Assembly: GCF_050946515.1 (NCBI RefSeq)
Contig: NZ_JBMNUX010000004.1
Span: 160,105 to 184,104 of the forward strand
Length of the DNA stretch: 24,000 bases
Origin: Tractidigestivibacter sp.
GTDB lineage: Bacteria; Actinomycetota; Coriobacteriia; Coriobacteriales; Atopobiaceae
Direction of reading: 5' to 3'
Made by a program: the position numbers and the translations under genes. The notes under the pieces are model-generated. The model ran no database searches. It was not told the origin of the DNA and saw only the letters and a list, made by a program, of their open reading frames with translations. Position 1 is the stretch's first letter. The number at the start of each line of letters is the position of its first letter. Below are positions 1 through 24,000 of this stretch, one piece after another.

Positions 1-56
1 ACGTTTACGAGAAGCTCCTGAAGGACGCAATGTCAGACGAGTCGTTTGGCAAGTAG
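1..56 (+). CDS. 3' end of an unidentified gene (last 17 codons only; the rest lies outside the window)
   Basis: Frame +3 is open from the window edge (..VYEKLLKDAMSDESFGK) to TAG at 54-56. A strong terminator hairpin follows 28 nt downstream. The fragment is too short to assign a family. Confidence 0.3.
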   Translation, partial: VYEKLLKDAMSDESFGK

Positions 57-83
57 CCCCTTAGCGAGCAGAGACAAGAAAAT

Positions 84-120
84 GCCTCCCGGACGTTGAA
101 GAGGCGTCCGGGAGGCTTTC
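84..120. terminator. Bidirectional rho-independent terminator between convergent genes
   Basis: Perfect 12-bp stem GCCTCCCGGACG (84-95) / CGTCCGGGAGGC (105-116) with a 9-nt loop. TTTC follows on the + strand and ATTTTCT follows on the - strand. Confidence 0.6.
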
Positions 121-185
121 GCTTCTAACAGGCAAAGAGGCGGTCGCGAGCAGCGTTTCTCGCTCCCCGTCTCTGCCGCCAGCAG

Positions 186-1199
186 CTACACGGCGTGGTC
201 GTCCACAAAGCCATCGGGAAGGTTGGCGGCGGCATCGGCGGCCGTGATGCGCTCGCCGCCATTATCGAGGTCGATCAGCACATAGCGGTCGTTGCCCATC
301 CCAAGCTCCTTCATGTACGTCAGCTGGCGAAGCCCATGGCGGCTCTCGAAGCGCTCCACCAGGTCGTGGTGCTGCTTCTCGCTCATGGCATACACGATGT
401 CGACGCACGCCTGGTCGATCGCCAGGATGTCGGTCGAGGAGAGGATGCCCACGTTTGGCGTCACAACCGGCTGGGCATTCACGCCCTCGCAGTCGCAGCT
501 CACGGACATGTTGCGCATCACGTTGACGTAGGTCACGTGGCGACCGAAGTAGTCGATCGTCGCCTTGGTCGACTCGCTGATGCGCTCCATGAACTCCTCG
601 GTCGAGATGGACCACTGGCCCTCGCCCGGGCGCGTGTGGATCATCTTCTTGCCGATGCGACCGTCGGCGCAGCCAATCCCCAGGTTCTTGTTGGAGCCGC
701 CGAAGCCGCCCTGCGTGTGGCCCTTGAAGTGCGTGAGCGCCACGAGCGAGTCATAGTCCAGCATGTGGGAGCCCACGGTCATGTGGTCGAACCACTTTCC
801 GCCCCTGACGGGCAGGTCAGCCGTGCCCTCCTCGTCCATGATGTCCACGGGCGCGAATGTCCAGCCATTCACGCGAAGGGTCTCCAGATGCTGCTCGGTG
901 GTGTAGCGGTCGCCCTCGTAGTAGGTGTTGGTCTCAACAATCGTGGCGTCGGGCAGGTCCTTCTCGAGAAGCTCCTTCACCCACGAGCGAGGGATGATGT
1001 TGGGGCCGTGCTGCTCGCCCGTATGGAGCTTGACGGCCACCTTGCCGAAAATGTTGGCCGAAACCTGCTCATAGGCCCGCTCAAGACCAGAAGCAGAGAG
1101 GTCGCGCGTGAAATACACGATTGACTCGTTGCCGCTTCGTTTGTCATAGGGGACATAGACGTTTCCGCAAGTCCCGGGAACTGGATTTTTCTCAGCCAT
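186..1199 (-). CDS. DUF362 domain protein (COG2768-like uncharacterised Fe-S centre protein family)
   Basis: ORF 186..1346 trimmed to the ATG at 1199 (MAEKNPVPG..), which has AAGGAGG 5 nt upstream. The segments VYFTRD, VKLHTGE, IVETNTYY and SVSCDCEG look like DUF362 family proteins as recalled from memory. Confidence 0.75.
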   Translation of the reverse strand: MAEKNPVPGTCGNVYVPYDKRSGNESIVYFTRDLSASGLERAYEQVSANIFGKVAVKLHTGEQHGPNIIPRSWVKELLEKDLPDATIVETNTYYEGDRYTTEQHLETLRVNGWTFAPVDIMDEEGTADLPVRGGKWFDHMTVGSHMLDYDSLVALTHFKGHTQGGFGGSNKNLGIGCADGRIGKKMIHTRPGEGQWSISTEEFMERISESTKATIDYFGRHVTYVNVMRNMSVSCDCEGVNAQPVVTPNVGILSSTDILAIDQACVDIVYAMSEKQHHDLVERFESRHGLRQLTYMKELGMGNDRYVLIDLDNGGERITAADAAANLPDGFVDDHAV

Positions 1200-1426
1200 G
1201 ATTGCCTCCTTCATCGTGCAGGCGCGAGCCGCACAGCTTTTTTCCATTTTCCAACAATCACAGCTTCTCGTCCAATTGTTGCAGCAAAGCGTCCAAGCTC
1301 TTTTCGTCCATGTATCAACATTCCCGACGGCTGCCGCCATGGCCAAATCGTGGCGTAAGCTTCAGCCACGTTTGGGGTTATCCATGCGCATTTGTCGCGA
1401 ATGCCCCGCAATTAGGGAGGAATGAC

Positions 1427-2374
1427 ATGAGCATGAACGAGAACAACACTGCTGGCGAGCAGGGCCACGCCTTTTCCCGCCGCAACTTCTTGAGGGCATC
1501 GGGAATCTCGGCGGTTACGGTTGCCGGAATGACTTTTCTGACTGCCTGCGGTCCGTCGACCGACGCCACCGACAGCTCGTCAAGCAGCACCGACTCTTCG
1601 GACTCGTCGAGCTCGAGCGCCTCGACGTTTGGCTCTGACGGCAAGATGCGCGTTGGCATGGAGGTCGCTTACCCGCCGTACAACTGGCAGACCGACACCG
1701 AGACCGAGAACACCATCCCCGTCGACGGTCTGGACGGCGCCTACGCAGATGGCTACGACATCGTCTTCGCCAAGAAGATCGCCGAGGCGCTTGACCTTGA
1801 GCCCATTGCCTGCAAGATGAGCTTCTCCGGCCTCATCTCCGCCCTCACCTCGGGGCAGATCGACATCATCTGCGGCGGCATGACAGCAACAGACGAGCGT
1901 CGCCAGTCCATCGACTTCTCTGACCCCTATTGGGAGGGTCACTACGGCCTTCTGGTTCGCAAGGACTCCGAGTACGCCGACGCCCACAGCCTTGAGGACT
2001 TCTCAGGCGCTGCGGTGCTCGGCCAGAAGGACACCCTGCTCGACACCGTTATCGACGAGATTCCGGGCGTCAACCACCTGACGCCGGTCGACTCCGTCCC
2101 GTCCCAGCTCTCGCAGGTCAACCAGGGCTCCTGCGACGCCATCACCTTCGACGTCGAGAACGCCGCTGGCCTGCTTGCGGCCAACCCCGACCTCATGGAG
2201 ATCACCGACGAGAACGGAGACGTCGTCGAGTTCAGCGAGACGGCGCCCATCAACGCAGGCATCGCCAAGGGCCAGGACGACATCCTCGCCACGATCAACG
2301 AGGTCATCAATTCCGTCTCGCAGGACGAGCGCCAGCAGTACTGGGACGAGGTCAACGCTCGCCAGCCCGAGTAG
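1427..2374 (+). CDS. Polar amino-acid ABC transporter substrate-binding lipoprotein (SBP_bac_3 type)
   Basis: ATG at 1427 has GGGAGG 8 nt upstream. The N-terminus SRRNFLRASG..LTAC|G combines a twin-arginine-like motif with a lipobox Cys, followed by a Ser/Asp-rich linker. The body (YPPYNW, GQIDIICGGMTATDERRQSIDFSDPYW) is typical of family-3 solute-binding proteins. Confidence 0.85.
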   Translation: MSMNENNTAGEQGHAFSRRNFLRASGISAVTVAGMTFLTACGPSTDATDSSSSSTDSSDSSSSSASTFGSDGKMRVGMEVAYPPYNWQTDTETENTIPVDGLDGAYADGYDIVFAKKIAEALDLEPIACKMSFSGLISALTSGQIDIICGGMTATDERRQSIDFSDPYWEGHYGLLVRKDSEYADAHSLEDFSGAAVLGQKDTLLDTVIDEIPGVNHLTPVDSVPSQLSQVNQGSCDAITFDVENAAGLLAANPDLMEITDENGDVVEFSETAPINAGIAKGQDDILATINEVINSVSQDERQQYWDEVNARQPE

Positions 2375-2396
2375 CGGGCGCAGAAAGTGCACCAGC

Positions 2397-2418
2397 GCGG
2401 GGCGCTTCGGCGCCCCGT
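2397..2418 (+). terminator. Intra-operon hairpin (partial terminator or mRNA stabiliser) between the SBP and permease genes
   Basis: GGGGCGC-TTCG-GCGCCCC (2399-2416), extendable by C2398:G2417, with a UUCG-type tetraloop. It is followed by TCTTAGGTTTT. It lies in the 70-nt gap after the SBP stop codon. ABC operons often have such a hairpin, which raises the SBP:permease ratio. Confidence 0.5.
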
Positions 2419-2444
2419 CTTAGGTTTTGGAGGAAGCAGCAATC

Positions 2445-3659
2445 ATGAGCGAAAGCACCCAGACAGCAGCAGCGTCAGCGGCCACGGGGCAGAAGAAGCA
2501 TGGGCGGCTGGCGCGATTTTTCCTGGCTGACCATCGCTACGTGTTTCTCGGCACCTCGGTCATTGCGCTTGTCGGCCTTTGGTGCGGCAACCAGCGCCAC
2601 TCGGACTGGAGCATCCTTGCGTCGTCGTATGCGGTCGAGAGCGTTCTGTACTACGCCCTTCTGGCATGGGTTGTCATCTCGCTCGTCGCGCTGGTAAACA
2701 AGCTCATCAAATGGCGCGACTACGCCGCCACCTCCCCCTTCAAGAAGCCCCGAGCGATGCGCATCGAGCGCATTTGCTCCTATTTTGTGTGGGTCATTGC
2801 CGCGATCTTTGTCATTGACCGCGGGGTGCTCGGCCTTTGCAGCGTCGTCGCCTCTAGCATCGCGCTTGACTCCAACCCGCAGGACTTCCTCGCGAGCACC
2901 ATCTACATGGTGTACAACTCTCGCGCCGTTTACCTGCAGGGCATCATCACTACCATCGAGCTGGCGCTCTTCGGCACGATCATCGCCTTCTTCCTCGCGC
3001 TTCTGCTGGTGTTCTTGCGGATGCTTCAGATTGACCGCCAGGACAACGACTTCATCCGCTTCTGGAAGGTAATAGGCCAGGGCTTCGCTCGCATCTACTC
3101 CACGATCGTCCGCGGCACGCCCATGATGGTCCAAGGCCTCATCATCTACTTTGCCGGGTACTCGGTGCTGCGCGGCACGGGCATGTCCGTGAGCGAGATT
3201 GGCGGAATCTGGTCGACCTTCGTGGCATCGCTGACCACCATCTCGCTCAACTCCACCGCCTACATGATGGAGGTGCTGCGCGGCGGCATCGAGTCGGTCG
3301 ACAAGGGCCAGACCGAGGCGGCGCGCTCGCTCGGGCTCTCGCAGTGGCAGGCCATGTCCAAGGTCGTCTTCCCGCAAGGCATCAAGAACTCAATCCCCGC
3401 GCTCTCCAACGAGCTGGTCATCAACATCAAGGATTCGTCGGTTCTCTCCGTGATTGGCGTCGTGGACCTCATGTTTGCCACCACCACAATCGCCGGCATC
3501 TACTACAAGCAGATGGAGATATACGTGATGACCGCCCTCGTCTACCTGCTATTGACCGCAATCGCCTCAAAGCTGCTCACCATGCTCTCGCACCGGCTTG
3601 AGGTAAAGGCGCCCGGCCCCGTCCTGGGCACCTCTGACGTCCCCGTGAGCAAGGCGTAG
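2445..3659 (+). CDS. Amino-acid ABC transporter permease (HisM/GlnP type) with a ~160-aa N-terminal multi-TM extension
   Basis: ATG at 2445 (MSESTQ) has GGAGG 11 nt upstream. The C-terminal ~240 aa carry the typical core (TIELALFGTIIAF.., EAARSLGLSQWQAMSKVVFPQ, the EAA loop). The N-terminal part contains several extra hydrophobic helices. Confidence 0.85.
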   Translation: MSESTQTAAASAATGQKKHGRLARFFLADHRYVFLGTSVIALVGLWCGNQRHSDWSILASSYAVESVLYYALLAWVVISLVALVNKLIKWRDYAATSPFKKPRAMRIERICSYFVWVIAAIFVIDRGVLGLCSVVASSIALDSNPQDFLASTIYMVYNSRAVYLQGIITTIELALFGTIIAFFLALLLVFLRMLQIDRQDNDFIRFWKVIGQGFARIYSTIVRGTPMMVQGLIIYFAGYSVLRGTGMSVSEIGGIWSTFVASLTTISLNSTAYMMEVLRGGIESVDKGQTEAARSLGLSQWQAMSKVVFPQGIKNSIPALSNELVINIKDSSVLSVIGVVDLMFATTTIAGIYYKQMEIYVMTALVYLLLTAIASKLLTMLSHRLEVKAPGPVLGTSDVPVSKA

Positions 3660-3675
3660 GTAAGGAGCAAGACAC

Positions 3676-4470
3676 ATGGCAAACGAGAAGGACGGCACCG
3701 CGCAGGCTTCAGAGCCGGTCATCCAAGTTGAGGGGCTTCGCAAGTCATTTGGCGCTCACCTTGTCCTGAAAGACATCAATCTGTCCGTCATGCAGGGCGA
3801 GGTCGTCACGATAATCGGTGCGTCAGGGTCTGGCAAGTCGACGCTTCTGCGCTGCATCAACCTGCTTGAGACGCCAGACTCAGGCCACGTATGGTTCCAT
3901 GGGCAAGACCTTGCCGGCGAGCACGTGAACGTCAATTCGCTACGCGAGAAGATCGGCATGGTCTTCCAGGGATTCAACCTGTTCAACAACAAGAACGTGA
4001 TGGACAACTGCACGCTGGCACCCGTCACGCTGAAGAAGTGCTCCAAAGAAGAGGCAGAGGAGCGGGCGCGCAAGAACATCGCCGCCGTCGGCCTCTCCGA
4101 CTTCATCAACGCCGACGTGAACACGCTCTCCGGCGGCCAGAAGCAGCGCGTGGCCATTGCCCGTGCCCTGTGCATGGAGCCCGAGATCATGCTATTTGAC
4201 GAACCCACCTCGGCCCTCGACCCCGAAATCGTCGGCGAAGTCTTGAACGTTATGCGCGACCTCGCGGCAGGCGGCATGACCATGGTCGTCGTGACGCACG
4301 AGATGGAATTCGCAAAGAACGTCTCCGACAAGGTCGTCTTCATGGACCAGGGCGTCATTGCCGAGGAGGGCAAGCCAGCGCAGATCTTCTCGAATCCCAA
4401 GCAAGCCCGAACGCGCGAGTTCCTCGCCCGTTACCTTGACGACGACCCCTCTGAGGTCGGGACAAAATAG
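3676..4470 (+). CDS. Amino-acid ABC transporter ATP-binding protein (GlnQ/HisP-like)
   Basis: Walker [11 protein letters not shown]-loop, signature [15 protein letters not shown], Walker [12 protein letters not shown] and H-loop VTHEM. AAGGAG lies upstream of the ATG at 3676. Confidence 0.95.
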
Positions 4471-4526
4471 CCCGCGTGGCGGCAGATTGGCTGGCAGCTC
4501 AAGTAGAATCTCTGCGGAGGTGCGCC

Positions 4527-5327
4527 ATGAGGATCCGGCTGATTGTCTCGCCCGCAAAGAAAATGAACATCGTGGAGGGCCCGCCCTATGCAACGGCGGC
4601 GCCCTTCTTGCTTAACAGGGCAGTCGTCCTTGCCCACCAGCTCGGCTCTCTGTCGTTTTCTCAGTCAAAGGCGCTTTGGCGCTGCTCGGACAAGCTTGCC
4701 CGGCTCAACTACGCCAGGACGAGAACGCTCGAGGCCGACATGCAGCAAGACCCCGCGCTTCTCACGCCCGCAATCCTTGCCTTTGAGGGCATCCAGTACC
4801 AGCACATGGCGCCCCAAGTCATGACAGACGACCAGATAGCCTGGCTGCAAGGCTCGCTTCGCGTCTTGTCAGGCCTCTATGGCGTGCTCCGCCCACTCGA
4901 CGGGGTTGTCCCCTATCGCCTTGAGATGCAAGCGCTACTTTCCGTCGGCAACGCGCGCAACCTCTACTCGTACTGGGACAGCACGCTCTACCAGCGCGTT
5001 ATTGCCGACGATGATCCCAGCGCGAGGGACAATGACGTCACGATCGTCAACTTGGCATCCGTCGAATACGCAAAGGCAGTGGTGCCCTTCGCCCAGAGGG
5101 CCGGCACCCCCGTCGTGACGTGCCTATTTGGCACCATCCGCCCAAGCGACGGAAGGCTCATCCAGAAGGCAACCGAGGCAAAGGCCGCGCGCGGAACCAT
5201 GACCCGCTGGTGCGCTGAGCATGCCGTGGGCACTCCCGACGAGCTTCGAGGCTTCGCCGAGCGCGGCTACAAGCTCAGCGAGGCGAACTCAAGCGAGACG
5301 CGCCTCGTCTTTGTGCGGGAAAGCTGA
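4527..5327 (+). CDS. yaaA: YaaA family (DUF328/UPF0246) peroxide-stress protein
   Basis: ORF 4476..5327 trimmed to the ATG at 4527 (MRIRLIVSPAKKMN), which has GGAGG 7 nt upstream. The SPAK N-terminus, the 266-aa length and the YRLEM segment fit the YaaA family. Confidence 0.75.
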   Translation: MRIRLIVSPAKKMNIVEGPPYATAAPFLLNRAVVLAHQLGSLSFSQSKALWRCSDKLARLNYARTRTLEADMQQDPALLTPAILAFEGIQYQHMAPQVMTDDQIAWLQGSLRVLSGLYGVLRPLDGVVPYRLEMQALLSVGNARNLYSYWDSTLYQRVIADDDPSARDNDVTIVNLASVEYAKAVVPFAQRAGTPVVTCLFGTIRPSDGRLIQKATEAKAARGTMTRWCAEHAVGTPDELRGFAERGYKLSEANSSETRLVFVRES

Positions 5328-5369
5328 GGCACCGGCGGCATCCCGGAGCGGTGCGTAATTGACTACGAG

Positions 5370-6209
5370 CTATGAATGCAGCCGCTTGCCGTTCACGATT
5401 GGAGGCAACACCTCTGGATCGCGCTCCGAAAGAGAGGAGATGCCGAACATCAGGATGCTGGTGAAGGCAAGCATTGAGGTCATGGGCTCGATGTAGACCG
5501 GATAGCGCTCTGTCTGCCACGTGGGCAGCACGATGAACTCGTCGACAAGCTTCCTCAAGGGGTGCGTGGGGATGTGCGCCACCATGACCGTCTTCGGCCG
5601 CCGAGACGCCGCCGTCTCATGCAGCACGTTGAGCAGCATCCTTTGCGTATCGTTCTTCGAGGAGAAGATGATGACGAGGTCGCGCGCGTCGGCAACGTGC
5701 ATCTGTATCATCTCTTGGCCGGTTGGGATATATAGCGACGGAATGTTGTACTTCAGAAGCTCAAGGGAAAGGGCCTCTGCGGGGGCAGACGAAAGCCCCC
5801 CGCCCGTCGTATACACGATACGTGCCTCGACAATCTCCTCCGCAAGGGCTTTGATGGTCCCCTTCTTCAGAGACTCGTCAGTCGCTCGGATCATGTTGCA
5901 CAGATAGTCAATCGGATCGCCCTGCTTCTCGTCCTTTTTCCGAGGAGTGTTGGCCGAAAGCGAGACCATGAGGTTCATCCGAAAGTCAGAGAAGCTTTCG
6001 TACCCGACCTTTTGGCAAAACCTGCTCACGGTGCTTTGAGACACGCCAACCTGCTTGGCGACCATGGTCGAAGTGCTTTGGAGAAAAGACTCGGGATCTT
6101 CCCTCACGGCGTCTGCGACCTTCTGCTCAGTCGCGGTCAGTTCGCCGTAGTGAAGGTCAATCTGCCTGAAAGCGTCCATGTCATCACGTCCTATGGCTGA
6201 ATATGTCAT
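5370..6209 (-). CDS. MurR/RpiR family transcriptional regulator (HTH_6 + SIS domain)
   Basis: N-terminal HTH (LTATEQKVADAV..MVAKQVGVSQSTVSRFCQKVGYESFSDFR) and a C-terminal SIS-like sugar-phosphate-binding fold. The start is uncertain: the ATG at 6209 has a weak RBS, and the ATG at 6179 (MDAFRQ) gives a more typical N-terminal length. Confidence 0.85.
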   Translation of the reverse strand: MTYSAIGRDDMDAFRQIDLHYGELTATEQKVADAVREDPESFLQSTSTMVAKQVGVSQSTVSRFCQKVGYESFSDFRMNLMVSLSANTPRKKDEKQGDPIDYLCNMIRATDESLKKGTIKALAEEIVEARIVYTTGGGLSSAPAEALSLELLKYNIPSLYIPTGQEMIQMHVADARDLVIIFSSKNDTQRMLLNVLHETAASRRPKTVMVAHIPTHPLRKLVDEFIVLPTWQTERYPVYIEPMTSMLAFTSILMFGISSLSERDPEVLPPIVNGKRLHS

Positions 6210-6322
6210 CCAATAATCATTCTATCTCCCGAATTCCGGGAGTGCTCGTTTCTCCACGTTATCCCATATAAAATGCTGAATGATCAACGCTCACGGGTGA
6301 AAACCATCCGTTTGGGATAGTT

Positions 6323-6367
6323 CATCCTAATACTATGTGAATAGATGTTTCACATAGTATTAGGATG
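6323..6367. promoter_or_regulatory. Perfect 19-bp inverted repeat (probable operator) in the rpiR/PTS divergent control region
   Basis: CATCCTAATACTATGTGAA (6323-6341), a 7-nt spacer, then TTCACATAGTATTAGGATG (6349-6367). The arms pair 19/19. The element is AT-rich in a GC-rich genome and ends 34 nt before the EIIA start codon. Confidence 0.6.
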
Positions 6368-6400
6368 GTTCATGCAGCGACGGAGGAGTGGGAGGTCGTA

Positions 6401-6823
6401 ATGTTTGAAGTCCTTGTCGTTACGCATGGGCACCTTGGCTCAGAGATGATTGCCACAGCCCAAATGCTCTACGGAGACCTCGGAGAAGGAGTGTCCGCGA
6501 TAGGGTTCGTCCCCGGAGAGAGCGTTGATGAGCTCTACGAAACAATTTGCTCAGCGATAGAGCGCTCTCGACCAAGCGGCGGCGTCTTGATCTTGTGCGA
6601 CATCCTTGGAGGCAGCCCGTTTCTTACAGCAGCTCGAGCAGCGCATGAGGCGACTGGGTGCCCCGTCGAGGTGGTGTGCGGTCTCAACCTTGGGATGCTT
6701 CTCGAGGTAATTGCCGAGCGAGACGGGCTGACTCCCGCGCAAGGCTCGCAAGTGGCCATTGATGCAGCAAGGCAGTCAATCAAAGGTATGGGAAACGGCG
6801 TCGAATCGGGAGGTAACGCATGA
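6401..6823 (+). CDS. PTS mannose/fructose/sorbose-family EIIA component
   Basis: ORF 6365..6823 trimmed to the ATG at 6401 (MFEVLVVTHGHLG), which has GGGAGG 6 nt upstream. The THG phospho-His context and LCDILGGSPF are typical of EIIA-Man. Confidence 0.85.
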   Translation: MFEVLVVTHGHLGSEMIATAQMLYGDLGEGVSAIGFVPGESVDELYETICSAIERSRPSGGVLILCDILGGSPFLTAARAAHEATGCPVEVVCGLNLGMLLEVIAERDGLTPAQGSQVAIDAARQSIKGMGNGVESGGNA

Positions 6824-7305
6824 ACGTTGTTGCATGCAGGGTAGACGAGCGCCTGGTACACGGGCAGATCATGACCTCGTGGTCAAAGCACCTTCAACTC
6901 AAAAGAATCGTGGTCGTGGATGACAAGCTCGCTGCCGACGACTTCATGAAGCAAGTCTTGGTAATGTCTGCTCCCTCAGGTCTCGAGATAGACATTCTCC
7001 CCGTCTCGGAAACAGTCACGAAGCTCGAAAGCGACACGAGCCAGCAAAACACAATGCTGCTCTTCAAGACCATCCCCTCAGCCCTCGCGCTTGCAGAAGC
7101 GCTGAAAGACACCAGCCATCCCATGCAGGAGCTGAACCTCGGAAATCTTGGTTCGATTCCTGGAAGGACCCAGGTCACGAAGAACGTGTTTCTGTCCGAA
7201 CAAGAGAAGGAGCAGGTCAACGCTCTTGGCAAATTGGGGGTGAACGTCTTTCTGCAGATGCTTTACACCGACCCGCGCGTATCGGCCGGCGACGCAATCA
7301 AATAG
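6820..7305 (+). CDS. PTS mannose-family EIIB component
   Basis: An ATGA start/stop overlap with the EIIA gene indicates translational coupling. The N-terminus CRVDERLVHGQIMTSW matches the RIDDRLIHGQV phospho-His motif of EIIB-Man/Sor. Confidence 0.85.
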   Translation: MNVVACRVDERLVHGQIMTSWSKHLQLKRIVVVDDKLAADDFMKQVLVMSAPSGLEIDILPVSETVTKLESDTSQQNTMLLFKTIPSALALAEALKDTSHPMQELNLGNLGSIPGRTQVTKNVFLSEQEKEQVNALGKLGVNVFLQMLYTDPRVSAGDAIK

Positions 7306-7335
7306 TTAGTTCCAATTGGTAGGGGTGAAAAACAC

Positions 7336-8952
7336 ATGCTGGTATTTCAAGCACTCATCATCGCTCTGTGCGCATGGTACTCGGCTACCGCAGCTCCAAT
7401 GTGGCTGCGCTGGTCCGTCTACTTTGGCGCTCCCCTCGTAGCCGGCCTTGTCGACGGCCTTCTCCTTGGCGACGTATCGTACGGGCTCCAGGTAGGCTCC
7501 ACCGTCATGATGGCCTACATCGGCATGGTCGCAATCGGCGGGTCGCTGCCCAGCGACTATGCCCTCGCCGGATACCTTGGCGTGGCAATGACCATGTACG
7601 CAGGCGCCGACCCGTCAGTCGGCCTGACCATCGCAGTCCCCATTGGTCTGCTCGGCCTTCTCAGCTTCAACGTGAAGATGTCTCTCAACTCCATCTGGGT
7701 GCACAAGGCTGACCAGTACGCCGCAAAGGGAGACACCCGTGGCGTTGCTGCAATGAACCTCTTTGCGTCCCAGATCTTCCCGTTCCTCACCTACTTTATC
7801 CCCTCATTCCTCTGCGTCGTCTTCGGCTCTGGCGCTCTCGAGTCTCTGATGAACGTTATCCCGACTCAGGTGACCTCCATCCTTTCGCTCGCTGGCCACC
7901 TCATCCCGGCCCTTGGACTTGCCATGCTCGCGAGCGTGCTGTTCAAGTCCTCGCTCATCCCGTTCTTCCTTATCGGCTTTGCGCTTTCCGCCTATCTCGG
8001 CCTGGGCACCATGCCCATCGCCATCCTTGGCGCAGCGGCTGGAATCCTGCACCTCATCTATACCTCACAGAAGGACGGCACCTCTCTCGATGATCTCTCG
8101 CTTGCAAAGGGCGACGAGCAGCCCGCAGCATCCGATGACGGCAAGAAGCACCTCTCCAAGAAGGCCCTTCGCAAGTGCTGGTGGAACTGGCAGTGCTGGG
8201 CTCAGATCTGCTATAACTACGAGCGCATGATGGGCCTCGGCTTTGCCCACTGCATGATTCCTGTCCTGAAGGACCTCTATGGCGACGACACCGAGAAGAT
8301 TGCCGCCGGCCTCACTCGCCACATGGCCTACTTCAACACCGAGAACACCTGGGGCGCCATCATCCCCGGCATCATCGCCGCTATGGAGGAAGAGCGGGCC
8401 AACGGTGCTGAGATCGACGACGACATGGAGAACAACCTCAAGACCGCGCTGATGGGCCCCATGGCCGGCATCGGCGACTCCGTGACCCAGAGCCTCGTGA
8501 AGGTCGTCCTGCTCTCCATCGCCATTGGCCTTGCCTCTGCTGGCAGTGCCTTTGGACCCATCCTGCTTATTGTCCTGTTCTCCGTCTACGCGCTGGGCGT
8601 TGGCTACTTCTGCTTCAACTCTGGCTATCGCCTGGGCAAGAACGCCGTAACGAAGCTTCTGTCGGGGGGCCTCGTCAAGCAGCTGACCGAGGGTCTCGGC
8701 GCCATGGGCACGATGGTTCTTGGCTGCCTCGTCGCAACAGTCATCCCCATTACCTGCCCGCTGACCTTCGAGCTTTCCACGGGCACCATCGAGCTCCAGT
8801 CAATCTTCGACACCATCCTTCCGGGCCTGCTCCCGCTCGTTGCCTTCCTTGTCACCTACCACTTCATCAAGAAGGGCACCAAGCCCACGACCATCATCAT
8901 CTTTATGTTCCTGATTGCCTGCGTCCTCTCCCCGCTGGGAATCCTCTCCTAG
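7336..8952 (+). CDS. Fused PTS mannose-family EIIC-EIID membrane component
   Basis: The N-terminal ~240 aa are an EIIC-like polytopic region. A polar linker follows (SQKDGTSLDDLSLAKGDEQPAASDDGKK). The EIID-like part then contains LSKKALRKCWWNW..YNYERMMGLGFAHCMIPVL and TRHMAYFNTENTWG. The frame is uninterrupted for 538 codons, and AGGGGTG lies upstream of the ATG. Confidence 0.85.
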   Translation: MLVFQALIIALCAWYSATAAPMWLRWSVYFGAPLVAGLVDGLLLGDVSYGLQVGSTVMMAYIGMVAIGGSLPSDYALAGYLGVAMTMYAGADPSVGLTIAVPIGLLGLLSFNVKMSLNSIWVHKADQYAAKGDTRGVAAMNLFASQIFPFLTYFIPSFLCVVFGSGALESLMNVIPTQVTSILSLAGHLIPALGLAMLASVLFKSSLIPFFLIGFALSAYLGLGTMPIAILGAAAGILHLIYTSQKDGTSLDDLSLAKGDEQPAASDDGKKHLSKKALRKCWWNWQCWAQICYNYERMMGLGFAHCMIPVLKDLYGDDTEKIAAGLTRHMAYFNTENTWGAIIPGIIAAMEEERANGAEIDDDMENNLKTALMGPMAGIGDSVTQSLVKVVLLSIAIGLASAGSAFGPILLIVLFSVYALGVGYFCFNSGYRLGKNAVTKLLSGGLVKQLTEGLGAMGTMVLGCLVATVIPITCPLTFELSTGTIELQSIFDTILPGLLPLVAFLVTYHFIKKGTKPTTIIIFMFLIACVLSPLGILS

Positions 8953-8994
8953 CGAACTGCCAGCATCAGAAACGAACCATCGAAAGGATCAAGA

Positions 8995-9804
8995 ATGTCG
9001 GAGTTGATGGATAAACATCGCGAAACCTTTGGCACAGACAAGCCGGTCATTGGGTGCCTCCATATGCAGGCGCTGCCAGGGACGCCCTTCGCAGATCCCA
9101 ACGTGACCCTTGAGGACCAGATCAAGCGCCTGAAGGGCGAGGCAAAGATTCTGCAAGACGCGGGATTTGACGCCGTCGTGTTCGCCAACGAGGGCGACCG
9201 CCCCTATCTGACCACCGTAGGGCCCGAGGTCGTGGCCAACTACGTTCGCATTGCAACGGAAGTCGCGTCGGTCATTGACGTTCCGTATGGCTGCGGCGTG
9301 CTCATTGACCCCATCGCAACCATCGCAGTCGCAAAGGCAATTGGCGCAAAGTTCGTCCGCACCTACGTGTCCAACACCTACGAGGGCACCTTTGGCCACC
9401 AGAGCTTCCAGCCCGGCGAGATCTTCCGCTACCGCCACGCAATTGGCGCCGATGACGTGCGCGTCTACACGTATTTCGAGCCGCATGCGGGCACCTGCCT
9501 TGACACGCGCACGAGCGAGCAGATGCTCGACGCGGCCGTGCCGAACATGCCCATCGCAGGCGCCCTCTTTGGCGGCGCGCACGCAGGACTTCCGCCCGAG
9601 GAATCGCACATCGCAGAGCTCAAGCGCAAGTTCCCCGATGTCCCAATCCTCATCGGCAGCGGCGGGACCGTCGACAACATCGGCAAGCTTCTCCCCCACG
9701 CCGATGGCGTCATCGTCGGCACGAGCATCAAGGTAGACGGGGTGCTCTGGAACCCGGTCGACCGTGCGCGCGCAGAAGCGTTCATTGCCGCAGCAAAGAA
9801 GTAG
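8995..9804 (+). CDS. BtpA/SgcQ family protein (predicted TIM-barrel, function unknown)
   Basis: AAAGGA RBS upstream of the ATG. The ~270-aa length and the segments PVIGCLHMQALPGTP, FANEGDRPY and LIGSGGTVDNI fit the BtpA/SgcQ family, which is known from the E. coli sgc PTS cluster. The gene starts 42 nt after the EIICD stop. Confidence 0.75.
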   Translation: MSELMDKHRETFGTDKPVIGCLHMQALPGTPFADPNVTLEDQIKRLKGEAKILQDAGFDAVVFANEGDRPYLTTVGPEVVANYVRIATEVASVIDVPYGCGVLIDPIATIAVAKAIGAKFVRTYVSNTYEGTFGHQSFQPGEIFRYRHAIGADDVRVYTYFEPHAGTCLDTRTSEQMLDAAVPNMPIAGALFGGAHAGLPPEESHIAELKRKFPDVPILIGSGGTVDNIGKLLPHADGVIVGTSIKVDGVLWNPVDRARAEAFIAAAKK

Positions 9805-9825
9805 CCGCAAGCCAGCAACAAGAAA

Positions 9826-9858
9826 GGCCGGAAGGGCGAGAAACCCTTCCGGCCTTTT
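9826..9858. terminator. Bidirectional rho-independent terminator (end of the PTS operon and 3' side of tRNA-Thr)
   Basis: Stem GGCCGGAAGGG (9826-9836) / CCCTTCCGGCC (9844-9854) with a 7-nt loop. TTTT follows on the + strand and TTTCT follows on the - strand. Confidence 0.65.
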
Positions 9859-9866
9859 GCATTCGC

Positions 9867-9942
9867 TGGAGCCAGCAATCAGACTCGAACTGATGACCCC
9901 CGCTTTACGAGAGCGGTGCTCTACCAACTGAGCTATGCTGGC
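9867..9942 (-). tRNA. tRNA-Thr (anticodon CGU), CCA encoded
   Basis: The reverse complement GCCAGCATAGCTCAGTTGGTAGAGCACCGCTCTCGTAAAGCGGGGGTCATCAGTTCGAGTCTGATTGCTGGCTCCA folds by hand into a cloverleaf. It has a 7-bp acceptor stem, GCTC/GAGC D stem, CCGCT/AGCGG anticodon stem, CTCGTAA loop (anticodon CGT) and ATCAG/CTGAT T stem with a TTCGAGT loop. Confidence 0.9.
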
Positions 9943-9968
9943 ACGCTGCTTTTCCAACAGCAGAAGTA

Positions 9969-9997
9969 ACTATACGGGTGACGCGCCCGCATTTCAA
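9969..9997 (-). promoter_or_regulatory. Sigma70-type promoter for tRNA-Thr
   Basis: On the minus strand: TTGAAA (9997-9992), a 17-nt spacer, then TATAGT (9974-9969). This places the promoter about 27 nt upstream of the mature tRNA 5' end. Confidence 0.5.
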
Positions 9998-10032
9998 GCG
10001 TCAATCCTAAATCCACCAACACTTACGTGCTT

Positions 10033-11223
10033 CTACAGAAGGTGGAGCACGCCACGGACAAGGCTCTCGAAATCCGAGCCATGCTTCTTTGCCTCCGCAA
10101 GAACCGTTTCGTGCGTCGTGTCAGCCGCTCCGGCGTCGTTAGCGGCAAGCGTCAGCCCCAGCACGTTCATGCCCAAGGCCCGCGCCATGATGACCTCGTT
10201 GACCGTAGACATGCCCGTGTAGGACACGCCGAGCTTGCCCAGCGCGGCCACCTCGGCAGGGGTCTCAAAGCTGGGTCCAAGGACGCCAGCGAGCACGCCC
10301 TCCTCGACGGCGATGCCCAAATCGTCTGCCACGCCGCGGGCGATGGTGCGCAGGTAGGGAGAATATGCCGTGCTCATGTCCACGAACGGCGTGTCAACGT
10401 CACGGAGCTCGTCCCAGTCGGCCAGCGGGTTTCTCCCCGTCAAATTAATCTGGTCCGTGATGATGCCAAGACCCTTATGGGCATTGCCCGGAACGGCCCC
10501 GGTTGCGCAGGCAAAGATGATGTCGCGGCACCCAAGCCTAAAGGCATGGCGAACGAGCGAGGTCACCTCAGCTGCCGAGTAGCCCTGATACAGGTGGATG
10601 CGCCCCGGATAGACAATAACGGGTACGTCGTCGATGGAGCCGACCGTAGCCTCAAAGCTGTGCCCGGCAATGGGGCGCGCCGACTGCGGAAAGCCCTCGA
10701 TGTCGTGATAGTCAATGCGGCGGACAGGCTTAACAAGCTGCCCCAGATGGCCAAGACCGCTGCCCAGCACGATGGCAACTGGATGCTCGACGGACGGCTT
10801 GCAGGATTCGACGGTCTTCTCGGTAACCACGCAGATTCCCTCCTTCTCAAGGCGACGAGCCAGCACGCCTTCGCCTTTGATCACTCGACCAGTGTATGTC
10901 CCATCGTAGATGAGATGGACTCCGCAAGACGGGCTCTTTGCCTTCAGTACGGCAAGCGGCGCGCCAGACCTTCGGGCCGCTTCAAACGCAATGTCAGCGC
11001 CATGCTCGAACTGCAAGGTCACGTCGGTGCCGTCCTGAAGCCACACGCGCCCGTCCCGTTGCTCGGCAGGAGGCCTGGGAACCGGCAGCCCCGAGGAGCC
11101 TTCCGGGCAGACGCGTATGACCTCGAGCTTGCTTGCAAGCTCTGCCACGGCTGCATTGAGCTTGGAGCCCCCGTCGTAGCGCACAGGCGCACCTAGAAGA
11201 CACGCGCTCACGATTGCACGCAT
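10033..11223 (-). CDS. Fusion protein: N-terminal DUF523 (TudS-like [4Fe-4S] desulfidase domain) + C-terminal trimeric-type purine nucleoside phosphorylase
   Basis: The ORF (TTG at 11241) is trimmed to the ATG at 11223 (MRAIVSACLLG), which has AGAGG upstream. The N-terminal ~145 aa contain SACLLGAPVRYDGG, VCPEGSSGLPVPRPPAE and KAKSPSCGV..IYDG. The C-terminal ~250 aa contain GSGLG, GRIHLYQG, GPSFETPAE and MSTVNE, which are PNP/MTAP family hallmarks. Confidence 0.85.
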   Translation of the reverse strand: MRAIVSACLLGAPVRYDGGSKLNAAVAELASKLEVIRVCPEGSSGLPVPRPPAEQRDGRVWLQDGTDVTLQFEHGADIAFEAARRSGAPLAVLKAKSPSCGVHLIYDGTYTGRVIKGEGVLARRLEKEGICVVTEKTVESCKPSVEHPVAIVLGSGLGHLGQLVKPVRRIDYHDIEGFPQSARPIAGHSFEATVGSIDDVPVIVYPGRIHLYQGYSAAEVTSLVRHAFRLGCRDIIFACATGAVPGNAHKGLGIITDQINLTGRNPLADWDELRDVDTPFVDMSTAYSPYLRTIARGVADDLGIAVEEGVLAGVLGPSFETPAEVAALGKLGVSYTGMSTVNEVIMARALGMNVLGLTLAANDAGAADTTHETVLAEAKKHGSDFESLVRGVLHLL

Positions 11224-11277
11224 GAACGTCACCTCTCTCAAGCAAGGCCTTGCCTCGAGTGCCGTGTCGTCGACCTA

Positions 11278-11315
11278 TGAAAAGCGGGGGACAAGGCAGG
11301 CGCCCCATCCCCCGC
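11278..11315 (-). terminator. Rho-independent terminator after the membrane-protein gene
   Basis: On the minus strand: GCGGGGGA (11315-11308), a 16-nt loop, TCCCCCGC (11291-11284), then TTTTCAT. It begins 21 nt after the stop codon at 11337. Confidence 0.5.
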
Positions 11316-11336
11316 AAGCAAACGCTTGGCCAGCGG

Positions 11337-12323
11337 CTAGACAGCCAGCGTGTTGATCTGGACGGTGGAGGCGTCCAGAAGCGAGTTAACGTAGGCAGTC
11401 CACTCGGACGAGGCCTCGCTCGAAGCGGTAGAGTAGTCGGAGTAGGCAACGTAGTAGGCCTGCTCGGCTGCAGCATAGGTGGCAGAGTCGTTCGAGATGT
11501 CGTAGGTAGAGAGGGCGGAGTAGTACTCGCCGTCAGTGCGTGCCCACGTGTTGTTCTCGGAATCCCACTCGTCGCCAGCAAGCTCGATGATGTACTGAGC
11601 GTATTCGGAGCTTGCGGTGTCCTCGTTGCCGTCTTCGGGGGTCGAAGGAGCAGAGGGCGCGTCGGGAACCTCGGTGGTGACCACGGTGTCACGAAGCTTC
11701 TTCATGATCGTGGCGTCCTTCAGAAGCGCCTTGGTGGCGTCCTCGCTCAAGCCGTAGTTGGAGCCGATGGTGGCGTAGTCGGAGGTGCCCAGCGTGCTGG
11801 TGGCATACGAGTCGACCTCGTCGTCGGAGGCGTCAATGCCCTGGTCCTCAGCAGCCTGCAGCACGATCTCGTTGCGGATGTAGCTAATGATGGTGTCGGC
11901 GGAAGGCACGGTGTAGGTTCCGTCGTCGTTAGCCTGTTCGGAGACGTCGCCGTTCTGCTCGAGAACCTCGCGAGTAGTAACGGAAGTGGTCTTGCCGTTA
12001 TACGTGTAGGTAGCGATGGAGTCGTCCAGCGCAGACTCCTCGACCGTAGTAGTTCCAACGGAGGTGCTCGAGGAGCCAATCAGGAAGTGACCAATCAGAA
12101 TGCCGCCGACAAGAGCGACCACGCAAATGATGATCCAGACTGCGTTGGACAGGCTCTTACGAGGACCAGCGGACTTCGCAGGCTTCTTCTCGCGAGGCTC
12201 CTTGGCCTTCTTCTCTGGCTTCTTCTCGTCCTTCTTGTCATCCTTTTCGGGCTTCTTGGAGGAATCGTCAGGAGTCTCTATTGACTCATCCTTCTTTTCG
12301 TCCTTCTTTTCGGTGTCAGCCAT
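11337..12323 (-). CDS. Membrane-anchored protein with a Lys/Glu-rich cytoplasmic tail and a SurA-N/PrsA-N-like extracytoplasmic domain (no PPIase domain seen)
   Basis: The ATG at 12323 has AAAGGTGAGG upstream. Residues 1-57 are a K/E/D-rich low-complexity tail, followed by one TM helix (AVWIIICVVALVGGILIGHFLIG). The ectodomain pattern (YTYNGKTTSVTTREVLEQ.., IISYIRNEIVLQAAEDQGIDASDDEVDSY, ALLKDATIMKKLRDTVV) resembles SurA N-terminal chaperone domains. This is a family guess only. Confidence 0.6.
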   Translation of the reverse strand: MADTEKKDEKKDESIETPDDSSKKPEKDDKKDEKKPEKKAKEPREKKPAKSAGPRKSLSNAVWIIICVVALVGGILIGHFLIGSSSTSVGTTTVEESALDDSIATYTYNGKTTSVTTREVLEQNGDVSEQANDDGTYTVPSADTIISYIRNEIVLQAAEDQGIDASDDEVDSYATSTLGTSDYATIGSNYGLSEDATKALLKDATIMKKLRDTVVTTEVPDAPSAPSTPEDGNEDTASSEYAQYIIELAGDEWDSENNTWARTDGEYYSALSTYDISNDSATYAAAEQAYYVAYSDYSTASSEASSEWTAYVNSLLDASTVQINTLAV

Positions 12324-12467
12324 ACCTCACCTTTCGGCCCAGCGCCCTCGGGCGCATGGCAAAACGTACAGAGCATCTGCCATTCTAACGCAGACATGCG
12401 TTCGTCCCCCAAGCGTCATCCAATCAACGCGTGAGAGACGAACGCGAACTACAAAGCTGCAAGTAAC

Positions 12468-13061
12468 CTACTTTGTCTTGGGCTTCGCCGCAGCAACGAT
12501 CTGCTCGGAGTACTCCTTTGTGTATCCGTTGCCATGCTCGGCATCAAACGACATCCTGTCTACCAAGCTCTTGGCAGTCTTCTTGGAGATGGTGCCGTTT
12601 GCAAAGGCGAGAAGCCCTGCCAGCATGTCTCGATACTCGGCGTCTCCGTGATAGCACTGAACGGCCTCGTCCAGAAGCGACCACGCAGCGTCGGAGCGCT
12701 GCTCGGAAGTCGCTCCCACGCGGCACAAGAACAGGAAGGCCGCCAGGCGGACCGTTGCCGAGTCATCGTCAAACAGGGACGCCTCGGCGCCATCGAACGC
12801 CCCGGCAACCTGGTCTGGATACTCGTCTGCCATTTCTGAGAGCGCGTCCAGAACCTCCCAGCGAGTCTGCGCCTCGGGACGGTCGAGCGCGTCAACCAGC
12901 TGGTCCACGTAGTCGCACAGCGCGCTGGGGTTCGCCTTTGCCACGGCTGCAAGCTGGTGGGACATCTCTTGGCGCGTACGCCTGCTCCGCGACGACAGTC
13001 CCTCCACAAGCGCTGCAATGGCCTTTTCGCTCGCAGCGTCGTTCTCGCTTTCGTCTGCCAT
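12468..13061 (-). CDS. HEAT/ARM-like repeat protein (all-alpha, function unknown)
   Basis: ORF 12468..13103 trimmed to the ATG at 13061 (MADESEND), which has AGGGAG 7 nt upstream and lies 16 nt after the NYN gene stop. It has repeated helix-turn-helix units with R/E/D/L periodicity (RTRQEMSHQLAAVA.., EAQTRWEVLDALSEMA.., SATVRLAAFLFLCRVG..), as in HEAT repeats. Confidence 0.65.
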   Translation of the reverse strand: MADESENDAASEKAIAALVEGLSSRSRRTRQEMSHQLAAVAKANPSALCDYVDQLVDALDRPEAQTRWEVLDALSEMADEYPDQVAGAFDGAEASLFDDDSATVRLAAFLFLCRVGATSEQRSDAAWSLLDEAVQCYHGDAEYRDMLAGLLAFANGTISKKTAKSLVDRMSFDAEHGNGYTKEYSEQIVAAAKPKTK

Positions 13062-13077
13062 TTTGCAACTCCCTTTC

Positions 13078-13860
13078 TTACTCGCAGAACCCGTCGACAA
13101 CAACAGTGCCGCTCTTGGGGTCTTGGTGAATGTCGATAAAGCCGAGCTTCGCCGCCTCGCGAATCAGGGCAGTAAAGGAACGATACCCATAAGAAGCCTC
13201 TGAAAACTGCGGGCGCTTGCGACGCATCGTATCTTTCAGACGAGATGCAAGAATAAAGCTGTCGCTCTCGCGCTGCAGGGCATCGATGGTCTCAAAGAGC
13301 AGCTGGTAGCAGTCCTGCTTCTCCTTCGGCACCTTGGTCGAGAAGTCCGGAATCCCCGAGCCGCGCGAGAGGTCCTCATAAAAGATGAACTCGTCGCAGA
13401 CCTCGGCGAGAAGCGTGCTGGTTGAAGCTTTCATGCCTACGCCAATGACGGTCTTGCCGAACTCCTTGAGCTTTGAGACGAGCGGCGAGAAGTCCGAGTC
13501 TCCCGACAGAATGGCAAAGGTGTCGATGTGCTCCTTCGTAAGGCACATCTCTACTGCGTCGACCGCCAGGCGAATGTCGGCGGAGTTTTTGCCAGTATAG
13601 GCACGGTCAGGAATCTCGATGAGCTCGATCCCCAGCTCGTGCAGAGGGGTCACCGCCGTATCAAAGCGTTGCCAATCGCAATATGCGCGCTTGGCCGTGA
13701 TGCGTCCCTTGTCAACCAGCCGCTCGAGGATGAGCTTGACGTCGGGAGCGGGACCGGGCTCTTGGTGGCCGTTCTTCTTGCGCTTGCCGGTTCCAAGCGC
13801 AAGGTTCTCATAGTCGATGAACACCGCAATGGAGCTCTGCGGGGTTTCATTTCCATTCAT
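13078..13860 (-). CDS. NYN (LabA-like PIN-fold RNase) domain protein with a C-terminal OST-HTH/LOTUS domain
   Basis: NYN motifs are present: IAVFIDYENL, GKNSADIRLAVDA and ILSGDSDFSPLVSKLKEFGKTVIGVG. The C-terminal ~75 aa (LASRLKDTMRRKRPQFSEASYGYRSFTALIREAAKLGFIDI) fit OST-HTH/LOTUS. The start is either the ATG at 13860 (AAGGAG 14 nt upstream) or the TTG at 13872 (too close to the SD), so ATG is preferred. Confidence 0.8.
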   Translation of the reverse strand: MNGNETPQSSIAVFIDYENLALGTGKRKKNGHQEPGPAPDVKLILERLVDKGRITAKRAYCDWQRFDTAVTPLHELGIELIEIPDRAYTGKNSADIRLAVDAVEMCLTKEHIDTFAILSGDSDFSPLVSKLKEFGKTVIGVGMKASTSTLLAEVCDEFIFYEDLSRGSGIPDFSTKVPKEKQDCYQLLFETIDALQRESDSFILASRLKDTMRRKRPQFSEASYGYRSFTALIREAAKLGFIDIHQDPKSGTVVVDGFCE

Positions 13861-13895
13861 GCGTGTGTGCAATTCTCCTTTCGGACGAGGCCAAG

Positions 13896-14957
13896 CTAGT
13901 TGTTGCTGGCTACATCGCCCTTGTGGTCATGGTGATGGCAGCACTCGCCATTGCCATGGTCATGGCCGCACTCGCAGCCATCCTTGTGGTTGCTCTTGCC
14001 ATCGTCGTCCTCGTCGCCCTTCACAATGCTCTCGGCATCCAAGAGCGACCAGTCGAGACCGGCTGCGGCGGCAGTTGCCTCCTCCTGATAGAGCAGGGTG
14101 ATTGCCTGCGTTCCCATACGCTTTCCGCCAATCTGGCAGAGCATGTCGTACAGGGTGAACGCCGTCTCGGCGCCTGGAAGCGTAATGCCCCGGTCTTCTG
14201 CCTGAGAAAGCGCAAGGCCGATGTCCTTGCGCAGGTGCTCTGAGAGAAAGCCGGGCTTGTAGTCGCCAGCGACGGACTTCGGGGCCAAGCGCTCGAGCGC
14301 CACCGAGCCGCCCATGCCATGGCTCACCACGTCGAGCATCTGGGAGACATCTACGTCGCTCTGCTCTGCAAGCGCGATGGCATCGGCATAGCCAATCATG
14401 CAAGCGGCAAGCGACACCTGGTTGCAGAGCTTGGTGGTCTGGCCCTTGCCGGCTCCGCCCATGTAGTAGATCTTGCTAGAGAAGGTCTGAAGAATCGGCA
14501 GTACGGGAGCCGCGGTCTTCTCGTCGGTTCCGGCAATCAAGGTAAGCGTTCCGGCAATGGCGCCGTCCTCGCCGCCCGTAACAGGACAGTCAAAGGCGTG
14601 CTTGTCGTCAATCTCCGCAGCTTCGTATATGTCATGGGCAAGCTGCGACGACGAGGTCGTGAGGTCAATCAGGTAGGCACCCTTCTTTGTTGCGCGCAAA
14701 AGCCCGTTGGTCGTGAGGTAGACGTCCTCGACGTCGGAGGGATAGCCGAGCATCGTAAACACGACATCGGCATCCTTGGCGGCATCGGCAGGAGTGTCGG
14801 CCCAATGGGCGCCCTTTGCCACAAGGCCATCGGCCTTTGACTTTGTGCGGTTGTGCACCGTGAGGTCATAGCCGGCGTCCAGAATGTGGCCGGCAATGGG
14901 GGCACCCATGATGCCGGTGCCGATAAAGGCCACCTTGGGCTTTCTAGAAACGCTCAT
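13896..14957 (-). CDS. NAD(P)-dependent beta-hydroxyacid dehydrogenase (3-hydroxyisobutyrate / 2-hydroxy-3-oxopropionate reductase family) with a C-terminal His/Cys/Asp-rich tail
   Basis: ORF trimmed to the ATG at 14957 (MSVSRKPKVAFIGTGIMG), 18 nt after the degV stop. It has the Rossmann motif GTGIMG, FDCPVTGG and GKGQTTKLCNQ, typical of the HIBADH family. The extra ~65 aa end in DEDDDGKSNHKDGCECGHDHGNGECCHHHDHKGD. Confidence 0.85.
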   Translation of the reverse strand: MSVSRKPKVAFIGTGIMGAPIAGHILDAGYDLTVHNRTKSKADGLVAKGAHWADTPADAAKDADVVFTMLGYPSDVEDVYLTTNGLLRATKKGAYLIDLTTSSSQLAHDIYEAAEIDDKHAFDCPVTGGEDGAIAGTLTLIAGTDEKTAAPVLPILQTFSSKIYYMGGAGKGQTTKLCNQVSLAACMIGYADAIALAEQSDVDVSQMLDVVSHGMGGSVALERLAPKSVAGDYKPGFLSEHLRKDIGLALSQAEDRGITLPGAETAFTLYDMLCQIGGKRMGTQAITLLYQEEATAAAAGLDWSLLDAESIVKGDEDDDGKSNHKDGCECGHDHGNGECCHHHDHKGDVASNN

Positions 14958-14975
14958 GCAGTTGATTCCTTTCAA

Positions 14976-16091
14976 TTACTCCTTGTTCGTAGGGGCGCTG
15001 GCGTCAGAGTCCGGATCGTCAGACTTGCCGCGAACGCGCTTGGCGATGCGATCAGCCAGCGAGAGCTTCTCGCGGCGATCTGTGCCCCAAAAGACCATGG
15101 CAACCATGCCAGGTCCAACATGGCTCCCCAGGATGGGAGAGATCGAGGAGCGGATGATGGTGACGTCCTCGCAGCCCTTCTCCTTGCGAATCTCCTTCTC
15201 AAGCCAGTCGGCATCCTTCTCGGCATCGGCGCTCATGATTCCTAGAGGAAGCGATGGGTCATGCGAGTAGTTGTCGCGGAAGTCCTGGATGATGGCGCGA
15301 AGGGCCTTCCTGCGACCGCGGCACATGCCACGCAGCGTGAGGGCGCCCTTGGTGTCATAGGAAAGCTCGGGCTTGATGTCCAGGCGTCCGCCTACGTTTG
15401 CCGCCGCAGGCGGAATGCGGCCGCCCGCCGCCAGCGCGTCAAAGCTCTCCAGCGTGAAGTAGCCGTGGATGAAGTAGCGCGCCTCAGAGGCCCATTCGTA
15501 GAGCTCGCGCGCCGAGAGGCCCTTTGCTGCCTGATTGACAACCTCGATGGCGAGAAGCTCGCCAGCAGCCGAGTCGCAGCAGTTGTCCAGCACGTAGATC
15601 TCGAAGCCAGGATGGTTCTTGCGGACTATCTCGGCCGCCTGGCGCGCATTGTTAATCGAGGACGAAAGACCCTCGGGAAGCCCCATGTAGATGGTGGGCT
15701 TGCCCTCTTGGGCTGCCTTCTCGAAAATCTCAAGGTAGCGCCCCGGCGTTACTGCAGCGGTCGTGTAATGCATGTCGGGATGCTTGCGCATGTTCTCGTA
15801 AAACTCGTGGGGATCCTGGGTCTTCCACATGTCATCCACGTGCTCGCCGTCGGGGCCCACGTACGTAAACGGAATGACCTCGATGCCAAGCTGCTCGGGG
15901 ATGCCCGGCGCGTAGTCGGCCGTCGAGTCGACGATGATCTTTACGTTGCTGGGCTGGTGGTAGGGCTTTGCTACAAACGGCGCCGCGTGCGCGGCGCTGC
16001 TCTTCTCATTGTCTTCCGCCTTGTTGGAAGCGTCAGCGTCTGCCGCGGCGCCGGTATTGTTGGCGTCGATGGGGTCGTTCTCGTTAGCCAT
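14976..16091 (-). CDS. DegV family fatty-acid-binding protein with low-complexity N- and C-terminal extensions
   Basis: The ATG at 16091 has GGGAG 5 nt upstream and lies 20 nt after the hpf stop. The core has VKIIVDSTADY, SSSINNARQAAE and PILGSHVGPGMVAMVF, typical of DegV. A ~48-aa acidic/Ala-rich N-terminal extension and a charged C-terminal tail are additional. Confidence 0.85.
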   Translation of the reverse strand: MANENDPIDANNTGAAADADASNKAEDNEKSSAAHAAPFVAKPYHQPSNVKIIVDSTADYAPGIPEQLGIEVIPFTYVGPDGEHVDDMWKTQDPHEFYENMRKHPDMHYTTAAVTPGRYLEIFEKAAQEGKPTIYMGLPEGLSSSINNARQAAEIVRKNHPGFEIYVLDNCCDSAAGELLAIEVVNQAAKGLSARELYEWASEARYFIHGYFTLESFDALAAGGRIPPAAANVGGRLDIKPELSYDTKGALTLRGMCRGRRKALRAIIQDFRDNYSHDPSLPLGIMSADAEKDADWLEKEIRKEKGCEDVTIIRSSISPILGSHVGPGMVAMVFWGTDRREKLSLADRIAKRVRGKSDDPDSDASAPTNKE

Positions 16092-16111
16092 GTACTCTCC
16101 CGCCGTTGATG

Positions 16112-16702
16112 CTATTGCTGCTCTTCAATCTTCGGCTTGATAATGCCGTATCCGCCATTCTTTCTATGGTAGATGACGTTAACGAGCCCAGTTGTGGCAT
16201 TTGTGAACACATAGAAATCATGCCCGAGCAGGTCGGTCTGGACCAGCGCCTCTTCCTCGCTCATTGGCGTGAACTCAACGTACTTCTCGCGCACGAGGCG
16301 ATCGTCCTCGTCCAGCTCTTCTGCGGAGGGCTGAATCAACGACGCGAGCTCGTCGGCGCTCGCAGCGGGCGGGTGCGGAACCTGCGCGCGCTGACGTCGG
16401 TCGATGATGCGGGTCTTGTACTTGCGAAGCTGGCGGGATACCTTGTCGGCGGCCTCGTCGATGGCGGCATACATGTCATCAGAGCTTGCAACAACGCGCA
16501 CGACGTTCTTGCGGACAAATACCGTGACCTCGCAAGCCTTTCTTTCTGGATTAGAGGGGTTCTTGTCAACGCGCAGCACAACGTCGCAGGTCATAGGAGA
16601 AATATCGAAGACCTTGAGGGCGTCGCCAATCTTTTCCTCAACATGCTGGCGGAGAGAGTCAGAAACTGTGACCTTGCGGCCCGAGATCTTGATGTCAACC
16701 AT
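16112..16702 (-). CDS. hpf: Ribosome hibernation-promoting factor, long form (HPF/RaiA/YvyD family)
   Basis: ORF 16112..16957 trimmed to the ATG at 16702 (MVDIKISGRKVTVSDSLRQHVEEKI), which has AAGGAGG 5 nt upstream. It has the N-terminal S30AE fold plus the C-terminal dimerisation domain (FTPMSEEEALVQTDLLGHDFYVFTN..VNVIYHRKNGGYGIIKP). Confidence 0.9.
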   Translation of the reverse strand: MVDIKISGRKVTVSDSLRQHVEEKIGDALKVFDISPMTCDVVLRVDKNPSNPERKACEVTVFVRKNVVRVVASSDDMYAAIDEAADKVSRQLRKYKTRIIDRRQRAQVPHPPAASADELASLIQPSAEELDEDDRLVREKYVEFTPMSEEEALVQTDLLGHDFYVFTNATTGLVNVIYHRKNGGYGIIKPKIEEQQ

Positions 16703-16758
16703 ACGTGCCTCCTTACGATAGCCACGCCGCGTCTGACGAAAAGGCAGCGTCAGGGCAG

Positions 16759-16790
16759 CCGTTAATAATGTGATACCCAAATGCAAGCCC
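16759..16790 (-). promoter_or_regulatory. AT-rich patch, possible hpf-proximal promoter
   Basis: This is the only AT-rich stretch near hpf. The minus strand reads CTTGCATTTGGGTATCACATTATTAACGG. It contains TTGCAT and a GGGTAT hexamer, which resembles the stress-sigma -10 motif. No hexamer pair has canonical spacing, so the assignment is weak. Confidence 0.25.
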
Positions 16791-16899
16791 GCTGCGGCCG
16801 GCGTTGCGGCAGACGTAGAGATTCCACGGGACGTGCGGAGGCTTGCGCGCGGCTCAGGCACCTTGCGAGAAGAGCTCCGGAAAAGAGCGTCCCACCCAG

Positions 16900-17151
16900 C
16901 TGACCTGGTTTTTGACCCCACACTCGCGCACTGGGGCCTTCGCTTGAGGGGCTGCACGGCCCCGCAACTTGAAACCCTCTCGCCCGCGAGGCCGGATGCC
17001 TCTTTGTTTGTTAGACGGACGGTGCGGCTTACTTCTAGGACGAACCATGATCGCAGGCAGGCGCACCCGCCAGCTTACGTGGATCCCTTTGGCCTCGTCT
17101 GCCATGGACTAGGGCGCGCGTCGCGCCCGCAACCACAGACCTAGGTGGAAC
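16900..17151 (-). ncRNA. Probable raiA-motif ncRNA (boundaries approximate)
   Basis: It lies in the 516-nt ORF-free comFC-hpf spacer, which is the characteristic genomic context of the raiA motif class in Firmicutes and Actinobacteria. It contains dense GC helices (17112-17128; 16948-16963 enclosed by 16923-16928/16985-16990). A perfect TATAAT lies just upstream on the same strand. No covariance-model search was run. Confidence 0.45.
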
Positions 17152-17157
17152 GAAGGG

Positions 17158-17163
17158 ATTATA
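17158..17163 (-). promoter_or_regulatory. Perfect TATAAT -10 box upstream of the structured RNA region
   Basis: The minus strand reads GGACGTATAATCCCTTCG. No good -35 was found 16-18 nt upstream. A consensus hexamer is notable in such GC-rich DNA. Confidence 0.35.
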
Positions 17164-17218
17164 CGTCCTAGCAGCGAAGATAGTGAGAGTGCTTGCGAAA
17201 AAAGCCGCTAGAGCCACA

Positions 17219-18010
17219 TCACCACACGCGTGCGAGCGCGCAGCCGGTGACTGACGCCGCGCCACGGGCGAGAAGGGCGCGAGCCGACTCGCGCATCGAG
17301 GTCCCTGTCGTCACCACGTCGTCGGCCAGAAGCAGGTCAAGGCCGGCCACGTCGTCCACCACCTCGACGGTTCCCGCCAGGTTCTCCGCACGGTCCTTCT
17401 TGCCAAGGGCGCGCTGGTCTTTGGCGTCGCGGCGCGCAAGCACGTCCGCCACGGGAAGTCCCAGCTCGCGGCCGAGAGCACAGGACACGAGCTCCATGTG
17501 GTCAAAGCCACGCCTCGCATATGCAGCTGGCGTGGCAGGAACAAAGCAGAGCGCGTCAATCGCCGAGGGGTCAAAGCGAGCGCAGCCATCCCGGGCCGGC
17601 CAAGAAGACGCCTCGTCGAGCGACGTGGCCATTGCTGCCGCTATGACGGGGGCAAGCCGCAGCTCATGTGCGTCTTTCAGGCATGAGACCATGCGCGCTG
17701 GCGCGCCGGAAAACCCCATCGAGCAGATCACCGTGCGCGTCTCCCAGTCATGCTCGCACTCGGTGCAGGTGAGGTAGCCAAACGGCGCGCCGCAGTCGGG
17801 GCACGCCCAGCGCTGGCAGATCCACGGCAGAGAGGCGCGGCACTTCTCGCAAAGAAGCTCGCCAGGCATCTCGCAAAAGACGCAGCGCGTGGGCCAAAGA
17901 AGCTCGGCGAACGCATCCGCCACGCTAGATGCCCCAATACGCACAGCGACCCCCTTCCAGCTCGTGGACGGGGGTCGCCTCGATTCAACCGATGGTAGCA
18001 CAGCGACCAC
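17219..18010 (-). CDS. comFC: ComF family protein (ComFC-like, zinc-finger + phosphoribosyltransferase fold)
   Basis: N-terminal Cys clusters (CVFCEMPGELLCEKC .. CPDCGAPFG..CTEC) and the PRTase motif LLLADDVVTTGTSM. The longest ORF starts at the GTG at 18010 with no RBS. An alternative GTG at 17944 has GGAAGGGGG upstream and would give ~241 aa. Confidence 0.8.
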   Translation of the reverse strand: MVAVLPSVESRRPPSTSWKGVAVRIGASSVADAFAELLWPTRCVFCEMPGELLCEKCRASLPWICQRWACPDCGAPFGYLTCTECEHDWETRTVICSMGFSGAPARMVSCLKDAHELRLAPVIAAAMATSLDEASSWPARDGCARFDPSAIDALCFVPATPAAYARRGFDHMELVSCALGRELGLPVADVLARRDAKDQRALGKKDRAENLAGTVEVVDDVAGLDLLLADDVVTTGTSMRESARALLARGAASVTGCALARVW

Positions 18011-18046
18011 AAGCGAACGTGGAGCCGGGCCTTCAAGGCAAGGGGC

Positions 18047-19078
18047 TCATAGCGAGAAGAGCGCGCAGGCGTTCTCCCAAAACGCCCGATACGTCGCGGC
18101 CGGGCCAGACGTGCCCGCCACGTCGCGCTCATGCGCGACGCAAGCGGCAGAGAACGCCACCATGGCAGGCTCGCACTCCTCGCCACGAAGCGGCACCGGC
18201 GCCATGTAGGGGCAGTCGGTCTCTGAGAGCAGGCGGTCAGTGGGACAAGCGGCAGCAGCTGCGCGGATGTCGCCGGAACGCTTGAACGTGGCTGCGCCGC
18301 CAAAGGCGATGTAGCAGCCAAGCTCAACGAACGGCCGCATGACCTCGGGGCCGTCGGTGAAGCAGTGCAGGTCGCAGCCAGCCGCGGGGACGCCGCAATC
18401 AGAGAGCACGCGGACGGCAAGCTCGCGGGCCGAGTGGTCGTCTTCCTCTACGCCATCGCGAATGTGCAGCTCGACCGGCAGGCCATGCTCGCCGGCGATG
18501 TCCAGCTGCTTTCGGAACGCCTCCTCCTGCACGCTCGCGCCAAGCTCGTTGTAGGGACCAAAGTCAAGGCCAATCTCCCCCACCCCGACGCAGCGAGGGC
18601 TGGAAAGGAGCTCCTCCAAGCGTGCAATGGCCCCATCGTCGAACGCGTCTGCCCCGTACGGGTGCACGCCAGCAACAATATGCACGTTGTCAACGAGGTC
18701 CGGAAGATCTACACCCTCCCACCCAAGGGGAACGGGCGGGACAAGCCCGCGGCTCGCGCACTGGTCGAGCAGACGCGCCGCCTCGTCGACCTGCCGGTTA
18801 ATCCAGTCAAGATATGCCGCGGGGCTCGCAAACTTGCGCGGGATCTCGTCCACGGGGTCAACCGGGACCACCAGAAGCCGGACGCCCGCCAAGGCGGCCC
18901 GGCAGATGGCGGCAGAGGCGTCGCGTCCGCGAAAGCTCGTCAGATGCCCATGGCTGTCTGCAAGCGGGGCAAGCGCGCGCGGAAGCTCGCGCGGACGGCC
19001 TTTCTTGTCGTGGAACAGCTGCCCGTCCTCGAGCGTGAGGGCATCCAGGCAGATGGGCTCATTGGGCATGAGCTTCAT
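18047..19078 (-). CDS. tatD: TatD family metal-dependent hydrolase/DNase
   Basis: The motifs DSHGHL, GEIGLD, ELHIRD and SETDCPYMAP are typical of TatD. The start is at the ATG at 19078 or 19069, and both overlap the 3' end of rsmA (stop at 19059-19061). The protein is longer than the ~260 aa I recall as typical, with an N-terminal extension and an internal insertion. Confidence 0.85.
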   Translation of the reverse strand: MKLMPNEPICLDALTLEDGQLFHDKKGRPRELPRALAPLADSHGHLTSFRGRDASAAICRAALAGVRLLVVPVDPVDEIPRKFASPAAYLDWINRQVDEAARLLDQCASRGLVPPVPLGWEGVDLPDLVDNVHIVAGVHPYGADAFDDGAIARLEELLSSPRCVGVGEIGLDFGPYNELGASVQEEAFRKQLDIAGEHGLPVELHIRDGVEEDDHSARELAVRVLSDCGVPAAGCDLHCFTDGPEVMRPFVELGCYIAFGGAATFKRSGDIRAAAAACPTDRLLSETDCPYMAPVPLRGEECEPAMVAFSAACVAHERDVAGTSGPAATYRAFWENACALFSL

Positions 19079-19919
19079 CCCCCAAAGCTGCGGCAAGCCG
19101 CACGAAGTCAGCCGGCGAGAGCGTCTCAGCGCGGCAGCCAGGCGCAATCCCCGCTTGCGCAAAGGCCGCGTCAAGCGCGCCCTTCTCGAAGCCAGCGGAG
19201 GTCATGGAGTTGCGGATGGTCTTCCTGCGCTGGGCAAACGCCGCATCGATCACGCGCGAAGTGCGCTCGGTCGCTCCTTCGAGCGGCGCCCTCTGGAGCC
19301 TGACGACCGCCGAGTTCACGTGCGGCGGCGGCATGAAGCAGCCGGGCGCCACCTCGAAGCGACCGGTCGGACGGGCGAGAAGCGCCAGCTTTGCAGTGTA
19401 GGCGCCATACGTCTTTGAGCCGGGGGCGGCGCAGATGCGGTCGGCGACCTCCGCCTGCACCATCACAACGGCGCGCTGAACGCTCGGCAGCCGCTGGAAC
19501 ACCTGCAAGATCAGCGTGGCGGCCACCTGGTAGGGCAGGTTCGCGACGAACTTGTTGGGGGCGGAGCCCCCGGGAAGGCCGTCGGGCACCACGCGCAGCG
19601 CGTCGCCAAGCACAAGCGTCAGGCGCTCGGAGTCCTGCGCGCACGTCTCGGCGAGCACGGGCTCGAGCTCGCGGTCTGCCTCCACGGCGATGACGCGGCC
19701 GCAGCGAGGCAGAAGAGCGACGGTCAGCGTTCCAATGCCGGGCCCCACCTCAAGCACGGCGTCGGCCGGCGAAAGCTCAGCAAGCGCCAGGATGCGCCCG
19801 ATAACGTTGTCGTCTACCAGGAAGTTCTGCCCCAGCCGGTGCTTGGTGGCAAGGCCAAAGCGCTCAAGGACGGCTCGCGTCGCAGTAGGCGACGCGAGCC
19901 TGGAGTTTACGGAAGCCAC
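19059..19919 (-). CDS. rsmA: 16S rRNA (adenine1518/1519-N6)-dimethyltransferase
   Basis: KHRLGQNFLVDDNV, the SAM motif LEVGPGIGTLT and NLPYQV. The GTG start at 19919 directly abuts the metG stop (TAA at 19920-19922). Confidence 0.9.
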   Translation of the reverse strand: MASVNSRLASPTATRAVLERFGLATKHRLGQNFLVDDNVIGRILALAELSPADAVLEVGPGIGTLTVALLPRCGRVIAVEADRELEPVLAETCAQDSERLTLVLGDALRVVPDGLPGGSAPNKFVANLPYQVAATLILQVFQRLPSVQRAVVMVQAEVADRICAAPGSKTYGAYTAKLALLARPTGRFEVAPGCFMPPPHVNSAVVRLQRAPLEGATERTSRVIDAAFAQRRKTIRNSMTSAGFEKGALDAAFAQAGIAPGCRAETLSPADFVRLAAALGDEAHAQ

Positions 19920-21530
19920 TTACTTCGCAGCCTTTTTCGTGTTCAGTCGCGGGAAGAGCGCCTCGCCCTTGGCGACGGGCACGCCTCCATGGATGCCGCC
20001 CCACACGCAGGCGCCCGCGAGGTCGTCGGTCGAGGCCTCGTCCTCAAGGCCAAGGCGACGCAGCACCTCGGTCGAGGTCGAGGGCATGAACGGCTCAAAG
20101 AGATGCGCGCAGATGCGGATGGACTCGAGAAGCGACAGGATGATGTCGGCAAGCTCGTCCTTGCGGGCGGGATCTTTGGCCACGGCCCAGGGGGCGGAGT
20201 CCTCGATGAAGTGGTTCGCCGCGTGGACGAGCTCCATGACGACATCCTTGGCTCCCGCGTAGTCAAGGCGCTCCATGCACTTGGCGTAGCGACCCTCGAT
20301 GCCCTCGGCGATGCCATGCAGCGTGCCAGGCTTGCCTGCCCAGCCCTCGGGGACCTCGGGCGTCTTTCCGTCAAAGTACTTGGCGCTCATGTTCAGCGTG
20401 CGAGAAACCAGGTTGCCCCAGCTGTTGGCAAGGTCGGCGTTGTAGACCTGCTCCATGCGCTCGTAGCTGATCGCGGAGTCTTCGCCGTGGATGACGTCGG
20501 TCATGAAGTAGTAGCGATACCCCTCGACGCCGAGCAGGTCAACGACGTCCTGCGGAGCAATGGCGTTGCCGCGGCTCTTTGACATCTTCTCCGCCTGGCC
20601 GGTCTCGGGATTGCGCACCGTGAGGAAGCCGTGCGCAAAGACGTGCTCGGGAAGCGCCTCGCCGATGGCCATCAGCATGGCGGGCCAGATCACGCAGTGG
20701 AAGCGGATGATGTCCTTGCCCACAAGGTGCAACTGAGCCGGCCAGCGGTACGCAAACTCCTCGGCGCGCGAGGGGTCGCTGTAGCCCACGGCCGTGGCGT
20801 AGTTGAGGAGGGCGTCGAACCACACGTAGGTCACGTGCTTGTCGTCGAAGGGAACCTTGATGCCCCAGTCGAAGCTCGTGCGCGAGACGGACAGGTCCTG
20901 AAGGCCGCCCGCAACGAAGCTGCGCACCTCGTTCATGCGGAAGTCGGGCTGCACGAAGTCGGGATGCTCGTCGTAGAGCTTAAGCAGCTTGTCCTGGAAC
21001 GCGGAGAGCTTGAAGAAGTAGGACTCCTCCTGCACGCGCTCCAGGGGCCGGCCGCAGTCGGGGCAGAGGTGCTGGCCGTGGGTGCCCTTCTCCTCGTCGG
21101 ACTTGCGCACCTGGTTCTCGGTGAAGTAGGTCTCCTCTGGGACGCAGTACCAGCCGTCGTAGCTGCCCTTGTAGAGGTAGCCGCTCTCGCGCATGCGCTC
21201 CCACAGGTACTGGACGGCATGCTGCTGACGCGGCTCGGTGGTGCGGATGAAGTCGTCGTTCGAGATCTCGAGCTCTTTCCAAAGGTTGGTGAAAAGCGGA
21301 GCCTGCGAGTCGCACCACTCCTGGGGCGTCATGCCATGGTTTGCGGCGGCCTCGGCGACCTTCTCGCCGTGCTCGTCCATGCCGGTCAGGAACTTGACGT
21401 CGTAGCCGGCCGCGCGGCGATAGCGCGCCTGAACGTCGGCAAGCATGGTGCAGTACGCGGTGCCAAGGTGCGGCGCCGCGTTCACGTAGTAGATGGGGGT
21501 GGTGATGAAATATGAAGGCTTCTCTGCCAT
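19920..21530 (-). CDS. metG: Methionine--tRNA ligase
   Basis: ORF trimmed to the ATG at 21530 (MAEKPSYFITTPIYYVNAAPHLGTAY), which has GAGGAG 7 nt upstream. It has the HIGH-type motif (APHLG), the KMSKS motif (EKMSKSRGN) and a zinc knuckle CPDCG. Confidence 0.95.
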   Translation of the reverse strand: MAEKPSYFITTPIYYVNAAPHLGTAYCTMLADVQARYRRAAGYDVKFLTGMDEHGEKVAEAAANHGMTPQEWCDSQAPLFTNLWKELEISNDDFIRTTEPRQQHAVQYLWERMRESGYLYKGSYDGWYCVPEETYFTENQVRKSDEEKGTHGQHLCPDCGRPLERVQEESYFFKLSAFQDKLLKLYDEHPDFVQPDFRMNEVRSFVAGGLQDLSVSRTSFDWGIKVPFDDKHVTYVWFDALLNYATAVGYSDPSRAEEFAYRWPAQLHLVGKDIIRFHCVIWPAMLMAIGEALPEHVFAHGFLTVRNPETGQAEKMSKSRGNAIAPQDVVDLLGVEGYRYYFMTDVIHGEDSAISYERMEQVYNADLANSWGNLVSRTLNMSAKYFDGKTPEVPEGWAGKPGTLHGIAEGIEGRYAKCMERLDYAGAKDVVMELVHAANHFIEDSAPWAVAKDPARKDELADIILSLLESIRICAHLFEPFMPSTSTEVLRRLGLEDEASTDDLAGACVWGGIHGGVPVAKGEALFPRLNTKKAAK

Positions 21531-21650
21531 TGACTGACTCCTCATGACGGACTGATGGCACGATTTCCCACGCGCCGCGCCTCCGCGCAGCACGTAAGCC
21601 AATAGATTGTACTCTTAGAGGGCAGGCGAGAAGCCCGAGCCAGCGTTGTC

Positions 21651-21678
21651 GCAAAACCCCAGCACATTGTGCGGGGCT
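21651..21678 (-). terminator. Putative rho-independent terminator after the DUF853 ATPase gene
   Basis: The minus strand reads AAGCCCCGCACAATGTGCTGGGGTTTTGC. The stem is CCCC..CAC/GTG..GGGG with a small internal mismatch, followed by TTTT. It begins ~8 nt after the stop codon. Confidence 0.4.
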
Positions 21679-21686
21679 TATGAGCC

Positions 21687-23240
21687 CTAGCGGCGCGTGC
21701 CGAAGATCCCGCGCACTATTTGGCGCGTGGCCTCGCGACCAAAGGTCCCCAGAATCGAGCCTGCAGCACGCTCGAGCTGCTTGCGCTGACGCTCCTGCTG
21801 CTTCTCGGCTTCGCGCTGGCGGCGCTCCTCTTCTTTTTCCTCCTCGCGCTGGCGGCGAGCCTCCTCTTTCTGCTTGGACTTCTCGAGAGCGGCGCGCTCC
21901 TTCTCGAGCTGCTTGCGCTCCTCGGCCAGGCGAGCCTGCTCCGCTTCGACCGCGCTTTGGGCGCTCAGCTGCTCAAACGCCGACTCGCGGTCGACGGCTG
22001 CGCCGTACTTTTCCATGAGAGGCGCTTGGCTCGAGAGCACCTCCTTCATCACGGAGGCGTCCGCGGCGCCCATGCGGCACTGCGGGGGAAGCACCTTGGC
22101 CCGCTCGACCACGCTGGGACGGCCCTCCTCGTCGAGAAACGAGATAAGCGCCTCGCCCGTCCCAAGCTCGCCGAGCGCCTGCTCGGAGTCAAACGCGGGA
22201 TTGGGCCTGAACGAGGCTGCCGCCGCGCGGACCGCCTTCTGCTCGGAGGGCGTATAGGCGCGAAGACCATGCTGGACGCGGTTGGAGAGCTGCGCCAGCA
22301 CCTCGTCAGGGACGTCAGAGGGAGACTGCGTGATGAAGTAGACGCCCACGCCCTTGGAGCGGACGAGCTTCACCACCTGAACGATCTTGTCGGTGAGCGC
22401 CTCGGGCATGTCGTCAAACAGCAGGTGCGCCTCGTCAAAGAAGAAGACGAACTTGGGCTTGTCGAGGTCCCCCACCTCGGGCAGGCGCTCGTAGATCGTC
22501 GTCAGCATCCACAGCAGAAACATCGCGTAGACCTGCGGGCTCTGCACGAGCTTGGTGGCGTTCAGGATGTTCACGTAGCCACGCCCGTCAGGAGCGCACT
22601 GGAACCAGTCGGAAAGGTCAAGCGCGGGCTCGCCAAAGAAGACGTCCCCGCCCTGGTCTTCCACCGAGATCAGCCGGCGGAGGATGGCGCCGACGGACTG
22701 CGACGAGACGTTGCCGTACGTCGCGCGGTACTCCTTTGCGTGCTCTGAGACGTAGCTCAGCATCGAGCGGAGGTCTTTGAGGTCAATGAGCAGCAGGTCC
22801 TTGTCGTCTGCCACCCTAAAGGCTATGTCGAGCACGCCGCTTTGCACCTCGGTGAGGCCGAGGAGCCTTGAGAGCAGCACGGGGCCCATGTCGGATACCG
22901 TCACGCGCACGGGGATGCCGCCGTCGCCCAGCATGTCCCACTCGCGCACGGGAGAGGCAGAAAACTTGAACGCGGCGGGGTCGAGACCCAAGCTCTCCAT
23001 GCGCCGCGAGAGGCCCTCGCTTGGCTCGCCTGCCTGGGCTAGACCTGTGACGTCTCCTTTCACGTCGGCCATGAACACCGGCACGCCTGCCTCCGAGAAG
23101 CCCTCCGCCATGACCTTGAACGTGACGGTCTTGCCCGTGCCTGACGCTCCGGCGATAAGGCCGTGGCGGTTTGCCTGGTTAAGGAGCAGGCGGCAGGGCT
23201 TGTCGCCCTGGGCGACGAGAATTGCGTCGTTGTCGAGCAT
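21687..23240 (-). CDS. DUF853 / HerA-like helicase-domain ATPase (YjgR family)
   Basis: ORF 21687..23591 trimmed to the ATG at 23240 (MLDNDAILVAQG), which has GAGGAGGA 7 nt upstream. It has Walker A GASGTGKT, Walker B FVFFFDEAHLLF, ITQSPSDVP and a charged coiled-coil-like C-terminus (EKERAALEKSKQKEEARRQREEEKEEERRQRE). Confidence 0.85.
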   Translation of the reverse strand: MLDNDAILVAQGDKPCRLLLNQANRHGLIAGASGTGKTVTFKVMAEGFSEAGVPVFMADVKGDVTGLAQAGEPSEGLSRRMESLGLDPAAFKFSASPVREWDMLGDGGIPVRVTVSDMGPVLLSRLLGLTEVQSGVLDIAFRVADDKDLLLIDLKDLRSMLSYVSEHAKEYRATYGNVSSQSVGAILRRLISVEDQGGDVFFGEPALDLSDWFQCAPDGRGYVNILNATKLVQSPQVYAMFLLWMLTTIYERLPEVGDLDKPKFVFFFDEAHLLFDDMPEALTDKIVQVVKLVRSKGVGVYFITQSPSDVPDEVLAQLSNRVQHGLRAYTPSEQKAVRAAAASFRPNPAFDSEQALGELGTGEALISFLDEEGRPSVVERAKVLPPQCRMGAADASVMKEVLSSQAPLMEKYGAAVDRESAFEQLSAQSAVEAEQARLAEERKQLEKERAALEKSKQKEEARRQREEEKEEERRQREAEKQQERQRKQLERAAGSILGTFGREATRQIVRGIFGTRR

Positions 23241-23290
23241 GGTGGGGTCCTCCTCGCAGTTGGCTGAAGACATTCTAGCCCCAGCCCCGC

Positions 23291-23331
23291 AAAGAAAAGC
23301 GCGCCGCGGCTGCTCAGAGCCGTCGGCGCGC
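23291..23331 (-). terminator. Rho-independent terminator after the small Gly/Trp-rich gene
   Basis: On the minus strand: GCGCGCCG (23331-23324), a 17-nt loop, CGGCGCGC (23306-23299), then TTTTCTTTG. It starts 13 nt after the TAG at 23344-23346. Confidence 0.55.
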
Positions 23332-23343
23332 CTGAAAAGGCTG

Positions 23344-23622
23344 CTAGCGAGGGCCACCAGGGCCGCCGCCTGCGCGACCTCCGCCATCGCGACCACCGTC
23401 ACGGCCGCCAGGACCTCTGTCGCCAGGGCCGCCGGGGCCGCGCATGTCATCGCGAGGACCGCGACGCCAGCCTCCGCCCCACATGCCGGGGCCGCCCCAG
23501 CCGCCGCCCCACATGCCGGGACCGCCCCAGCCCCAGCCGGAGCCCCAGCCGCCCCACATGAACCTGCGGATGGCACCGATGAGCAACGCAACCAGAAGGA
23601 CTATCACGATGATGCCGAGCAT
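23344..23622 (-). CDS. Small (92 aa) membrane-anchored Gly/Trp-repeat, Arg/Gly-tailed protein of unknown function
   Basis: The ATG at 23622 has GAGAGAGG 7 nt upstream. The N-terminus is a TM helix (MLGIIVIVLLVALLIGAI), followed by WGGWGSGWGWGGPGMWGGGWGGPGMWGGGW and then an RG/GP-rich tail. The gene has its own terminator. Extreme compositional bias leaves several frames open, so the call rests on the RBS, the TM helix and the terminator. Confidence 0.55.
   Translation of the reverse strand: MLGIIVIVLLVALLIGAIRRFMWGGWGSGWGWGGPGMWGGGWGGPGMWGGGWRRGPRDDMRGPGGPGDRGPGGRDGGRDGGGRAGGGPGGPR
23471..23530. repeat. Two tandem 30-nt repeats (28/30 identical) inside the Gly/Trp-rich gene
   Basis: 23471-23500 reads CCTCCGCCCCACATGCCGGGGCCGCCCCAG and 23501-23530 reads CCGCCGCCCCACATGCCGGGACCGCCCCAG. 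A partial third copy (CCGCCCCACATG) lies at 23549-23560. The repeats encode GPGMWGGGW units on the minus strand. Confidence 0.8.
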
Positions 23623-23739
23623 GGCGAATCCTCTCTCTAGAATGCTGGACGGGCGTCTGTCCGCCCGGCTTGAGAGGACTGTACCCCGCACATCCTAAAG
23701 ATTGACTAATGCCCGGTTCGCTCGAACAAGGTTGCCTCC

Positions 23740-24000
23740 CTATTGCTCGTCGGGGTGCACCCGGTCGCAGTAGCGCCCCTCGTCCCCGCCGTTCCAGGCG
23801 TTGATGGCGTCCCATGGGCGCTCGAAGAAGCACGACTCGATGTTTGCGTGGCAGCTCACGCACCTCACGCCGTAGTACGTCGCGCCGACGCCGTTGACCT
23901 TCCTCTCGACGAGGCATATGTCGGTGCCCCCGCAGAACGGGCACTCCCTCGCAACGTCGCCAAGGCTCGTAATCGTTCGCTTGTCCCTGTACTGCTCCAT
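23740..24000 (-). CDS. Lar-family (restriction alleviation-like) zinc-ribbon protein
   Basis: The ATG sits at 23998-24000, exactly at the window edge, so an upstream extension cannot be excluded. CPFCGG..(21 aa)..CVSC and a later DAINAWNGG fit the Lar family pattern (CPFCGG ... C..C ... A..AWN.R) as recalled from memory. The protein is 86 aa. Confidence 0.5.
   Translation of the reverse strand: MEQYRDKRTITSLGDVARECPFCGGTDICLVERKVNGVGATYYGVRCVSCHANIESCFFERPWDAINAWNGGDEGRYCDRVHPDEQ

What the first reader, a model, noticed from the sequence alone, without database searches (positions are those of the whole stretch)
12468..13872. Bacterial NYN-LOTUS protein (same NYN + LOTUS domain types as MARF1/limkain-b1) translationally linked to a HEAT-repeat partner
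**Seen in the sequence.**
- One ORF combines a complete NYN/LabA-like PIN-fold nuclease core with a C-terminal OST-HTH/LOTUS domain. The acidic motifs FIDYEN, NSADIRLAVDA and SGDSDF are all intact.
- Sixteen nt after its stop, behind its own AGGGAG SD, starts a 197-aa all-helical HEAT-like protein.

**Established knowledge.**
- NYN domains are RNases.
- LOTUS domains bind RNA or helicases in eukaryotic germline proteins (MARF1, TDRD5/7, Oskar).
- To my knowledge the bacterial NYN-LOTUS proteins have no assigned function.

**Inference.** The 16-nt junction suggests a two-component unit, with a nuclease plus a scaffold or inhibitor. It could be an RNA-turnover, ribosome-quality or defence-like module that has not been described. 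This is the best candidate in the window for an uncharacterised system.
Basis: partly seen in the sequence, partly recalled or inferred. Interest (0 to 1): 0.7.

Follow-up and report, generated by a model that had tools for sequence, protein, structure and literature searches.

The report
Known-type bacterial RNase with lineage-specific neighbour
The gene is a well-conserved member of the already-described bacterial NYN-plus-LOTUS family of predicted RNA-cutting enzymes. The helical-repeat gene behind it is a frequent but dispensable neighbour found only in one order of gut/oral Actinobacteria, not a proven partner.

Summary
**Observation: confirmed.** Window 13078-13860 (-) encodes a 260-aa NYN + LOTUS protein with an intact acidic site. 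Sixteen nt later, 12468-13061 (-) encodes a 197-aa acidic, five-repeat HEAT/ARM-like solenoid.

**Interpretation as a new two-component system: only weakly supported.**
- The NYN+LOTUS architecture was described in 2010 as a probable standalone RNase, and I found no bacterial member whose nuclease function has been studied.
- In 80 NYN-centred loci from many phyla, the HEAT gene occurs only in 10 Coriobacteriales-type loci. In two of these an rRNA methyltransferase (RlmKL) gene lies between the pair.
- In 67 informative HEAT-centred loci, NYN is adjacent in 51 and absent in 16. The 16 fall in at least 4 clades and sit in the same HPF-DegV-dehydrogenase-[NYN]-HEAT block.
- One close NYN orthologue (85% identity) sits elsewhere, with no HEAT gene nearby.
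- The pair shows no specific co-evolution signal, no defence-system match and essentially no matches in viral contigs.

**Best reading.** This is a housekeeping MARF1-like endoribonuclease, the fourth gene of a raiA-RNA/HPF-headed gene string. A lineage-specific accessory solenoid is co-transcribed with it, and a regulatory link between them remains possible (about 25%).

The parts
13078..13860 (-). NYN-LOTUS gene (260 aa from the ATG; stop included). The TTG at 13872 is the first in-frame start but is probably not used.
   Evidence: 100% identical to the 260-aa P0001. Pfam NYN 1.7e-34; OST-HTH 3.8e-5.
13366..13836 (-). NYN (LabA-like, PIN-fold) nuclease domain, residues about 9-165. The acidic site is D16, D95, D121 and D123, plus N19 and D101.
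   Evidence: Pfam. Foldseek matches 2qip and the MARF1 NYN structures 5yaa/6fdl at TMt 0.78-0.81. The profile alignment to human MARF1 places D16, D95 and D121 on the FWDIEN, KNAADD and STD motifs. I infer that these motifs hold active-site Asp358, Asp426 and Asp452 named in PMC6294520. Invariant or near-invariant columns.
13087..13326 (-). C-terminal minimal LOTUS/OST-HTH winged-helix domain, residues about 179-258.
   Evidence: Pfam 23.9 bits vs cut-off 23.8. Profile hit to 2kpm (NE0665) with E 0.019. Foldseek hit to 2kpm with prob 0.97. Model shows helices 179-198, 205-215 and 229-238 plus two strands.
13062..13077 (-). 16-nt spacer with the Shine-Dalgarno-like AGGGAG at 13069-13074.
   Evidence: Read directly from the sequence. 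The spacer is mostly 8-31 nt in relatives.
12468..13061 (-). Gene for a 197-aa acidic (pI 4.5) five-repeat HEAT/ARM-like alpha-solenoid. It belongs to a family seen here only in Coriobacteriales-type loci, with invariant motifs RRxRQ, RPEAQTRWE and QCYHGD.
12398..12445 (-). Strong G+C-rich hairpin about 22 nt after the HEAT stop, with no T-run. It is the probable end of the transcription unit.
   Evidence: MFE -64.9 kcal/mol for the 147-nt spacer, z = -4.2. Relatives carry hairpins here, some followed by T-runs, and a conserved TAGAAT before the next gene.
13896..14975 (-). Upstream gene: 3-hydroxyisobutyrate/6-phosphogluconate dehydrogenase-like protein, 35 nt before the NYN start.
   Evidence: It neighbours NYN in 12 of the 80 NYN-centred loci, more than HEAT does (10).
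14976..16091 (-). DegV-family gene, part of the same co-directional string.
   Evidence: synteny.
16112..16702 (-). Ribosome hibernation promoting factor (HPF/RaiA) gene, the first protein gene of the string.
   Evidence: synteny.
16891..17149 (-). raiA RNA motif (Rfam RF03072) at the head of the string.
   Evidence: 155.4 bits against a gathering score of 101.3, full-length match.

Best explanation
**NYN-LOTUS protein**
- It is an ordinary, strongly conserved member of the bacterial MARF1-like family, also called LK-nuclease/NYN (COG1432) plus OST-HTH.
- Inferred mechanism: the N-terminal PIN-like NYN domain uses its acidic pocket (D16, D95, D121, D123) to hold Mg2+/Mn2+ and cut single-stranded RNA endonucleolytically. 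The C-terminal minimal LOTUS winged helix binds RNA and delivers it to the nuclease.
- It most likely acts alone in housekeeping RNA processing or turnover, possibly ribosome-associated.

**Genomic setting**
- In this Tractidigestivibacter genome it is the fourth gene of a tightly packed string: raiA RNA, HPF, DegV, dehydrogenase, NYN-LOTUS, HEAT, hairpin.

**HEAT-like protein**
- It is an acidic protein-binding solenoid seen here only in Coriobacteriales-type loci.
- It is co-transcribed with the RNase but is not an obligate partner. It may be an accessory factor, but the locus is not a dedicated two-gene system.

**Shown versus inferred**
- Shown here: domains, residues, fold, distribution and synteny.
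- Inferred: RNase activity, RNA binding, co-transcription and physiological role.
For: **Family membership**
- Pfam and structure support the family assignment.
- The acidic site is invariant across phyla.
- The family is large: 8448 representative clusters at E <= 0.001.
- It is spread over Actinomycetota, Planctomycetota, Acidobacteriota, Poribacteria, Methylomirabilota, Thermodesulfobacteriota and others.
- No neighbour is shared across phyla, as stated in 2010 (PMC2848206).

**Housekeeping character**
- NYN is the slowest-evolving gene of the block. Mean pairwise distance is 0.21, against 0.31 (dehydrogenase), 0.41 (HEAT) and 0.49 (SurA_N-like).
- Its neighbours are housekeeping genes.
- There are essentially no matches in 2.9 million viral contigs.
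- PADLOC gives only a partial domain-level NYN match.

**HEAT is not obligate**
- It is absent from 70 of 80 NYN-centred loci.
- No HEAT fusion occurs in 150 representatives.
- 16 of 67 informative HEAT-centred loci lack NYN. They show no tblastn remnant, fall in at least 4 clades and keep all HEAT motifs.
- Independent gene calls confirm a NYN-less locus over +/-10 kb (L161).
- An 85%-identical NYN in Coriobacteriales bacterium OH1046 lies between a lectin gene and a class A PBP, with no HEAT gene nearby.
- The partial mirror-tree correlation for NYN-HEAT is 0.18, against 0.54 for HEAT and the SurA_N-like protein.

**Literature for the mechanism**
- The MARF1 NYN domain is a Mn2+/Mg2+-stimulated endoribonuclease (PMC6294520).
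- The LOTUS domain of bacterial TP0894 binds G-quadruplex RNA (PMC7498356).
- Synechocystis Slr1870 (NYN + OST-HTH) co-purifies with Rbp3 and ribosomes (PMC12232666).
Against: - NYN and HEAT are adjacent in 51 of 67 informative HEAT-centred loci, and in all 8 close NYN-centred genome loci, mostly with 8-31 nt spacers.
- The adjacency survives where the downstream neighbour differs (L007, L114, L133, L166).
- In two deeper-branching lineages the two genes stay in one string, separated only by an RlmKL gene.
- That persistence is more than random neighbours usually show.
- I could not establish whether organisms with NYN-less loci carry NYN elsewhere in the genome.
- No enzymatic data exist for any bacterial member.
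Confidence: 0.6

Rival explanations
1. **Functional pair within Coriobacteriales.** The acidic HEAT/ARM solenoid binds the NYN-LOTUS RNase as an inhibitor, adaptor or localisation factor. The two genes act as one unit even though other bacteria use the RNase alone.
For: - The genes are adjacent in 51 of 67 and 8 of 8 loci, with short spacers.
- Adjacency is kept when the downstream flank changes.
- Both are the last genes before a hairpin.
- HEAT is acidic (pI 4.5), while the NYN domain of this clade carries a basic surface loop, GKRKKNGHQEPGP.
- The closest folds are armadillo proteins designed to bind Lys/Arg-rich peptides.
Against: - HEAT persists with all its motifs in 16 of 67 loci without NYN, in at least 4 clades.
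- A close NYN orthologue is found away from any HEAT gene.
- There is no fusion anywhere.
- The partial co-evolution signal is weak, 0.18.
- The basic loop also occurs in HEAT-less relatives L011-L020.
- The upstream dehydrogenase gene is an equally persistent neighbour of NYN.
Confidence: 0.25
2. **HEAT works with its downstream neighbour.** The HEAT protein partners the SurA_N-like membrane protein with a Lys/Glu-rich cytoplasmic tail (or, in basal lineages, the isocitrate dehydrogenase locus). Its position next to NYN is incidental.
For: - HEAT is followed by the SurA_N-like gene in 60 of 71 informative loci.
- In some NYN-less lineages the two genes overlap or abut, with spacers of -4 to +2 nt.
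- These two show the highest mirror-tree correlation (0.94; partial 0.54).
Against: - In the window and most relatives, a hairpin and a conserved TAGAAT box separate HEAT from the SurA_N-like gene by about 120-140 nt. This suggests separate transcription units.
- Basal lineages have isocitrate dehydrogenase there instead.
- The correlation may simply reflect that both proteins evolve fast.
Confidence: 0.08
3. **Toxin-antitoxin or anti-phage defence module.** The NYN RNase is the toxin or effector and HEAT is the immunity or sensor protein.
For: - NYN/PIN nucleases occur in some defence systems.
- PADLOC's NYN model gives a partial hit (31 bits, E 3.9e-8).
Against: - The HEAT protein has no PADLOC match better than E 0.008.
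- The context is conserved housekeeping synteny, with no mobile-element genes.
- NYN is the most conserved gene of the block rather than a fast-evolving one.
- Each gene occurs without the other.
- Matches in viral contigs are essentially absent.
Confidence: 0.03

Closest known systems
Bacterial LK-nuclease (DUF88/NYN, COG1432) + OST-HTH proteins ('MARF1-like'): Anantharaman, Zhang & Aravind 2010; group NYN.COG1432 of Matelska et al. 2017
   Same: - Same two-domain architecture, in the same order, with the same conserved motifs.
- Predicted standalone RNA-degrading enzyme.
- No gene neighbourhood conserved across phyla.
   Different: - No difference in kind.
- This member is a minimal 260-aa version. 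It lacks the long low-complexity basic C-terminal tail seen in 73 of 107 full-core representatives.
- In its lineage it is usually followed by a HEAT-like gene.
Animal MARF1 / limkain b1 (NYN + RRM + multiple LOTUS domains)
   Same: - NYN fold (TMt about 0.8 to 5yaa/6fdl).
- Three of the four active-site aspartates align (with residues from PMC6294520).
- A minimal-type LOTUS domain is present.
   Different: - About 20% sequence identity.
- There is one LOTUS domain rather than eight, and no RRMs.
- The position equivalent to Asp427 is Ile. The bacterial family has its own invariant or near-invariant D123 and D101.
- There is no decapping-complex context.
VPA0982 (PDB 2qip), NE0665 LOTUS (PDB 2kpm), T. 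pallidum TP0894, Synechocystis Slr1870
   Same: - 2qip is the best sequence and structure match for the NYN domain.
- 2kpm matches the LOTUS domain.
- TP0894 and Slr1870 share the two-domain architecture, according to the literature.
   Different: - 2qip and 2kpm are single-domain structures with no known function.
- G-quadruplex binding was shown for the TP0894 LOTUS domain but not for NE0665.
- The Slr1870 evidence is a co-immunoprecipitation only.
B. subtilis Rae1/YacP (NYN-fold, ribosome-dependent endoribonuclease)
   Same: It is a bacterial NYN-fold endoribonuclease tied to the ribosome. This is a functional analogy from my own knowledge; PMC6294520 cites it as a structural relative of the MARF1 NYN domain.
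   Different: It belongs to a different NYN subfamily (YacP-like) and has no LOTUS domain. It was not compared here.
HEAT/armadillo alpha-solenoids (Pfam HEAT_2, HEAT_EZ; designed armadillo repeat proteins)
   Same: - Five helix-pair repeats.
- Foldseek TMq about 0.75.
   Different: - It scores below Pfam thresholds.
- It has family-specific invariant polar motifs (RRxRQ, RPEAQTRWE, QCYHGD) that the generic repeat families do not share.
- It scores far below the cut-off of the NCBIfam DVU0298 family (23.4 vs 75).

Membership tests
Bacterial NYN (PF01936/COG1432) + OST-HTH 'MARF1-like' RNases | NYN/LabA-like PIN-fold domain scoring above the curated threshold | tested here: met
   119.9 bits against a cut-off of 24.2. 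Foldseek matches 2qip and the MARF1 NYN domain at TMt 0.78-0.81.
Bacterial NYN (PF01936/COG1432) + OST-HTH 'MARF1-like' RNases | Conserved acidic metal-binding site | tested here: met
   - D16, D95 and D121 align to the MARF1 motifs that hold Asp358, Asp426 and Asp452.
- D16, N19, D95, D121 and D123 are invariant across phyla.
- The position equivalent to Asp427 is Ile.
Bacterial NYN (PF01936/COG1432) + OST-HTH 'MARF1-like' RNases | C-terminal OST-HTH/LOTUS winged helix | tested here: met
   - The Pfam pass is marginal (23.9 vs 23.8).
- Supported by the 2kpm profile hit (E 0.019) and the Foldseek hit to 2kpm (prob 0.97).
- Supported by the model topology and by PF12872 on most orthologues.
Bacterial NYN (PF01936/COG1432) + OST-HTH 'MARF1-like' RNases | Endoribonuclease activity and RNA binding by the LOTUS domain | not testable with these tools
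   Activity is shown only for MARF1 (PMC6294520). RNA binding is shown only for the TP0894 LOTUS domain (PMC7498356).
TIGR00288 family NYN protein (NCBIfam) | Whole-protein score above the curated cut-off | tested here: not met
   39.9 bits against a cut-off of 178.45, and the match is partial. The JGI label 'TIGR00288 family' on database hits is loose.
HEAT repeat proteins (Pfam HEAT_2 / HEAT_EZ) | Repeat-model score above the gathering threshold | tested here: not met
   26.5 vs 27 and 23.3 vs 27.7, so just below threshold.
HEAT repeat proteins (Pfam HEAT_2 / HEAT_EZ) | Alpha-solenoid built of stacked helix pairs | tested here: met
   AlphaFold2 pLDDT 95.4 with 10 helices. Foldseek TMq about 0.75 to armadillo-repeat proteins.
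Two-gene toxin-antitoxin / anti-phage defence system | Strict co-occurrence and adjacency of the two genes | tested here: not met
   - 70 of 80 NYN-centred loci lack HEAT.
- 16 of 67 informative HEAT-centred loci lack NYN.
- NYN is relocated in OH1046.
Two-gene toxin-antitoxin / anti-phage defence system | Match to known defence-protein models, and a defence-island or mobile context | tested here: not met
   - PADLOC gives only a partial NYN-domain hit and nothing credible for HEAT.
- The flanking genes are housekeeping.
- Viral contigs hold essentially no matches.
Conserved operonic protein pair (functional partners) | Neighbourhood conserved beyond the range of general synteny, a fusion in some lineage, or a specific co-evolution signal | tested here: inconclusive
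   - Adjacency holds within one order only, inside a block of 6-7 syntenic genes.
- No fusion was found.
- The partial mirror-tree correlation is 0.18.
- However, adjacency survives some flank changes.

The most novel reading that the evidence does not exclude
In Atopobiaceae and their relatives, the acidic ARM/HEAT-like protein would be a dedicated regulator or adaptor of the MARF1-like RNase. It might dock on the clade-specific basic loop of the NYN domain. Both would be co-expressed with the ribosome hibernation factor HPF behind the raiA RNA, forming a stationary-phase module for ribosome or RNA turnover.
Probability: 0.15. Interest if true: 0.55.

Novelty: new member of a known kind. Interest (0 to 1): 0.3.

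Why it matters
Bacterial NYN-LOTUS proteins are widespread and very strongly conserved: about 50% identity between phyla, with an invariant active site. Yet I found no bacterial member whose nuclease function has been studied. A first handle on their substrate would therefore matter for bacterial RNA biology, and for understanding the origin of animal MARF1.

What the window does offer:
- a clean minimal member of the family;
- a consistent genomic association with the ribosome hibernation factor HPF, and with the rRNA methyltransferase RlmKL in deeper relatives;
- an uncharacterised solenoid family, seen here only in Coriobacteriales-type loci, that could be tested as an accessory factor.

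Tried and rejected
- **Complex prediction.** I built a paired NYN-linker-HEAT alignment (A3) as a substitute for AlphaFold-Multimer. 
- **Fusion ('Rosetta stone') search.** HEAT matched none of 150 NYN-LOTUS representatives. Their extensions are low-complexity basic tails.
- **Cross-phylum neighbour clustering** of the 80 NYN-centred loci. No shared partner emerged. Only the lineage-restricted dehydrogenase (12 loci), HEAT (10) and RlmKL (7) recurred. The gene between NYN and RlmKL in L011-L015 is a cell-wall-binding CWB2/NlpC-P60 protein, unrelated to RNA.
- **Defence reading.** PADLOC and the viral-contig scans were negative.
- **Basic loop as a HEAT docking site.** The basic loop at NYN residues 23-42 also occurs in HEAT-less relatives, so it does not discriminate.
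- **Mirror-tree co-evolution.** No NYN-HEAT signal appeared beyond shared phylogeny. This is a weak test, because NYN varies little.
- **Rfam scan of the locus at relaxed threshold.** It returned only chance-level hits.
- **Literature.** I found no functional study of the nuclease of a bacterial NYN-LOTUS protein.
Full report
**1. What is there**

The window comes from a Tractidigestivibacter-like member of the Atopobiaceae (Coriobacteriia). Both proteins have 100%-identical database entries from that genus (P0001 and P0121).

On the minus strand lies a tightly packed, co-directional string:
- raiA RNA motif, 16891-17149 (Rfam, 155 bits)
- HPF, 16112-16702
- DegV, 14976-16091
- a 3-hydroxyisobutyrate-dehydrogenase-like gene, 13896-14975
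- the NYN-LOTUS gene, 13078-13860
- the HEAT-like gene, 12468-13061
- a strong hairpin, 12398-12445 (z = -4.2)

After a 144-nt gap come a SurA_N-like membrane-protein gene (11337-12323) and a canonical terminator (11284-11315). Spacers within the string are 20, 0, 35 and 16 nt, measured between ORF-list starts except for the ATG taken as the NYN start. The 16-nt NYN/HEAT junction is therefore not special within the string.

**2. Check of the observation**

NYN-LOTUS protein:
- Pfam NYN scores 119.9 bits (cut-off 24.2), and OST-HTH/LOTUS 23.9 bits (cut-off 23.8).
- The marginal LOTUS call has three lines of support. PF12872 is precomputed on most orthologues. A family-profile hit reaches the NE0665 LOTUS structure 2kpm (E 0.019). 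The AlphaFold2 model (pLDDT 89, pTM 0.79) has a C-terminal domain of helices plus a two-strand wing.
- Foldseek places the N-terminal domain on VPA0982 (2qip) and on mouse and human MARF1 NYN domains, with TMt 0.78-0.81.
- In the profile alignment to human MARF1, D16, D95 and D121 fall on its FWDIEN, KNAADD and STD motifs. I infer that these hold active-site Asp358, Asp426 and Asp452 named in PMC6294520. The position equivalent to Asp427 is Ile.
- D16, N19, D95, D121 and D123 are invariant in cross-phylum alignments.

HEAT-like protein:
- It is modelled with pLDDT 95.4 and pTM 0.90 as ten helices, that is, five helix pairs.
- It matches designed armadillo-repeat proteins at TMq about 0.75.
- It scores just under the Pfam HEAT thresholds and is acidic (pI 4.5; family median 4.6).

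'Translational linkage' should be read as probable co-transcription.

**3. How far the NYN-LOTUS family reaches, and what accompanies it**

- An exhaustive search found 8448 representative clusters at E <= 0.001, of which 547 are at <= 1e-30.
- Of 107 representatives with a full core, 73 carry C-terminal extensions of more than 50 aa. Those I read are low-complexity basic tails, some with RGRP (AT-hook-like) repeats. None matches HEAT.
- A genome scan with a diverse alignment returned 80 loci. They come from Actinomycetota, Planctomycetota, Acidobacteriota, Poribacteria, Methylomirabilota, Thermodesulfobacteriota, Myxococcota and others.
- A HEAT-family HMM finds the gene directly downstream in L001-L008, which are Atopobiaceae-type loci.
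- It finds the gene 2.3 kb downstream in L009 and L010, and nowhere in L011-L080.
- In L009 and L010 the intervening gene is a full RlmKL, a 23S rRNA methyltransferase with THUMP and two methyltransferase domains. RlmKL also lies near NYN in L011-L015.
- All-against-all clustering of neighbouring ORFs found no partner shared across phyla.

This agrees with Anantharaman, Zhang and Aravind (2010). They described this architecture, noted the absence of conserved neighbourhoods and proposed a standalone RNA-degrading enzyme (PMC2848206).

**4. The HEAT gene seen from its own side**

A metagenome scan with the HEAT alignment gave 80 loci.
- Of 67 loci with enough upstream sequence, 51 have NYN directly upstream. 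Four of these were first mis-sorted because the HEAT ORF had been over-extended.
- The other 16 have no NYN anywhere in the locus, and tblastn finds no remnant even at E <= 10.
- In twelve of the 16, the dehydrogenase gene lies upstream of HEAT. The gap is 6-61 nt in six, about 500-570 nt in five, where a gene for a roughly 144-aa protein with no Pfam match sits in the NYN slot, and undefined in L110 because of ORF over-extension.
- The other four follow rplK-rplA or unrelated genes and precede isocitrate dehydrogenase and aconitase genes.
- On a HEAT neighbour-joining tree the NYN-less loci form at least four to five separate groups. All keep the RRxRQ, EAQTRWE and QC[YF]HG[DN] motifs.
- Independent database gene calls confirm one such locus over +/-10 kb (L161).
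- Conversely, an NYN-LOTUS gene 85% identical to the window's sits between a ricin-lectin gene and a class A penicillin-binding protein in Coriobacteriales bacterium OH1046. No HEAT gene lies within 4 kb.
- Two other close orthologues keep the usual block.
- HEAT is followed by the SurA_N-like gene in 60 of 71 informative loci and by isocitrate dehydrogenase in 9. That neighbour is at least as constant as NYN.

**5. Co-evolution and selection**

I compared pairwise distances in 42 loci that carry all four genes.
- NYN is the most conserved, with a mean distance of 0.21. The others are 0.31 (dehydrogenase), 0.41 (HEAT) and 0.49 (SurA_N-like).
- The NYN-HEAT distance correlation is 0.68. It falls to 0.18 after controlling for the other two genes.
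- The HEAT/SurA_N-like correlation is 0.94, with a partial value of 0.54.
- The test is weak because NYN varies little. Even so, it gives no sign of a specific NYN-HEAT relationship.

**6. Defence or toxin reading**

- PADLOC returns only a partial NYN-domain match and nothing credible for HEAT.
- The flanking genes are housekeeping: an ABC amino-acid transporter, YaaA, RpiR, a mannose-type PTS, BtpA, ComF, and in relatives KsgA, TatD and MetRS.
- Neither family is found in 2.9 million viral contigs, beyond one truncated and one 26%-identity match.
- The strong conservation of the NYN protein is the opposite of what conflict systems show.

**7. Most likely mechanism**

- By homology with MARF1, the NYN pocket binds Mg2+/Mn2+ and cleaves single-stranded RNA endonucleolytically (PMC6294520).
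- The minimal LOTUS domain binds RNA. G-rich/G-quadruplex binding was shown for the bacterial TP0894 LOTUS domain but not for NE0665 (PMC7498356).
- Three contextual hints point to ribosome or rRNA/tRNA-related substrates. The position behind raiA RNA and HPF is conserved across the family. RlmKL is linked in deeper relatives. Synechocystis Slr1870 co-purifies with Rbp3 and ribosomes (PMC12232666).
- Earlier notes that some NYN genes sit with tRNA/rRNA maturation genes agree with this (PMC5499597).
- All of this is inference; no activity was tested.
- The HEAT protein is most simply a protein-binding solenoid expressed from the same transcript. A regulatory contact with the RNase is possible, and I put it at about 25%. 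The distribution data show that it is not required by either gene.

**8. Verdict**

- The NYN-LOTUS gene is a new member of a known, though experimentally neglected, kind.
- The HEAT family is an unnamed family seen here only in Coriobacteriales-type loci.
The pair is not conserved as neighbours outside one order, and not always within it.
- Interest is modest, at 0.3. The useful residue is a testable accessory-factor hypothesis and the HPF/RlmKL context.

Noticed in passing
window 16891-17149 (-): A full-length raiA RNA motif (Rfam RF03072; 155.4 bits against a gathering score of 101.3) lies directly upstream of the HPF/RaiA gene. It heads the gene string that contains the finding.
   Followed up: partly
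window 12398-12445 (-), and the HEAT-to-next-gene spacers of L001-L140: A roughly 19-bp G+C-rich hairpin without a T-run follows the HEAT stop (z = -4.2). Relatives have hairpins at the same place, some with T-runs, followed by a conserved TAGAAT box before the SurA_N-like gene. This looks like a terminator plus the promoter of the next unit.
   Followed up: partly
window 13896-14035 (-): The dehydrogenase-like protein ends in an unusual Cys/His/Asp-rich tail (...NHKDGCECGHDHGNGECCHHHDHKGD...), which suggests a metal-binding appendage.
   Followed up: no
window 10033-11241 (-): A single ORF fuses a 2-thiouracil desulfurase (DUF523, PF04463) domain to a purine/uridine nucleoside phosphorylase domain. 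The fusion is conserved at the end of the syntenic block in relatives.
   Followed up: no
window 11337-12323 (-): This membrane protein has a long Lys/Glu/Pro-rich N-terminal tail, one transmembrane helix and a weak SurA_N-like domain. It is the most constant downstream neighbour of the HEAT gene (60 of 71 loci). Its gene overlaps or abuts the HEAT stop in some NYN-less lineages.
   Followed up: partly
L009:972-3221, L010:4777-7002, and L011-L015: In deeper-branching Actinomycetota MAGs, the NYN-LOTUS gene is followed by a full-length RlmKL (23S rRNA methyltransferase with THUMP and two methyltransferase domains). RlmKL follows directly, overlapping the NYN stop, in L009 and L010, or after one cell-wall-binding protein gene.
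   Followed up: partly
P0241, P0242 and 73 of 107 full-core representatives: Many NYN-LOTUS homologues carry 100-400-aa low-complexity, highly charged C-terminal tails. P0241 and P0242, the closest long relatives at 65-66% identity, have repeated K/R-RGRP-RK (AT-hook-like) motifs. The window protein lacks any tail.
   Followed up: partly
L161:9459-9893, L166:3564-3995, L007:3540-3971, L010:3648-3980: A small protein of about 110-144 aa with no Pfam match is encoded between the dehydrogenase gene and NYN in some lineages. The L007, L010 and L113 copies are hydrophobic. In NYN-less loci such as L161 it occupies the NYN slot.
   Followed up: no
L168:4001-4777 (GCA_004010535.1, Coriobacteriales bacterium OH1046): An NYN-LOTUS gene 85% identical to the window's has moved out of the HPF block. 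It lies between a 1299-aa ricin-B-lectin protein gene and a class A penicillin-binding protein gene.
   Followed up: partly
window 9867-9942 (-): A tRNA-Thr(CGT) gene lies between the BtpA-family gene and the nucleoside-phosphorylase fusion gene.
   Followed up: no

Follow-up and report, generated by a model that had tools for sequence, protein, structure and literature searches.

Ribosome hibernation-promoting factor (HPF) has a central role when bacteria enter dormancy and resume growth, and the locus examined here raises the question of whether four further genes, one of them for a predicted ribonuclease, are transcribed with hpf and share its control. The window (the whole stretch of 24,000 nucleotides that was analysed) comes from Tractidigestivibacter, a gut or rumen actinobacterium whose genus was once included in Olsenella. 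On the minus strand, from 16702 to 12468, five genes encode a long HPF, a DegV protein, a HIBADH-type dehydrogenase, an NYN-LOTUS protein and a HEAT/ARM-like solenoid protein. The close packing that an earlier note had described was confirmed in coordinates and domains, with gaps of 20 nt (hpf/degV), 18 nt (degV/dehydrogenase), 35 nt (dehydrogenase/NYN) and 16 nt (NYN/HEAT), and the Shine-Dalgarno sequence that it had claimed for each gene was seen as an AGGAG-like sequence at all five starts. Of the two values it had offered for the dehydrogenase/NYN gap, 35 and 23 nt, only the former stands, because the alignments of relatives begin at the ATG at 13860.

The leading gene, hpf (16112-16702, minus strand), encodes a protein of 196 aa that matches PF02482 (Ribosomal_S30AE, 87.8 bits) and PF16321 (S30AE_C, the dimerisation domain, 82 bits) and scores 80 bits against TIGR00741 (cut-off, 40.9). 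By this domain content, with both the N-terminal S30AE/YfiA and the C-terminal dimerisation domains, the product is a long-form HPF, and its gene is the sole copy found in the genome. The degV gene (14976-16091, minus strand) encodes a 371-aa putative DegV/FakB-type fatty-acid-binding protein with a 49-aa acidic N-terminal extension. Its scores (Pfam DegV, 176.9 bits; TIGR00762, 191 bits against a cut-off of 99.7) place it in the DegV family, below the level of a FakB equivalog (90.5 bits against FakB1 NF038249, far under 350). A later start of degV, which would widen the gap after hpf, can be dismissed: from 16091 up to the domain, the reading frame offers no further ATG, GTG or TTG. The third gene (13896-14957, minus strand) encodes a beta-hydroxyacid (HIBADH-family) dehydrogenase of 353 aa, with NAD_binding_2 (158 bits) and NAD_binding_11 (91 bits) domains, a Cys/His-rich C-terminal tail and 3w6u/3ws7 as the nearest solved structures (1e-59). 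It falls under every NCBIfam equivalog cut-off, as illustrated by TIGR01505 (196.8 bits against 340.75). Wherever both genes were located, the dehydrogenase directly follows degV; the single exception is genome G024, with no dehydrogenase found between degV and NYN.

The NYN-LOTUS protein (13078-13860, minus strand; 260 aa) combines an NYN (LK-nuclease) domain (PF01936, 119.9 bits) with a LOTUS/OST-HTH domain whose score is only marginally above the cut-off (PF12872, 23.9 bits against 23.8). No other protein of the cluster is as conserved: identity is 93-94% among members of the genus and 61-86% outside it. A protein homology search for distant homologues near hpf returned close Atopobiaceae relatives only, and tblastn placed none of the other window genes near the weak NYN paralogues (loci L025-L029). 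The last gene (12468-13061, minus strand) encodes a protein of 197 aa that scores 26.5 bits against HEAT_EZ, 0.5 bit under the Pfam cut-off of 27, and 10 of 19 orthologues match HEAT_2. AlphaFold models the protein, with a pLDDT of 95.8, as a solenoid of 10 helices that has a TM score of 0.75 to designed armadillo repeat proteins in Foldseek; with these modelled tandem helical hairpin repeats, the protein is predicted to be an alpha-solenoid. In same-genus relatives the dehydrogenase and NYN genes are about 490 nt apart, and the stretch between them is occupied by a conserved gene whose product has 130-160 aa and two membrane helices; the present genome has lost this gene. Thus, we discarded the idea that this spacing holds a promoter region.

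A terminator scan and folds of each junction found no hairpin with a U-tract at any of them, as the earlier note had claimed. A common strand, short junctions and no intrinsic terminator, the marks of an operon, were all found at the hpf-HEAT genes; with junctions of 16-35 nt and no terminator, RNA polymerase would be expected to continue through degV, the dehydrogenase, NYN-LOTUS and the HEAT-like gene. The reading that we favour, with moderate confidence, is a lineage-specific hpf operon of Atopobiaceae with the five genes on one stress-promoter transcript. Synteny by descent alone, which we consider rather unlikely, would instead have the block metG-ksgA-tatD-comFC-raiA-hpf-degV-...-tudS inherited without a common transcript, with hpf expressed mostly alone at a high level and the downstream genes through weak internal promoters or low read-through. 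HPF amounts must match ribosomes, as this account stresses, and those of an RNase or an enzyme need not. It can also point to a weak GC hairpin (7 bp) that precedes CGTTTGTAG within degV codons 32-41 (about 15998-15972), which could cause partial termination of transcripts; this hairpin and its UUUGU are unconserved, even inside the genus. Gaps of 16-35 nt are, however, too small for promoters outside the coding sequence, and a sigma-70 promoter scan of 11000-18500 returned no sites, although promoters might still lie within the coding sequence of the unit. An Rfam scan of 11200-17300 gave, besides a raiA RNA, nothing at E ≤ 1 except a chance CRISPR-repeat match.

Comparison with relatives informs both readings. 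The order Hpf > DegV > DH > (small membrane protein) > NYN > HEAT was found in 67 of 80 Atopobiaceae loci and the remaining 13 end at a contig boundary, so that every locus reaching far enough keeps it; the genomes compared are kin, and neither these counts nor the motif counts given below are independent. Another 12 sampled Atopobiaceae genomes from 10 genera also have hpf directly before degV, with three genera lacking NYN and one locus stopping after degV. Because order and tight spacing recur throughout the family, the arrangement goes beyond chance. Inheritance of the neighbourhood as such is supported by the 14-kb block from MetG to TudS-PNP, whose order is kept throughout Atopobiaceae, and by two sister families (f13 and f4), in which hpf and degV are adjacent but separated by a strong terminator (a 12-bp GC hairpin and a T-run). 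In 8 genera of Atopobiaceae, by contrast, the end of hpf runs 8-11 nt past the start of degV, and no terminator-like hairpin was found between hpf and the DegV domain in 27 other sequence clusters of the family, both of which argue for the shared transcript. The synteny that the earlier note had proposed to look for in other Coriobacteriia thus holds within Atopobiaceae and not outside the family, where the five-gene order is not kept.

Upstream of hpf lies a GGGTAT hexamer (16773-16778, minus strand; 76 nt before the ATG), which we propose as the -10 box of a stress promoter of the SigB/SigF type. Of 32 divergent clusters of Atopobiaceae upstream sequences, 24-25 have the motif tGGGTA[TC] at a distance of 55-88 nt ahead of hpf, while the next unrelated hexamer reaches at most 8 of 32; 3 clusters of the remainder have GGGTAA. 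The sequence fits published SigB/SigF -10 consensus sequences (PMC4694148, PMC8346170, PMC6256015), and the hpf genes of Staphylococcus aureus (-10 box GGGTAT) and Bacillus subtilis are SigB-dependent (PMC6256015). No -35 box of the GTTT or GNNT type was recognisable 14-17 nt from GGGTAT in the window, which has no T where one is expected; same-genus relatives carry GCGT-N16-GGGTAC before hpf, and genome G036 has GTTTAC-N15-GGGTAC. The genome encodes a SigB/F/G-subfamily sigma factor (C11:10537-11208; TIGR02980, 288.4 bits against a cut-off of 234.35), preceded by an ORF with a weak RsbW-like match (HATPase_c_2, E = 4e-4, under the cut-off). Autoregulation of this sigma factor was considered and dropped, as the sequence ahead of its cluster showed no GGGTA[CT], and so lends the promoter no support. 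GGGTAT is probably a working promoter. As a side result, hpf of Atopobiaceae (Actinomycetota) appears to share a GGGTAT-type stress promoter with Firmicutes.

At the other end, a stable 19-bp stem-loop (12398-12445, minus strand) lies 22 nt beyond the stop codon of HEAT. Folding of 12310-12480 gave a z of -3.83, with 0 of 200 shuffles as good, and relatives have different yet equally stable hairpins at the same position. We propose that the stem-loop forms the 3' end of the five-gene transcript or stabilises it; as the stem-loop carries no U-tract, read-through into the following SurA_N-like gene (12323-11337) is possible. That gene has a proposed housekeeping-type -10 of its own, TAGAAT (12382-12387, minus strand), put forward from spacer conservation: the motif CTGCGnTAGAATG is conserved across same-genus spacers between the HEAT and SurA_N-like genes, and TAGAAT occurs in 14 of 42 spacer clusters after the HEAT gene. 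The SurA_N-like gene ends at a strong terminator (11315-11284) with a 14-bp stem, 10 GC pairs and TTTT.

Under the favoured operon reading, transcription would start from the GGGTAT at 16778-16773, about 60-70 nt before hpf, and would end, or the transcript be stabilised, at the hairpin at 12445-12398, with every cistron translated from its own Shine-Dalgarno sequence. The flanks would be independent, with the raiA RNA expressed from its own TATAAT and the SurA_N-like gene from the TAGAAT promoter up to its canonical terminator. Older neighbouring Coriobacteriales modules (comFC-raiA-hpf, degV-DH-(small membrane protein)-NYN and HEAT) may have fused, and Atopobiaceae would have lost the terminator after hpf, so that the downstream genes came under its stress/stationary-phase control; the timing of expression of the five genes is inferred, while the genes, their spacing, the motifs and the conservation are direct observations. 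Several features make co-transcription plausible: neighbouring cistrons nearly touch or overlap, the 27 other Atopobiaceae clusters have no recurrent terminator behind hpf, a single conserved promoter-like motif precedes hpf and a stable hairpin follows HEAT. The earlier note's proposal that the genes share the control of hpf is upheld to that extent, without the raiA RNA that it had added.

These observations do not imply a joint function of the five proteins, although a shared dormancy role is possible. The earlier note had gone further and seen a dormancy or RNA-turnover programme. In a true module of this kind, HPF would silence ribosomes, the NYN-LOTUS nuclease with a HEAT-like adaptor would remove or trim RNA, and DegV and the dehydrogenase would adjust lipids and redox state, all being needed together in stationary phase. 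The likely stress-type promoter, the high conservation of NYN-LOTUS (61-94% identity) and the NYN-HEAT distance of 16-60 nt in most Atopobiaceae loci agree with such a module, which we nonetheless regard as improbable. Three Atopobiaceae genera, like families f13 and f4, have the cluster complete except for NYN, degV-DH-NYN lies 10-25 kb away from hpf in five other families, and outside Atopobiaceae HEAT occurs without NYN or 2-6 kb from it. The cluster is therefore best described, from gene order, as a modular, lineage-specific arrangement of one family, and because it is modular a dedicated programme remains speculation, the terminator of f13 and f4 adding to the case against it. Bacterial NYN-LOTUS proteins are relatives of animal MARF1, and to our knowledge they have no known role. 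It is quite improbable, but would provide their first physiological role, that the loss of the terminator in Atopobiaceae brought the predicted NYN-LOTUS ribonuclease, together with its HEAT-like partner, under the stress sigma factor of HPF, switching on hibernation and targeted RNA removal together. A link between HPF and an RNase is thinkable, as S. aureus HPF is described as shielding ribosomes from RNase attack (PMC8406268), but bacterial NYN-LOTUS proteins are without biochemical data (PMC2848206). Being modular and lineage-specific, the arrangement is at present a useful lead rather than a discovery. A shared unit of HPF and NYN-LOTUS across the family would offer a concrete and cheap experiment in cultivable strains of Olsenella, Lancefieldella and Tractidigestivibacter, with the terminator between hpf and degV in the sister families as a natural control.

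The raiA-motif (ModT) RNA (16891-17149, minus strand) is a separate non-coding gene outside the operon that matches RF03072 over its full length (155.4 bits; gathering score, 101.3; model positions 1-209). It has its own -10 box, TATAAT at 17163-17158, ending 8 nt before the first base of the RNA. In relatives, the RNA directly follows comFC, and so tracks comFC rather than hpf: a gene for a lipoprotein of about 330 aa stands between the RNA and hpf in most Atopobiaceae, and 4-5 kb separate them in two families where the RNA still directly follows comFC. Given this linkage, and because published work describes an abundant, independent RNA that acts in trans (PMC10861870, PMC11706538), control of the five-gene unit by the raiA RNA, as the earlier note had suggested, is unlikely. 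That the RNA is a riboswitch-like cis-acting leader for hpf and the genes behind it, as its location 188 nt upstream on the same strand and the Rfam classification of its family as Cis-reg might suggest, is very improbable and was rejected on the basis of the comFC linkage, the TATAAT of the RNA, the published work and the raiA-hpf spacer, whose fold (z = 0.04) shows no terminator or SD-masking structure that stands out and which contains the conserved GGGTAT.

How does the unit compare with known systems? The position of comFC just upstream of hpf is an old Gram-positive neighbourhood, common to B. subtilis, where secA-prfB follow hpf; here that place is taken by degV, the dehydrogenase, NYN-LOTUS and HEAT. 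The SigB-dependent hpf units of Firmicutes (S. aureus, B. subtilis yvyD) likewise encode a long HPF that carries the dimerisation domain at its C-terminus, and have the same GGGTAT-type -10 upstream (PMC6256015), the promoter here being inferred rather than mapped. In S. aureus hpf closes a three-gene operon, and yvyD is under sigma-B and sigma-H; in the Atopobiaceae unit hpf comes first. The FakA/FakB fatty acid kinase system has the DegV fold in common with the second gene, and the genome encodes four DegV paralogues and one Dak2/FakA-like gene. The DegV protein of the unit differs, however, in its score far under the FakB1 equivalog cut-off, in its acidic extension and in its pairing with a dehydrogenase rather than with fakA or plsX.

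The comFC-raiA motif RNA-raiA(hpf) locus of Soares et al. 2024 (PMC10861870) has the RNA in the same position, between comFC and hpf, and lists degV among the common neighbours. The earlier note had considered the linkage undescribed, which is not so for degV; that study reports neighbour frequencies only, and the full hpf-degV-DH-NYN-HEAT unit, the terminator loss and the stress promoter are not part of it. The LK-nuclease (NYN) and OST-HTH proteins of Anantharaman, Zhang and Aravind 2010 (PMC2848206) have the same two-domain architecture, and that study found no conserved linkage of their genes to known systems of RNA processing. In Atopobiaceae, by contrast, NYN-LOTUS occupies a fixed place family-wide, behind hpf-degV-DH and before the HEAT-like gene.

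A long train of genes, all pointing the same way, occupies the window's minus strand and runs from a HerA-like gene (23591-21687) through metG (21602-19920), ksgA (19919-19059), tatD (19174-18047), comFC (18010-17219) and a raiA-motif RNA (17149-16891; Rfam RF03072, 155 bits) to a TudS-PNP fusion (11241-10033). Within it lie hpf (16702-16112), degV (16091-14976), a HIBADH-type dehydrogenase gene (14957-13896), NYN-LOTUS (13860-13078) and the gene for a HEAT-like protein (13061-12468), followed by that for a SurA_N-like membrane protein (12323-11337). We confirmed the coordinates of the five genes reported in the earlier note, the gaps of 20, 18, 35 and 16 nt between them, their Shine-Dalgarno sites and, by a terminator scan and folding of each junction, the absence of any hairpin with a U-tract at these junctions. 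A 7-bp GC-only hairpin followed by CGTTTGTAG (15972-15998) was observed within degV, in the acidic N-terminal extension of the protein. It is not kept among relatives and is possibly a weak attenuator or a chance structure.

Both ends of the five-gene unit carry candidate transcription signals. The region upstream of hpf diverges rapidly between genera but retains a tGGGTA[TC] hexamer 55-88 nt before the ATG, which the window matches as GGGTAT (16778-16773, minus strand). Of 32 clusters of dissimilar hpf upstream sequence, 24-25 contain the hexamer and three of those without it have GGGTAA; any unrelated hexamer reaches at most 8/32. Judged from the sequence, this is the predicted -10 element of SigB/SigF-type promoters, for which the published forms are GTTT-N14-19-GGGTA in M. 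smegmatis (PMC4694148), GTTTAA-N12-14-GGG(A/T)A(A/T) in B. subtilis and, in Streptomyces, an invariant GGG with a weak GNNT -35 box (PMC8346170). No clear -35 box precedes GGGTAT in the window. The genome encodes a SigB/F/G-subfamily sigma factor that scores above the curated cut-off (contig C11, 10537-11208, in the stretch 10537-11896; locus L127). The start of the sigma gene is overlapped by a 136-aa ORF with a weak RsbW-type HATPase_c_2 match, and a DUF948 gene comes before this ORF. The sequence ahead of the sigma-factor cluster showed no GGGTA[CT] motif. At the other end, a 19-bp stem-loop past the HEAT stop codon (12445-12398; z = -3.8, 0/200 shuffles folding equally well) has no U-tract after it and is followed by TAGAAT (12387-12382), part of a genus-conserved motif, CTGCGnTAGAATG, ahead of the SurA_N-like gene. 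The TAGAAT motif recurs in 14/42 spacer clusters, and the stretch 12382-12445 may comprise a terminator of the actinobacterial type, lacking a U-tail, and then a promoter. The SurA_N-like gene is followed by a canonical terminator (11315-11284). The -10-type motif upstream, the 3' stem-loop and the TAGAAT and terminator of the next gene make the five-gene unit of the earlier note the most economical transcript model. Co-transcription from a stress-type promoter is our best model, and we regard it as fairly probable.

The gene order given in the earlier note held within Atopobiaceae but not outside the family, where the cluster splits into modules. When all window proteins were mapped by tblastn onto fetched loci, the order Hpf, DegV, dehydrogenase, (small membrane protein), NYN, HEAT, SurA_N and TudS-PNP was recovered in 67 of the best 80 NYN loci, the other 13 having a contig end inside the cluster; as the compared genomes are related, such counts describe distribution and not independent events. 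In 12 sampled Atopobiaceae genomes (10 genera), hpf immediately precedes degV; among these, NYN is absent in three genera, which have hpf-degV-dehydrogenase-HEAT, and one locus stops after degV. In eight genera the end of hpf runs 8 or 11 nt into the start of degV. One metagenome-assembled contig (CADCPM010000056.1; L117 and L118) carries the cluster twice in opposite orientations, probably an assembly artefact or inverted duplication.

In the sister families f13 (15/15 sampled) and f4 (2/2), hpf, degV and the dehydrogenase gene are adjacent and NYN is absent. A 12-bp GC hairpin with a T-run lies 20-26 nt past their hpf stop codon (L034, L035 and L042, from genomes G036, G027 and G038), a strong signal absent from Atopobiaceae. 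The contrast suggests that two transcription units were fused in the course of evolution. Five further families keep degV, the dehydrogenase gene, (the small membrane protein gene) and NYN together, with HEAT 2-6 kb downstream and comFC-raiA-hpf 10-25 kb off or on another contig. Wherever the latter could be placed, it lies beyond TudS. No hpf-degV linkage was found in family f3 (0/16) or in other orders of the class. Only in Atopobiaceae are hpf and degV joined in one terminator-free unit, and degV-dehydrogenase is the most stable pair of the cluster. The only exception seen to this pairing is L019 (G024, an incomplete genome, 57% complete), in which the dehydrogenase gene is missing and the genes after degV are those for the small membrane protein and NYN.

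The small membrane protein (130-160 aa, two membrane helices, motif G[FY]G.SVGPWK) is encoded between the dehydrogenase and NYN genes in many relatives within and beyond the family (28/80 loci; examples are L011, 9474-9959; also L012, L030, L015, L019, L021 and L022). The window's genome has no homologue anywhere (tblastn E > 0.1) and the junction (13861-13895) is a bare 35-nt spacer, which looks like a clean loss.

The suggestion that the raiA-motif RNA controls the operon in cis is unlikely, because the RNA has its own TATAAT (17163-17158, ending 8 nt ahead of the first RNA base), the 188 nt between the RNA and hpf are no more structured than shuffled sequence (z = 0.04), the RNA stays with comFC (in seven relatives from other families it immediately follows comFC, with hpf 1.3-5 kb beyond) and published work describes it as abundant, independent and trans-acting (PMC10861870; PMC11706538). 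Most Atopobiaceae have a same-strand gene between the RNA and hpf for a ~330-aa lipoprotein whose sequence resembles amino-acid ABC substrate-binding proteins (L084, L058, L075, L120, L076 and L067). The window's genus lacks this gene, and 516-1091 nt separate comFC from hpf there. The usual neighbours of the RNA are comFC (74%) and raiA/hpf (66%), with degV among further common ones (PMC10861870); hence the linkage, thought undescribed, is not wholly new as regards hpf-degV.

HPF belongs to the long form, which dimerises, and no second copy was found in the genome. DegV is one of four paralogues and scores far under the FakB1 equivalog cut-off; one FakA-like Dak2 gene lies away from the unit. 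The dehydrogenase falls under all equivalog cut-offs, and its nearest solved structures are the HIBADH-family 3w6u/3ws7 and 3obb, which are L-serine dehydrogenases, a label that their deposited names do not carry. HEAT_2 matches 10/19 orthologues of the HEAT-like protein, whose AlphaFold model (pLDDT 95.8, ten helices) is similar to designed armadillo repeat proteins at TM 0.75, so that the HEAT assignment is sound at the fold level. The dormancy or RNA-turnover programme at which the earlier note hinted is weakened by the modular distribution of the cluster and seems improbable.

We view the unit as a lineage-specific variant of the stress-sigma hpf operon, of which an S. aureus operon ending in hpf offers an example (AGGTTT-N17-GGGTAT; PMC6256015). 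Bacterial NYN-LOTUS-type proteins have been described as predicted stand-alone RNases without conserved ties to RNA-processing systems (PMC2848206). The family-wide fixed position of NYN-LOTUS behind hpf adds modestly to this picture, and the unit is a reasonable lead toward a phenotype for these proteins.

Follow-up and report, generated by a model that had tools for sequence, protein, structure and literature searches.

A single-copy raiA-motif (ModT) RNA gene between comFC and hpf in a Tractidigestivibacter genome

The comFC-hpf interval and the gene within it

The window considered here is a stretch of 24,000 nt from contig NZ_JBMNUX010000004.1 of a Tractidigestivibacter sp. On its minus strand is a train of genes with a single roomy junction: 516 nt, the distance already counted in the initial annotation and confirmed from the ORF ends, separate a comFC-like ORF that ends at 17219 (stop codon 17221-17219) from the hpf ATG at 16702, while the remaining minus-strand junctions are 0 to ~145 nt. 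A ComFC-type gene upstream and a gene for long HPF downstream (Table 1) are the classic raiA context. Genes for raiA RNA are downstream of comFC in 74% of cases and upstream of raiA/hpf in 66% (PMC10861870), and what the initial annotation had stated of this setting was correct. hpf has a strong Shine Dalgarno sequence, AAGGAGG, at 16714-16708. Its frame is open further upstream, across the spacer and into the RNA gene, as a 281-aa GTG ORF (16112-16957, minus strand), and the true start is placed at 16702 because of that Shine Dalgarno sequence and the N-termini of homologues (MVDIK...). Open frames do exist in the gap, one of 124 aa on the plus strand and, on the minus strand, others of 83, 76 and 53 aa; the three tested with Pfam (124, 83 and 76 aa) had no match. 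Elsewhere in the window a tRNA gene is found at 9870-9942 on the minus strand (Rfam RF00005, 69.6 bits), putatively for tRNA-Thr as the anticodon loop in the cmscan alignment has CGU.

The Rfam raiA model RF03072 (Rfam release 15) matches 17149-16891 on the minus strand with 155.4 bits (E 2.8e-39), where the gathering score is 101.3, and the match spans model positions 1-209 of 209. This is the covariance-model comparison that had been proposed as a check, and its outcome, full length and on the predicted strand, together with the covarying helices described below, bears out the suggestion that the gap holds a raiA-motif representative. A permissive Rfam search of 16500-17400 gave nothing except raiA, on which ground a second RNA family inside the gap was rejected. 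There is one match in the whole 2.31-Mb genome (98% complete), which the relatives of its HPF place among Olsenella-like Atopobiaceae of the Coriobacteriales. In that order the model scores above its cut-off once each in 58 of the 61 genomes that were sampled, the three without a match including one 57% complete and one 85% complete. What the gap contains is a single-copy raiA-motif (ModT) RNA gene, typical of a family already well described (Weinberg et al. 2017, PMC5737381; Soares et al. 2024, PMC10861870; Lence et al. 2024, PMC11706538), and the finding is accordingly not new.

The initial annotation had taken the full half-kilobase to be structured. That holds for the RNA at 17152-16888, about half of the gap, but not for the rest: the 188-nt spacer between raiA and hpf folds no better than shuffles (z +1.08) and the end of comFC with the 69-nt leader before raiA gives z -0.5, values on which structure in either part was rejected.

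Table 1. Features of the raiA locus and of the RNA it is predicted to specify; coordinates are window positions unless a locus is named, and helix numbers are those of the covariation analysis.
Feature	Position	Strand	Remarks
ComFC-type gene	17219..18010	-	phosphoribosyltransferase domain (Pribosyltran) and double zinc ribbon
-10 box TATAAT of candidate raiA promoter	17163..17158	-	in this genome without TG extension or recognisable -35
Predicted raiA-motif (ModT) RNA	16888..17152	-	Rfam core 17149-16891 with 2-3 extra P1a pairs at each end
P1a 5' strand, 12 nt including 3-nt extension	17141..17152	-	partner 16899-16888; helix 1, double changes in 13/15 pairs
P2 hairpin, 7 bp, loop ACG	17112..17128	-	17-nt insertion relative to the Rfam model; helix 3, double changes 6/7
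P3a/P3b with AU and AAAG asymmetric internal loop (kinked core)	17083..17109	-	helices 4 and 5, paired 100%
P4	17082-17078 with 16922-16918	-	helix 7, invariant
P5 hairpin, variable arm	17053..17074	-	helices 8 and 9, double changes in 8/9 pairs
PK2 5' strand UG	17046..17047	-	pairs with CA 16914-16913, GGUCAAAA linker; helix 10, UA 20, CG 8, GC 29
PK1 3' strand	17039..17044	-	pairs with P3b loop 17099-17094; helix 6, paired 100%, double changes 3/6
Conserved single-stranded linker CUAGAAGUAAGC, PK1 to P6	17027..17038	-	from the alignment; conserved linker described in PMC12968392
P6	17026-17022 with 16931-16927	-	helices 11-13 cover the P6/P7 evidence
P7: 5-bp base, 14-nt A/C-rich internal loop, distal hairpin 17002-16988	16981..17021	-	helices 11-13
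P8 arm, tip GGGGC/GCCCC 16963-16948	16934..16977	-	helix 14, double changes 4/4
Variable spacer and hpf upstream region	16703..16887	-	no detectable structure, no other Rfam match
GGGTAT box, 70 nt before hpf ATG	16773..16778	-	candidate sigma-B/F-type -10 of hpf promoter
hpf, long-form hibernation promoting factor	16112..16702	-	S30AE and S30AE C-terminal domain
SBP_bac_3 lipoprotein gene between raiA and hpf in other genera	L009:465-1466, L003:543-1475	-	equivalent site in L005, L008, L010-L012, L014, L015, L017

Architecture and its covariation among relatives

Mapped onto the window sequence, the architecture solved by cryo-EM in He et al. 2026 (PMC12968392) is found there complete in its eight-stem subtype: P1a/b/c, P2, P3a/b, P4, P5, P6, P7 and P8, with the pseudoknots PK1 and PK2. 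P2 is an optional stem, present in 42% of raiA family members (PMC12968392). The GU and GGU bulges of P1, the nucleotides of the G-G-C triple, the AU/AAAG loop of P3 and the UAGAAGUAAG-type linker are all present. Read against PMC12968392, these positions are invariant or nearly so in an alignment of 30 loci, and those of the AU/AAAG loop are invariant outright.

That alignment, made with MAFFT and not fitted to structure, draws on the genus, family and order and has 29 distinct rows. When the cryo-EM-derived structure is projected on it, 94.7% of pair cells are paired, in comparison to 83.8% in shuffles and 31-46% with the partners slid, and none of 500 shuffles attains the observed values on any measure. 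Changes on both sides are seen in 51 of the 81 pairs, so that the comparison with relatives that had been suggested as a check does reveal covarying helices. Over the 29 distinct rows P1 (a, b, c), P3, P4, P5 and P6 are 92-100% paired; double changes affect 12/12 pairs of P1a, 8/9 of P5 and 3/5 of P6, with P1c and P4 being invariant. Both pseudoknots covary, PK1 with pairs such as one that is AU in 20 and CG in 9, and PK2 with one pair that is UA in 20 and CG in 8, its other being an invariant G-C. The 'non-canonical' marks on P5 in the Rfam alignment are an alignment artefact, as the stem re-paired here has the 8/9 double changes just given. Helix 16, in P8, is 74% paired, a value limited by the alignment.

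How did the helices picked out by eye in the initial annotation fare? GGGCGCG/CGCGCCC (17128-17112) is real and is stem P2, and GGGGC/GCCCC (16963-16948) is likewise real and forms the tip of P8. The helix within which the latter was thought to be nested, CTCGCG/CGCGAG (16990-16985 with 16928-16923), is unsupported: its pair statistics are reached by 91 of 500 shuffles, and it was rejected as a family helix, being no better than shuffles and overlapping the covarying strands of P7 and P6. A plain minimum free energy fold of the RNA has a z of only -1.78 with the pseudoknotted core misfolded; by thermodynamic folding alone the raiA RNA would have gone unrecognised. The sole terminator-like call of the region, at plus-strand positions 16988-17002, reads the opposite strand of the distal P7 hairpin and, after it, of the A/C-rich P7 loop, and is an artefact of the RNA gene.

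Promoter, ends and the relationship to hpf

The perfect TATAAT at 17163-17158, which had been singled out from the letters alone, proves to be a -10 box conserved in position across the order. A TANNNT begins 10-18 nt before the RF03072 model start in 30 of 30 loci, and 13-15 nt before it in 26 of them; the background for TANNNT is 1.7% per 3-nt window. TGN precedes the box in 26/30 loci, and the TATAAT of the window is shifted by one base. A consensus sigma-70 scan called no promoter at raiA in the window because the -35 is poor and the TG extension absent. The positional conservation of the box supports independent transcription of raiA.

One could instead envisage raiA lacking a promoter of its own, as the 3' part of comFC mRNA from which RNases cut it out, with the TATAAT being incidental. 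It lies on the same strand and only 69 nt past the comFC stop, the T6 run at 17203-17198 has no proper preceding stem so that comFC transcription may continue, and the promoter elements of this genome other than the -10 are the poor ones just mentioned. However, a box within a 3-nt span in 26 of 30 loci is hard to reconcile with chance at the background frequency, and it is kept where comFC is 400-1000 nt off or undetected upstream (loci L011, L024, L028, L030, L002, L019 and L027). Further, transcription of C. difficile ModT begins at a single SigA start site (PMC11706538). Expression of competence genes is normally weak, but raiA RNA ranks with the most abundant RNAs of the species studied. 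An origin from comFC mRNA is, in consequence, very unlikely.

With transcription from the -10 box, housekeeping RNA polymerase would start 6-7 nt past TATAAT, at ~17152-17151, and the 5' end is predicted there because extra covarying P1 pairs match such a start. These pairs extend P1 beyond the Rfam model: alignment columns 2-285 and 3-284 are paired in 25/29 and 27/29 rows with 8 and 10 double changes respectively, and in this genus there is a third pair (together columns 1-3 with 284-286), which makes P1a 12 bp long here. The RNA would end at or just past 16888, where the extended P1 closes, leaving both of its ends paired. From the -10 box and the extended P1 we infer an RNA of ~263-265 nt, somewhat longer than the ~200-250 nt originally forecast. 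No intrinsic terminator is called on the minus strand after raiA or after comFC in the region; a weak hairpin of 5 bp at 16888-16874, with UCUUCUC after it, is unconvincing as one. Since no canonical intrinsic terminator follows raiA, its 3' end probably arises through trimming as far as P1 or through factor-dependent termination, and for want of one between raiA and hpf, read-through from the former into the latter is possible.

Is the RNA then a leader of hpf? A promoter-like box of a different kind lies closer to that gene. In all 16 loci inspected, including genera where another gene lies upstream of hpf, the hpf ATG is preceded at a distance of 46-90 nt by a tttGGGTAY-type box, GGGTA(T/C/G). 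Classically, GGGTAT serves sigma-B/F-type factors as their -10, and a SigB/F/G-family sigma factor is encoded in the genome (G000:C11:10537-11208; 288 bits, cut-off 234). The box is probably hpf's own promoter; since no consistent -35 motif could be defined in the 16 loci, we infer that promoter from the box.

The neighbourhood on the hpf side differs within the order. Other genera, both within the family and in the wider order, have a gene for an SBP_bac_3 solute-binding lipoprotein of 310-350 aa, with signal peptide and lipobox, between raiA and hpf, starting 25-90 nt after raiA with no obvious terminator. It is absent at the locus of this genus, and the genome has no orthologue, just paralogues of 24-27% identity elsewhere, on which ground the idea that the spacer is what is left of such a gene was set aside. 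Because the lipoprotein gene separates the two in other genera, adjacency of raiA and hpf is not conserved; direct adjacency is a feature of the lineage, which argues against raiA being an hpf leader.

If raiA acted in cis on the hpf operon, as its 5' leader or in the manner of a riboswitch, it would be part of a TATAAT transcript that crosses the 188-nt spacer, with its fold controlling read-through or translation. It shares with riboswitches and other cis-regulatory leaders a large, highly conserved and pseudoknotted fold upstream of a gene on the same strand, here directly upstream of hpf and with no canonical terminator in 16703-16890, and the closeness of the next ORF in sister genera could be read likewise. 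RF03072 is typed 'Cis-reg; riboswitch' in Rfam 15; the experimental papers favour a trans-acting RNA (PMC10861870, PMC11706538, PMC12968392). What a riboswitch needs, however, is an expression platform and a conserved regulated gene. Here there is no minus-strand terminator, and the spacer is unstructured, ranges in length between 188 and 367 nt among members of the genus and shows little conservation beside raiA, with no conserved helix that sequesters the Shine Dalgarno sequence of hpf. What follows raiA is hpf in this genus and the lipoprotein gene in others, and hpf retains its GGGTAY box even with the latter intervening. There is one copy per genome and, in two Clostridia, knock-outs were rescued in trans, with the authors arguing against a cis role (PMC10861870, PMC11706538). 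The leader interpretation is accordingly most unlikely; hpf, with what seems to be a promoter-like GGGTAT box of its own, would not have the RNA as its leader.

A further reading deserves separate mention. As the lipoprotein gene is missing in this genus and no terminator follows raiA, a strong raiA promoter may, in this lineage only, read through into the hpf-degV-dehydrogenase-NYN/LOTUS operon, with the stable RNA being excised from the precursor. While this is improbable, it would, if true, link raiA RNA production with both ribosome hibernation and an RNase gene in the lineage.

That the gap is a chance GC-rich spacer, or a small-protein gene such as the 124-aa plus-strand ORF at 16770-17144, is refuted by the RF03072 E-value of 2.8e-39 and by the compensatory changes in 51 pairs: open frames are as expected at 61% G+C, the 124-, 83- and 76-aa ORFs are without Pfam match, and the alignment gaps in variable stems are of 1, 2 and 4 columns, not multiples of three. 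Taken whole, the locus is very probably a single-copy raiA-motif (ModT) gene with its own -10 box, specifying a compact trans-acting RNA that is not an hpf leader.

In three genomes of the genus, L024, L028 and L030, the comFC match ends 400-495 nt before raiA, as against 56-94 nt in others, with the -10 box still adjoining raiA, so that something has been inserted between comFC and the raiA promoter. On the other flank only the last ~100 nt of the raiA-hpf spacer align within the genus, and the GGGTAY box falls in this part. L025, L026 and L028, also of the genus, have a ~170-nt insertion in the spacer, giving a spacer of 355-367 nt; it consists of two related ~50-nt units, imperfect-palindrome-like (ttgcat...ttcgat...ctaaccaatcg...), that resemble small mobile repeats.

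Possible role and comparison with known raiA RNAs

In the species studied raiA RNA is transcribed independently and is both very abundant and stable; without it, entry into stationary phase is delayed and sporulation and aggregation are impaired, and it can be supplied in trans (PMC10861870, PMC11706538). It co-purifies with KhpA and KhpB, for which its in vitro affinity is micromolar (PMC12968392). Trans action and Khp binding are known only from Clostridia, or in vitro with clostridial proteins. The genome under consideration encodes a KhpA (97 aa, 73.8 bits, in an rpsP-khpA-rimM setting) and a KhpB-like KH+R3H protein of 201 aa, for which a Jag_N domain was not detected.

By analogy with Clostridium and Clostridioides, the RNA would accumulate as a very stable, abundant, trans-acting species, would probably act in a particle with KhpA/KhpB and may modulate the switch from growth to stationary phase. 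A trans-acting structured RNA tied to the growth-phase transition, with a ribonucleoprotein mode of action, is thus the probable role. The clostridial sporulation phenotypes cannot be its role here, because the host is a non-sporulating actinobacterium.

In comparison to raiA motif RNA / ModT (RF03072) there is no essential difference: the full-length match, single copy, comFC-raiA-hpf context, P1, P3-P6, PK1, PK2, the conserved P1 bulges and linker, and a housekeeping-type promoter directly before P1 are shared. C. difficile ModT, though, has a nearby intrinsic terminator that the window locus lacks, so that a long isoform is not predictable here. The value of the locus is mainly that of annotation, a half-kilobase 'gap' turning out to be the gene of one of the most widespread orphan structured RNAs of bacteria. 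As a clean example from the actinobacteria, in a non-sporulating lineage of the gut or mouth, with eight stems, a candidate promoter and predicted ends, it could serve comparative work on the role of raiA RNA outside Clostridia, while opening no new question itself.

The closest structural point of reference is Ns-raiA, the 253-nt RNA of Nocardioides sp. Iso805N solved by cryo-EM (He et al. 2026, PMC12968392). Both are of the eight-stem subtype with P2 and P7-P8, and share the junction nucleotides U19-G20-C21 before P2 and U-A after it, the AU/AAAG loop of P3 and a 6-bp PK1. P2 is much shorter in the window RNA, a 17-nt hairpin of 7 bp versus ~40 nt, and P7, unlike that of Ns-raiA, is interrupted by the 14-nt A/C-rich internal loop. 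The C-G pair of PK2 in Ns-raiA is replaced here by U-A, a compensated change and also the majority state in the 30-locus alignment.
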